This document shows positions 1 to 64,000 of a stretch of DNA of 64,000 nucleotides, piece by piece; position 1 is the first letter of the stretch, and each line of letters begins with the position of its first letter. Origin of the DNA: Bibersteinia trehalosi (GTDB lineage: Bacteria > Pseudomonadota > Gammaproteobacteria > Enterobacterales > Pasteurellaceae); contig NZ_SMAM01000006.1 of NCBI RefSeq assembly GCF_004346205.1, positions 38,839 through 102,838 on the forward strand, read 5' to 3'. A program made the translations under genes and the position numbers. The notes beneath the pieces are model-generated. The model searched no databases. It had not been told where the DNA came from and saw nothing but the letters and a program-made list of their open reading frames with translations.

Positions 1-2
1 GG

Positions 3-1232
3 CGGATTTTGCATTCAGAAGCTTTTCGTTGTTTGCAAGCGAAAACGCAAATTCATGCGGTTGGCGAAGATGATTTCTATCGTACACGCCTAACACACTC
101 CTTAGAAGTTGCTCAAATTGGTAGTAGTTTACGTGCAAAATTAGTAGGTGATGTGAGTGGCTTTCAAGCGCTGGCAAAAGAGCAAAAATCTGTAAAAGAG
201 CTAGAAGCGCTGCTGCCTTCTCGTAGTTTAATGGAATCACTCTGTTTTGCCCATGACATTGGGCATCCACCTTTTGGGCACGGTGGCGAAATGGCATTGA
301 ATTATAAAATGCGCCAACATGGAGGCTTTGAGGGTAACGCTCAATCATTTCGGATTGTGACGCAGCTTGAGCCCTATACCGCCGATTTGGGAATGAACCT
401 AACGCGGCGTACTTTACTTGGCATTATTAAATATCCTGCTTTTCTTGACCAAACCGCGCCTAGAGAGCCGAAGGCAATGCCTGAAAGTCGTTATATCAAT
501 TTGCATAATTTTCCGACTAATAAAGGTCTATACCGCGATGATCAGCGTTTTTTTGATTGGGTGCTTGAGCCGCTTTCTAAGGTTGATCGCCAGCTATTTT
601 GTTTGGTGGCACCGAGCGAAAAAGCAAGCTTTCCTAATAAAACGCTCCATAAATCACTTGATTGTAGTTTGATGGAACTGGCTGATGACATTGCTTATGG
701 GGTACACGATTTAGAAGATGCAATAGTCGGTGGCATGGTAACACCACAAACGTGGCAATACGCTGAATATGAATTTGAAAAGTGCCAGTCGCAATGGATT
801 AAAAACCGTTTACCAAGTTTGCGAGAAAAACTCTTTTCTCTTCACCGCTACGAGCGTAAAGATGTCATTGGTGCGCTGGTAAATTATTTTGTCACCAATG
901 TGCAGTGGAAAGTGAATGATGCGTTTAGTGAGCCGTTACTTCGTTATAATGCCGAGCTACCAAAAGAGGTGCGGGAAGTGCTAGCTGTACTAAAAAATTT
1001 CGTTTACCAATATGTGATTTGTGATGTAAAAACACAGCGAGTGGAATACAAAGGGCAGCGAATTTTAATGGAATTGTTTGATATGCTTTCTGTAGATCCC
1101 GCTCGTTTATTACCAAAGCCTATTGCGGAACGCTGGCAAAATGCGGAAGAGAAACTGCGTCCAAGGGTCATTTGTGATTATTTAGCGAGTATGTCGGATG
1201 GGCAGGCATTCAAACTATATCAGACGTTATAA
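3..1232 (+). CDS. dGTPase-like HD-domain triphosphohydrolase, 5'-truncated by the window edge
   Basis: HD motif HDIGHPPFGH; dGTP triphosphohydrolase-like family similarity. ORF runs to the window start. Confidence 0.75.
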   Translation, partial: RILHSEAFRCLQAKTQIHAVGEDDFYRTRLTHSLEVAQIGSSLRAKLVGDVSGFQALAKEQKSVKELEALLPSRSLMESLCFAHDIGHPPFGHGGEMALNYKMRQHGGFEGNAQSFRIVTQLEPYTADLGMNLTRRTLLGIIKYPAFLDQTAPREPKAMPESRYINLHNFPTNKGLYRDDQRFFDWVLEPLSKVDRQLFCLVAPSEKASFPNKTLHKSLDCSLMELADDIAYGVHDLEDAIVGGMVTPQTWQYAEYEFEKCQSQWIKNRLPSLREKLFSLHRYERKDVIGALVNYFVTNVQWKVNDAFSEPLLRYNAELPKEVREVLAVLKNFVYQYVICDVKTQRVEYKGQRILMELFDMLSVDPARLLPKPIAERWQNAEEKLRPRVICDYLASMSDGQAFKLYQTL

Positions 1233-1520
1233 TAAACAGCAGCAATGCCGGTGGAGTGAAGACGAGCGCCATTATTATGTTTGAGTGTATTTTGAGCTGT
1301 TTTGGTTTGAGTGTTCAGCAATTTTGCAAATTTTTTGTAAAATTAAACCGCTTGCACAATAATTTTAAAGTAAAATGCACGGCTTTTTAGTGCGCCCCAG
1401 AAATGGAAAATTTATAGAATGGTTTTAGTTTATCGAAATCTATAGAGAGGATGAACTAAAGCCTATTTTCTTTGCACGCTGTTATTTTGGAAATACGATT
1501 ATTTTTGATTGAGATAAAAA

Positions 1521-4424
1521 ATGAATTTTGTAGTTGGACAACGCTGGATCAGCGAAAGTGAAAATAATTTAGGGCTAGGTATTGTACGGGCGGTGGATGT
1601 GCGTACTGTAACGATAGATTTCCCAGCCGCAGATGAACAACGCGTGTATGCGGTGGCTGTGGCGCCATTAACTCGCGTGCAGTTTCAGCAAGGTGATACG
1701 GTGAGTAGCGCGGAGGGTTGGCAACTTAGCATCAGTGATGTAGTAGAAAATCAAGGCGTGCTTATTTATTTAGGTAAGCGCTTGGATAGTGATGAAGAAG
1801 CGGTGCTGCCGGAAACATTACTGGATCACAAAGTGAGTTTTAGTAAACCACAGGATCGTTTATTCTCTGCTCAAATTGATCGTAGCGATCGATTTGCTTT
1901 GCGTTATCGCGCATTGCAGCACCAGCAAGCACAGTTTCAATCACCATTGCGCGGATTACGCGGTATTCGCGCAAGCTTGATTCCACACCAGCTGCATATT
2001 GCTCAAGAAGTGGGACAGCGTGTAGCTCCTCGTGTGTTACTTGCCGATGAGGTGGGGTTAGGAAAAACGATTGAAGCTGGCATGATTTTGCAGCAACAGC
2101 TTTTCTCTGGCAGAGTAGAGCGAGTGCTGGTGCTTGTGCCTGAAAGCTTACAGCATCAATGGCTGGTGGAAATGCTCCGCCGTTTTAATCTCAATTTCTC
2201 GTTATTTGATGAAGAACGCTGTGCAGATTTTGACAGAGAAGAGGCAGAAGGGAGCCAAAATCCATTTGAAACGGAAAGTATGGTAATTGCTTCTATCGAT
2301 TGGTTGGAAAAATCGCCAAAACGTGCCGAACAAGTGCTGGGAAGTGAATGGGATTTAATGATTATTGATGAAGCACACCATTTAGAGTGGAATGAGCAAG
2401 CGCCGAGCCTCGCTTATCGTTTTGTTGAACAGCTTGCTGCCAAAATTCCTGCCGTATTGTTGCTGACGGCAACCCCTGAACAGCTTGGGCAAGAGAGCCA
2501 CTTTGCCCGTTTGAAATTGCTTGATCCAAACCGTTTCTTTGATTACCAAGAATTTGTCAAAGAACAGCAACAATATCAGCCTGTTGCTGATGCGGTTGCA
2601 ACATTACTCAATGATGCGCCTTTATCCAACTCAGAGCAGAATGCTATTAGCGAATTATTAAGTGAGCAAGATGTTGAACCAATGTTACGCATTATTAATA
2701 GCGATGCGGATATTGAGCAAAAACAGGCGGTACGCCAAGAGCTGATCAGTGAACTTATTGACCGCCATGGCACAAGCCGAGTGTTGTTCCGTAACACGCG
2801 TCAAGCTGTTAAAGGCTTCCCACATCGTGAGTATCATCAAATTAATTTAGCGATGCCAAAACAGTACGCTAATGCTCTCAAAGTGATGGGCATGATGAGC
2901 GGTAAAAAGCTAGAAGATTTGCTCTATCCTGAACGCCTATTCCAACGAATGAATCCGAATGCGGCTTGGTATGATTTCGATCCACGCATTGAGTGGTTAA
3001 TTACTTTTCTGAAAAGCCATCGAGATGAGAAAATTTTAGTGATCTGTAAACAAGCAGACACCGCCATTCAGCTTGAACAAGCCCTTAGAGAGAAAGAAGC
3101 GATCCGTTCCGCTGTGTTCCACGAAAGAATGACAATTGTCGAACGAGACAAGGCTGCGGCTTACTTTGCTGACTTAGAAGAAGGCGCACAGGTGTTGATC
3201 AGCTCCAGTATCGGCTCAGAAGGGCGAAATTTCCAGTTTGCTCGTCATTTAGTGCTGTTTAATCTGCCTGATAATCCTGATTTACTAGAGCAGAGTATTG
3301 GGCGTTTAGATCGTATTGGACAAAAACATGATATTCAAATTTATGTACCATGCTTTGAACAATCTGCACAGCATGTGCTTGCGGATTGGTATCACAGTGG
3401 GTTGAATGCCTTTGAAGAAACCTGCCCAATGGGGGCGGCACTATTCCGAGAATATGCTGAGCAGCTCAATAGCTATCTGCTTGAGCCACAAGCGGTTGAA
3501 AATTTCACTGAATTTGCAAAACAGACCGCCAAACGCCGAGAGCAACTGAAAGCAGAGCTAGAGCAAGGGCGGGATCGTTTATTGGAGCTTAATTCTAATG
3601 GTGGCGATTTAGCTCAAGAAACGGCAAATGCGATTGCCGAACAAGATAGCGATCCAAAATTGGTGAGTTTTGCACTAAAACTGTTTGATGTAATTGGGCT
3701 TGAACAGGAAGATTTAGGTGAAAAAAGCATTGTGATTAGCCCAACAGGGCATATGCTCGTACCAGATTTCCCAGGGCTTTCGGAAGAAGGAAATACGGTC
3801 ACTTTTGAACGGGAATTAGCCTTAATGCGTGAAGATGTGCTGTTTTTAACTTGGGATAGCCCAATGATTCGCAACGGTATTGATTTAATTACGGCTGGTG
3901 ATATTGGTAAATCCGCTGTTTCATTATTGGTGAATAAAAATTTACCTGCTGGAACACTATTACTTGAGGCAATTTATGTCGTGGAAGCACAAGCACCAAA
4001 AGGTTTGCAGCTCACTCGCTTCTTGCCACCAACGCCAGTGCGAGTTTTACTGGATAATAAAGGCAACAATCTCGCTGCGCAAGTCTCGTTTACCGGTTTG
4101 GAAAAACAGCTGAAACCGATGGGTAAACAGATGGCAAATAAAATTGTGAAAATGGCTCGTTCAGATATTGAGAAATTAATTGCCTTTGGGGAACAGAAAA
4201 TAGCGCCACTTGCAGAAAATTTAATTATGCAGGCAAAAGCGGAATGTGATCGCAAGTTATCCGCAGAATTACATCGCTTGCAATCGCTCCAAGCAGTGAA
4301 TAAAAATATTCGCGATGATGAAATTGCAATGTTGGAAAGCATTAAAGCGCAATCGCTTGAACAACTCAATCAAGCAAATTGGCGATTAGATAGCTTGCGA
4401 TTGATTGTGAGTAATCAAGCATAG
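1521..4424 (+). CDS. rapA: RNA polymerase-associated SNF2-family ATPase RapA (HepA)
   Basis: 967 aa; GLGKT Walker A, DEAH box and helicase C motifs; N-terminus typical of RapA. Confidence 0.9.
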
Positions 4425-4497
4425 AAATTCATCTGAAGTCCTATCAATTAGAGTGTTGTATCTTCAAATTTGGTTTGGAACCTTCAAAAATAGAGAT

Positions 4498-4530
4498 GGC
4501 GCAAGCTTCCATGCTTGCGCCATTGTTTTT
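4498..4530. terminator. rho-independent terminator between convergent rapA and tusA-like gene
   Basis: GGCGCAAGC-TTCCAT-GCTTGCGCC followed by ATTGTTTTT. Confidence 0.6.
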
Positions 4531-4542
4531 AGCGGTGAACAC

Positions 4543-4767
4543 TTAATTTTTCTGTACTACGATTTCCCAAGATGCTTCACCTGTTTGTGCAAAGTGAGTG
4601 ACTGGATAGCCCTGCTCTGCCGCCCACTGCGGGATACTTTCTGTCCCTTGGGTGCAATCAAAAGCAATAAATAACTCATCGCCACTGGCAAGTTCTGCCA
4701 TTTTCTTTTTTGCCTCAATCAATGGAAATGGGCACACCATTCCGCCTGTTTCTAAATTGTAACGCAT
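4543..4767 (-). CDS. TusA-family sulfurtransferase (YeeD-like)
   Basis: 74 aa with the conserved CPxP motif (CPFPLI); paired with YeeE/YedE downstream. Confidence 0.8.
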   Translation of the reverse strand: MRYNLETGGMVCPFPLIEAKKKMAELASGDELFIAFDCTQGTESIPQWAAEQGYPVTHFAQTGEASWEIVVQKN

Positions 4768-4803
4768 AGGATTCTCCTAAAGATTCAAATGAAATTTTGT
4801 AAA

Positions 4804-5856
4804 TTATGCAGCACAAGCAACCGCTTGACGTTGTGGACGAATGAAAATGAAATATGTCATGCTCCATGCACCTAAGATAGTGAAAGCCAAAGAGAGCCAG
4901 CCTTTGCTACTCATCACCGCGGTAGCCGTGAGTCCGTTGCCGATCGTACAACCACCGGCTAATGAAGCTCCAATACCCATCGTAATACCACCAATAGTAG
5001 AGTGATAAATCGTTTTGAGATCAGGCAAACGCCATCTAAATTCATGGCTGCCTTTAGCCGCAATGTAAGAGCCAATGAAAATACCAAGTACTAAGAATAC
5101 TCCCCAGTTCAAACGTTTTTCATTACCGGTAACAAGGAAATTGACAATATCGGCCGAAGGGGTGGTAATACCTAGCCCGCCAACTCTGCCTGTAGAAGTG
5201 CTGGTTACCCAAGCTAAAATTGCAAGTACACCAATAATTACGGCTGCAGCAAAAGGGTGGTAGCGTTTTTCAAAGAGCCAATGGCGTAAACCTGTGTATT
5301 TAGGAGTAAGGCTTGCGAGAGCAACTTTAGGACGTTTAAGCCAAGTGCGATAGATGCCATAAACTGTTCCAATTAACAATAAAGCAACTAGCCACCATAC
5401 TGAGATACCCAGTGTCTCTGCAAGATTTTCATTCACTCTGCCATATTGCTCAATGGCTTTTTGGAAATTGTTTAGTGCGCCATATTTCATAATGGATGAA
5501 AACAGCATATACATTGCAAGTGCAATCCAGCTACCGATTAAGCCTTCGCCTGCGCGATACCAAGTACCGGTGGCGCAGCCGCTAGCCAGAATAATGCCGA
5601 TCCCAAATAGAAATGAGCCAAAGATAACGGCTACCAATGAGAACTCTTTGTAGCTCAGAGGAATGTAGCCCGCTTGTACCAAACCGAGTACGCCGAAGCT
5701 TTGTACGGTAATTGCGAGCAGAAATGCGTAGAACATTTTGTTATTTTTATTCAGATACATATCGCGAAACCCGCCCGTCATACAAAAGCGTGTTCGTTGT
5801 AATACAAAGCCAAGTAAAATACCGACGCTGCCGCCAGCAAAAATTGTCCAAAGCAT
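4804..5856 (-). CDS. YeeE/YedE-family inner-membrane protein (thiosulfate transporter TsuA-like)
   Basis: Polytopic membrane protein with duplicated YeeE/YedE halves (GCxxG motifs). Start chosen at the ATG preceded by GGAGG (track ORF extends 15 codons further). Confidence 0.75.
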   Translation of the reverse strand: MLWTIFAGGSVGILLGFVLQRTRFCMTGGFRDMYLNKNNKMFYAFLLAITVQSFGVLGLVQAGYIPLSYKEFSLVAVIFGSFLFGIGIILASGCATGTWYRAGEGLIGSWIALAMYMLFSSIMKYGALNNFQKAIEQYGRVNENLAETLGISVWWLVALLLIGTVYGIYRTWLKRPKVALASLTPKYTGLRHWLFEKRYHPFAAAVIIGVLAILAWVTSTSTGRVGGLGITTPSADIVNFLVTGNEKRLNWGVFLVLGIFIGSYIAAKGSHEFRWRLPDLKTIYHSTIGGITMGIGASLAGGCTIGNGLTATAVMSSKGWLSLAFTILGAWSMTYFIFIRPQRQAVACAA

Positions 5857-5961
5857 AGAGCCTCCATGAATCAAAAAATGAACAAGGCAGACTATAGCCA
5901 AAGATTTTATAGAACAAAAATAACTAAAAGAATTAATTTATATCGCAAAATAATATAAAAA

Positions 5962-6462
5962 TTAGACTGCTTGAAGCTGACCTTTACATTTTTTACACAG
6001 ATAAATTCTGCCATTACGCACAATGGCATGATGACGGCGGGTAGAAAGTTGATGAATTTGACAATGGCAACGGTAAGCAAACTGCTTTGCGGCATTCACT
6101 GTATCAAAGCAGTGGTAAGTGTTGGCAGATACGCCTAGTACATTTTCCATCATAAATTGCCACTCTTTACCATGGGGGCGGACGCGTCCAAAAAGCTGAT
6201 AAACCAAAATATGTGCGAGTTCGTGTGGAACGACTTGGTTAATGAAATCTAAACCATTTTCTTGAAGCAGAATGGGATTAAAACGCACTTCATTGCGTTC
6301 AAGATAGGCAACACCAGCTTTTAAACCCCGCATATTATAAAGAATGTTTGGGGTATGAAAATCGGTTTGGAAAAATGCAGAGGCCTTTGTTAAATCTTGC
6401 TTTAAACGACGCTGCACCTGCATTTTTAGTTGAGGGAGAGAGAGCATTAGTTTTTCGGACAA
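5962..6462 (-). CDS. sprT: SprT-family zinc metalloprotease-like protein
   Basis: HELAH motif plus C-terminal Cys-rich zinc ribbon (CxxC...CxxC). Confidence 0.8.
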
Positions 6463-7178
6463 TCAATAACATTCCACTGTTTATCATAGCAGATGTAAAG
6501 TTCCGTTTTGCTGGCACCAATATAGGCATTTTTAAGCTGTGGATTGTGCTGTTTCAACCATGCAAAGAGCTCTTTACGGCTCATCGCTTGCTCTGGTAAT
6601 TTAAGCTGTAAGAATAATTCTTTTTGTTTAGCAAAATAGCTATCGGCAGAATTGAAAGCACAAGCGCCATGTTTTTCCCACTGACCTTGTAATAGGTTAG
6701 CGCCCGGAGATTCAGGCATATGTTGTTTAATAAGCTCTTCTGAGAGCGGGGGAAGATCTCCTTGGCAAAAACGTGGATGCTCGGACGGTGAGCGTGCACT
6801 TGCCGCTTGAGGCCATAAGCCGTGAATCACCCAGCCAAATTTTTCTGCATTATCGCACTGATAGCGCAGGTGTTTTGGTATATCTCCTTCATTTTTACGT
6901 TTTTGTAGTTCACAAAAACTTGGTGACCAAGAAAGAGCCAGCTGGTAATAATCAACCCCTGCTTTTTTATTCTGACCTAAATTGTCATTTGCCATTACAG
7001 TATCGTAGTTACCTAAACTTGCAGGCAATTGGATTTCGCTTTTGCTGGTAGATGATTGTTGCGCTTTTTCTTCATTTTTGATCCAAGTAAAGATCGCAAA
7101 GATTAAAATAATGATGATAAAAAGCAGCTGGTTTAAGCTGCTTCTTTTGCTAAGTGGTTGAGAATTATGCTTTTTCAT
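6447..7178 (-). CDS. rna: RNase T2-family periplasmic ribonuclease (RNase I-like)
   Basis: Signal peptide; CAS I motif HGLWPQ and CAS II motif WEKHGAC. Confidence 0.8.
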
Positions 7179-7218
7179 AGCTAGATAAATTGGCGACTGA
7201 AGATGGCGGTACTATACC

Positions 7219-7265
7219 AGCAAGCGGTTAGATTTTGTAATTTTTTTGCAAAATCCAACCGCTTG
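7219..7265. terminator. inverted USS-pair hairpin (terminator)
   Basis: AGCAAGCGGTTAGATTTTG ... CAAAATCCAACCGCTTG around a T-run; downstream of the minus-strand BASS gene. Confidence 0.5.
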
Positions 7266-7281
7266 AAAAAGTTGGGATTAT

Positions 7282-8226
7282 CTAAGGCTTAGATTTGTTA
7301 TCCATTCGGCTGAAAATCATTGCCAAAATAGGGCCGGAGATATTATGCCAGAAACTAAACACCGCGCTTGGTACGGCAATAAGTGGGTTTGCTTTAAAAT
7401 GTATTGCTGCTAATGCTGCACCTAAGCCAGAGTTTTGCATGCCAACTTCAATGGCAACGGCTTTGCTGTTATACACTTCAAGTTTAAACAGGCGTGCAAC
7501 CGCATAGCCGATGACATAACCCAAGCCATTATGTAGTGCAACTACTGCAAAAATGAGTAAGCCAGACTCAATAATACGATCTTTGCTTACTGAAACCACC
7601 GCGGTGACAATCAGCACGATTGCGATAACTGAAACTAATGGCATTATCTGGCTAAACTGCGCGATTTTTCCTTTGAAGAGAGAGCGAAGCAGTACCCCGA
7701 TAAAAATAGGCAATAGCACCATTTGTAAGACAGAGATAAACATTGCGCTTGCGTTAATTTCTAACCATTGACTGGCAAAGAGGTAGAATACGGCAGGGGT
7801 TAAAATCGGTGCTAATAAGGTTGAGATGGTTGTGCAAGCAACAGAAAGGGCTGTATTGCCTCTAGCAAGAAATGTCATCACATTAGAGGAGGTTCCACCA
7901 GGGCAGCATCCCACTAAAATAACACCAATAGCGAGATCGGCGGGGAGTTGGAAAAGCTTAGCCAGTAAGAAAGCAACGCAAGGCATCACCACAAATTGTG
8001 CAATAACGCCGATGAATACCGCTTTAGGGTGTCGGGTTACTTCGCTAAAATCGTTAAAGGTGAGTGTTAATCCCATACCTAGCATAACAATGCCGAGTAA
8101 ATAGGGGATCCAGCCAACAAAAATCTGAAAAGTTTCAGGAAATTGAGCGGCAATAAAGGCAAACAAGATTACCCAAATTGCAAAAGTTTTGCTGACAAAC
8201 TGGGTAAATTTCAATAAAGCGTGCAT
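7282..8226 (-). CDS. bile acid:sodium symporter (BASS) family transporter
   Basis: 314-aa polytopic membrane protein with BASS family features. Confidence 0.75.
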   Translation of the reverse strand: MHALLKFTQFVSKTFAIWVILFAFIAAQFPETFQIFVGWIPYLLGIVMLGMGLTLTFNDFSEVTRHPKAVFIGVIAQFVVMPCVAFLLAKLFQLPADLAIGVILVGCCPGGTSSNVMTFLARGNTALSVACTTISTLLAPILTPAVFYLFASQWLEINASAMFISVLQMVLLPIFIGVLLRSLFKGKIAQFSQIMPLVSVIAIVLIVTAVVSVSKDRIIESGLLIFAVVALHNGLGYVIGYAVARLFKLEVYNSKAVAIEVGMQNSGLGAALAAIHFKANPLIAVPSAVFSFWHNISGPILAMIFSRMDNKSKP

Positions 8227-8396
8227 AGCATTCTCCGAGCAGATAAAAGAGTACAGAATAATCGAAACTTTTCTAAAAATAAACCACCGCTGTTTTTATT
8301 CTTTTTGGTTATATTAAATAGATTCTTTGTCCTTAACATTTCTCAAAAAATCAGTACGCTACCAAAACTTCCATTTCTAAATATAAGGTACGGATT

Positions 8397-9347
8397 ATGA
8401 AAATTTATGAAGACAACTCACAAACTATCGGTAATACCCCATTAGTGCGCTTAAAAAATTTTGGTCATAATGGCAATATTTTGGCAAAAATTGAAGCTCG
8501 TAATCCAAGCTTTAGCGTGAAATGCCGTATTGGTGCCAATATGGTATGGCAAGCAGAAAAGGATGGCATTCTAACTGAAGGTAAAGAGATTATTGATGCT
8601 ACTAGTGGTAATACTGGCATTGCATTGGCGTATGTGGCAGCGGCGCGAGGTTATAAATTAACATTGACTATGCCAGAAACGATGAGTATTGAACGCCGTC
8701 GTTTACTGCGTGGTTTAGGGGCAACCTTGGTATTAACCGAAGGCGCAAAAGGAATGAAAGGAGCCATTGCGAAAGCCGAAGAGATTCTAGCTAGTGATCC
8801 AAATCGTTATGTGATGTTGAAACAGTTTGAAAATCCAGCTAACCCAGCAATCCATGAACAAACAACAGGACCAGAGATCTGGCAAGCAACAGAAGGCGGG
8901 GTTGATGTGTTTGTAGCAGGTGTTGGTACTGGTGGGACGATTACTGGGGTGAGCCGCTATTTAAAACACACCCAAGGTAAAGCGGTAGTTAGCGTTGCGG
9001 TTGAACCTGCTGAGTCTCCTGTCATTACTCAAACGCGTAACGGCGAAGAAGTGAAACCAGGGCCACATAAAATTCAAGGTATTGGAGCAGGCTTTATTCC
9101 AAAAAATTTAGATTTATCTTTAATCGACCGAGTTGAACAAATCGATAGTGAAACGGCAATCGCAACCGCGCGCCGAGTGATGGCAGAAGAAGGAATTCTG
9201 GTTGGTATTTCATCAGGTGCAGCTGTTGCAGCGGCAGATCGCATCGCGAAGTTACCTGAATTTGCTGATAAAACCATCGTGGTAATTTTACCTTCTGCTT
9301 CAGAGCGTTATTTAAGTACATTGCTCTTTGAAGGTTTTGAAGCTTGA
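8397..9347 (+). CDS. cysK: cysteine synthase A (O-acetylserine sulfhydrylase)
   Basis: 316 aa; N-terminus [19 protein letters not shown]; PLP lysine region SVKCRIG; GNTG loop. Confidence 0.92.
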
Positions 9348-9366
9348 TAAACCCTTAAGTGATGCA

Positions 9367-9400
9367 AAAGGCTGAACGTTTCTTGTTCAGCCTTTTTATT
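9367..9400. terminator. bidirectional rho-independent terminator (cysK / kpsT convergent)
   Basis: AAAGGCTGAAC-GTTTCTT-GTTCAGCCTTT followed by TTATT. Confidence 0.6.
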
Positions 9401-10049
9401 ATTGATTGGCGTTGTAAAACTTATAGGCTTCGTCAATATTTTCAAACTGATGCATTACGCCTTTATTCAGCACCATTGCATTATCACAATATTCTTTAAT
9501 TGCAGCAGGGCTATGTGAAACTAAAATAATTGAGCGGTCTTTGCGTTTTTCAAATAGCTCATGTTTACATTTTGCTGCAAAGCGGGAATCTCCTACGGCA
9601 ATGACTTCATCAATTAAGTAACAATCAAATTCCACCGAAAGAGATAAAGCAAAGGCAAGGCGAGCTTTCATACCTGAAGAATATTTTTTTACTGGCTCAT
9701 ATAAATAGTCGCCTAGTTCTGAGAATTCCTCGGTAAAGGCTTTCATGTAATCAAAATCTACATCATAAATTCGGCTGATAAAACGTAGATTATCCATCCC
9801 TGTTAAGCTACCTTGAAACGCACCACTGAATGCAAGCGGCCAAGAAATACTCATTTTGCGTTCGATTGTGCCTGTTGTTGGCGGTTCTACACCACTCATT
9901 AGCCGAATAAGCGTTGATTTCCCTGCACCGTTGCGTCCTAAAATCCCGACTTTCTCGCCTTTTTTGAGATCAAAATTTACATTACTTAGCACAGTTCGCC
10001 ATCCGGTACGAGTGAGGTAACGTTTGCTCACATTCTTTACACTAATCAT
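9399..10049 (-). CDS. kpsT: capsule polysaccharide export ABC transporter, ATP-binding protein (KpsT/BexA/CtrD/CpxA family)
   Basis: 216 aa; Walker [10 protein letters not shown]; close to BexA/CtrD signatures; first of a 4-gene export operon. Confidence 0.9.
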
Positions 10050-10843
10050 CGTGGTTCAATTCCTTTACTGAAATTTCTTACCATCATTAACCCAAACCAA
10101 ATCATGGCAAGATCGCAAATAAGCAAGAAACTAATATTTTCATAGGTGGGAATCGTATCGCCAAAATAACCATGGCGGAACATCTCCGTGCCATTAATCA
10201 TAGGTATCCACTGTGCATATTCTCGAGCTTGTTGTGGCAACGTGTGCACAAAGAAAAATGCGCCAGATAACGGCAGCATCAAGAAGCTTAATGTTCCCCA
10301 TAGTTTGCCAAACATTTCGAATTTTTGTGCGATACTACAGATAATTAATCCTAAACCTAGCGCAAAGAATGCCATCAACAGCCAAGCAAAAATCATATAT
10401 AGCGCATCTTGTGGCATATCTATCCAACCAATGAGTATAAATAATGCCATAATTAAAATTTGTGCAATACTTGCTCCAGCGACTTCAAGTAACACGCGTG
10501 TAATAATTGTATCCAGTACTCGCACATTACGATGATAAAGCAAGCTTAAATTCCCTGAAATTGCTCCGATCGTACGGTTAGACGTATTCCGCCACATCAT
10601 TGCGATGGGATAACCTGTAATCATAAACGCAATAATATTTAAAGTAGAAAACTTGTCTGCTCGGATAAAGTTCCACATTAACGTAATGAGTAGCGTCATT
10701 AGCAATGGCTCAATAAACAGCCATAGAAAGCCTAAGTTTCTGCGGCCATAACGTGTAATCACTTCCCGCATTAATAAGGCACCAATCACGCGCCCTTGGA
10801 TAGCGAGTGATTGGCGAAAAGTGGTTTGATCTCCGTATTGCAT
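10046..10843 (-). CDS. kpsM: capsule export ABC-2 permease (KpsM/BexB/CtrC/CpxB family)
   Basis: 265-aa ABC-2 type membrane protein; 4-nt overlap with the ATPase gene. Confidence 0.88.
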
Positions 10844-11985
10844 CAGTTTTTATGCTCTCTAATACTTGCGATTAATAAGCCAAATACCCCATACAACATT
10901 AAACCGATAATAAAGGTGGCTAAAATGTTATATAAACGATAAGGCTCAACCGCCCAGTCTGGTTTGCTAGGTTGATTAATCACTTCCAAATAAAGTTGTT
11001 GGCGATCCGCTTCATTGCGTGTGTTTTGCAACGATACCATTGCTGTGGTTAATTGTTGCTGTGCAAGTTCATTATCTAGTACTAAGCGCTGGTAATCAGC
11101 TGCTTGTGTTGCAATGGAGTTACCACTGCCAGCTAAAGATTTAGACTGTTGTTCAAGCTGGGCTTTTAGGCTTTTTTGACGCTGTTTTAGCGCACCAACT
11201 TGCGGGTTATCTGGGGTAATAGATTCTAATTGTGCCAACTGGGTTTCAACCCGAATCAGTTCACTGCTCAAATTAGAAACTAACGCAAGCTGCGCATTAG
11301 ATTGCGCGGGTAAATCAACAAACTTATTTTTTACACGATAATAAGTTAAAGCATCTGCTGTTTCTTTTACCTTTTGTTCTGCAATTTCAACCGCTTGCTC
11401 TGCAAATTCAACCGTATCCATTCTTGCCCGTTCATTTAAGCGATTAATCAACTCTTCGCCTTGTTTAATTAAGCGTTCGTTAATTGCAAATCCCTCTTCT
11501 GGATCAAAAGCGCGGATACGTAAAGTGGCAATGCCTGCAACAGAATCAAAATCCACATTCAAACGATCTTTAAAATATTTATAGAATGCCTCTTGTGAGT
11601 TATTCCAGCCAAAACCGTTAAAGCGGCTTAAAATATCGCCTTTTTCAGAATAGAATTCACGTACAGGCAAAGTTTGTTGCAACTGCTCTAGTGCGGTACG
11701 TGAACGCATATATTCTTGCACGGTGTAAGTATCATCTTGCGAACGGGCAAAACCGCTACCTTGCAATAATGCACCAACACCACTTAACGCTGTTTGATTA
11801 CGCGGAGAGCGCACAACAAAGCTTGATTCTGAAATATAAATATCGGAAGCATAGCCACCAAAATAGATTGCAGAAAAGAGCGTTGGTAAAATAACAGTTA
11901 GCCATAACAATGGGCTAAATAGCTTGGATAATTTTTTCTTTTTTTTCGGTTGTATTTGGGCTTCTGCCGTTACATTGTTTTCCAT
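10843..11985 (-). CDS. kpsE: capsule export inner-membrane polysaccharide co-polymerase-like protein (KpsE/BexC/CtrB/CpxC family)
   Basis: 380 aa; N-terminal TM then SESSFVVRS motif typical of BexC/KpsE; C-terminal TM. Confidence 0.88.
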   Translation of the reverse strand: MENNVTAEAQIQPKKKKKLSKLFSPLLWLTVILPTLFSAIYFGGYASDIYISESSFVVRSPRNQTALSGVGALLQGSGFARSQDDTYTVQEYMRSRTALEQLQQTLPVREFYSEKGDILSRFNGFGWNNSQEAFYKYFKDRLNVDFDSVAGIATLRIRAFDPEEGFAINERLIKQGEELINRLNERARMDTVEFAEQAVEIAEQKVKETADALTYYRVKNKFVDLPAQSNAQLALVSNLSSELIRVETQLAQLESITPDNPQVGALKQRQKSLKAQLEQQSKSLAGSGNSIATQAADYQRLVLDNELAQQQLTTAMVSLQNTRNEADRQQLYLEVINQPSKPDWAVEPYRLYNILATFIIGLMLYGVFGLLIASIREHKN

Positions 11986-11994
11986 TCTTTACTC

Positions 11995-31285: not shown

Positions 31286-32716
31286 TTATGCCTCGTCTTG
31301 TGGTTTATCAGGGTGATTACCTAAAAATTTACTGATAAGAGCTTTACCTAATTCTGATTGATTTAAGCCTTCTAAAGTTGCTGCAATTTTTGTACCGCCA
31401 GTGGAGCTAAAGAGTTCGCCAACACGCTGAATGCCTTTATCTACACGCTCATCATTGATGATAAATTTCATATCGGAGTGAGACAATGCTTTTGCTTGTT
31501 CTATGCCGATGGCTTGGTTAGCCTCAATTTGGCGTATGCTGACCAAGTATTGTTGATAGCCTTCATTACCTCCAATTTCACGAGCCAATTCAATTTGTCC
31601 TGAAACAAGCGAAATCTCCAATTTCTGTTTGGCTTCGGCTTCTGCCGCCCCGATTTTGGCAATACCTTGAGCCTCTTTATCTTTTGTTTCAAGTAAAGCT
31701 TCTGCCTCTAAGAATGCTTTCTGTTTTTCCCCTTCTGCAACGAGAATTTGATGCTGTTTCTCAGCTTCGGAGTCTATAATCAGCGCATTACGGTTAGCTT
31801 CCGCTTTGATTTCTTGGGTACGCTTATCTTGATCAGCTTTCACGATTTCTACGTCTTTTTCGATCTCTGCTTGCTTAATTTCGGCCACCCGTTTTACTTC
31901 CATTTCACGTTCTTTAGTGATTTTTTCTTGTTGTTTCACTAGTTGCTGTGCTTGTTCATTAGAAACTGCAACTTCACGTTGATTTTCAACGGTTTTTAAG
32001 CCTACTTCTTTCTCGGCTTCTTGACGTTTTACATCAGCCTCTTTTTTCGCTTCAATTTCGGCAATTTGGGCTTCTTTTTGGTTACGTGCCACTTCAACAC
32101 GGCTCTCTTTTTCAATAAAGGATTTTTTAATTTCCATAATATTGAAGATAACTTTCGAACCACCACTATCACGAATATCCATTAATTCAATATTTTTAAC
32201 TGGCTCAATTCCCCAGTTTTTCAGCTGTTCTTTTACTGCAAGCGTGAAGTCATCTCCCAGTTCAGAGCGCACTTGCAAAATATCGTTTAAATTGCGGCTA
32301 GAGAGAATGGAACGTACCGACCCTTGAATAATATCAACAAGTTGAATATTCATATCGTGGAAGTCTGAAACCCGCTGTGCAGCTAGATTGGAATCGGCGA
32401 CACGGAAGAATGCGGTGATGTCTACAACAAAGGGTAAACGTTCTAAATCATAAGCTTCGTAATTATCAATTTTTATGGAGAACACGGAGACGGGCAATAC
32501 AATGGTACTTACCCCAATAAGTGGTAACCAAGATGGGAAGGCGTAATAAACGTTGCCATTGCCTGTGTCTTTGCCATAAGAGGTTGTTTTACCCCCTGAT
32601 TGAACAATATGCACCTCATTTGTTTTGACTACGCGGCGGAAGAGTAAGGCAACTAATAAGGTAATAACCACGAGGGCAATAATGCCAATGATCGTAAGTA
32701 GTGTATAAAACTGCAT
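31286..32716 (-). CDS. flotillin-like SPFH/band-7 family protein (YqiK-like)
   Basis: N-terminal TM, SPFH domain, long Glu/Lys/Ala-rich coiled-coil. Start set at MQFYTLL preceded by AGGAGAG (track ORF extends 44 codons upstream). Confidence 0.75.
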   Translation of the reverse strand: MQFYTLLTIIGIIALVVITLLVALLFRRVVKTNEVHIVQSGGKTTSYGKDTGNGNVYYAFPSWLPLIGVSTIVLPVSVFSIKIDNYEAYDLERLPFVVDITAFFRVADSNLAAQRVSDFHDMNIQLVDIIQGSVRSILSSRNLNDILQVRSELGDDFTLAVKEQLKNWGIEPVKNIELMDIRDSGGSKVIFNIMEIKKSFIEKESRVEVARNQKEAQIAEIEAKKEADVKRQEAEKEVGLKTVENQREVAVSNEQAQQLVKQQEKITKEREMEVKRVAEIKQAEIEKDVEIVKADQDKRTQEIKAEANRNALIIDSEAEKQHQILVAEGEKQKAFLEAEALLETKDKEAQGIAKIGAAEAEAKQKLEISLVSGQIELAREIGGNEGYQQYLVSIRQIEANQAIGIEQAKALSHSDMKFIINDERVDKGIQRVGELFSSTGGTKIAATLEGLNQSELGKALISKFLGNHPDKPQDEA

Positions 32717-32875
32717 GGAGCTCTCCTTTGTTATGAATAAGAACAATTCACACTTTAAGTGAACAAGCGGTGATTTTCTAGCAAAATTTTGCAAAAAAGC
32801 TGAATTTTCTACCGCTTGTATGTGAAATGAAAAAGGCAAATCAATCAAGATTTGCCTTTTAAGATTGCAATTTAT

Positions 32876-34231
32876 TTAGAGCGAGCTAATGAAGATCACG
32901 CTAATAATGACAGGAATGACGTAACGCACATAGTTAAACCAAACTTTTGTAAAACCTTCACTGGCGCCAAGTTCTTTTTTCGCTTCATCTTTTAATACAT
33001 AGCCCACAAAAATGGCGCTACCTAATGCAGTGAGCACAAATAGAATATTGCCACTGATATAGTCGAACGCATCAAAGATGCTCATACCCATAATGCGAAT
33101 ATCTTGCCATAGATTATCACCTAGCACAGAAGGAATATTGCCTACAACAAAAATGCCACCTAGTACGAGTGCAATGGCTCTTTTACGTGAAATTTTCGCT
33201 TTCTCAACTAAAGCGGTAATCAGTACTTCGTAAATAGTGATTGAAGTCGTTAATGCGGCGACTACCAATAGGCTAAAGAAGATCGTAGCAAAGACAGTGC
33301 CGCCCCACATATTAGAGAATACTATCGGTAGGCTTTGGAATACTAGTGCGGGGCCTGCTGTAGGCTCAATACCAAAGGTAAAGAGTGATGGGAAGATCAT
33401 AAAGCCGGCTGCGACTGCAATTAAGGTATTGACTACACCTGTAATCGTGGCTGTTTTCACTAAGTTTTCTTTTTTATCTAAGTAGCTAGAAAGTGTAATT
33501 AGTACACCAAAGCCCAAACTTAATGCAAAGAAGACCTGACCTAAGACTTTAATAAAGAGCTGTGGAGTAATTTTGGAGAAATCGGGTAAAAGGTAAAATT
33601 CGATCCCTTGCGCAGCACCTGGTAGGGTAATATTGCGGATAACCATTACGATGAGAAAAACAAAAAGCAATGGCATTAGGAATTTCACTGCACGCTCAAT
33701 GCCATCAACGATACCGCGAGCGAGAATAAAGTAGTTGGCAAGTACAAATACACCAGTGTAGCAAAGAATCATGAGTGGATCATTTTGGATATGGTCATTA
33801 TAGAATTGTGCGGTTAATTCCGGATTAACTGGGGTTGAAAGATCTAAACCGCCACTGATTAGTGCGCCAATATAAGTGAGTACCCAACCGCCAAGTACCA
33901 TATAGTAAGCAAGAATACCAAAAGCACCGAGTAAACCCATTAAGCCGAGTATTTTCCAACCCTTGTGGATTTCTTTGCCATTTGCAGTACCGCCAAAAGC
34001 ATCAATTGAGTTAAGTTGCAAACGGCGACCGATAACATTTTCCACTAAAATCATTGGAATGCCGATCACAATCATTGCAATACAGAATAGTAATACGTAA
34101 GCGCCGCCGCCGTTTTCTCCTACTAAATACGGAAAACGCCATGTCGCGCCAAAACCAACAGTCGCCCCAGCCACCGTTAGCACATAAGTTAAGCGGCTCG
34201 ACCAAGAGAGTCTTTGTTCTTTTGTACTCAT
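32876..34231 (-). CDS. sodium-dependent transporter, neurotransmitter:sodium symporter (SNF) family
   Basis: 451 aa; family motifs (GFGATWRFPYL...ENGGGAY). Confidence 0.85.
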   Translation of the reverse strand: MSTKEQRLSWSSRLTYVLTVAGATVGFGATWRFPYLVGENGGGAYVLLFCIAMIVIGIPMILVENVIGRRLQLNSIDAFGGTANGKEIHKGWKILGLMGLLGAFGILAYYMVLGGWVLTYIGALISGGLDLSTPVNPELTAQFYNDHIQNDPLMILCYTGVFVLANYFILARGIVDGIERAVKFLMPLLFVFLIVMVIRNITLPGAAQGIEFYLLPDFSKITPQLFIKVLGQVFFALSLGFGVLITLSSYLDKKENLVKTATITGVVNTLIAVAAGFMIFPSLFTFGIEPTAGPALVFQSLPIVFSNMWGGTVFATIFFSLLVVAALTTSITIYEVLITALVEKAKISRKRAIALVLGGIFVVGNIPSVLGDNLWQDIRIMGMSIFDAFDYISGNILFVLTALGSAIFVGYVLKDEAKKELGASEGFTKVWFNYVRYVIPVIISVIFISSL

Positions 34232-34315
34232 AAGTTACCTCTTTTTGATAAAAATTCCCCTAACTCTACTGCAAATTAGGGGAAAAAGAGCGGTATTATC
34301 TAATAAATTTTAAGA

Positions 34316-35431
34316 TTATCCTAATGATAATGCGTCTTTTGCTGGTGTATAAGCATAACCAAAGGCATCAGAGACCCCTTTGAAGGTGCATTTACCTTCA
34401 TAGGTATTCAAGCCTTCTAAAATCGCATTATCTACCAAGCAAGCCTGTTTCACGCCGAGTTCTGCAATTTTCAGACCAAATTCAAGGGTCGCATCGGTTA
34501 AGCCTAGGGTCGAAGTTCTTGGTACGCTACCAGGCATATTCGCGACACAATAATGTACGATATCATCAACTAAATAGATTGGATCATCATGCGTAGTTGG
34601 ATGAGATGTTTCAAAACATCCGCCTTGGTCGATAGCCACATCAACTAATACCGCCCCTTTTTTGAGTAATTTAAGATCGGCTTTACGGACTAAATGTGGT
34701 GCTTTAGCACCAGGAATTAACACCGCACCAATCACAACATCAGCATTTTTTAAACAGCTTTCAATATTGCCTCGTGAACTTGTTAATGTTGTTACTTTCA
34801 TACCAAACATGTGATCTAAATAGGCAAGGCGTGCGGCGTTAATATCTAAAATTGTTACGTCTGCACCAATACCTACCGCAATTTGTGCTGCATTCACACC
34901 AACAACGCCACCACCCAAAATCACAACTTTTGCTTTTGGGGTACCAGCAGTACCACTTAGTAATAACCCTAAGCCACCGTATTTTTTCTGGATAAATTTT
35001 GCTGCCTCTAGTGTTGCCAAACGTCCTGCAATTTGGCTCATCGGGGTTAAGCAAGGTAATCCAGCTGGAGTTTTGATGGTTTCATAGGCGATGGCTTTAA
35101 TTTTTTTCGCCAGCAACATGTCCGTGAGAGCTTGATCTGCGGCTAAATGTAGGTAGGTATAAAGGGTTTGTCCCTCTCGGAAGAAATCATATTCACATTC
35201 TATCGGCTCTTTTACTTTGATGATCATTTCACTGTGGGCAAAGAGCGTTGCTTTATCACTAATAATCGCTCCTGCTTCTTGATACAGTGTGTCAGAAAAA
35301 CCAATAGCAGCACCTGCATCTTTTTCAATATAAACGGTATGACCAGCTTCAACGTAGCTTTTCACATTGGCAGGAGTTAATCCAACTCGATACTCTTGCA
35401 CTTTCACTTCTTTTGGGCATCCGATGATCAT
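34316..35431 (-). CDS. ald: alanine dehydrogenase
   Basis: 371 aa; family-typical N-terminus (MIIGCPKEVKVQEYRVGLTP); NAD-binding GGGVVG. Confidence 0.88.
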   Translation of the reverse strand: MIIGCPKEVKVQEYRVGLTPANVKSYVEAGHTVYIEKDAGAAIGFSDTLYQEAGAIISDKATLFAHSEMIIKVKEPIECEYDFFREGQTLYTYLHLAADQALTDMLLAKKIKAIAYETIKTPAGLPCLTPMSQIAGRLATLEAAKFIQKKYGGLGLLLSGTAGTPKAKVVILGGGVVGVNAAQIAVGIGADVTILDINAARLAYLDHMFGMKVTTLTSSRGNIESCLKNADVVIGAVLIPGAKAPHLVRKADLKLLKKGAVLVDVAIDQGGCFETSHPTTHDDPIYLVDDIVHYCVANMPGSVPRTSTLGLTDATLEFGLKIAELGVKQACLVDNAILEGLNTYEGKCTFKGVSDAFGYAYTPAKDALSLG

Positions 35432-35620
35432 AGAGATCTCCTTATGTTAGATTTAAGGGCTTGATGATATTGCTACTAAAATATGCAATAATCCTGCTTT
35501 TCATTTAGGGTTTGTCGATAATTTAACTAGCAATATTGGCGAATTATAAAAGATAGCTCAGACAAAAAAATGTGATTCACTTAACATTTTTTTTACAAAG
35601 TTTTATATTTAGGCAAAAAA

Positions 35621-36910
35621 ATGGGACTTTTTGAATTTTTTATTGTATTGGCATTGCTGATTATTCTCAGCGGAATCATCTCATCGGCAGAAATATCCCT
35701 TGCTGGAGCAAGAAAAATCAAACTGCAAAATCTGGCAAATGAAGGCGACAAGCGGGCTGAAAAACTGCTTAAATTGCAAGAACAGCCAGGGCAGTTTATT
35801 ACCGTTGTGCAGATTGGTTTGAATATGGTTGCAATTCTTGGCGGTATGCTCGGAGAAAGCTCTTTGACCATTTATGTACAACGTTTTTTACAGCAATATA
35901 GCCAAGCGGCTTGGGTGGAAAGTGCTTCTTCTTGGATCGCTTTTGGTGTGGTTACGGTGGCATTCATTATTTTGGCAGATTTAATGCCAAAACGCTTAGC
36001 AATGGCAAATCCTGAAAAAGTTGCTTTAAAGCTGGTGAATGTGATGACCGTCAGCATTACCTTACTTAAGCCGTTTGTGTTGTTTTTTAATACGATTGCG
36101 AATGGCTTATTCCGCTTACTGCGTATTTCAACTGAGCGCGAAGACACCATGACCTCTGATGACATTATTGCGATTGTTGATGCAGGAGCTGAGGCTGGCG
36201 TATTGAAAACCCAAGAACAATATTTAATCGAAAATATTTTTGATATGCAACAGCGTACGGTGACTTCTACCATGACCACGCGTGAGAATATTGTTTACTT
36301 AGATAAAGCTTATACTCGCCAACAAATTCTTGATACCTTAAGAGAAAATTCTCATTCTAAAGTCATTATTTGTGATAGCAGCTTAGATAAAATTTTAGGC
36401 TATGTAGAATCCCATACTTTGCTTACGCGCTATTTACAGGAAGAACAGGTTTCGCTTACTGACAATAAATTACTCCGCAAAGCCTTATATATTCCAGATA
36501 CACTTTCACTTTACGAGGTGTTGGAGCTATTTAAGTCTTCTGGTGAGGATTTTGCTGTCATTATTAATGAATATGCGTTAGTGGTGGGGATTGTTACTTT
36601 AAATGACGTAATGAGTATCGTGATGGGGGAGCTTGTCTCTAACGAAGAAGAACAAATAGTTCAACGTGATGAAAATTCGTGGTTGATTGATGGTGCAACA
36701 CCTTTAGAAGATGTCATGAGAGCATTAGAAATTAACGAGTTTCCGCATTCAGAGAACTACGAAACTATTGGCGGCTTTATGATGTATATGTTACGTAAAA
36801 TCCCGAAAAAAACGGATTTTGTGCTGTACGCCAATTATAAATTTGAAATTATTGATACAGAGAATTTTAAGATTGATCAGTTGATGGTTTCTAAGCAGGG
36901 AGAAAATTGA
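35621..36910 (+). CDS. CNNM/DUF21-CBS-CorC_HlyC family membrane protein (TlyC/YtfL-like)
   Basis: 429 aa; DUF21 TM region, tandem CBS domains, C-terminal CorC/HlyC transporter-associated domain. Confidence 0.8.
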   Translation: MGLFEFFIVLALLIILSGIISSAEISLAGARKIKLQNLANEGDKRAEKLLKLQEQPGQFITVVQIGLNMVAILGGMLGESSLTIYVQRFLQQYSQAAWVESASSWIAFGVVTVAFIILADLMPKRLAMANPEKVALKLVNVMTVSITLLKPFVLFFNTIANGLFRLLRISTEREDTMTSDDIIAIVDAGAEAGVLKTQEQYLIENIFDMQQRTVTSTMTTRENIVYLDKAYTRQQILDTLRENSHSKVIICDSSLDKILGYVESHTLLTRYLQEEQVSLTDNKLLRKALYIPDTLSLYEVLELFKSSGEDFAVIINEYALVVGIVTLNDVMSIVMGELVSNEEEQIVQRDENSWLIDGATPLEDVMRALEINEFPHSENYETIGGFMMYMLRKIPKKTDFVLYANYKFEIIDTENFKIDQLMVSKQGEN

Positions 36911-37252
36911 ATGATTACACTTTACCACAACCCTAAATGTTCCAAATCGCGGGAAACGTTGGCAATTTTGCAGCAACATGGCATTGAAGTTGAGATTGTT
37001 GAATACCTTAAAGTACCATTAGATCAAACAACAATTGCTCGTCTTATTCATGATAGCGGCATTATGCTTGAACAAGCACTTCGTACAGAAACAGACGAAT
37101 ATAAAACATTAATTAAAGATAAAAATTTATCCCAAGAGCAAATTATTGCTCTGATTGCCGCACACCCCAAGCTGCTCAATCGCCCGTTTGCAAGCGGTCG
37201 AAAAGGCACAAAATTTTGCAGACCACCTGAATTGGTTAAGGAGTTATTATGA
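36911..37252 (+). CDS. ArsC/Spx-family thioredoxin-fold protein (YffB-like)
   Basis: 113 aa; N-terminal [14 protein letters not shown] with conserved Cys. Confidence 0.75.
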
Positions 37253-37689
37253 AAAAAATCCTATTACTCAATGGGCCAAATTTAAATATGCTGGGCAAAA
37301 GAGAGCCAGAAATTTATGGTTCACAGACGCTGGCAGACATTGAACAGCATCTCCAGCAATGTGCGGCAGAGCGAGGTGTGGCATTAGACTATTTTCAATC
37401 AAATAGTGAAGAGGCCTTAATTAATCGCATTCATCAAGCTTTCCAGAAAGTCGATTTTATTCTCATCAATCCAGCGGCATTTACGCACACTAGTGTTGCG
37501 TTGCGTGATGCTTTGCTATCTGTAGCAATCCCTTTTGTTGAAATTCATCTTTCGAATGTACATGCTCGCGAGTCTTTCCGTCATCATTCTTATCTAAGCG
37601 ATATTGCTAAAGGCGTTATTTGTGGCTTAGGCGCACAAGGTTATGAATACGCCTTAGACTTTGCATTGAAACAGTTGGAAAAACGGTAA
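37249..37689 (+). CDS. aroQ: type II 3-dehydroquinate dehydratase
   Basis: 146 aa; family-typical N-terminus [19 protein letters not shown]. Confidence 0.9.
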
Positions 37690-37743
37690 AATTCTTGTAT
37701 ATTCCGCCATTTTTTAACAATGATTAACAAATGGGGAACAAAT

Positions 37744-38796
37744 ATGAAACACAACATGGCGAGGAAATTTGGGTTAAAGAAGAGGGTTAGCTTGCTTAGC
37801 GCTTGTTTGGCATTCACGAGCTTGGCAAATAATGCTCAAGCCGAAGGCAAGCTGACTATTTATTGCAGTGCACAAAATGCAACCTGTGAAAAAATTACCC
37901 AGACATTTGCGAAAAAATATAATGTGGATGCGAAATTTGTGCGTAATAGCACGGGGGCTACACTTTCTAAAATTAAAGCTGAGCAAAATAATCCTCAGGC
38001 GGATGTTTGGTATGGTGGAACAATTGAGCAGCATTTCCAAGCAGCAGATTTATCGCTATTAGAAAAATATCGTTCACCGATGCAGCAAGAGACCCTACCT
38101 CAATTTAAAACATTGCTGGAGAAAAAAGGCGATTTTACCTCGATTATTTATATGCTAGTGCTAGGCTTTGGCGTAAATACAGAAGTCTTCGCTAAATTAG
38201 GGATTAAGGAGTATCCACGCTGTTGGAAAGATTTGACTCATCCACAATTAAAAGGGCATATTCAACTGGCAGATCCCCAATTATCTGGCACGACTTATAC
38301 TGCAATTGCCACATTGATTCAATTATGGGGTGAAGATAAAGCATTTGAATTTTTGAAACAGCTTGATGCAAATGTTTCACAATATGTAAAAAGTGCGCAA
38401 GTGACTTCAAATCTTGCTCGTGGTGAAAGTGCATTAAGCGTTGGTTTTATCCATAACTATGCCACAGAAAAAGAAAATGGCGCACCAGTTGAAGCGATCT
38501 TGCCTTGTGAGGCGGATAGTTACTCGTTAGGTGGGGCAAGTATCATCAAAGGCTCACGCAATTTAGATAATGCAAAATTGTTTATTGATTGGGTATTAGG
38601 GGCTGAGGCGCAAGAAATTCCATGGCGTGAAGTCGGTGTTTACCAACTGCCAACGAATGTCAATGCTGAGGCAGCACCACAATCGGTCGATCCAAAAACA
38701 TTAAATCTAATTAAAATGGATTTTGATCGTTTTGGGACAAGTGAAGAAGGTAAGCGTTTAACCGAGAAATGGCTCAAAGAAGTTAAAATCAAATAG
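37744..38796 (+). CDS. orphan ABC transporter periplasmic substrate-binding protein (FbpA/AfuA/ThiB-type)
   Basis: Signal peptide ending NNAQA; PQADVWYGG resembles the ADVFYSEQ region of ferric-binding proteins. GGGGAA RBS before this ATG (track start 37720). No adjacent permease. Confidence 0.55.
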   Translation: MKHNMARKFGLKKRVSLLSACLAFTSLANNAQAEGKLTIYCSAQNATCEKITQTFAKKYNVDAKFVRNSTGATLSKIKAEQNNPQADVWYGGTIEQHFQAADLSLLEKYRSPMQQETLPQFKTLLEKKGDFTSIIYMLVLGFGVNTEVFAKLGIKEYPRCWKDLTHPQLKGHIQLADPQLSGTTYTAIATLIQLWGEDKAFEFLKQLDANVSQYVKSAQVTSNLARGESALSVGFIHNYATEKENGAPVEAILPCEADSYSLGGASIIKGSRNLDNAKLFIDWVLGAEAQEIPWREVGVYQLPTNVNAEAAPQSVDPKTLNLIKMDFDRFGTSEEGKRLTEKWLKEVKIK

Positions 38797-38962
38797 TAAT
38801 TAACTGATACGATGAGTACCAAATTCTGTCGATTTTCACGCATTTTGTAAGATTTTTATCGCAAAATTGCCGAAATTCGGGTAATCTACGCAAGATTTTA
38901 ATCAGTGCTTTTTTAGCGCTGATTTTCTATTTTCATTTTTAGCATTTACTACGGATCTCATT

Positions 38963-39430
38963 ATGGATATTCGCAAAATTAAAAAACTTATTGAATTAGT
39001 TGAAGAATCAGGTATCACTGAATTAGAAGTGACTGAAGAAGAGGGTACTGTGCGTATTAGTCGTGCGGCTCCAGCAGCCCCTGCGGTACAATATGTTGCA
39101 GCACCGCAAGCTGCACCTGCCGTAGCACCTGTTGCAGCGGCTGCACCAGCGGCTAGTGCACCACAGGCAGCTTCTGCGCCAAGTGCTGAAGTGAGCGGAC
39201 ATGCAATTCTTTCGCCAATGGTAGGCACTTTCTACCGTAGTCCAAGCCCAGAGGCTGCTCCATTCGTTGAAGTTGGTCAAACAGTGAAAGCTGGCGACAC
39301 GCTCTGTATCGTAGAAGCGATGAAGATGATGAACCGTATCGAATCTGACAAAGCAGGTGTGGTTAAAGCAATTTTAGTCAATGATGGTGAAGCGGTTGAA
39401 TTTGATCAAAAACTGTTCGTTATTGAATAA
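38963..39430 (+). CDS. accB: biotin carboxyl carrier protein of acetyl-CoA carboxylase
   Basis: 155 aa; Ala/Pro-rich linker; biotinyl-lysine motif EAMKMMN. Confidence 0.92.
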
Positions 39431-39545
39431 TTTTATGAAATAAAAGGGGAATGGATAATCGACAATTTGCAAATTTCGTTTGAAATTTGGGCGCTTGTCA
39501 TTATCCATTTTCAATTTTCAATGTTCCATTTAAAAGGAAACCCCT

Positions 39546-40889
39546 ATGTTAGAAAAAGTTGTGATTGCTAACCGTGGTGAAATTGCTTTGCGTGTCCTGC
39601 GCGCTTGCCGTGAGTTAGGTATTAAAACTGTTGCTGTTCATTCTACTGCTGACCGAGAACTCAAACACGTTTTACTTGCTGATGAAACGATTTGTATTGG
39701 CCCTGCACCTTCTACTAAAAGTTATTTAAATATTCCAGCAATTATTGCTGCTGCAGAAGTGACCGGTGCAGATGCAATTCACCCTGGTTATGGCTTTTTA
39801 TCTGAGAATGCAGATTTTGCTGAGCAGGTTGAGCAGTCTGGTTTTATTTTTATTGGTCCAACTGCTGACGTTATCCGCTTAATGGGGGATAAAGTTTCTG
39901 CGATTAATGCGATGAAAAAAGCAGGCGTACCTTGTGTACCGGGTTCTGATGGTCCAGTAGGCAATGATGCAACAAAAAATAAAGAGATCGCAAAACGTAT
40001 TGGCTATCCAGTGATTATTAAAGCTTCAGGTGGCGGTGGTGGCCGTGGTATGCGAGTAGTACATAACGAAGCCGATCTAGAAGAATCTATTGCAATGACG
40101 AAAGCAGAAGCAAAAGCGGCATTTAATAATGATATGGTGTATATGGAAAAATATTTAGAAAATCCACGCCATATTGAAATTCAAGTTCTTGCCGATACCC
40201 ATGGAAATGCGGTTTACTTAGCTGAACGTGATTGCTCTATGCAACGTCGCCACCAAAAGGTGGTGGAGGAAGCTCCAGCTCCTGGTATTACTGAGGAACT
40301 GCGTAAATATATCGGTGAGCGTTGTGCCAACGCATGTAAAGAAATCGGCTATCGTGGTGCAGGTACATTTGAATTCTTATACGAGAATGGAGAATTTTAC
40401 TTTATTGAAATGAACACCCGCTTACAGGTAGAGCATCCTGTGACAGAGATGATTACTGGTGTTGATTTGGTTAAAGAACAATTACGCGTTGCTGCGGGCT
40501 TGCCACTTTCAATTAAGCAGGAAGATATTAAAGTGCGTGGCCACGCGATTGAATGCCGCATTAATGCAGAAGATCCAAATACCTTCTTGCCATCACCAGG
40601 TAAAATCAATCGATTACATACTCCAGGGGGATTAGGTGTTCGTTGGGATTCACACATTTATGCCGGTTATTCTGTACCACCACATTATGATTCAATGATT
40701 GGTAAATTGATTACTTATGCTGAAAATCGCGATATTGCGATTGCACGTATGCAAAATGCGTTGTCAGAAAGCATTATTGAAGGTATCAAAACCAATATTC
40801 CATTGCATGATAAAATTTTAAGTGATGAGAATTTCCGTAAGGGCGGCACAAATATTCACTATTTAGAGAAGAAACTAGGCTTGAAATAA
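39546..40889 (+). CDS. accC: acetyl-CoA carboxylase biotin carboxylase subunit
   Basis: 447 aa; ATP-grasp fold; follows accB. Confidence 0.93.
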
Positions 40890-40944
40890 TGCCCAAGCCT
40901 GATTTTGCAAAAGAAGACGTAAAATCGACCGCTTACTAAAGCAA

Positions 40945-40985
40945 AAACGCCAATTACAAATATGCAATTGGCGTTTTTCATTTTG
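40945..40985. terminator. bidirectional rho-independent terminator (accC / dcu convergent)
   Basis: AAAACGCCAATT-loop-AATTGGCGTTTTT. Confidence 0.65.
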
Positions 40986-41024
40986 AGATTTAGGCAGGCT
41001 CTGCTTATTAAGCCTAGCTAGACC

Positions 41025-42362
41025 TTAAATAAGCACATTGGCGATAGCAATACCAACTACACATGCTGTTACTACGCCGATAATACCAGGCGCCATGAAG
41101 CTGTGGTTGAAGTAGTATTTACCAATTTTAGTCGTACCTGTTACGTCAAAGTTTACTGTTGCGATATCAGACGGATAGTTTGGAATGAAGAAGTAGCCGT
41201 AAGTTGCAGGCATTAAACCAACTAATAACGGTGCAGGTAAACCTAAGCCGATACCGACTGGCAGCATCATTACTGCAGTTGCAGCTTGACTGTTAATAAC
41301 TACCGATACGGCAAACAGCGCGAAAGCGAAAGTCCAAGGGTAGTTTTCTACCATCTCTGTAATACCAGCTTTAAATTGTGGCATTGCATATTGGAAATAA
41401 GTATCGGACATCCACGCAATCCCGAAAATTGCAATAGCCGCTACCATACCTGATTTAAATACTACACCATTCGGAACTGTTTGAGGATTCGTGCGGGTTA
41501 GTATGAGAATCAAGCCACCGAAGCAGAGCATCATAATTTGGATGATTAATGACATACCAATAGGTTTCACTTTTTCACCTTCGCCTACGGTACGAATTTC
41601 AGGGAACATTGCGATAGCCACAATCACTACTAGTGCAAGTAAGAAGAGATAAACCGCTTGTTTTGCCCCGGCAGGTAAGGTGTCATTTAATGTGGTGCTG
41701 GTTGTATTAGCAATGCGATCACGCCATACAGGATCTTGCAAGCGGCGTTGATATTCTGGGTCATTTTCTAATTCTTTTCCTCGACGTAAGCTATAGAGCG
41801 ACATAGCAATCGTACCAGCAAGGGTTGCAGGCACTGTAACCCCAATAATGCTTAGTAAGCTAACATGTTCAAAACCTGGTAAGCCACTAATTTGACCGAG
41901 ATAATAAACTACAGCAGCTGAGAGCGGGCTAGAGGTGATGGCTAATTGTGAAGCGACAGAGGCTGCGGCCATTGGGCGTTCAGGGCGAATTTTATTTTTT
42001 AATGCTACATCTGCAATGATTGGCATAACAGAGTAAACAGAGTGACCGGTACCAAGCATAAACGTCATAATGTAAGTGACTAGAGGCCCTAAAAATGTAA
42101 TACGCTTAGGGTTTTTGCGTAGCACTTTTTCGGCAACTTGTAGCATAAATTTTAGCCCGCCAGCGGCTTCTAAAATAGAAGCACAGGTCACAACTGCCAG
42201 AATAATTAACATCACATCGACAGGGGCTTTGCCCAATGGCATACGCAGTATAAATACCTCTATTGCCAAACCGATACCAGAAACTACGCCTAAACCGATG
42301 CCGCCATAACGGCTACCAATATAGAGCATTACTAACAAGAATAAAAATTCAAGATAGAGCAT
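41025..42362 (-). CDS. anaerobic C4-dicarboxylate transporter, DcuA/DcuB family
   Basis: 445-aa polytopic membrane protein with Dcu family similarity; FNR-like half-site pair (TTTAT-N4-ATCAA) ~90 nt upstream. Confidence 0.85.
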   Translation of the reverse strand: MLYLEFLFLLVMLYIGSRYGGIGLGVVSGIGLAIEVFILRMPLGKAPVDVMLIILAVVTCASILEAAGGLKFMLQVAEKVLRKNPKRITFLGPLVTYIMTFMLGTGHSVYSVMPIIADVALKNKIRPERPMAAASVASQLAITSSPLSAAVVYYLGQISGLPGFEHVSLLSIIGVTVPATLAGTIAMSLYSLRRGKELENDPEYQRRLQDPVWRDRIANTTSTTLNDTLPAGAKQAVYLFLLALVVIVAIAMFPEIRTVGEGEKVKPIGMSLIIQIMMLCFGGLILILTRTNPQTVPNGVVFKSGMVAAIAIFGIAWMSDTYFQYAMPQFKAGITEMVENYPWTFAFALFAVSVVINSQAATAVMMLPVGIGLGLPAPLLVGLMPATYGYFFIPNYPSDIATVNFDVTGTTKIGKYYFNHSFMAPGIIGVVTACVVGIAIANVLI

Positions 42363-42589
42363 ATAGACCTCATAAAATATAAAAAAGATAGCATAAATTC
42401 TAGCGAGCTTATGTTATTCACAAAAGGGGCAAACTTTATTTAAATCAAATTTTTATTGAATTAATTTCTGTTTACAAAAAATTAACATACTATCCCAATA
42501 ACAATTTTATGCAAATTTTTTTACAACTTCTTGTTAGAGTTTAACTACTTGCCCGTCTAATACTCCATTAGCACAATTTTGGAGTTTTT

Positions 42590-43045
42590 ATGTCCTGTTA
42601 CACTGTTAAAAATGTTACCCAAGGAGCTGGTTTACTGGTTTTACGCTTATTTCTTGCCTATGAATTCTTTGAGGCGGGGTGGGAAAAGCTACATGGTGAA
42701 AACTGGTTTTCTGCGATTGAGGATAACTTTCCTTTTCCTTTCAATTTATTACCCGCCGATCTGAATTGGTTTACAGCGATGAGTGCTGAACTATTTTTAC
42801 CTATTTTGCTTATTCTGGGATTATTCACTCGCATCAGTGCTATCAGTTTGATGATTTTAACTTCAGTAGCCTGGTATTCGGTACACGCAGGATTAGGCTA
42901 CAACGTATGTAGTAATGGTTACAAAATGGCATTAATTTATTTGGTCACGTTATTGCCGCTATTAATGCAAGGTGCTGGAGCACTATCTTTTGATTTTCTG
43001 TTACAGAAAAAACAGCCAAGCAGATCTTGGTTGAAATTCCTTTAA
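42590..43045 (+). CDS. DoxX-family membrane protein (first gene of Hvf-like cluster)
   Basis: 151 aa; 4 TM helices; DoxX family. Confidence 0.75.
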   Translation: MSCYTVKNVTQGAGLLVLRLFLAYEFFEAGWEKLHGENWFSAIEDNFPFPFNLLPADLNWFTAMSAELFLPILLILGLFTRISAISLMILTSVAWYSVHAGLGYNVCSNGYKMALIYLVTLLPLLMQGAGALSFDFLLQKKQPSRSWLKFL

Positions 43046-43075
43046 TTTTGAACTCAACACTATGGAGAATTTTTC

Positions 43076-43435
43076 ATGAAAAAAGCAACTTTAATGGCAC
43101 TAGCCGGTGCATTAACAATGGCAACAGCAAATGTAAATGCAGAAACTCATGCGACTGAGCATGTAATGGAAGCCAAAATGATGAAAACCAAAGCAGCCGA
43201 AGGGAAATGTGGTGAAGGAAAATGTGGCGCGACAAGTGAAGCCAAAGCCGCTGAAGGTAAGTGTGGTGAAGGTAAGTGTGGCGCAACAAACAGTATGAAG
43301 GCAGCCGAAGGAAAATGTGGCGAAGGCAAATGTGGAGCGACAGTAGCTGACAGTAATAAAAAAGCCATGAAACCTGCAGCACCAAAAGCGGCAGAGGGAA
43401 AATGTGGCGAAGGTAAGTGTGGCGCCAGTAAGTAA
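43076..43435 (+). CDS. hvfA: secreted EGKCG-repeat precursor protein (HvfA-like oxazolone/thioamide RiPP metal-binding protein)
   Basis: Signal peptide (…ANVNA|ETH); four copies of AAEGKCGEGKCGA giving 8 EGKCG motifs; followed by DUF692 and DUF2063 genes. Confidence 0.75.
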   Translation: MKKATLMALAGALTMATANVNAETHATEHVMEAKMMKTKAAEGKCGEGKCGATSEAKAAEGKCGEGKCGATNSMKAAEGKCGEGKCGATVADSNKKAMKPAAPKAAEGKCGEGKCGASK

Positions 43436-43449
43436 TCTTTAAGTCCCAA

Positions 43450-43480
43450 CCCCCTCTTTTTCAAAGAGGGGGTAAATTTT
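43450..43480 (+). terminator. strong GC-rich hairpin (attenuator/partial terminator) after the precursor gene
   Basis: Perfect 10-bp stem CCCCCTCTTT-ttc-AAAGAGGGGG with only a weak U-run (TAAATTTT). Confidence 0.5.
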
Positions 43481-43612
43481 CAAAGGAGACATCATGTTCG
43501 CCATTTTTTATCAGAAGGTAGTTTACTTCTTATTGAAAAAAGTGGGGATAGTGAGGTGGTTTACAAGCGGTCAAAATCTTTCTATTTTTTGCAAATTATT
43601 AAAGGAACAATA

Positions 43613-44515
43613 ATGCTGAAATTTCAAGGTGCAGGTTTGGGCTATCGCCGTGATTTAGCGGATGGTTTTTTAAATTTAACAGATAATAGTGTTATCAATT
43701 TTATGGAGGTCGCGCCGGAAAACTGGCTCAAAATGGGTGGTCAGGCGCGTTATAACTTTGATAAAGTCGCGGAGAAAATTCCTTTGGTTATTCACGGGTT
43801 ATCGCTCTCTTTAGGTGGGCAAGCACCATTGGATATGACATTGCTCAAAGGAATTAAAACCATGCAACAGCAGTATAATTCCTTCTTTTTTTCCGATCAT
43901 TTAAGTTACTGCGAATGCGAAGGACATTTGTATGACCTATTGCCAATGCCATTTACTGATGAAGCTGTACATCATGTGGCAAATCGTATTAAGCAAGTGC
44001 AAGATTATCTTGGTATGCGGATTTCGCTAGAAAACACCTCCTATTATCTCCATTCACCGACAAGTACGATGAACGAAGTGGAATTTCTTAATGCCATTGC
44101 ACAGGAAGCCGATTGTGGTATCCATTTGGACGTGAATAATATTTATGTGAATGGGGTTAATCACGGCCTATTAGATCCCTTTGTGTTTGTAGATAAAGTG
44201 GATAAAAAGCGGGTGGACTATATTCATATCGCTGGGCACGATGAAGAACATGGTGCGGCAGAGGCCGTGAGAATGACAGAGGGCGAGTCATTTAATAAGG
44301 TGAAAGGTGAGCTGCGTCATCTGCCGACTTTGCTGGTGGATACACACGGCGAAACGGTGCAGAAAAGCGTATGGGATTTATTAGCATACACTTATGAGTG
44401 TTTACCGCATATTCCACCGACATTATTGGAACGAGATTTCAATTTTCCGCCATTTCAAGAATTGCTTGGGGAAGTTCAGCATATTGCGGCGTTGCAGCAG
44501 AAATATGCCAAGTAG
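43613..44515 (+). CDS. hvfB: DUF692-family multinuclear non-haem iron enzyme (MbnB/HvfB-like)
   Basis: TIM-barrel DUF692 signature; start set at [13 protein letters not shown] preceded by AAAGGAACAATA (track start 43556 is GTG). Confidence 0.8.
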
Positions 44516-44524
44516 GAGTGAGTT

Positions 44525-45235
44525 ATGTTACAGAAATCATTAAAAGAAACTCAAACAGAATTTGCCAATGCGATTCGGTATAATGATGCTAGCTTAATGA
44601 GTGGTAATATTTCGCCGCAACGTTTGGGAGTGTATGCACGTTTAGTTCGGAATAATACACTGGGTTTTATTGATCGCTGCTATGTGGAATTAGCAAAGCA
44701 TTTAAGTGCCGAAGATTGGTGGGCAATCAAAGAGAAATTTGTGCGTGAAGGTAAAGCACACTCGCCTTTTTTCCAAGATATTGCCGCTGAATTCTTAGTA
44801 TTTTGTCGAGAAACGCAGTGTGTTGAGCCGCATTTGTTAGCCCTCATGGATTTTGAAAACGCCCAACTTGCCGTAGAAGTCGCGATGGCTAATGTGCCTG
44901 CCGAATTCGAATGGGATAACGATACTATTATGCAATTTTCCAGTGCGGCAGAGTTGCGCCAGTACGGGGTAAATTTTCTGCATAGTGGTTTTCAACAATT
45001 TGAAAAAGCACCGACTTATGTGCTGATCTGGCGAGATAGCGAATTTGGCATTTACTACCAAACTTTAGAAGAATTGGATTTCTTTCTTTTGACCTCTTTA
45101 CAAGAAAAGGCAAACTCTCTAAATGGATTACTGGATGAATTAAGTGCATTTACTGAGCAAAATCCTGCCTTAAAAATGGTTTTAAGGCAGATTTGGCAAA
45201 AATGGGTAAATGCGGAGGTAGTTTACCCGTGTTGA
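44525..45235 (+). CDS. hvfC: DUF2063-family partner protein (MbnC/HvfC-like)
   Basis: 236 aa; immediately downstream of the DUF692 gene; DUF2063 family N-terminus. Confidence 0.7.
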   Translation: MLQKSLKETQTEFANAIRYNDASLMSGNISPQRLGVYARLVRNNTLGFIDRCYVELAKHLSAEDWWAIKEKFVREGKAHSPFFQDIAAEFLVFCRETQCVEPHLLALMDFENAQLAVEVAMANVPAEFEWDNDTIMQFSSAAELRQYGVNFLHSGFQQFEKAPTYVLIWRDSEFGIYYQTLEELDFFLLTSLQEKANSLNGLLDELSAFTEQNPALKMVLRQIWQKWVNAEVVYPC

Positions 45236-45288
45236 TTTGTTACTTTTTTTGCACAGGCAAAGAAAAGTAAAAGAATAGAGAGAGAATA

Positions 45289-45855
45289 ATGAAAACAATT
45301 CCCCAATCCCAATTAGAAACAATCCGTTTGCAAATGGTGAAATTTGCTACACTTCATCTTAAGAATAGTGAATTAGCCGAAGATGCTGTACAAGAAGCCT
45401 TTGTTAGTGCTTATAAATATGCAGATTCATTTAAAGGACAAGCAGCATTAAAAACATGGATTTTTGCTATTTTGAAAAATAAAATCATTGATGTACTACG
45501 ACGTAAAAATAGAGAAATCATTGTGTCAGAATTACTTGAAGAGGATGATAATGATCTCAGCGAAAAACTTTTCCGCTCTGATGGGGAATGGAATGATGAT
45601 CTTTATCATTCGAGTGAATGGCGGCAGTGTGATTCGCGAGTTTATTCCAAGCAATTTTGGCAAGTGTTTGAATCTTGTTTGAGTAATCTGCCGACCATGC
45701 AAGCGCGAGTATTTATGATGCGTAGCCATTTAGAGATGGATACTGCAGAAATTTGCCAAGCGTGTGAAATATCAAGCGCTAATGTGCATACCTTACTTTA
45801 TCGTGCTAGATTACAACTGCAAGTCTGCTTAACCCAGAAATGGTTTGGAGAATAA
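45289..45855 (+). CDS. ECF-type RNA polymerase sigma-70 factor
   Basis: 188 aa; sigma-70 region 2 and region 4 motifs (NANVHTLLYRARLQLQ). Confidence 0.85.
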   Translation: MKTIPQSQLETIRLQMVKFATLHLKNSELAEDAVQEAFVSAYKYADSFKGQAALKTWIFAILKNKIIDVLRRKNREIIVSELLEEDDNDLSEKLFRSDGEWNDDLYHSSEWRQCDSRVYSKQFWQVFESCLSNLPTMQARVFMMRSHLEMDTAEICQACEISSANVHTLLYRARLQLQVCLTQKWFGE

Positions 45856-45856
45856 C

Positions 45857-46042
45857 ATGTTAAATTGTAAAGAAGCTACTCAGCTATTATCGCTGCGCTG
45901 TGAACAAAAATTGCGTTTTAAACAGCAATTGCAACTTAAAGTTCACTTAATGGTGTGTGGTAGATGTAGAGGCTTCGCGAAAAATAATCAATTACTTGAT
46001 CAGATGATGAAAGAGTTCGCTGAACATAACTCGAAAGAGTAA
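45857..46042 (+). CDS. zf-HC2 (ChrR/RsrA-type) anti-sigma factor, soluble
   Basis: 61 aa from ATG at 45857 (track uses a TTG at 45845); HxxxCxxC motif (HLMVCGRC); overlaps the sigma gene stop. Confidence 0.65.
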   Translation: MLNCKEATQLLSLRCEQKLRFKQQLQLKVHLMVCGRCRGFAKNNQLLDQMMKEFAEHNSKE

Positions 46043-46068
46043 AATAGCGCTAAATAAAGTAAAATAAA

Positions 46069-46110
46069 GGGTTAGACTGATTTTAGGTCTAACCCTTTGA
46101 TTTTTGTGAT
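46069..46110 (+). terminator. rho-independent terminator after sigma/anti-sigma pair
   Basis: GGGTTAGAC-loop-GGTCTAACCC followed by TTTGATTTTTGTGATTTTTTT. Confidence 0.65.
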
Positions 46111-46177
46111 TTTTTTATAAAATTCACCCGCTTGTTTATTTTGCTAAATCTGCTAAAAATGTGATCTAGATTACAAA

Positions 46178-46225
46178 ACTAAAACGTTTTAGCAAAATTC
46201 CCTTTCTTTACTAAAACGTTTTAGC
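46178..46225. promoter_or_regulatory. two identical 14-bp perfect palindromes (CTAAAACGTTTTAG) upstream of the PTS gene; LacI/GalR-type operator candidates
   Basis: Copies at 46179-46192 and 46211-46224; the second abuts a TAGAAT -10-like hexamer at 46226-46231. Confidence 0.5.
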
Positions 46226-46277
46226 TAGAATGCAATCGGTTACTTTTTAACTTTCTACGAGTATTATAGGTGAACTT

Positions 46278-47699
46278 ATGAACTTTCCTCAAATCGCTCA
46301 ACAAGTGATTGAAAAACTTGGGGGCAAAGAAAACATCACAACGCTTGCACACTGCGCCACTCGCTTACGTCTAACACTTGCCGATGAAAGCAAAGTAGAT
46401 AAAGAAGCAATTGAAAATATTGACGGTGTGAAAGGCCAATTCTCAACATCTGGTCAATACCAAATTATTTTTGGTTCCGGAACAGTCAATAAAGTCCATG
46501 CCGAAATGCAAAAACAGATGGGCATTGGCGATATGAGTACTTCTGAAGTTGCCGCAGCGGGTGCTGCAAATCAGCCATTATTACAACGCTTAGTGAAAGG
46601 CCTTGCCGATATTTTCGTACCGATTATCCCTGCTATTGTGGCGGGCGGTCTTTTAATGGGTATTCACTCAATGCTGACGGCAAACGGTTTCTTCTGGGAA
46701 GGCGAATCGGTCGTGAGCCGTTATCCAAATATTGCGGATCTTGTTGATTTCATCAATACTATTGCAAATGCGCCATTCGTGTTCTTGCCAGTATTACTAG
46801 GTTTCTCTGCAACGCGTAAATTTGGTGGTAACCCATTCTTAGGGGCTGCGCTCGGTATGTTGTTAGTTCACCCTGCATTAGCTGATGGTTGGAACTATGC
46901 CTTAACACTCGCCAAAGGTGAAATCAAATATTGGAATGTTTTAGGTTTAGAAATTGAACGTGTGGGTTATCAAGGTACTGTTATTCCAACGTTAGTATCT
47001 GCTTGGGTATTAGCGACACTTGAGAAAACTTTCCGTAAATTTGTGCCAAGTTATTTAGATAACCTTGTTACACCAATGTTCTCACTCTTCATTGCTGGGG
47101 TATTAGCCTTTACCGTGATTGGTCCATTAGGACGTGAAGCAGGTGATCTTATTACACAAGGTCTAACTTGGTTATATGATACCTTAGGCTTTATTGGCGG
47201 TGGTGTATTTGGTACGTTCTATGCACCAATTGTTATCACAGGTATGCATCAAACCTTTATTGCCGTTGAAACGCAGTTACTTTCTAATATGGCATTATCA
47301 GGTGGTACATTTATCTTCCCTATTGCTGCAATGTCTAATATTGCACAGGGTGCAGCGTGTTTAGGCGTGGCGTTTGCATTAAAAGATGCGAAAGTTCGCG
47401 GTTTAGCTGTACCATCTGGGATTTCTGCGCTATTAGGTATTACAGAACCTGCCATGTTCGGGGTAAACTTACGTTATCGTCAAGCATTCATTGCTGCAAT
47501 GATTGGCTCAGGTTTATCTAGTGCATTTATTGCCTTCTTTAATGTAAAAGCGCAAGCATTGGGTGCTGCTGGTTTCTTAGGTGTACCATCAATTAAACCA
47601 GATAGCCTTGCTATGTATTCAATTGGTATGGCTATTTCATTTATTGTTGCATTTAGCTTATCTGTGATTATGGTTAAACGTGCAAATGCAAAAGCGTAA
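46278..47699 (+). CDS. PTS sugar transporter subunit EIIBC (glucose/sucrose-trehalose superfamily)
   Basis: 473 aa; N-terminal EIIB domain with phospho-Cys motif (HCATRLRL) followed by EIIC membrane domain. Confidence 0.85.
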   Translation: MNFPQIAQQVIEKLGGKENITTLAHCATRLRLTLADESKVDKEAIENIDGVKGQFSTSGQYQIIFGSGTVNKVHAEMQKQMGIGDMSTSEVAAAGAANQPLLQRLVKGLADIFVPIIPAIVAGGLLMGIHSMLTANGFFWEGESVVSRYPNIADLVDFINTIANAPFVFLPVLLGFSATRKFGGNPFLGAALGMLLVHPALADGWNYALTLAKGEIKYWNVLGLEIERVGYQGTVIPTLVSAWVLATLEKTFRKFVPSYLDNLVTPMFSLFIAGVLAFTVIGPLGREAGDLITQGLTWLYDTLGFIGGGVFGTFYAPIVITGMHQTFIAVETQLLSNMALSGGTFIFPIAAMSNIAQGAACLGVAFALKDAKVRGLAVPSGISALLGITEPAMFGVNLRYRQAFIAAMIGSGLSSAFIAFFNVKAQALGAAGFLGVPSIKPDSLAMYSIGMAISFIVAFSLSVIMVKRANAKA

Positions 47700-47716
47700 T
47701 TTTGTAAAATTCATCT

Positions 47717-47746
47717 AAAAAGTCCCCTCTGGGGGCTTTTTTATTT
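47717..47746 (+). terminator. rho-independent terminator after PTS gene
   Basis: AGTCCCC-TCT-GGGGGCT followed by TTTTTATTTTT. Confidence 0.6.
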
Positions 47747-47786
47747 TTAGGCTATAATTCCGTAAATTTTGATAAAGGATAATAGT

Positions 47787-48557
47787 ATGAGCGAGCAGAT
47801 TATTCGTCAGGTGGTACTAGATACAGAAACCACAGGAATGAACTTTGGTGGCGCACCGCATATTGGGCATAACATTATTGAGATTGGGGCTGTTGAAGTA
47901 ATTAATCGCCGTTTAACCGGACGAACTTTCCATGTTTATATCAAGCCACCTCGTTTGGTTGAAGAAGAAGCTATCCAAGTACACGGCATTACCAATGAAT
48001 TTTTACAAGATAAGCCCACGTTTGCTGAAATCGTGGATGAATTTGTTGCTTTCATCAAAGGAGCAGAATTGGTGATTCATAATGCACCCTTCGATGTTGG
48101 TTTTATGGATCATGAGTTTTCATTTTTACCAAACCCTCCACCAAAAACGGCGGAAATGTGTATTGTGACAGATAGTTTACAACTCGCACGCAAAATGTAT
48201 CCTGGTAAGAAAAATAATTTAGATGCATTGTGTAGTCGTTTAGGCATTGATAATAGTAAGCGTGTTTTGCACGGCGCGTTACTGGATGCGGAAATTCTTG
48301 CTGATGTTTTCCTCATGATGACAGGCGGACAGATAGCATTGCTTGGTGAGGATGAACAAGATCAGGCAGATAATGGACTATCTGCGATGGCTGAAGAACG
48401 TTATAGTGTGCTGGATAATACTGGACTTGTTACGTTGGCATTAGATGATGAAGAGTTAGCAGCGCATAATCAATATTTAGAGTTGCTGACGAAGAAATCG
48501 AAAGGAAATTGCTTATGGCTTACTCGAGTGGCAGAAGAGAGAGATGTGCAACATTAA
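47787..48557 (+). CDS. dnaQ: DNA polymerase III epsilon subunit (3'-5' proofreading exonuclease)
   Basis: Exo I motif VVLDTETTG; start at ATG after AAAGGA RBS; followed by tRNA-Asp as in E. coli. Confidence 0.9.
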   Translation: MSEQIIRQVVLDTETTGMNFGGAPHIGHNIIEIGAVEVINRRLTGRTFHVYIKPPRLVEEEAIQVHGITNEFLQDKPTFAEIVDEFVAFIKGAELVIHNAPFDVGFMDHEFSFLPNPPPKTAEMCIVTDSLQLARKMYPGKKNNLDALCSRLGIDNSKRVLHGALLDAEILADVFLMMTGGQIALLGEDEQDQADNGLSAMAEERYSVLDNTGLVTLALDDEELAAHNQYLELLTKKSKGNCLWLTRVAEERDVQH

Positions 48558-48622
48558 ATGCGAATAGCATAAAAAAGATTTGACGAACAGAGTATAAGTC
48601 TTTATTATTTATCGCGTTTCAC

Positions 48623-48699
48623 GGAGCGGTAGTTCAGCTGGTTAGAATACCTGCCTGTCACGCAGGGGGTCGCGGGTTCGAGTCCCGTCCGTTCCGCCA
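48623..48699 (+). tRNA. tRNA-Asp (GTC)
   Basis: 77 nt; cloverleaf folds by hand (acceptor GGAGCGG/CCGTTCC, anticodon loop CTGTCAC, T-arm GGTTCGAGTCC, CCA end). Confidence 0.9.
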
Positions 48700-48712
48700 A
48701 TTTATTTAATAC

Positions 48713-48750
48713 GAGCTAAAGCCTTCGATTATTCGAAGGCTTTTTCTTTT
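48713..48750. terminator. bidirectional terminator after tRNA-Asp / yigZ
   Basis: AAAGCCTTCGA-TTA-TTCGAAGGCTTT followed by TTCTTTTT. Confidence 0.6.
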
Positions 48751-49355
48751 TCTTGCTTTTCTAAAACTAATTTTGCTGCAAATCGTTGTGTTAATGTTTG
48801 CTGAAACTCTACTAGAATCGCGGGATTTATTGCTAATAGTAGCGTAATTTTATCGCTAAATTGCTGTTCAGCTACTTCAATGTCTTGTTCTGCAAGCAAA
48901 TGTTGTAAGCTATTAAATTGGTCATATTCGCATTGCAAGCGGTAGTTTTGACGTAAAACTTTGCGAACTTTTTCAACATTCAATAGCGCATGTTGTATGC
49001 CATTGCCATAGGCTTTAACCAAGCCGCCTGTACCTAGTAAAATCCCTCCGTAGTAGCGTACTACCACCGCACTAATTTCACCTAATCCAGACCCCAGTAA
49101 ATAATTAAGCATCGGCTTGCCTGCTGTACCGGAGGGTTCTCCATCATCGGAAAATCCATATTGCTGCCCATCGTTTGGTGCGCCAGCTACTGCAGCCCAA
49201 CAGTGGTGGCGGGCTTGCGGGTGTAATGCCTTAATTTCTGCCCAAAATGCTTTGGCTTCATATATGCCATTTGTGGGGCGAACATAGGTGATAAAACGGC
49301 TTTTTTTGATTTCTTCTTCAAAAATGACTTGTTGCTTTGGGATAAAGTATTCCAT
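48729..49355 (-). CDS. yigZ: IMPACT-family protein YigZ
   Basis: 208 aa; UPF0029/IMPACT N-domain motifs (GFSDDGEPSGTAG). Confidence 0.8.
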   Translation of the reverse strand: MEYFIPKQQVIFEEEIKKSRFITYVRPTNGIYEAKAFWAEIKALHPQARHHCWAAVAGAPNDGQQYGFSDDGEPSGTAGKPMLNYLLGSGLGEISAVVVRYYGGILLGTGGLVKAYGNGIQHALLNVEKVRKVLRQNYRLQCEYDQFNSLQHLLAEQDIEVAEQQFSDKITLLLAINPAILVEFQQTLTQRFAAKLVLEKQEKEKAFE

Positions 49356-49506
49356 CTTGTTTAGTATGTTAAATATCTGTGAACAAAATCATGTTTCTAT
49401 GATAAACCGTTTGCATAGCGCTGAAAAGTCGAGTATATCTATAGCGTTTTTTCCCAAAAAGTGGGAAACGCTATTTTATCTCTTCTAAAATATAAGGAGC
49501 ATTAAG

Positions 49507-50469
49507 ATGAAAAAATTGTTGAAACTCTCTTTAGTTGCAACCTTAGCTTCAACAGCATTGTCTGCTCAGGCAGACGAAAAATTCATTACCATCGGTACGG
49601 GTGGGCAAACAGGCGTTTATTATGTTGTTGGTCAATCAATTTGTCAGTTAGTGAATCGTGATACTCGAACCACCAATGTAAAATGTAATGCCCCTTCGAC
49701 AGGTGGATCTGTTGATAATTTAAATTCGATTGCAGCAGGCGAGCGTGATTTAGGTATTGCGCAATCAGATTGGCAATTCCACGCGTACAATGGTTCGAGC
49801 TCCTTTGATGGTAAGAAAAATGAAAAGTTACGTGCAGTATTTTCGATTCACCCAGAGCCATTCACCATCATGGCGCGTCAAGATGCGAATATCAATGGCT
49901 TTGATGATTTAAAAGCGAAACGGGTGAATGTTGGTGATCCTGGCTCGGGTACGCGTGCAACAATGAAGGTCATTTTAGATGCAAAAGGTTGGACTGAAAA
50001 AGAGTTCAAAGTCGCCTCAGAATTAAAAGCCTCAGAAATGGCATCGGCAATGTGTGATAACAATCTTGATGCGATTACCTATAACGTTGGTCACCCAAAT
50101 GGAGCATTAAAAGAAGCGGCAGCGTCTTGCGATGTAAAATTAGTGCCTGTAACGGGTGAGGCAATTGATAAATTAGTTGCAGAGAATCCATATTATGCTA
50201 AAGCGACTATTCCAGGTGGGTTATATAAAGGCGCAGATGAACCAACCGAGACTTTCGGGGTTTATGCGACCTTGGTGACTTCTAGCGATGTTGATTCAGA
50301 TAAAGTATATGCGGTGGTAAAAGCAGTATTCGATAATTTCGATCGCTTTAAACGTTTACACCCAGCATTTGAAAACTTAAAACAAGAAGAGATGATCAAA
50401 AATGCGATCTCTGTCCCTCTTCACGAAGGTGCAGCACGCTACTATAAAGAAAAAGGTTGGATTGAATAG
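49507..50469 (+). CDS. TRAP transporter solute receptor, TAXI family
   Basis: 320 aa; signal peptide; TAXI-family (immunogenic protein-like) similarity. Confidence 0.85.
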   Translation: MKKLLKLSLVATLASTALSAQADEKFITIGTGGQTGVYYVVGQSICQLVNRDTRTTNVKCNAPSTGGSVDNLNSIAAGERDLGIAQSDWQFHAYNGSSSFDGKKNEKLRAVFSIHPEPFTIMARQDANINGFDDLKAKRVNVGDPGSGTRATMKVILDAKGWTEKEFKVASELKASEMASAMCDNNLDAITYNVGHPNGALKEAAASCDVKLVPVTGEAIDKLVAENPYYAKATIPGGLYKGADEPTETFGVYATLVTSSDVDSDKVYAVVKAVFDNFDRFKRLHPAFENLKQEEMIKNAISVPLHEGAARYYKEKGWIE

Positions 50470-50502
50470 TCTTTTCTAAGTTCTCGAGCATTAGCTCACC
50501 TA

Positions 50503-50528
50503 TAGGAACAGCTTAATCGCTGTTCCTA
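50503..50528 (+). other. intercistronic stem-loop between TAXI receptor and permease genes
   Basis: TAGGAACAGC-ttaatc-GCTGTTCCTA, perfect 10-bp stem, no U-run. Confidence 0.45.
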
Positions 50529-50630
50529 GATCTCTCGTTTCATTTCTTACAAGCGGTTTAAAACAGATGATTTTTTGCAAAATATAGGCAAAAACGATCC
50601 GCTTGTTTTTCTCATTTTTAGGAAAGTGTT

Positions 50631-53276
50631 ATGTCTGTTAAGGAAAATTCAGTAACGGCAAACTATGATGATCTACAGGATATGGTTGCCTCCAATGATG
50701 CAGGAGGGCGTAACCCAACAGGGTTTACGAAAAAACTGATTGTCGTTACCGCAATAATTTGGTCATTATTTCAACTTTATTACACTTCACCATTTCCATT
50801 CTGGTTGCAGGAAGTGGTGCGTAATGTGGGCTTAGAGCTGAATGTGGTGGTTGATGATACGAAAGCACGTTCAATTCATTTAGCCTTTGCCTTATTTTTG
50901 GCTTATCTATCATTCCCTGCATTTGCAACCTCACCGAAGCATCGCGTGCCTTATCACGATTGGCTATTTGCTACCCTTGGTGCATTTCTTGGGGCGTACT
51001 ATATTTTCTTCTATGAAGGCTTAGTGACGCGTTTTGGTGCGCCTATTACTCAAGATATTATTGCAGGTTGCTTAGGGCTTTTACTTCTGCTTGAAGCTTG
51101 TCGTCGCAGTTTAGGTTTACCTTTGGTGATTATTGCAGGCGTGTTTCTACTTTATAACTATTTTGGGCAATTCTTGCCAACCAGCTGGATTATCAGCCAT
51201 CGTTCAGGTACGCTGAACCAAATTATCAACCAGCAGTGGATCACTACCGAAGGGGTATTTGGTGTAGCCCTTGGGGTATCGACAAAATATGTTTTCCTGT
51301 TCGTATTATTTGGTGCGCTACTGGATAAAGCCGGTGCAGGGAACTACTTTATCAAAACTGCTTTTGCCTATCTTGGACACTTTAGTGGTGGCCCAGGGAA
51401 AGCTGCTGTGGTTTCGTCAGGTTTAACGGGCTTAGTGTCTGGTTCTTCGATTGCTAACGTGGTGACAACAGGGACATTCACTATTCCAATGATGAAGCGT
51501 GTCGGCTTAAGCCCAGAAAAAGCGGGTGCGGTTGAAGTCGCCTCTTCCGTAAATGGACAGATTATGCCTCCTGTTATGGGGGCGGCGGCATTTTTAATGA
51601 TCGAATATGTCAATTTGCCATATAGCCAATTGATCACACACGCCTTTTTGCCTGCCTTTATCTCCTATATTGCGTTGGTTTATATCGTGCATTTAGAAGC
51701 ACAAAAGCTAGGGCTAAAAGGCTTAGAACGTGTTGAGCCGGTTAGTCCAATTTTAATCACGTTATTAAAAATGGTGAGTTACATCTTGCTCGCAGTATTA
51801 CTTGCGATTGGGGTGGAGTTTGGCTTAGGTTGGATCAAATCCATCACCCCTGATTTCGCTTTTGTGATTGTGTGTTCTATTCTTGCAGTGCTTTATTTAG
51901 TGCTTATTCGCCGAGTAGCACAGTTCCCAGATTTAGAATTAGACGATCCAAATTCGCCAGTTGCCACGTTGCCACGCCGTAAGCCGACAGTAAATGCAGG
52001 TTTGCACTATTTGCTACCTGTGATTGTGCTAATGTGGTGCTTAATGGTAGAAAAAATGTCACCGGGCTTATCTGCATTTTGGGGAACACTCACTTTAGCA
52101 GCCATTTTGGTAACACAACGCCCATTATTGAGTTTCTTCCGTCAAGATAATGGCAATAAGTTCCAACTTGCAAGACAAGGTCTGCAAGATTTGATTGACG
52201 GTTTGGAAACCGGTGCGAGAAATATGATCGGTATAGGTATCGCTACCGCTACCGCAGGTATTATCGTTGGTGTGGTTTCGCTTACGGGTTTTGGGGTACA
52301 GCTTGCAGGCATTATCGAAATGCTCTCAATGGGCAACATTCTGTTAATGCTAATTTTAGTGGCAATCTTCAGCTTGATTCTCGGTATGGGGTTACCGACT
52401 ACGGCAAATTATATCGTGGTGTCATCATTGATGGCATTAGTGATTGTCGAAGTTGGTAAACAGAATGGCTTAATCGTACCACTGATTGCCGTGCATCTAT
52501 TTGTGTTCTATTTTGGGATTATGGCTGATGTTACCCCACCTGTGGGGCTTGCCTCATTTGCAGCGGCAGCCATTTCTGGTGGTAGTCCGATTCAAACAGG
52601 GATGCAGGCGTTCTTCTACAGCTTGAGAACGGTAATTTTGCCATTCCTATTCATCTTTAATACCGATTTATTATTAATTGATGTCGGCTGGGCAAAAGGA
52701 TTATTAGTCTTTATCACGGCAACCATCGGAATCTTGATTTTTACAGCGGCAACGATGGGCTTTTTCTTTACCAAGAATAAGCTGTGGGAAACTTTTGCAT
52801 TGATTTTAGCGGCATTTACCTTATTTAGCCCGAGTTTCTTTATGGAATATGTATCGCCTGCCGAACGCCATATTGCACCATCAGCCTTGGTACAAGAGCT
52901 TGCGAGTACCCCCGCTGGGCAGAACATGAAACTTAAAGTATCAGGAATGAACCCTTATGGTAAAGAGATCGAATTTTATTCACAATTTACCGTTCCAGAA
53001 GGGGAAACAGGTGAAGCTCGCCTACAAGCGTTAGGGTTAGAACTTTTAGATACAGGTGAGACGATCGATATTGATGGTGAACCCACAGCTAAGATTCTAA
53101 TTGATAATGTGGCGATGGATTCGCCGGCAGCAAAAGCAGGCTTAAACTGGGATCAAACGATTTTGGACGTGATGGTTCCGCAGAATTCGTTACCCAAAGA
53201 GCTGATGTTTATTCCTGCATTATTACTTGCCTTTGGCGTAGCATGGAATCAACGTCGCCGTAGAAAAATGGAATAA
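50631..53276 (+). CDS. TRAP transporter fused permease (DctQ-DctM-like, TAXI-associated)
   Basis: 881 aa, ~18+ TM segments; immediately downstream of TAXI receptor. Confidence 0.85.
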   Translation: MSVKENSVTANYDDLQDMVASNDAGGRNPTGFTKKLIVVTAIIWSLFQLYYTSPFPFWLQEVVRNVGLELNVVVDDTKARSIHLAFALFLAYLSFPAFATSPKHRVPYHDWLFATLGAFLGAYYIFFYEGLVTRFGAPITQDIIAGCLGLLLLLEACRRSLGLPLVIIAGVFLLYNYFGQFLPTSWIISHRSGTLNQIINQQWITTEGVFGVALGVSTKYVFLFVLFGALLDKAGAGNYFIKTAFAYLGHFSGGPGKAAVVSSGLTGLVSGSSIANVVTTGTFTIPMMKRVGLSPEKAGAVEVASSVNGQIMPPVMGAAAFLMIEYVNLPYSQLITHAFLPAFISYIALVYIVHLEAQKLGLKGLERVEPVSPILITLLKMVSYILLAVLLAIGVEFGLGWIKSITPDFAFVIVCSILAVLYLVLIRRVAQFPDLELDDPNSPVATLPRRKPTVNAGLHYLLPVIVLMWCLMVEKMSPGLSAFWGTLTLAAILVTQRPLLSFFRQDNGNKFQLARQGLQDLIDGLETGARNMIGIGIATATAGIIVGVVSLTGFGVQLAGIIEMLSMGNILLMLILVAIFSLILGMGLPTTANYIVVSSLMALVIVEVGKQNGLIVPLIAVHLFVFYFGIMADVTPPVGLASFAAAAISGGSPIQTGMQAFFYSLRTVILPFLFIFNTDLLLIDVGWAKGLLVFITATIGILIFTAATMGFFFTKNKLWETFALILAAFTLFSPSFFMEYVSPAERHIAPSALVQELASTPAGQNMKLKVSGMNPYGKEIEFYSQFTVPEGETGEARLQALGLELLDTGETIDIDGEPTAKILIDNVAMDSPAAKAGLNWDQTILDVMVPQNSLPKELMFIPALLLAFGVAWNQRRRRKME

Positions 53277-53282
53277 TTCAGG

Positions 53283-53326
53283 AAGCGGTTTGTTTTGCAT
53301 ATTTTTTTGCAAAATAGACCGCTTGT
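53283..53326. terminator. imperfect inverted USS-pair hairpin (terminator)
   Basis: AAGCGGTTTGTTTTGCA-tattttttt-TGCAAAATAGACCGCTT. Confidence 0.45.
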
Positions 53327-53357
53327 TATTTAACCTCATCAGTATAAGTGAGAAAAA

Positions 53358-53783
53358 ATGTATAAAAATCTTCTTCTCGCGGTAGATCTGAGTAATCTAA
53401 CGCAAGCCAAATATGTGGTAGAAACCGCACAGCAATTAACCGCACATAGCCCTGATGCTGTGTATCGTGTAGTCACTATTATTGAGCCAATGGATGACAG
53501 CTTTATCTCCGCATTTTTACCGAAAAATTTTGATAAATCGGTAGTTGCGGAGGCGAATAAAGCACTGCATGCTTTTACTCAAGCGAATTTTCCCGCAGGA
53601 GCAAAAGTTCAGCACATTGTGGCACATGGCACGATTTATGAAGAGATCAATCAAATTGCTGAACAGAAAAATGTAGATCTGATTATTATGCTAGCCAGCA
53701 GCAAACCAAATGCGAAAGGTTTAAGTGCGAATACTGTAAAAGTGGCACGTAACACTGACCGACCAGTTTTAGTTCTGCGCTAG
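53358..53783 (+). CDS. universal stress protein (UspA family)
   Basis: 141 aa; Usp fold motifs; hairpin ATGCCATTC-tttcag-GAATGGCAT plus T-run after the stop. Confidence 0.8.
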   Translation: MYKNLLLAVDLSNLTQAKYVVETAQQLTAHSPDAVYRVVTIIEPMDDSFISAFLPKNFDKSVVAEANKALHAFTQANFPAGAKVQHIVAHGTIYEEINQIAEQKNVDLIIMLASSKPNAKGLSANTVKVARNTDRPVLVLR

Positions 53784-53840
53784 GTCTTTTTTTAAGATAC
53801 AATATGCCATTCTTTCAGAATGGCATTTTTATTACAGATT

Positions 53841-54794
53841 ATGGCAAAAAAATTAAATATCATTTTCGCAGGTACGCCTGATTTTGCAGCAACCCATCTT
53901 CAAGCACTACTAAATTCACAGCATAATGTGATTGCAGTTTATACCCAGCCGGATAAACCAGCGGGGCGCGGCAAGAAGTTACAAGCAAGCCCTGTAAAAC
54001 AGTTGGCAGAACAACATAACATTCCTGTTTATCAGCCTAAATCACTACGCAAAGAAGAAGCTCAGGCTGAATTGCAAGCACTGAATGCAGATGTGATGGT
54101 AGTGGTGGCTTATGGCTTGATTCTGCCAAAAGCGGTATTAGATGCGCCACGTTTAGGTTGCTTGAATGTGCATGGCTCAATTTTACCTCGTTGGCGAGGT
54201 GCAGCCCCGATTCAACGTGCAATTTGGGCTGGCGATCAAGAAACTGGCGTAACGATTATGCAGATGGATATTGGTTTAGATACTGGTGATATGTTACATA
54301 AAGTTTATACGCCAATTGAGCCAAATGAAACCTCAGCAACGCTCTATCATAAACTTGCAGAGCTTGCTCCTCCAGCACTGATTGAGGTGTTAGATAACTT
54401 AGAAAGCGGCAAATTTGTGCCAGAGAAACAGCAAGATGAGTTGGCAAACTATGCGGATAAATTAAGTAAAGAAGAAGCGTTATTAGATTGGAATTTGCCA
54501 GCGGAGCAGTTGGAACGTAATATTCGAGCGTTCAACCCTGCGCCTATTGCTTATCTTAATTTAACCGTTGATGGCAAAGAAGAGCGTATTAAAGTGTATC
54601 AAGCGGTGGTTTTGGCACATCAAAATGCAAAAGTTGGCACGATTTTAAATGTAGATAAAACGGGTATTCAAATTGCAACAGTAGATGGCGTTCTCAACAT
54701 TACTCAATTGCAGCCATCGGGTAAAAAACCGATGAGTGTGCAGGATTTCCTGAATGGACGAGGGGATTGGTTTAAAGTAGGACAAACAATTTAA
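53841..54794 (+). CDS. fmt: methionyl-tRNA formyltransferase
   Basis: N-terminus [17 protein letters not shown]. Start set at the second ATG because the track start overlaps the uspA terminator hairpin. Confidence 0.88.
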
Positions 54795-56116
54795 TGAAAA
54801 AACAATCCGCCCGTGCGGTTGCCGCACAGATCATTTTACAAGTACTAGACGAAGGGAAATCGCTTTCAACGTTGTTGCCTGAAGCGCAGGTTGAAAGTAA
54901 AGATCTCCCTTTGGTACAAGAGATCACCTTTGGGGTATGTCGCGTGCTACCGCGTCTAGAACAGATCATTAAATTATTAGTCAGTAAGCCGTTAAAAGGC
55001 AAAACCCGTTTGGTGCATTGTTTATTATTGGTTGGGTTATATCAGCTACTCTATATGCGTGTGCCTGAATTTGCAGCGGTAGATGAGGTGGTGAATGCGA
55101 CTAAAACACTGAAATTAGACAGTTTTCGTGGGCTGACAAATGGAGTATTACGCCGTTTTCTGCGTGAAAGAGAGCAAATTTTAGCCAAAATAGATAAGCA
55201 TTGGCAGACACTCCACCCTGAATGGTTAGTTAATCAGCTTAAAACAAGCTATCCACATTGGCGTGATATTGTGGAAGCAAATAATCAACGTCCACCGATG
55301 TGGATTCGAGTTAATTCACAGTATTCCAGTACAGAAAATTATGGTGAATTACTGGGCGATTTGGTAAAAAATTCCGCTAAAGAGACCGCTTGTACTGCAC
55401 CAAGCTGTGCGATTTTGCTCGAAAAGCCAGTGAGCGTCAGCCAACTTCCACATTTTGAGCAAGGTTGGGCAACCGTGCAAGATGCTCACGCACAATGGTC
55501 GGCAAGCTTACTTGAGCCAAAAAATGACGAACGCATTTTAGATGCTTGTGCCGCTCCAGGGGGGAAAACGACCCATATTTTAGAGTTAGCGCCTAAGGCG
55601 AATGTTATCGCATTAGATATCGAGCAGAGTCGCTTAAAGCGAGTGAGCGAAAATTTACAACGTTTAGGGCAGCAAGCAACGGTGATTTGTGGTGATGCTA
55701 GCCAGCCTGAAACATGGTTGGAAGAGGGGCTCATGTTTGATCGAATTCTGCTTGATGCACCTTGCTCGGCAACGGGGGTAATCCGCCGTCACCCAGATAT
55801 TAAATGGCTTCGCCAAGAGCGTGATATTAGCGAGCTTGTGGCGCTACAGGCAAAAATTCTTCATGCATTATGGCAACGCTTAAAACCTAATGGCGTGTTA
55901 CTCTATGCGACCTGTTCGATTTTGCCACAAGAAAATGATGAGCAAATCCGACGTTTTATTGAAAATACGCCAAATGCTCGTTTAGCTGAAATGGACTTTG
56001 GCTTTGAAAAAACCACAACCAAGCAATTTTTTCCAAGTGAAAACGGCGGTGATGGATTTTTCTATGCAAAATTAGTGAAAGTAGCAGTCAATATAGATGA
56101 GCCAACAACGTTATAG
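54794..56116 (+). CDS. rsmB: 16S rRNA (cytosine967-C5)-methyltransferase RsmB
   Basis: 440 aa; NusB-like N-domain plus SAM-MTase with catalytic Cys motifs; fmt-rsmB-trkA synteny. Confidence 0.88.
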
Positions 56117-56131
56117 TAAAAAGAAATTCCT

Positions 56132-57508
56132 ATGAAAATCATCATTCTTGGAGCAGGTCAAGTCGGAGCAACCCTTGCTGAAAATCTCGCGAGTAACGAT
56201 AACGATATTACCATTATTGATAATGATCAGATTCGCCTAGATAAACTGCGTGATAAAAATGATCTACAAGCGATCAAAGGAAATGCGGCTTCACCTCGTA
56301 TTTTGCGTGAGGCTGGGGCAAGTGATGCGGATTTGTTAGTTGCAGTAACAGATAGTGATGAAAGCAATATGGTTGCTTGTCAGATTGCTTATACGCTATT
56401 TCATATTCCGACCAAAATTGCGCGTATCCGAAATCCAGATTATGTGCGAGAACGTGAAGCGTTATTTAATGATAAAGTCTTACCTATTGACCATATTATC
56501 GCCCCAGAAGTGTTGGTGACTCAGGAAATTCTCCGTTTGATCGATTACCCCGGTGCGTTGCAAGTTGCCCACTTTACCAATGATTTAGTGAGCCTTGTGA
56601 GTGTAAAAGCCTACTATGGGGGGCCTTTAGTTGGCTACCCAATATCGGCATTAAATGATCATTTACCGCATATTGAGGCTCGTATTGTTTCCATTTTTCG
56701 TAATGACAAAGCTTTTGTACCTCAAGGTTCAACGATTATTGAAGCAGGTGATGAAGTCTATTTCATTTGCGCAAGCCATCATATTAAGGCGGTGATGTCA
56801 GAGTTACAGCGCCTAGAAAAACCACATAAACGAGTGATGATCGTGGGCGGTGGGAATATCGCCACTGCATTGGCACAGGCTTTAGAGGAAAAATGTAGTG
56901 TCAAATTGCTTGAACCTAACCAAGCTAAAGCGGAGAAATTGGCAGAAAAACTGTCGAAAACATTGGTTTTGTGTGGCGATCCATCGGATCAGGAATTGCT
57001 TTTTGAAGAACATATCGAAAATATCGATCTGTTTTTGGCCATGACAGGTGATGATGAGGCGAATATTATGTCTTCTCTACTCGCCAAACGACTTGGCGCT
57101 AAAAAAGCGATAGTGCTAGTACAGCGTATTTCTTACTTGCATTTAATTCAAGGTGGAACGATTGATATTGCGATTTCTCCGCAGCAAGCAACGATCTCTG
57201 CGCTTTCAAGTCATGTTCGTAAAGGCGATATTGTACGAGTTGCCTCGCTTAAACAAGGGATGGTTGAAGGTATTGAAGCGATTGCTCATGGGGATTATGA
57301 AACCTCAAAAGTGGTTGGGCGAGCGATTCGAGATGTGAAACTGCCACAGGGGGCAATTATTGGGGCGATTGTGCGTAATGGCGTGCCGATGATTGCGCAT
57401 AAATCCACTGTGATCGAAGAAGGCGATCACGTCATTGTGTTTGTAAACGATAAAAAACAGTCGGCAGAGATTGAAAAATTGTTCCAGCCGAATGTGTTTT
57501 TCTTATAG
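56132..57508 (+). CDS. trkA: Trk potassium uptake protein TrkA
   Basis: 458 aa; two NAD-binding Rossmann motifs (GAGQVG, GGGNIA). Confidence 0.9.
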
Positions 57509-57553
57509 CCTTTTGCAAATTTTTGCCTATTTTATACCGCTTGTCAGAATCTC

Positions 57554-59143
57554 ATGTCCAATCCAATTTCAGCAAAGTTCAGGCGTTTTTCTGCATGGTC
57601 GTTTTATCTCGCGATCATTGCGCTTTATGCTTTTAGCCTTTGGGGGCTATTTACTCATCGTACAGATGAAACCTTTTGGTCATTGGCTGAAACATGGCGA
57701 ATTGTGCAATATAGCGCAGGACAAGCATTGATTTCAGCGCTCTCTGCGACTTTACTTGGATTGCTCACGGCGCGCAGTTTTTTTTACCTTCCTTTTAAAG
57801 GCAAAGCACTTCTTTATAAACTTCTCGCTTTTGTTTGGTCGTTGCCCGCCTTGATTGTAATTTTTGCTTTGATTGGCGTATGGGGAAACAATGGTTGGCT
57901 TGCGCAATGCTGGCGGCTAATTGGATTGGAATGGCATTTCTCGCTTTATGGTTTGCAAGGTATTGTCTTGGCACACCTATTCTTAAATATCCCACTTGTC
58001 ATGAAATATTGCCTTGAAGGTTTAAATCTTATTCCGAGTAGTAGCCACCAATTAGCTGCGCAGCTAAATTTAACCGGCTGGTACTATTTTCGTATTGTGG
58101 AATTGCCCGTATTAAGCGGCATTTTGCCCTATGCATTTGGTACGGTTTTTTTACTCTGTTTTACGAGTTTCCCGATTGTGCTCATGCTTGGCGGAGGGCC
58201 GAAATATAGCACGTTAGAAGTAGCAATTTATCAAGCGGTGACTTTTGAGTTTGATTTTGCAAAAGCGGTAATCTTAATTTTAGTGCAAGTGGCAATTGGC
58301 ATACTGTTGCAGTTATTGATGTTATGGGCAAGCCGCCGTGCCTTTGAACAACAACGTTCAAAAGCAGTGATCGATGCAATTTGGCGAGCAGCGCCGCAGG
58401 GGACTAAGCGCTTCTTATCTACTATTTTTCTACTGATGATCTGCACAATGATTTTTGTGCCATTATTGAATGTGGTTTTGCGTGGCATTTCTGCATTAAA
58501 CTGGCAGCGTTTATTGGCATTCGATTTAGTGCAGGCAGTGTGGTTTTCCTTGCTACTCGCTTTAATCTCAGGTATCACAGCTGTAGGTGTAAGCTATCTG
58601 TTAGCCTTAGAACATCGGCAACTTGTCTATCATCAACAAAAAGTTTGGCAAAGTATTTTAAGCAGTGTGGTGACTCTGCCACTGATTTTGCCGGTGTTTT
58701 TATTATCTGTCGGCTTATTTTTACTGCTAATGTGGCATGACTTAAATCAATGGCAGTTAATTCTTTTGATTGGCATTTGTAATGGTTTAACGCTGCTGCC
58801 ATTTATCTATCATTTGATATTCTCAGCAATGTGGCAGAGTTTGAAAAACCGCGATAAGCTAGCAAGAAGTCTAGGATTAAAAGGTTTTCAACGTTGGTGG
58901 ATTGTGGAAAAAAATGCGTTAATTCGACCGCTTGCACAAGCCTTTGCATTAGCTATTTCTGCAAGTTTAGGCAGTTTTACCATTATTGCATTTTTTGGCA
59001 ACCCAGATTTCGCAACATTGCCTTATTTACTCTATCAGCAGCTGGGTAATTATCGTACAGAAGAAGCGGCAGTTACAGCATTACTGCTACTACTTTGTGC
59101 TTTACTACCATTTTTGGCTATAAAACAAAAAGGGAGTTTATGA
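57554..59143 (+). CDS. two-domain ABC transporter permease (ThiP/FbpB family)
   Basis: 529 aa with duplicated ABC transmembrane type-1 domains; overlaps downstream ATPase by 4 nt. Confidence 0.75.
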   Translation: MSNPISAKFRRFSAWSFYLAIIALYAFSLWGLFTHRTDETFWSLAETWRIVQYSAGQALISALSATLLGLLTARSFFYLPFKGKALLYKLLAFVWSLPALIVIFALIGVWGNNGWLAQCWRLIGLEWHFSLYGLQGIVLAHLFLNIPLVMKYCLEGLNLIPSSSHQLAAQLNLTGWYYFRIVELPVLSGILPYAFGTVFLLCFTSFPIVLMLGGGPKYSTLEVAIYQAVTFEFDFAKAVILILVQVAIGILLQLLMLWASRRAFEQQRSKAVIDAIWRAAPQGTKRFLSTIFLLMICTMIFVPLLNVVLRGISALNWQRLLAFDLVQAVWFSLLLALISGITAVGVSYLLALEHRQLVYHQQKVWQSILSSVVTLPLILPVFLLSVGLFLLLMWHDLNQWQLILLIGICNGLTLLPFIYHLIFSAMWQSLKNRDKLARSLGLKGFQRWWIVEKNALIRPLAQAFALAISASLGSFTIIAFFGNPDFATLPYLLYQQLGNYRTEEAAVTALLLLLCALLPFLAIKQKGSL

Positions 59144-59778
59144 TTGATTTAAATTTGGAATTCGATTACCCAGGTATGCCCATGCAGTTTCAGCTAAAAG
59201 TTGCAAAAGGCGAACGAGTCGCAGTTTTAGGTGAGAGCGGCGCAGGAAAAAGTACATTACTTAACTTAATTGCGGGGTTTGAGCAAGCAAATCGTGGTTA
59301 TTTGCGTTTAAATGGAGAAGAGCATTTGGAGACAGAACCTGCCCAACGCCCAGTTTCAATGTTATTTCAAGATAATAATTTATTTGAACATTTAAGTGTT
59401 GAGCAGAATATTGGGCTGGCATTAGTGCCTTGTTTGCGTTTTAGTACTCAACAACAAGCTCAGATTGTGGAAATTGCCGAGAAGATGGGCATTGCGGAAC
59501 TATTAAAACGCCGAGCGGATCAGCTTTCAGGCGGGCAAAAACAGCGTGTAGCATTGGCAAGAACCTTACTTAGAGATAAACCCATTTTGCTATTAGATGA
59601 GCCATTCTCAGCATTAGATCCGAAACGGCGCTCAGAATTGCAAACATTGGTAGCAAATTTGTGTGAAGAAAGGAATTTAACACTGTTAATGGTTACTCAC
59701 CAATTTGATGAAAGTCGTGCATTATTTCATCGTCGTATCTTGCTTGATGCAGGGAAAATTATGACACATGAAAAGTAA
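59140..59778 (+). CDS. ABC transporter ATP-binding protein (ThiQ-like, no C-terminal regulatory domain)
   Basis: Walker A GESGAGKST; LSGGQKQRVALAR signature; 212 aa from ATG after AAGGGAG RBS. Confidence 0.8.
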   Translation: MIDLNLEFDYPGMPMQFQLKVAKGERVAVLGESGAGKSTLLNLIAGFEQANRGYLRLNGEEHLETEPAQRPVSMLFQDNNLFEHLSVEQNIGLALVPCLRFSTQQQAQIVEIAEKMGIAELLKRRADQLSGGQKQRVALARTLLRDKPILLLDEPFSALDPKRRSELQTLVANLCEERNLTLLMVTHQFDESRALFHRRILLDAGKIMTHEK

Positions 59779-59874
59779 ACTTATGCAAGTTTGCTGTTTC
59801 TTGCTAGTCAAATAAATCTTTTTTCAGTATTATTTCAAAATTCATTTTTTGTTTATACGATAGTGAGGAATAGT

Positions 59875-60726
59875 GTGCCAAACCGTGATTATGCTGCTCG
59901 TTCAAAAAAGTCGGGTAAAAGCGTAAATAAATTGCTGATTTTAATTATTGTTTTGTTGTTATTGGGGATGAGCGCTTTAGCATTAATGTTATTAAGCTCG
60001 AAAGAGCCAGTAAAAACAGAAATTTCCCAGCCTGTTGCGATTCAGCCACAAAAAAGCGAGCTCCCGACACCTCCTGCGGAGATTTATAGTTATATCCGTG
60101 ATTTAGAAACGCGTGAAGTTCCTGTTGATAAGAATGCGAGAATTGCTCAATTAACCCGAGAACAGGAACAACAATTACAGCGCTTGCAGGAAGAAGAAAA
60201 ACGTAAACAAGCATTAGCAGAGCTAAAAGAAAATATTCAAATTGAGCAAATGCAGCCTAATATCAATGCAGTAGAGCCAAATGCGCAAGATAAAAAAGTG
60301 GTTGCATTAACTGCTGAAGAGTTTGAAGCGAAAACGCAGGCAGAACAAAAAGCCGCAGAAGAAAAGAGTAAGCAGGCAGAATTAAGAAAACAGCAAGATG
60401 CGAAGAGAGCTGCTGACTTGCAGGCACAAAAAGCTAAGGAAGTGGCACAGGTTAAAGAGTCTAATGCGACTAAGGTTGTCGCTAAGCCAGCTAATGAAGC
60501 ACCGAAAGTGATTGGTAAATTTGGTTTGCAATGTGGTGCATTTAAAAACAAGGCACAAGCTGAGAATATGCAGGCACGTCTTGCTATGGCTGGTTATAAT
60601 GCCAGAATTAATAGTAATGGTGAGTGGAACCGTGTAGTTGTAGGGCCAATTGGTGATAGAGCTGCAGCTTCACAAGCTCAAGCAAATGCTCGCAGTGTTG
60701 CAGAGTGTTTAATTGTAGGTATGTAA
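59875..60726 (+). CDS. ftsN: cell division protein FtsN (GTG start)
   Basis: N-terminal RDYAARS (cf. E. coli RDYVRRS), TM, Gln-rich region, C-terminal SPOR domain (QCGAFKNKAQAE...NGEWNRVVVGPI). GAGGAA RBS before GTG. Confidence 0.8.
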   Translation: MPNRDYAARSKKSGKSVNKLLILIIVLLLLGMSALALMLLSSKEPVKTEISQPVAIQPQKSELPTPPAEIYSYIRDLETREVPVDKNARIAQLTREQEQQLQRLQEEEKRKQALAELKENIQIEQMQPNINAVEPNAQDKKVVALTAEEFEAKTQAEQKAAEEKSKQAELRKQQDAKRAADLQAQKAKEVAQVKESNATKVVAKPANEAPKVIGKFGLQCGAFKNKAQAENMQARLAMAGYNARINSNGEWNRVVVGPIGDRAAASQAQANARSVAECLIVGM

Positions 60727-60741
60727 TTTTTAAGGATAACT

Positions 60742-61059
60742 ATGCAATTTAAAGATTTTTTAGCCACATTTCCTAGTGTTGAACATTTAGCCGGATTAGA
60801 TGTGCTTGATGCAGAAGGACAAGTTATTCATCATATTCCTGCAATTGAGGGAAAATTAGGCTCATTAAAATTGTATAATGCGCTTGCAGAGCAATTCTCA
60901 GGACAGCTTAATCAAAAAAGTGCAGAGCAAGGGTTAGTTTGGTTTGCCGAACATCTTCATGACGCGAAACAATTCCCAGGTAAGCATCCAAATATTGATT
61001 TGCTATTAGCGGTTGTGTCAGACCAACTGCAATATCGTTTAAATCCTATTGCTAAATAG
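60742..61059 (+). CDS. hypothetical protein (105 aa)
   Basis: Clean ORF with ATG 6 nt after AAGGATAAC; no family recognised by eye. Confidence 0.45.
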   Translation: MQFKDFLATFPSVEHLAGLDVLDAEGQVIHHIPAIEGKLGSLKLYNALAEQFSGQLNQKSAEQGLVWFAEHLHDAKQFPGKHPNIDLLLAVVSDQLQYRLNPIAK

Positions 61060-61170
61060 TCTGTAATTTATTCATATAGTTTTAGTGTGCTATTTTCTAT
61101 TTGACAATCATACGCAAGACGATAGAATAGTTACCAATTTCAAGCGCTATGGCATACTATAGCGCTTAAT

Positions 61171-61246
<76 letters not shown>

Positions 61247-61505
61247 TTCTTAATTTAAAATATAGCACCATGGGGTGCTTTTTTTATATCTAAATTTTGC
61301 CATCAACCTAATCTAAGTATTTGATATTTATTATCATTTTTACCATTTTAAAAAATTTGATTTACTTCAAAGAAGAATCAAAATCTCATTGTTTTATTAT
61401 TTTTTTTAATTATTCTCACCAATGGAAGAAATTGTTTTAACTTATTGATTTTTAAGTGATAAACATTCTCAAGTGTTTCGTTTATATTCTTTTGTGGGGG
61501 CTCTT

Positions 61506-62963
61506 ATGGAAAGAGTAAATAAAGTATTAAAAAGCGGTTTGGCTTTTGCCGCAATGTTAGGTTTCTGGCAGACATCTATTGCTGCACCGCAGCCAACAGA
61601 ACTAGAAGGTGCAAAACCTGATTTAAAAATTGAATCTGCAAATCATAAATTTGCAGAAAAATATCCTCTTCAATACAACTCATGGAAAGCGACTTCAGAA
61701 TCAACAGCACGTGATAGCATGTTAGAAGAAGATCCGCGTTTAGTTGTTCTTTGGGGCGGCTATGCTTTCTCTAAAGATTACAATAAACCTCGTGGTCACT
61801 TTTATGCGGTTACAGACGTACGTGAAATTTTACGTACAGGCGCACCTAAAGATGAAAATGGTGGCCCTCAGCCAATGGCATGCTGGACATGTAAAGGTCC
61901 TGATGTAGCGCGTATGATTGCAGAAAAAGGTGAAGAAGGATACTTCGATGCTAAATGGGCAAAATATGGTGCCGAAATGGTGAACTCAATTGGCTGTGCA
62001 GACTGCCATGATACTACCTCTAAAGAGTTTGAAGAAGGTAAAGCTGCATTGCGTGTTGCTCGCCCACATGTTTTACGTGCATTAGAATCTATCGGTTGGA
62101 AATTCGATACCCTTGAAAAACATGGCCAGCGCGCTGCTGTATGTGCAAACTGCCATGTAGAGTATTATTTTAGAGGGGATAAAAAAGTCGTCACCTTCCC
62201 TTGGGATAAAGGCATCGATATTGATAGTATGGAAAAATACTATGATGAAGCCGGTTTTACAGATTGGGTTCACTCAATGTCTAAAGCACCAATGTTAAAA
62301 GCGCAGCACCCAGATTTCGAAACTTGGGCGATGGATACGCATGGTCAAAATGGCGTGACTTGTATCGACTGCCATATGCCAAAAGTAGAAACAAAAGATG
62401 GCAAAGTTTATACCGACCATAAAATTGGTAATCCATTTGATAACTTTGAGCACACTTGCAAAACCTGTCATGAGCAAAGTAAAGAGACTTTACAAGCACG
62501 CGTGAAAGAGAGCAAAAAACAGATCAAAGATGCAATGTTGAAATTAGAAGATCAATTAGTTAAAGCGCACTTTGAGGCGAAAGCAGCTTGGGATGCAGGT
62601 GCCGCTGAAGACGAGATGAAACAAGCACTTACTGCAATTCGCCACGCTCAATGGCGTTGGGATATGTCCGCAGCAGGTCATGGTGGACATATGCATGCAC
62701 CAAAAGTGGTTTTACATATGATCGCAACAGGTATGGATAGAGCGGCAGATGCTCGAGCAGCATTGGCTGGTGTACTTGTGAAACACGGTGTAGAGACACC
62801 AGTTCAGGTGCCAGATATTTCTACCAAAGAAAAAGCTCAAAAAGTCATGGGCATTGACTTTGATGGTGAAAAAGCAGCTAAAGACGAATTCTTGCGCACA
62901 GTCGTTCCACAATGGGAAGAAGAAGCGAAGAAAAAAGGTTTACTCCCTGCGGATAATCAGTAA
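61506..62963 (+). CDS. nrfA: cytochrome c552 nitrite reductase NrfA
   Basis: Signal peptide; CWTCK (CxxCK haem 1) and four CxxCH motifs. Start at ATG after GGGGG RBS. Confidence 0.92.
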
Positions 62964-62981
62964 TCCGATAAGGAGAACAAT

Positions 62982-63629
62982 ATGAAAGTGATTATTTCAA
63001 AATTAGGGCGGTTTGCCGCCCTGCAAGCGGTCGCTTTTGCAGGATTATTTGCAATAGCTACTGCGAATGCGCAAGAAGGAAGTTTTCCTGCTCAGCCTAA
63101 ACCGTTGTGGGCGGAAACGGCATCAGATGCACAAATTGCTAAAGATGCACGCCGCGACCCAAATAAATATTGTGTTGATTGCCATGGTCATTTATCTGCA
63201 TTTGAACATGCGGGTAAACACTTTCAACACGGTACGAAAAGCCCAAATACTGGGGAACAGTTAAACTGCACATCTTGTCACGGTAATATTTCCGAAAATC
63301 ATCGTAAAGGTGTAAAAGATGTAATGCGTTTTAATGTGCATGGTCAGGCAAAAAATCCAGCACTCGAACGTTCACCACAAGAACAAAATGCGGTTTGTTT
63401 TGCTTGCCATAATCCAGACAAGCTTCGTGAGACATTCTGGGCACATGATGTACATGCACCAAAAATCGCATGTGTAAACTGCCATAAATTGCACCCAGAA
63501 AGTGAGCCAATGAAGGCTAGCGAACCTAAACAGCGCATTAAACTTTGTGTAGATTGTCATACCAAAGTGCATCAAGGTGAATTTAAGAAAGTATTAGCAG
63601 GTTCAGAAGGAACTAAGGAGACAAAATGA
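62982..63629 (+). CDS. nrfB: pentahaem cytochrome c NrfB
   Basis: 215 aa; five CxxCH motifs; signal peptide. Confidence 0.88.
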   Translation: MKVIISKLGRFAALQAVAFAGLFAIATANAQEGSFPAQPKPLWAETASDAQIAKDARRDPNKYCVDCHGHLSAFEHAGKHFQHGTKSPNTGEQLNCTSCHGNISENHRKGVKDVMRFNVHGQAKNPALERSPQEQNAVCFACHNPDKLRETFWAHDVHAPKIACVNCHKLHPESEPMKASEPKQRIKLCVDCHTKVHQGEFKKVLAGSEGTKETK

Positions 63630-64000
63630 GTTGCTCCCGCCGTGATTTCGTCTCAGGGGCAGGAGCGCTGATTGCGGTGGCAGGTACAACAGGACTTGCT
63701 ACCAGCTCTCTCGGGCTTGCTGCTGAAACAGAACAAAAAACGATTCGCTATGCGATGGTACATGATGAGCAAATCTGTATTGGTTGTACGGCTTGTATGG
63801 ATGCTTGCCGTGAAACCAACAATGTGCCAGAAGGCGTTGCTCGTTTGGAGATGATTAAAAGTGCGCCAAAAGGCGAATTTCCTAACGTACGTTACGATTT
63901 CTTCCGCCAATCTTGCCAACATTGTACCAATGCTCCATGTGTTAGTGTTTGCCCGACTGGGGCATCTTATATCGATATTACTAATGGTATTGTAGATGTA
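63626..64000 (+). CDS. nrfC: NrfC 4Fe-4S ferredoxin-type subunit, 3'-truncated by the window edge
   Basis: Tat signal SRRDFVSG; CIGCTAC and CxxCxxAPC...CP clusters; ATGA overlap with nrfB stop. Confidence 0.85.
   Translation, partial: MSCSRRDFVSGAGALIAVAGTTGLATSSLGLAAETEQKTIRYAMVHDEQICIGCTACMDACRETNNVPEGVARLEMIKSAPKGEFPNVRYDFFRQSCQHCTNAPCVSVCPTGASYIDITNGIVDV

Follow-up and report, generated by a model that had tools for sequence, protein, structure and literature searches.

A probable six-gene hvf operon of the Neisseria type in Bibersteinia trehalosi

Six co-oriented open reading frames, all on the + strand, span positions 42590-46042 of the 64,000-nucleotide stretch of Bibersteinia trehalosi DNA that we analysed (the window), and they raise the question of which peptide-modifying system is encoded here and how it is controlled. 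In sheep and cattle, B. trehalosi causes respiratory disease. The original prediction had read the locus as an Hvf-type MNIO RiPP cluster with its own sigma and anti-sigma factors, and all six genes that it listed are present. Our analysis indicates that the locus is very probably the hvf (oxazolin/captophorin) operon of B. trehalosi, with its six genes arranged as in Neisseria (hvfX-hvfA-hvfB-hvfC-sigma-antisigma). The intergenic junctions measure, in gene order, 30, 177, 9, 53 and 1 nt; they had been described as short or overlapping, which does not suit the hvfA-hvfB gap, long at 177 nt. The same gene order, with the sigma and anti-sigma genes directly downstream, was found in M. haemolytica, Bisgaardia, G. 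parasuis and every Neisseria locus examined.

Firstly, we identified the three proteins encoded around the precursor. hvfX (42590-43045, + strand) encodes, as predicted, a DoxX-family inner-membrane protein of 151 aa (Pfam DoxX, E = 1.7e-23), which scores 139.1 on the HvfX equivalog model (NCBIfam NF050144, cut-off 80) and is 63% identical to its H. influenzae orthologue. hvfB (43613-44515, + strand) encodes a multinuclear non-haem iron oxidative enzyme (MNIO) of 300 aa (PF05114, E = 2.3e-94); aligning it with its orthologues in H. influenzae and M. haemolytica supports the ATG start, and the GTG at 43556 in the ORF list is an upstream extension of the same gene. HvfB scores 365.6 on its equivalog model (NCBIfam NF003818, cut-off 360), aligns to the H. 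influenzae orthologue with 76% identity and has PDB 3BWW (H. somni) as its closest solved structure (E = 1.3e-152). The site-3 residues N175, D242 and H244, essential for activity in NTHi HvfB, are kept in the alignment as N176, D243 and H245. hvfC (44525-45235, + strand) encodes a DUF2063/RRE-type partner protein of 236 aa, 52% identical to the H. influenzae orthologue, whose DUF2063 N-domain and NGO1945-type C-domain were both matched (PF09836 and PF22106) and whose equivalog score is 174.3 (NCBIfam NF050145, cut-off 142). The predicted DUF692/DUF2063 pair was therefore recovered with the very families proposed for its detection, PF05114 and PF09836, and the Hvf-type assignment is borne out by HvfX, HvfA, HvfB and HvfC all exceeding their NCBIfam equivalog cut-offs. 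RefSeq already labels B. trehalosi homologues "HvfB family". Two other equivalogs were rejected for HvfB, namely BufB (NF050167; score 252, cut-off 310) and MbnB (TIGR04159; score 41.3, cut-off 325). With the latter score, the description of the pair as MbnB-like and MbnC-like stands at the superfamily level only.

Secondly, we analysed the precursor gene, hvfA (43076-43435, + strand), whose 119-aa product fits the HvfA equivalog (NF050188; score 115.6, cut-off 95) and contains four stretches of the KCGExKCG_twice domain (NF050137). Exactly four AAEGKCGEGKCGA units were counted on the + strand (43193-43231, 43247-43285, 43301-43339 and 43388-43426), in line with the prediction of a secreted 119-aa protein with four units; they make up eight EGKCG motifs and hold all eight cysteines of HvfA. 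All differences between the units, 4-9 in 39 nt, are synonymous; the peptide motif is therefore under purifying selection and does not stem from a recent duplication of the DNA. Relatives carry 2-8 motifs, with eight also found in three other Pasteurellaceae; the eight motifs of HvfA are not unusual. A Sec-type signal peptide, MKKATLMALAGALTMATANVNA (43076-43141, + strand), is predicted by alignment to that of NTHi HvfA, which was shown to be cleaved (PMC11252979). The NTHi protein has three units (6 sites) and an N-terminal C38/C43 disulfide, whereas B. trehalosi HvfA has four units (8 sites) and a His/Met-rich N-region in place of the N-terminal Cys pair. Mutation of C38/C43 leads to a partially modified product in NTHi (PMC11252979); as HvfA does without this pair, its recognition by HvfC could differ.

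By analogy with close orthologues, HvfC would bind the HvfA precursor in the cytoplasm, and HvfB together with HvfC would carry out a four-electron oxidation at each of the eight EGKCG cysteines (-4 Da each), yielding 5-thiooxazoles. Export by way of the Sec signal peptide would then bring the modified peptide, 97 residues long, into the periplasm or to the cell exterior, where the N/S donors of the heterocycles would bind Cu(I). The original prediction had instead placed an oxazolone/thioamide pair at each cysteine. This is outdated: two groups now assign 5-thiooxazole, in place of oxazolone/thioamide, to the H. influenzae product (PMC12668002, ACS Chem Biol 2026; bioRxiv 10.64898/2026.06.05.730506). 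The mass shift of -4 Da per Cys survives the reassignment, but the 300-360 nm absorbance proposed as a diagnostic is no longer valid, the value reported for the reassigned product being about 302-305 nm. The 5-thiooxazole chemistry and Cu binding are established for the NTHi and N. gonorrhoeae orthologues (PMC12668002; bioRxiv 10.64898/2026.06.05.730506), and only for these two and the orthologue of Fontimonas are conversion and Cu(I) binding known (PMC12668002; bioRxiv 10.64898/2026.06.05.730506).

A methanobactin-like system, in which HvfB and HvfC would turn each cysteine into an oxazolone/thioamide pair, appears very improbable to us. That pair was the first assignment for NTHi oxazolin (PMC11252979) and the term "oxazolone/thioamide" persists in NCBIfam model names, but 5-thiooxazoles have since been assigned to oxazolin by two independent re-examinations and to the N. 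gonorrhoeae product by one (PMC12668002; bioRxiv 10.64898/2026.06.05.730506), a 2026 mechanistic paper handles HvfB as a thiooxazole-forming enzyme, and HvfB reaches 41 on the MbnB equivalog against the cut-off of 325. On the precursor side, an MbnA-type leader/core peptide was rejected because HvfA carries a Sec signal peptide and fits its own equivalog; the NCBIfam search gave no hit to any methanobactin precursor model, and profile searches gave no DUF2282 match in HvfA. Methanobactin (MbnABC) shares with Hvf systems an MNIO-superfamily enzyme that oxidises the cysteines of a ribosomal peptide to a copper-binding heterocycle, but differs in its oxazolone/thioamide chemistry, its leader-peptide precursor lacking a Sec signal, its partner MbnC and its copper-acquisition role. 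The bufferins (BufABC of Caulobacter and Bordetella) and fontiphorin (FonABC) resemble the 5-thiooxazole system that we propose in their MNIO and DUF2063 partner, often with a DoxX protein, in the Sec signal peptide of the precursor, in the conversion of Cys to 5-thiooxazole and in a copper-sequestering product (PMC12668002). Some Buf1 clusters also have sigma/anti-sigma genes. Bufferin precursors, however, are of the DUF2282 or 6/12-Cys families and their anti-sigma factors are NrsF-type membrane proteins, whereas B. trehalosi has a precursor of the EGKCG repeat family and a ZAS anti-sigma factor.

Thirdly, we examined the two regulatory genes, and the ECF sigma factor and 61-aa zf-HC2 anti-sigma factor that had been predicted were both found. 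The sigma factor (45289-45855, + strand; 188 aa) contains Sigma70_r2 and r4_2, scores 233 on TIGR02943 (cut-off 162), and its exact sequence is that of WP_131928572.1 from B. trehalosi. N. meningitidis sigmaE (NMB2144) and H. influenzae RpoE2 are among its homologues, and it shares 39-41% identity with the operon-encoded sigmas of Neisseria and 72% with the hvf-linked one of M. haemolytica. Directly 3' of it, after the 1-nt gap, lies the gene of a cytoplasmic ZAS anti-sigma factor (45857-46042, + strand; 61 aa from the ATG) with a zf-HC2 domain and a score of 58 on NCBIfam antisigmaE (cut-off 50). It carries the motif Cys4 + H30-x3-C34-x2-C37. When 12 sequences including MseR were aligned, Cys4, His30, Cys34 and Cys37 did not vary; they occupy positions shown to matter in NMB2145 (PMC2893595). 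No hydrophobic segment was found in the 61 residues.

Upstream of hvfX, a predicted ECF-type promoter is composed of a -35 element GTTAGAGTT (42533-42541, + strand), a 12-nt spacer and a -10 element CGTCTAAT (42554-42561, + strand); transcription is predicted to start at A42567, which lies 23 nt upstream of the hvfX ATG. The sigmaE/MseR promoter of Neisseria is defined as GTMAGBWTT-N12/13-CGTCTAAH (PMC2893595). The -10 element fits CGTCTAAH exactly and the 12-nt spacer has the Neisseria length, while only 6 of 9 positions of the -35 element fit GTMAGBWTT. This is the sole match to the Neisseria-type motif in the window (0.01 expected). In 11 Neisseria loci the hvfX orthologue is preceded by the same motif, and a TTGTnAnA...GTCTAA block is invariant upstream in five divergent Pasteurellaceae; we infer that GTTAGAGTT-N12-CGTCTAAT acts as a promoter. 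At the other end, the operon is closed by a strong intrinsic terminator with a 14-bp stem followed by ATTTTTGTGA (46065-46099, + strand). The gene order, one upstream promoter and one strong terminator are consistent with co-transcription of the six genes and autoregulation.

The regulatory wiring, called uncharacterised in the original prediction, is so for this species but not for its relatives. In N. meningitidis, the genes of the identical six-gene operon NMB2140-NMB2145 share a transcript and are autoregulated by sigmaE, with the ZAS protein NMB2145/MseR as repressor (PMC2893595). This architecture (DoxX, precursor, MNIO, DUF2063, ECF sigma, ZAS anti-sigma) is also that of N. gonorrhoeae NGO1948-1943 (sigmaE/Ecf-MseR operon; gonophorin), and the likeness extends to the promoter motif with 12-nt spacing, the four Cys/His residues of the anti-sigma factor and a terminator-like hairpin after the precursor gene. 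Identities to Neisseria are lower (HvfB 62-64%, anti-sigma about 30%, sigma as given above), and the precursors there combine 2-4 GKCG motifs with GSCG motifs. H. influenzae hvfXABC (NTHI1440-1444; oxazolin) has the same four core genes in the same order, a Sec-exported precursor with AEGKCGEGKCG repeats, a stem-loop after hvfA and an ECF-type promoter upstream, with CGACTAA at -10 against CGTCTAA in B. trehalosi. Its RpoE2/HrsE pair is encoded elsewhere, beside msrAB, whereas the B. trehalosi pair forms the 3' end of the operon.

The 177-nt spacer bears on whether all six genes are expressed alike. A perfect stem-loop (43449-43473, + strand) begins 14 nt past the hvfA stop codon; its 11-nt arms (43449-43459 and 43463-43473) are 100% complementary around a 3-nt loop, or equally well pair over 10 bp if the loop is taken as TTCA, and its tail, TAAATTTTC, is a weak T tail. 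This agrees with the perfect 10-bp hairpin and poor U-run described originally. It folds with an energy of -20.4 kcal/mol (z = -3.57), and none of 200 shuffled sequences was equally stable. A stem-loop stands right 3' of hvfA in 26 of the 27 relatives (Pasteurellaceae and Neisseria) whose hvfA call was usable; these stem-loops are unrelated in sequence, and clear T runs accompany several of them. This kept position supports partial termination or transcript stabilisation. The hairpin, a candidate partial terminator or 3' stabiliser, most likely ends a share of the transcripts or shields the hvfX-hvfA 3' end, and either role would leave the precursor in excess over the enzymes and regulators. 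The weak T tail may make termination inefficient; in N. meningitidis, RT-PCR revealed read-through across the equivalent position (PMC2893595).

It is improbable, in our judgement, that the hairpin is a full terminator and that hvfB-hvfC-sigma-antisigma forms a separate unit with an internal promoter in the spacer. Most relatives have 57-109 nt at this place, which makes the spacer unusually long, and a sigma-70-like match, TTTACA-17-TATTTT, lies at 43560-43588; moreover, the sigma/anti-sigma transcript of N. meningitidis is detectable without induction (PMC2893595), so that a basal internal promoter must exist somewhere. However, promoter-like matches in the spacer region are rarer than in shuffled sequence (5 vs 11.5), the extra length carries an uptake-signal sequence, which may explain it, and the weak T tail speaks against full termination. 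In N. meningitidis an RT-PCR product spans the precursor to the partner gene (PMC2893595), and in H. influenzae all four hvf genes have the same RpoE2-dependent induction (PMC7907618).

We prefer a hairpin of partial or stabilising effect within one six-gene transcript. The cytoplasmic, Zn-binding ZAS protein would hold back the ECF sigma factor until a signal of oxidising or thiol-reactive kind releases it, and the freed sigma factor would start transcription at the predicted promoter upstream of hvfX. With the sigma gene in the same transcript, this would be positive autoregulation, checked by the co-produced anti-sigma factor. We know of no hvf operon for which copper-dependent induction has been shown. 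The known inducer of the H. influenzae hvf ("doxX") operon is HOCl, induction being strongly dependent on RpoE2 of the RpoE2/HrsE pair (PMC7907618).

It is possible, if rather unlikely, that the operon is mainly a HOCl/oxidative-stress defence module and that its product binds copper as a secondary or incidental property. The modified peptide, with its thiolates, would then act together with DoxX in periplasmic redox protection beside methionine sulfoxide repair. This agrees with our preferred explanation on biosynthesis and differs only in the physiological role. HOCl induces msrAB along with the H. influenzae operon via RpoE2 (PMC7907618), the Neisseria operon shares its sigma factor with msrAB (PMC2893595), homologous sigma factors in other Pasteurellaceae adjoin msrAB or msrPQ-type genes, and the anti-sigma factor is a redox-type ZAS protein. 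On the other hand, copper is bound by modified HvfA, gonophorin, fontiphorin and the bufferins (PMC11252979; PMC12668002), the bufferins guard against copper stress, and N. meningitidis sigmaE is not induced by H2O2, diamide or singlet oxygen (PMC2893595).

The sigma factor had also been called dedicated to the operon, which is unsupported since msrAB is under the same control in both characterised relatives, N. meningitidis (PMC2893595) and H. influenzae (PMC7907618). The 64 kb window contains no msrAB gene and no second promoter motif, and neither the 120 best homologues of fused MsrAB nor those of the msrAB-linked sigma factor included an entry labelled B. trehalosi; M. haemolytica, G. parasuis and Lonepinella additionally carry an msrAB-linked RpoE2-type pair. 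One may speculate, doubtful as we are, that B. trehalosi has lost the msrAB-linked pair and has only the operon-embedded ECF/ZAS pair, as a dedicated, self-contained regulator, with an HvfA variant of altered HvfC recognition that binds more copper than oxazolin. Its 8 sites, missing N-terminal disulfide and His/Met-rich N-region might have both effects.

The locus is a real but ordinary representative of an already characterised system, and it opens no new question, its enzyme family, product class, operon architecture and regulator type being already described. As a compact, self-regulated version of the system, it could serve heterologous studies. If the speculation on a dedicated regulator were true, the Pasteurellaceae would offer a natural series in which a duplicated ECF/anti-sigma pair splits a small stress regulon (hvf, msrAB, msrPQ). 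The orthologous peptide is required for host-cell invasion by non-typeable H. influenzae (PMC11252979) and the H. influenzae sigma factor for survival in the mouse lung, which makes the locus a reasonable candidate virulence or stress determinant of B. trehalosi.

Six co-oriented open reading frames occupy positions 42590-46042 of the forward strand, as the original prediction had described. In order, they encode HvfX (DoxX), the 119-aa precursor HvfA (43076-43435), the MNIO enzyme HvfB (43613-44515), its DUF2063 partner HvfC, an ECF sigma factor (45289-45855) and a 61-aa ZAS anti-sigma factor (45857-46042), with junctions of 30, 177, 9, 53 and 1 nt. Firstly, we established the families of these proteins. 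A Pfam search matched both of the enzyme families that had been predicted, PF05114 (MbnB_TglH_ChrH) and DUF2063, the latter together with NGO1945_C, and also identified DoxX, Sigma70_r2/r4_2 and zf-HC2 domains across the operon. The NCBIfam equivalogs for HvfX (score 139, cut-off 80), HvfA (115.6, cut-off 95), HvfB (365.6, cut-off 360) and HvfC (174, cut-off 142) were all passed, while among the window proteins the MbnB and BufB equivalogs stayed below their cut-offs (41 vs 325 and 252 vs 310, respectively). The HvfB, sigma factor and AccC sequences of the window match deposited B. trehalosi proteins exactly, and B. trehalosi homologues already carry the RefSeq label 'HvfB family MNIO-type RiPP peptide maturase'. 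HvfB is 91% identical to that of Mannheimia haemolytica, the nearest species representative in the genome collection, 76% identical to that of H. influenzae and about 62% identical to those of Neisseria. It aligns end to end with the H. influenzae protein and keeps the equivalents of N175, D242 and H244, residues whose substitution abolishes the activity of HvfB from non-typeable H. influenzae (NTHi); its closest solved structure is 3BWW, an MNIO of Histophilus somni (E = 1.3e-152). A literature search combining Bibersteinia with the terms of this system found no publication.

The precursor has a signal peptide of the Sec type and repeats the unit AAEGKCGEGKCGA four times without change; all eight of its cysteines fall within these repeats. 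Their DNA differs from unit to unit at 4-9 of 39 positions, every change being synonymous; therefore, the peptide motif itself is under selection. GKCG motifs number from 2 to 8 in relatives, the count of 8 recurring in Bisgaardia, Bisgaard Taxon 46 and Pasteurella sp. PK-2025, and EGKCG precursors span 31-506 residues in a published survey. Most Pasteurellaceae HvfA proteins, including that of M. haemolytica, carry an N-terminal CxxxxC pair, whereas the B. trehalosi protein has a His/Met-rich segment in its place, which is the sole local peculiarity. In NTHi, mutation of this pair yields partially modified HvfA, and N-terminal truncations are still modified (PMC11252979). The hvfA frame of Canicola haemoglobinophilus (locus L015, 4639-5000) looks interrupted, a 60-aa ORF being followed by in-frame-looking EGKCG-coding repeats in 179 nt of 'intergenic' DNA; the gene could be frameshifted or a pseudogene, or the sequence could contain an error.

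The product had been predicted to bear oxazolone/thioamide pairs, six of which were assigned to NTHi HvfA in 2024 (PMC11252979), a chemistry that is now outdated. Alkylation-assisted HMBC by the Mitchell laboratory revealed 5-thiooxazoles in oxazolin, the NTHi product, and in the N. gonorrhoeae product, for which the class name captophorins was put forward (PMC12668002; ACS Chem Biol 2026), and the original authors have themselves reassigned the structure of oxazolin (bioRxiv 10.64898/2026.06.05.730506). In their account, HvfB forms thiooxazoles, and its active state, a mixed-valent diiron cluster, depends on HvfC. The shift of -4 Da per Cys stands despite the reassignment.

We then analysed the interval between the precursor and the enzyme genes. 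The perfect hairpin with a weak T tail that had been noticed there is borne out, its arms (43449-43459 and 43463-43473) being fully paired and its fold much stabler than those of shuffled sequences (z = -3.57; 0 of 200 shuffles equalled its stability). A usable hvfA call was available for 27 relatives, of which 26 have a stem-loop directly 3' of the hvfA stop codon; these stem-loops are unrelated to one another in sequence. The Canicola locus is uninformative, since the called ORF ends early, inside the repeats. That a structure persists at a fixed position while its sequence is not conserved speaks for a function; the likeliest is to raise precursor dosage, through partial termination or by shielding the 3' end. 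A clear T run follows the stem-loop in H. influenzae and Neisseria. Read-through must occur, because the RT-PCR performed in N. meningitidis spans the equivalent site (PMC2893595). Rfam recognised no known RNA family in the operon, its sole matches in the window being two tRNAs outside it. The spacer is unusually long (177 nt) and carries, at 43563-43572, a copy of the Actinobacillus/Mannheimia-type uptake signal sequence ACAAGCGGTC, which occurs 6 times in the window (also at 13111, 15224, 23354, 53317 and 55384) vs 0.13 expected; this copy is followed by a conserved block, TTTTTTGCAAATTA, common to M. haemolytica. A 39-codon ORF at 43494-43613 has a good ribosome-binding site (AAAGGAG) and a stop codon overlapping the hvfB start (TAATG). 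It overlaps the uptake signal sequence and is not conserved in M. haemolytica, where the spacer is 100 nt and indels break the frame, and it is probably spurious rather than a gene.

The wiring of the operon had been described as uncharacterised, which needs correcting, as regulation has been worked out in relatives. NMB2140-2145 of N. meningitidis has the same six-gene order, is co-transcribed and autoregulated by sigmaE, and has NMB2145/MseR, a ZAS anti-sigma factor for whose activity Cys4, Cys34 and Cys37 matter, as its repressor; the sigmaE promoter consensus, GTMAGBWTT-N12/13-CGTCTAAH, is common to the operon and msrAB (PMC2893595). In H. influenzae, the RpoE2/HrsE pair adjoins msrAB and is needed for HOCl induction of all four genes of the 'doxX cluster', that is, hvf (PMC7907618). 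We found a predicted ECF-type promoter, GTTAGAGTT-N12-CGTCTAAT, at 42533-42561 on the forward strand. An A lies six bases past it, and the ATG of hvfX 23 nt beyond that A. This promoter is the one site of its type in the 64 kb window (0.01 expected); in 11 Neisseria loci the same motif with the same spacing lies upstream of the orthologue of hvfX, and five Pasteurellaceae upstream regions that otherwise diverge share an invariant TTGTnAnA...GTCTAA block. The anti-sigma factor has no membrane segment and holds Cys4, His30, Cys34 and Cys37 at the exact MseR positions. After its gene, a 14-bp terminator on the forward strand (46065-46099) closes the operon. With this terminator and the predicted promoter upstream of hvfX, the transcription unit is thus well delimited. 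The operon is real, as had been noticed. Two large terminator-like hairpins lie on opposite strands at 46065-46225, between the anti-sigma gene and a PTS EIIBC gene (46278-47699), the minus-strand one having a 20-bp stem. In H. somni (L085, 5472-5500) and Bisgaard Taxon 46 (L008, 7065-7037), the 3' end of the sigma gene contains a promoter motif of the ECF type, TGTCAGnnn-N13-CGTCTAA, shortly before the anti-sigma gene; this motif, absent from the window, is possibly an internal anti-sigma promoter or possibly a coding-sequence coincidence.

Lastly, we considered whether the sigma/anti-sigma pair is dedicated to the hvf operon, as had been proposed, which is possible. M. haemolytica (loci L083, 3303-5752, and L032, 6873-7625), G. 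parasuis (L086 and L019) and Lonepinella each have two paralogous ECF/ZAS pairs, one linked to hvf and the other adjoining msrAB. In the first two species the second pair diverges from an msrAB-redoxin operon, whose promoter reads TGTGAGAAT-N13-CGACTAA. A crude neighbour-joining tree placed the window's sigma factor in a clade apart from the msrAB-linked one. No B. trehalosi-labelled fused MsrAB or msrAB-linked RpoE2-type sigma factor appeared among the best 120 matches of either search, most of which carry no species label. A weak tblastn match at 37777-37980 that could have pointed to another ECF gene in the window runs antisense to the gene of a periplasmic binding protein and is spurious. 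The T/A difference in the -10 element (CGTCTAA for the hvf-linked clade, CGACTAA for the msrAB-linked one) fitted all hvf promoters and the msrAB promoters of M. haemolytica and G. parasuis, but failed in two Haemophilus loci (L087 and L004), where CGTCTAA adjoins a sigma factor of the msrAB-linked clade; the difference does not cleanly encode specificity. The site at these loci (TGTAAGAAA-N12/13-CGTCTAA; L087 4953-4981, L004 7166-7193) faces not the sigma gene but an unannotated gene of ~129 aa, which is possibly an additional regulon member. Nor is the clade of the window's sigma factor always linked to hvf: its members in A. pleuropneumoniae (L084, 3363-5773), where no such promoter site was found, and H. 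somni (L085, 3369-5753) are divergent from an Oxidored_molyb and Ferric_reduct (MsrPQ-type) pair. Through such neighbours of close homologues, three different genomic arrangements connect this family of sigma factors with methionine sulfoxide repair in the periplasm. The B. trehalosi operon, itself uncharacterised, belongs to a system for which the enzymes, the class of product, the operon architecture and the regulator have already been described.
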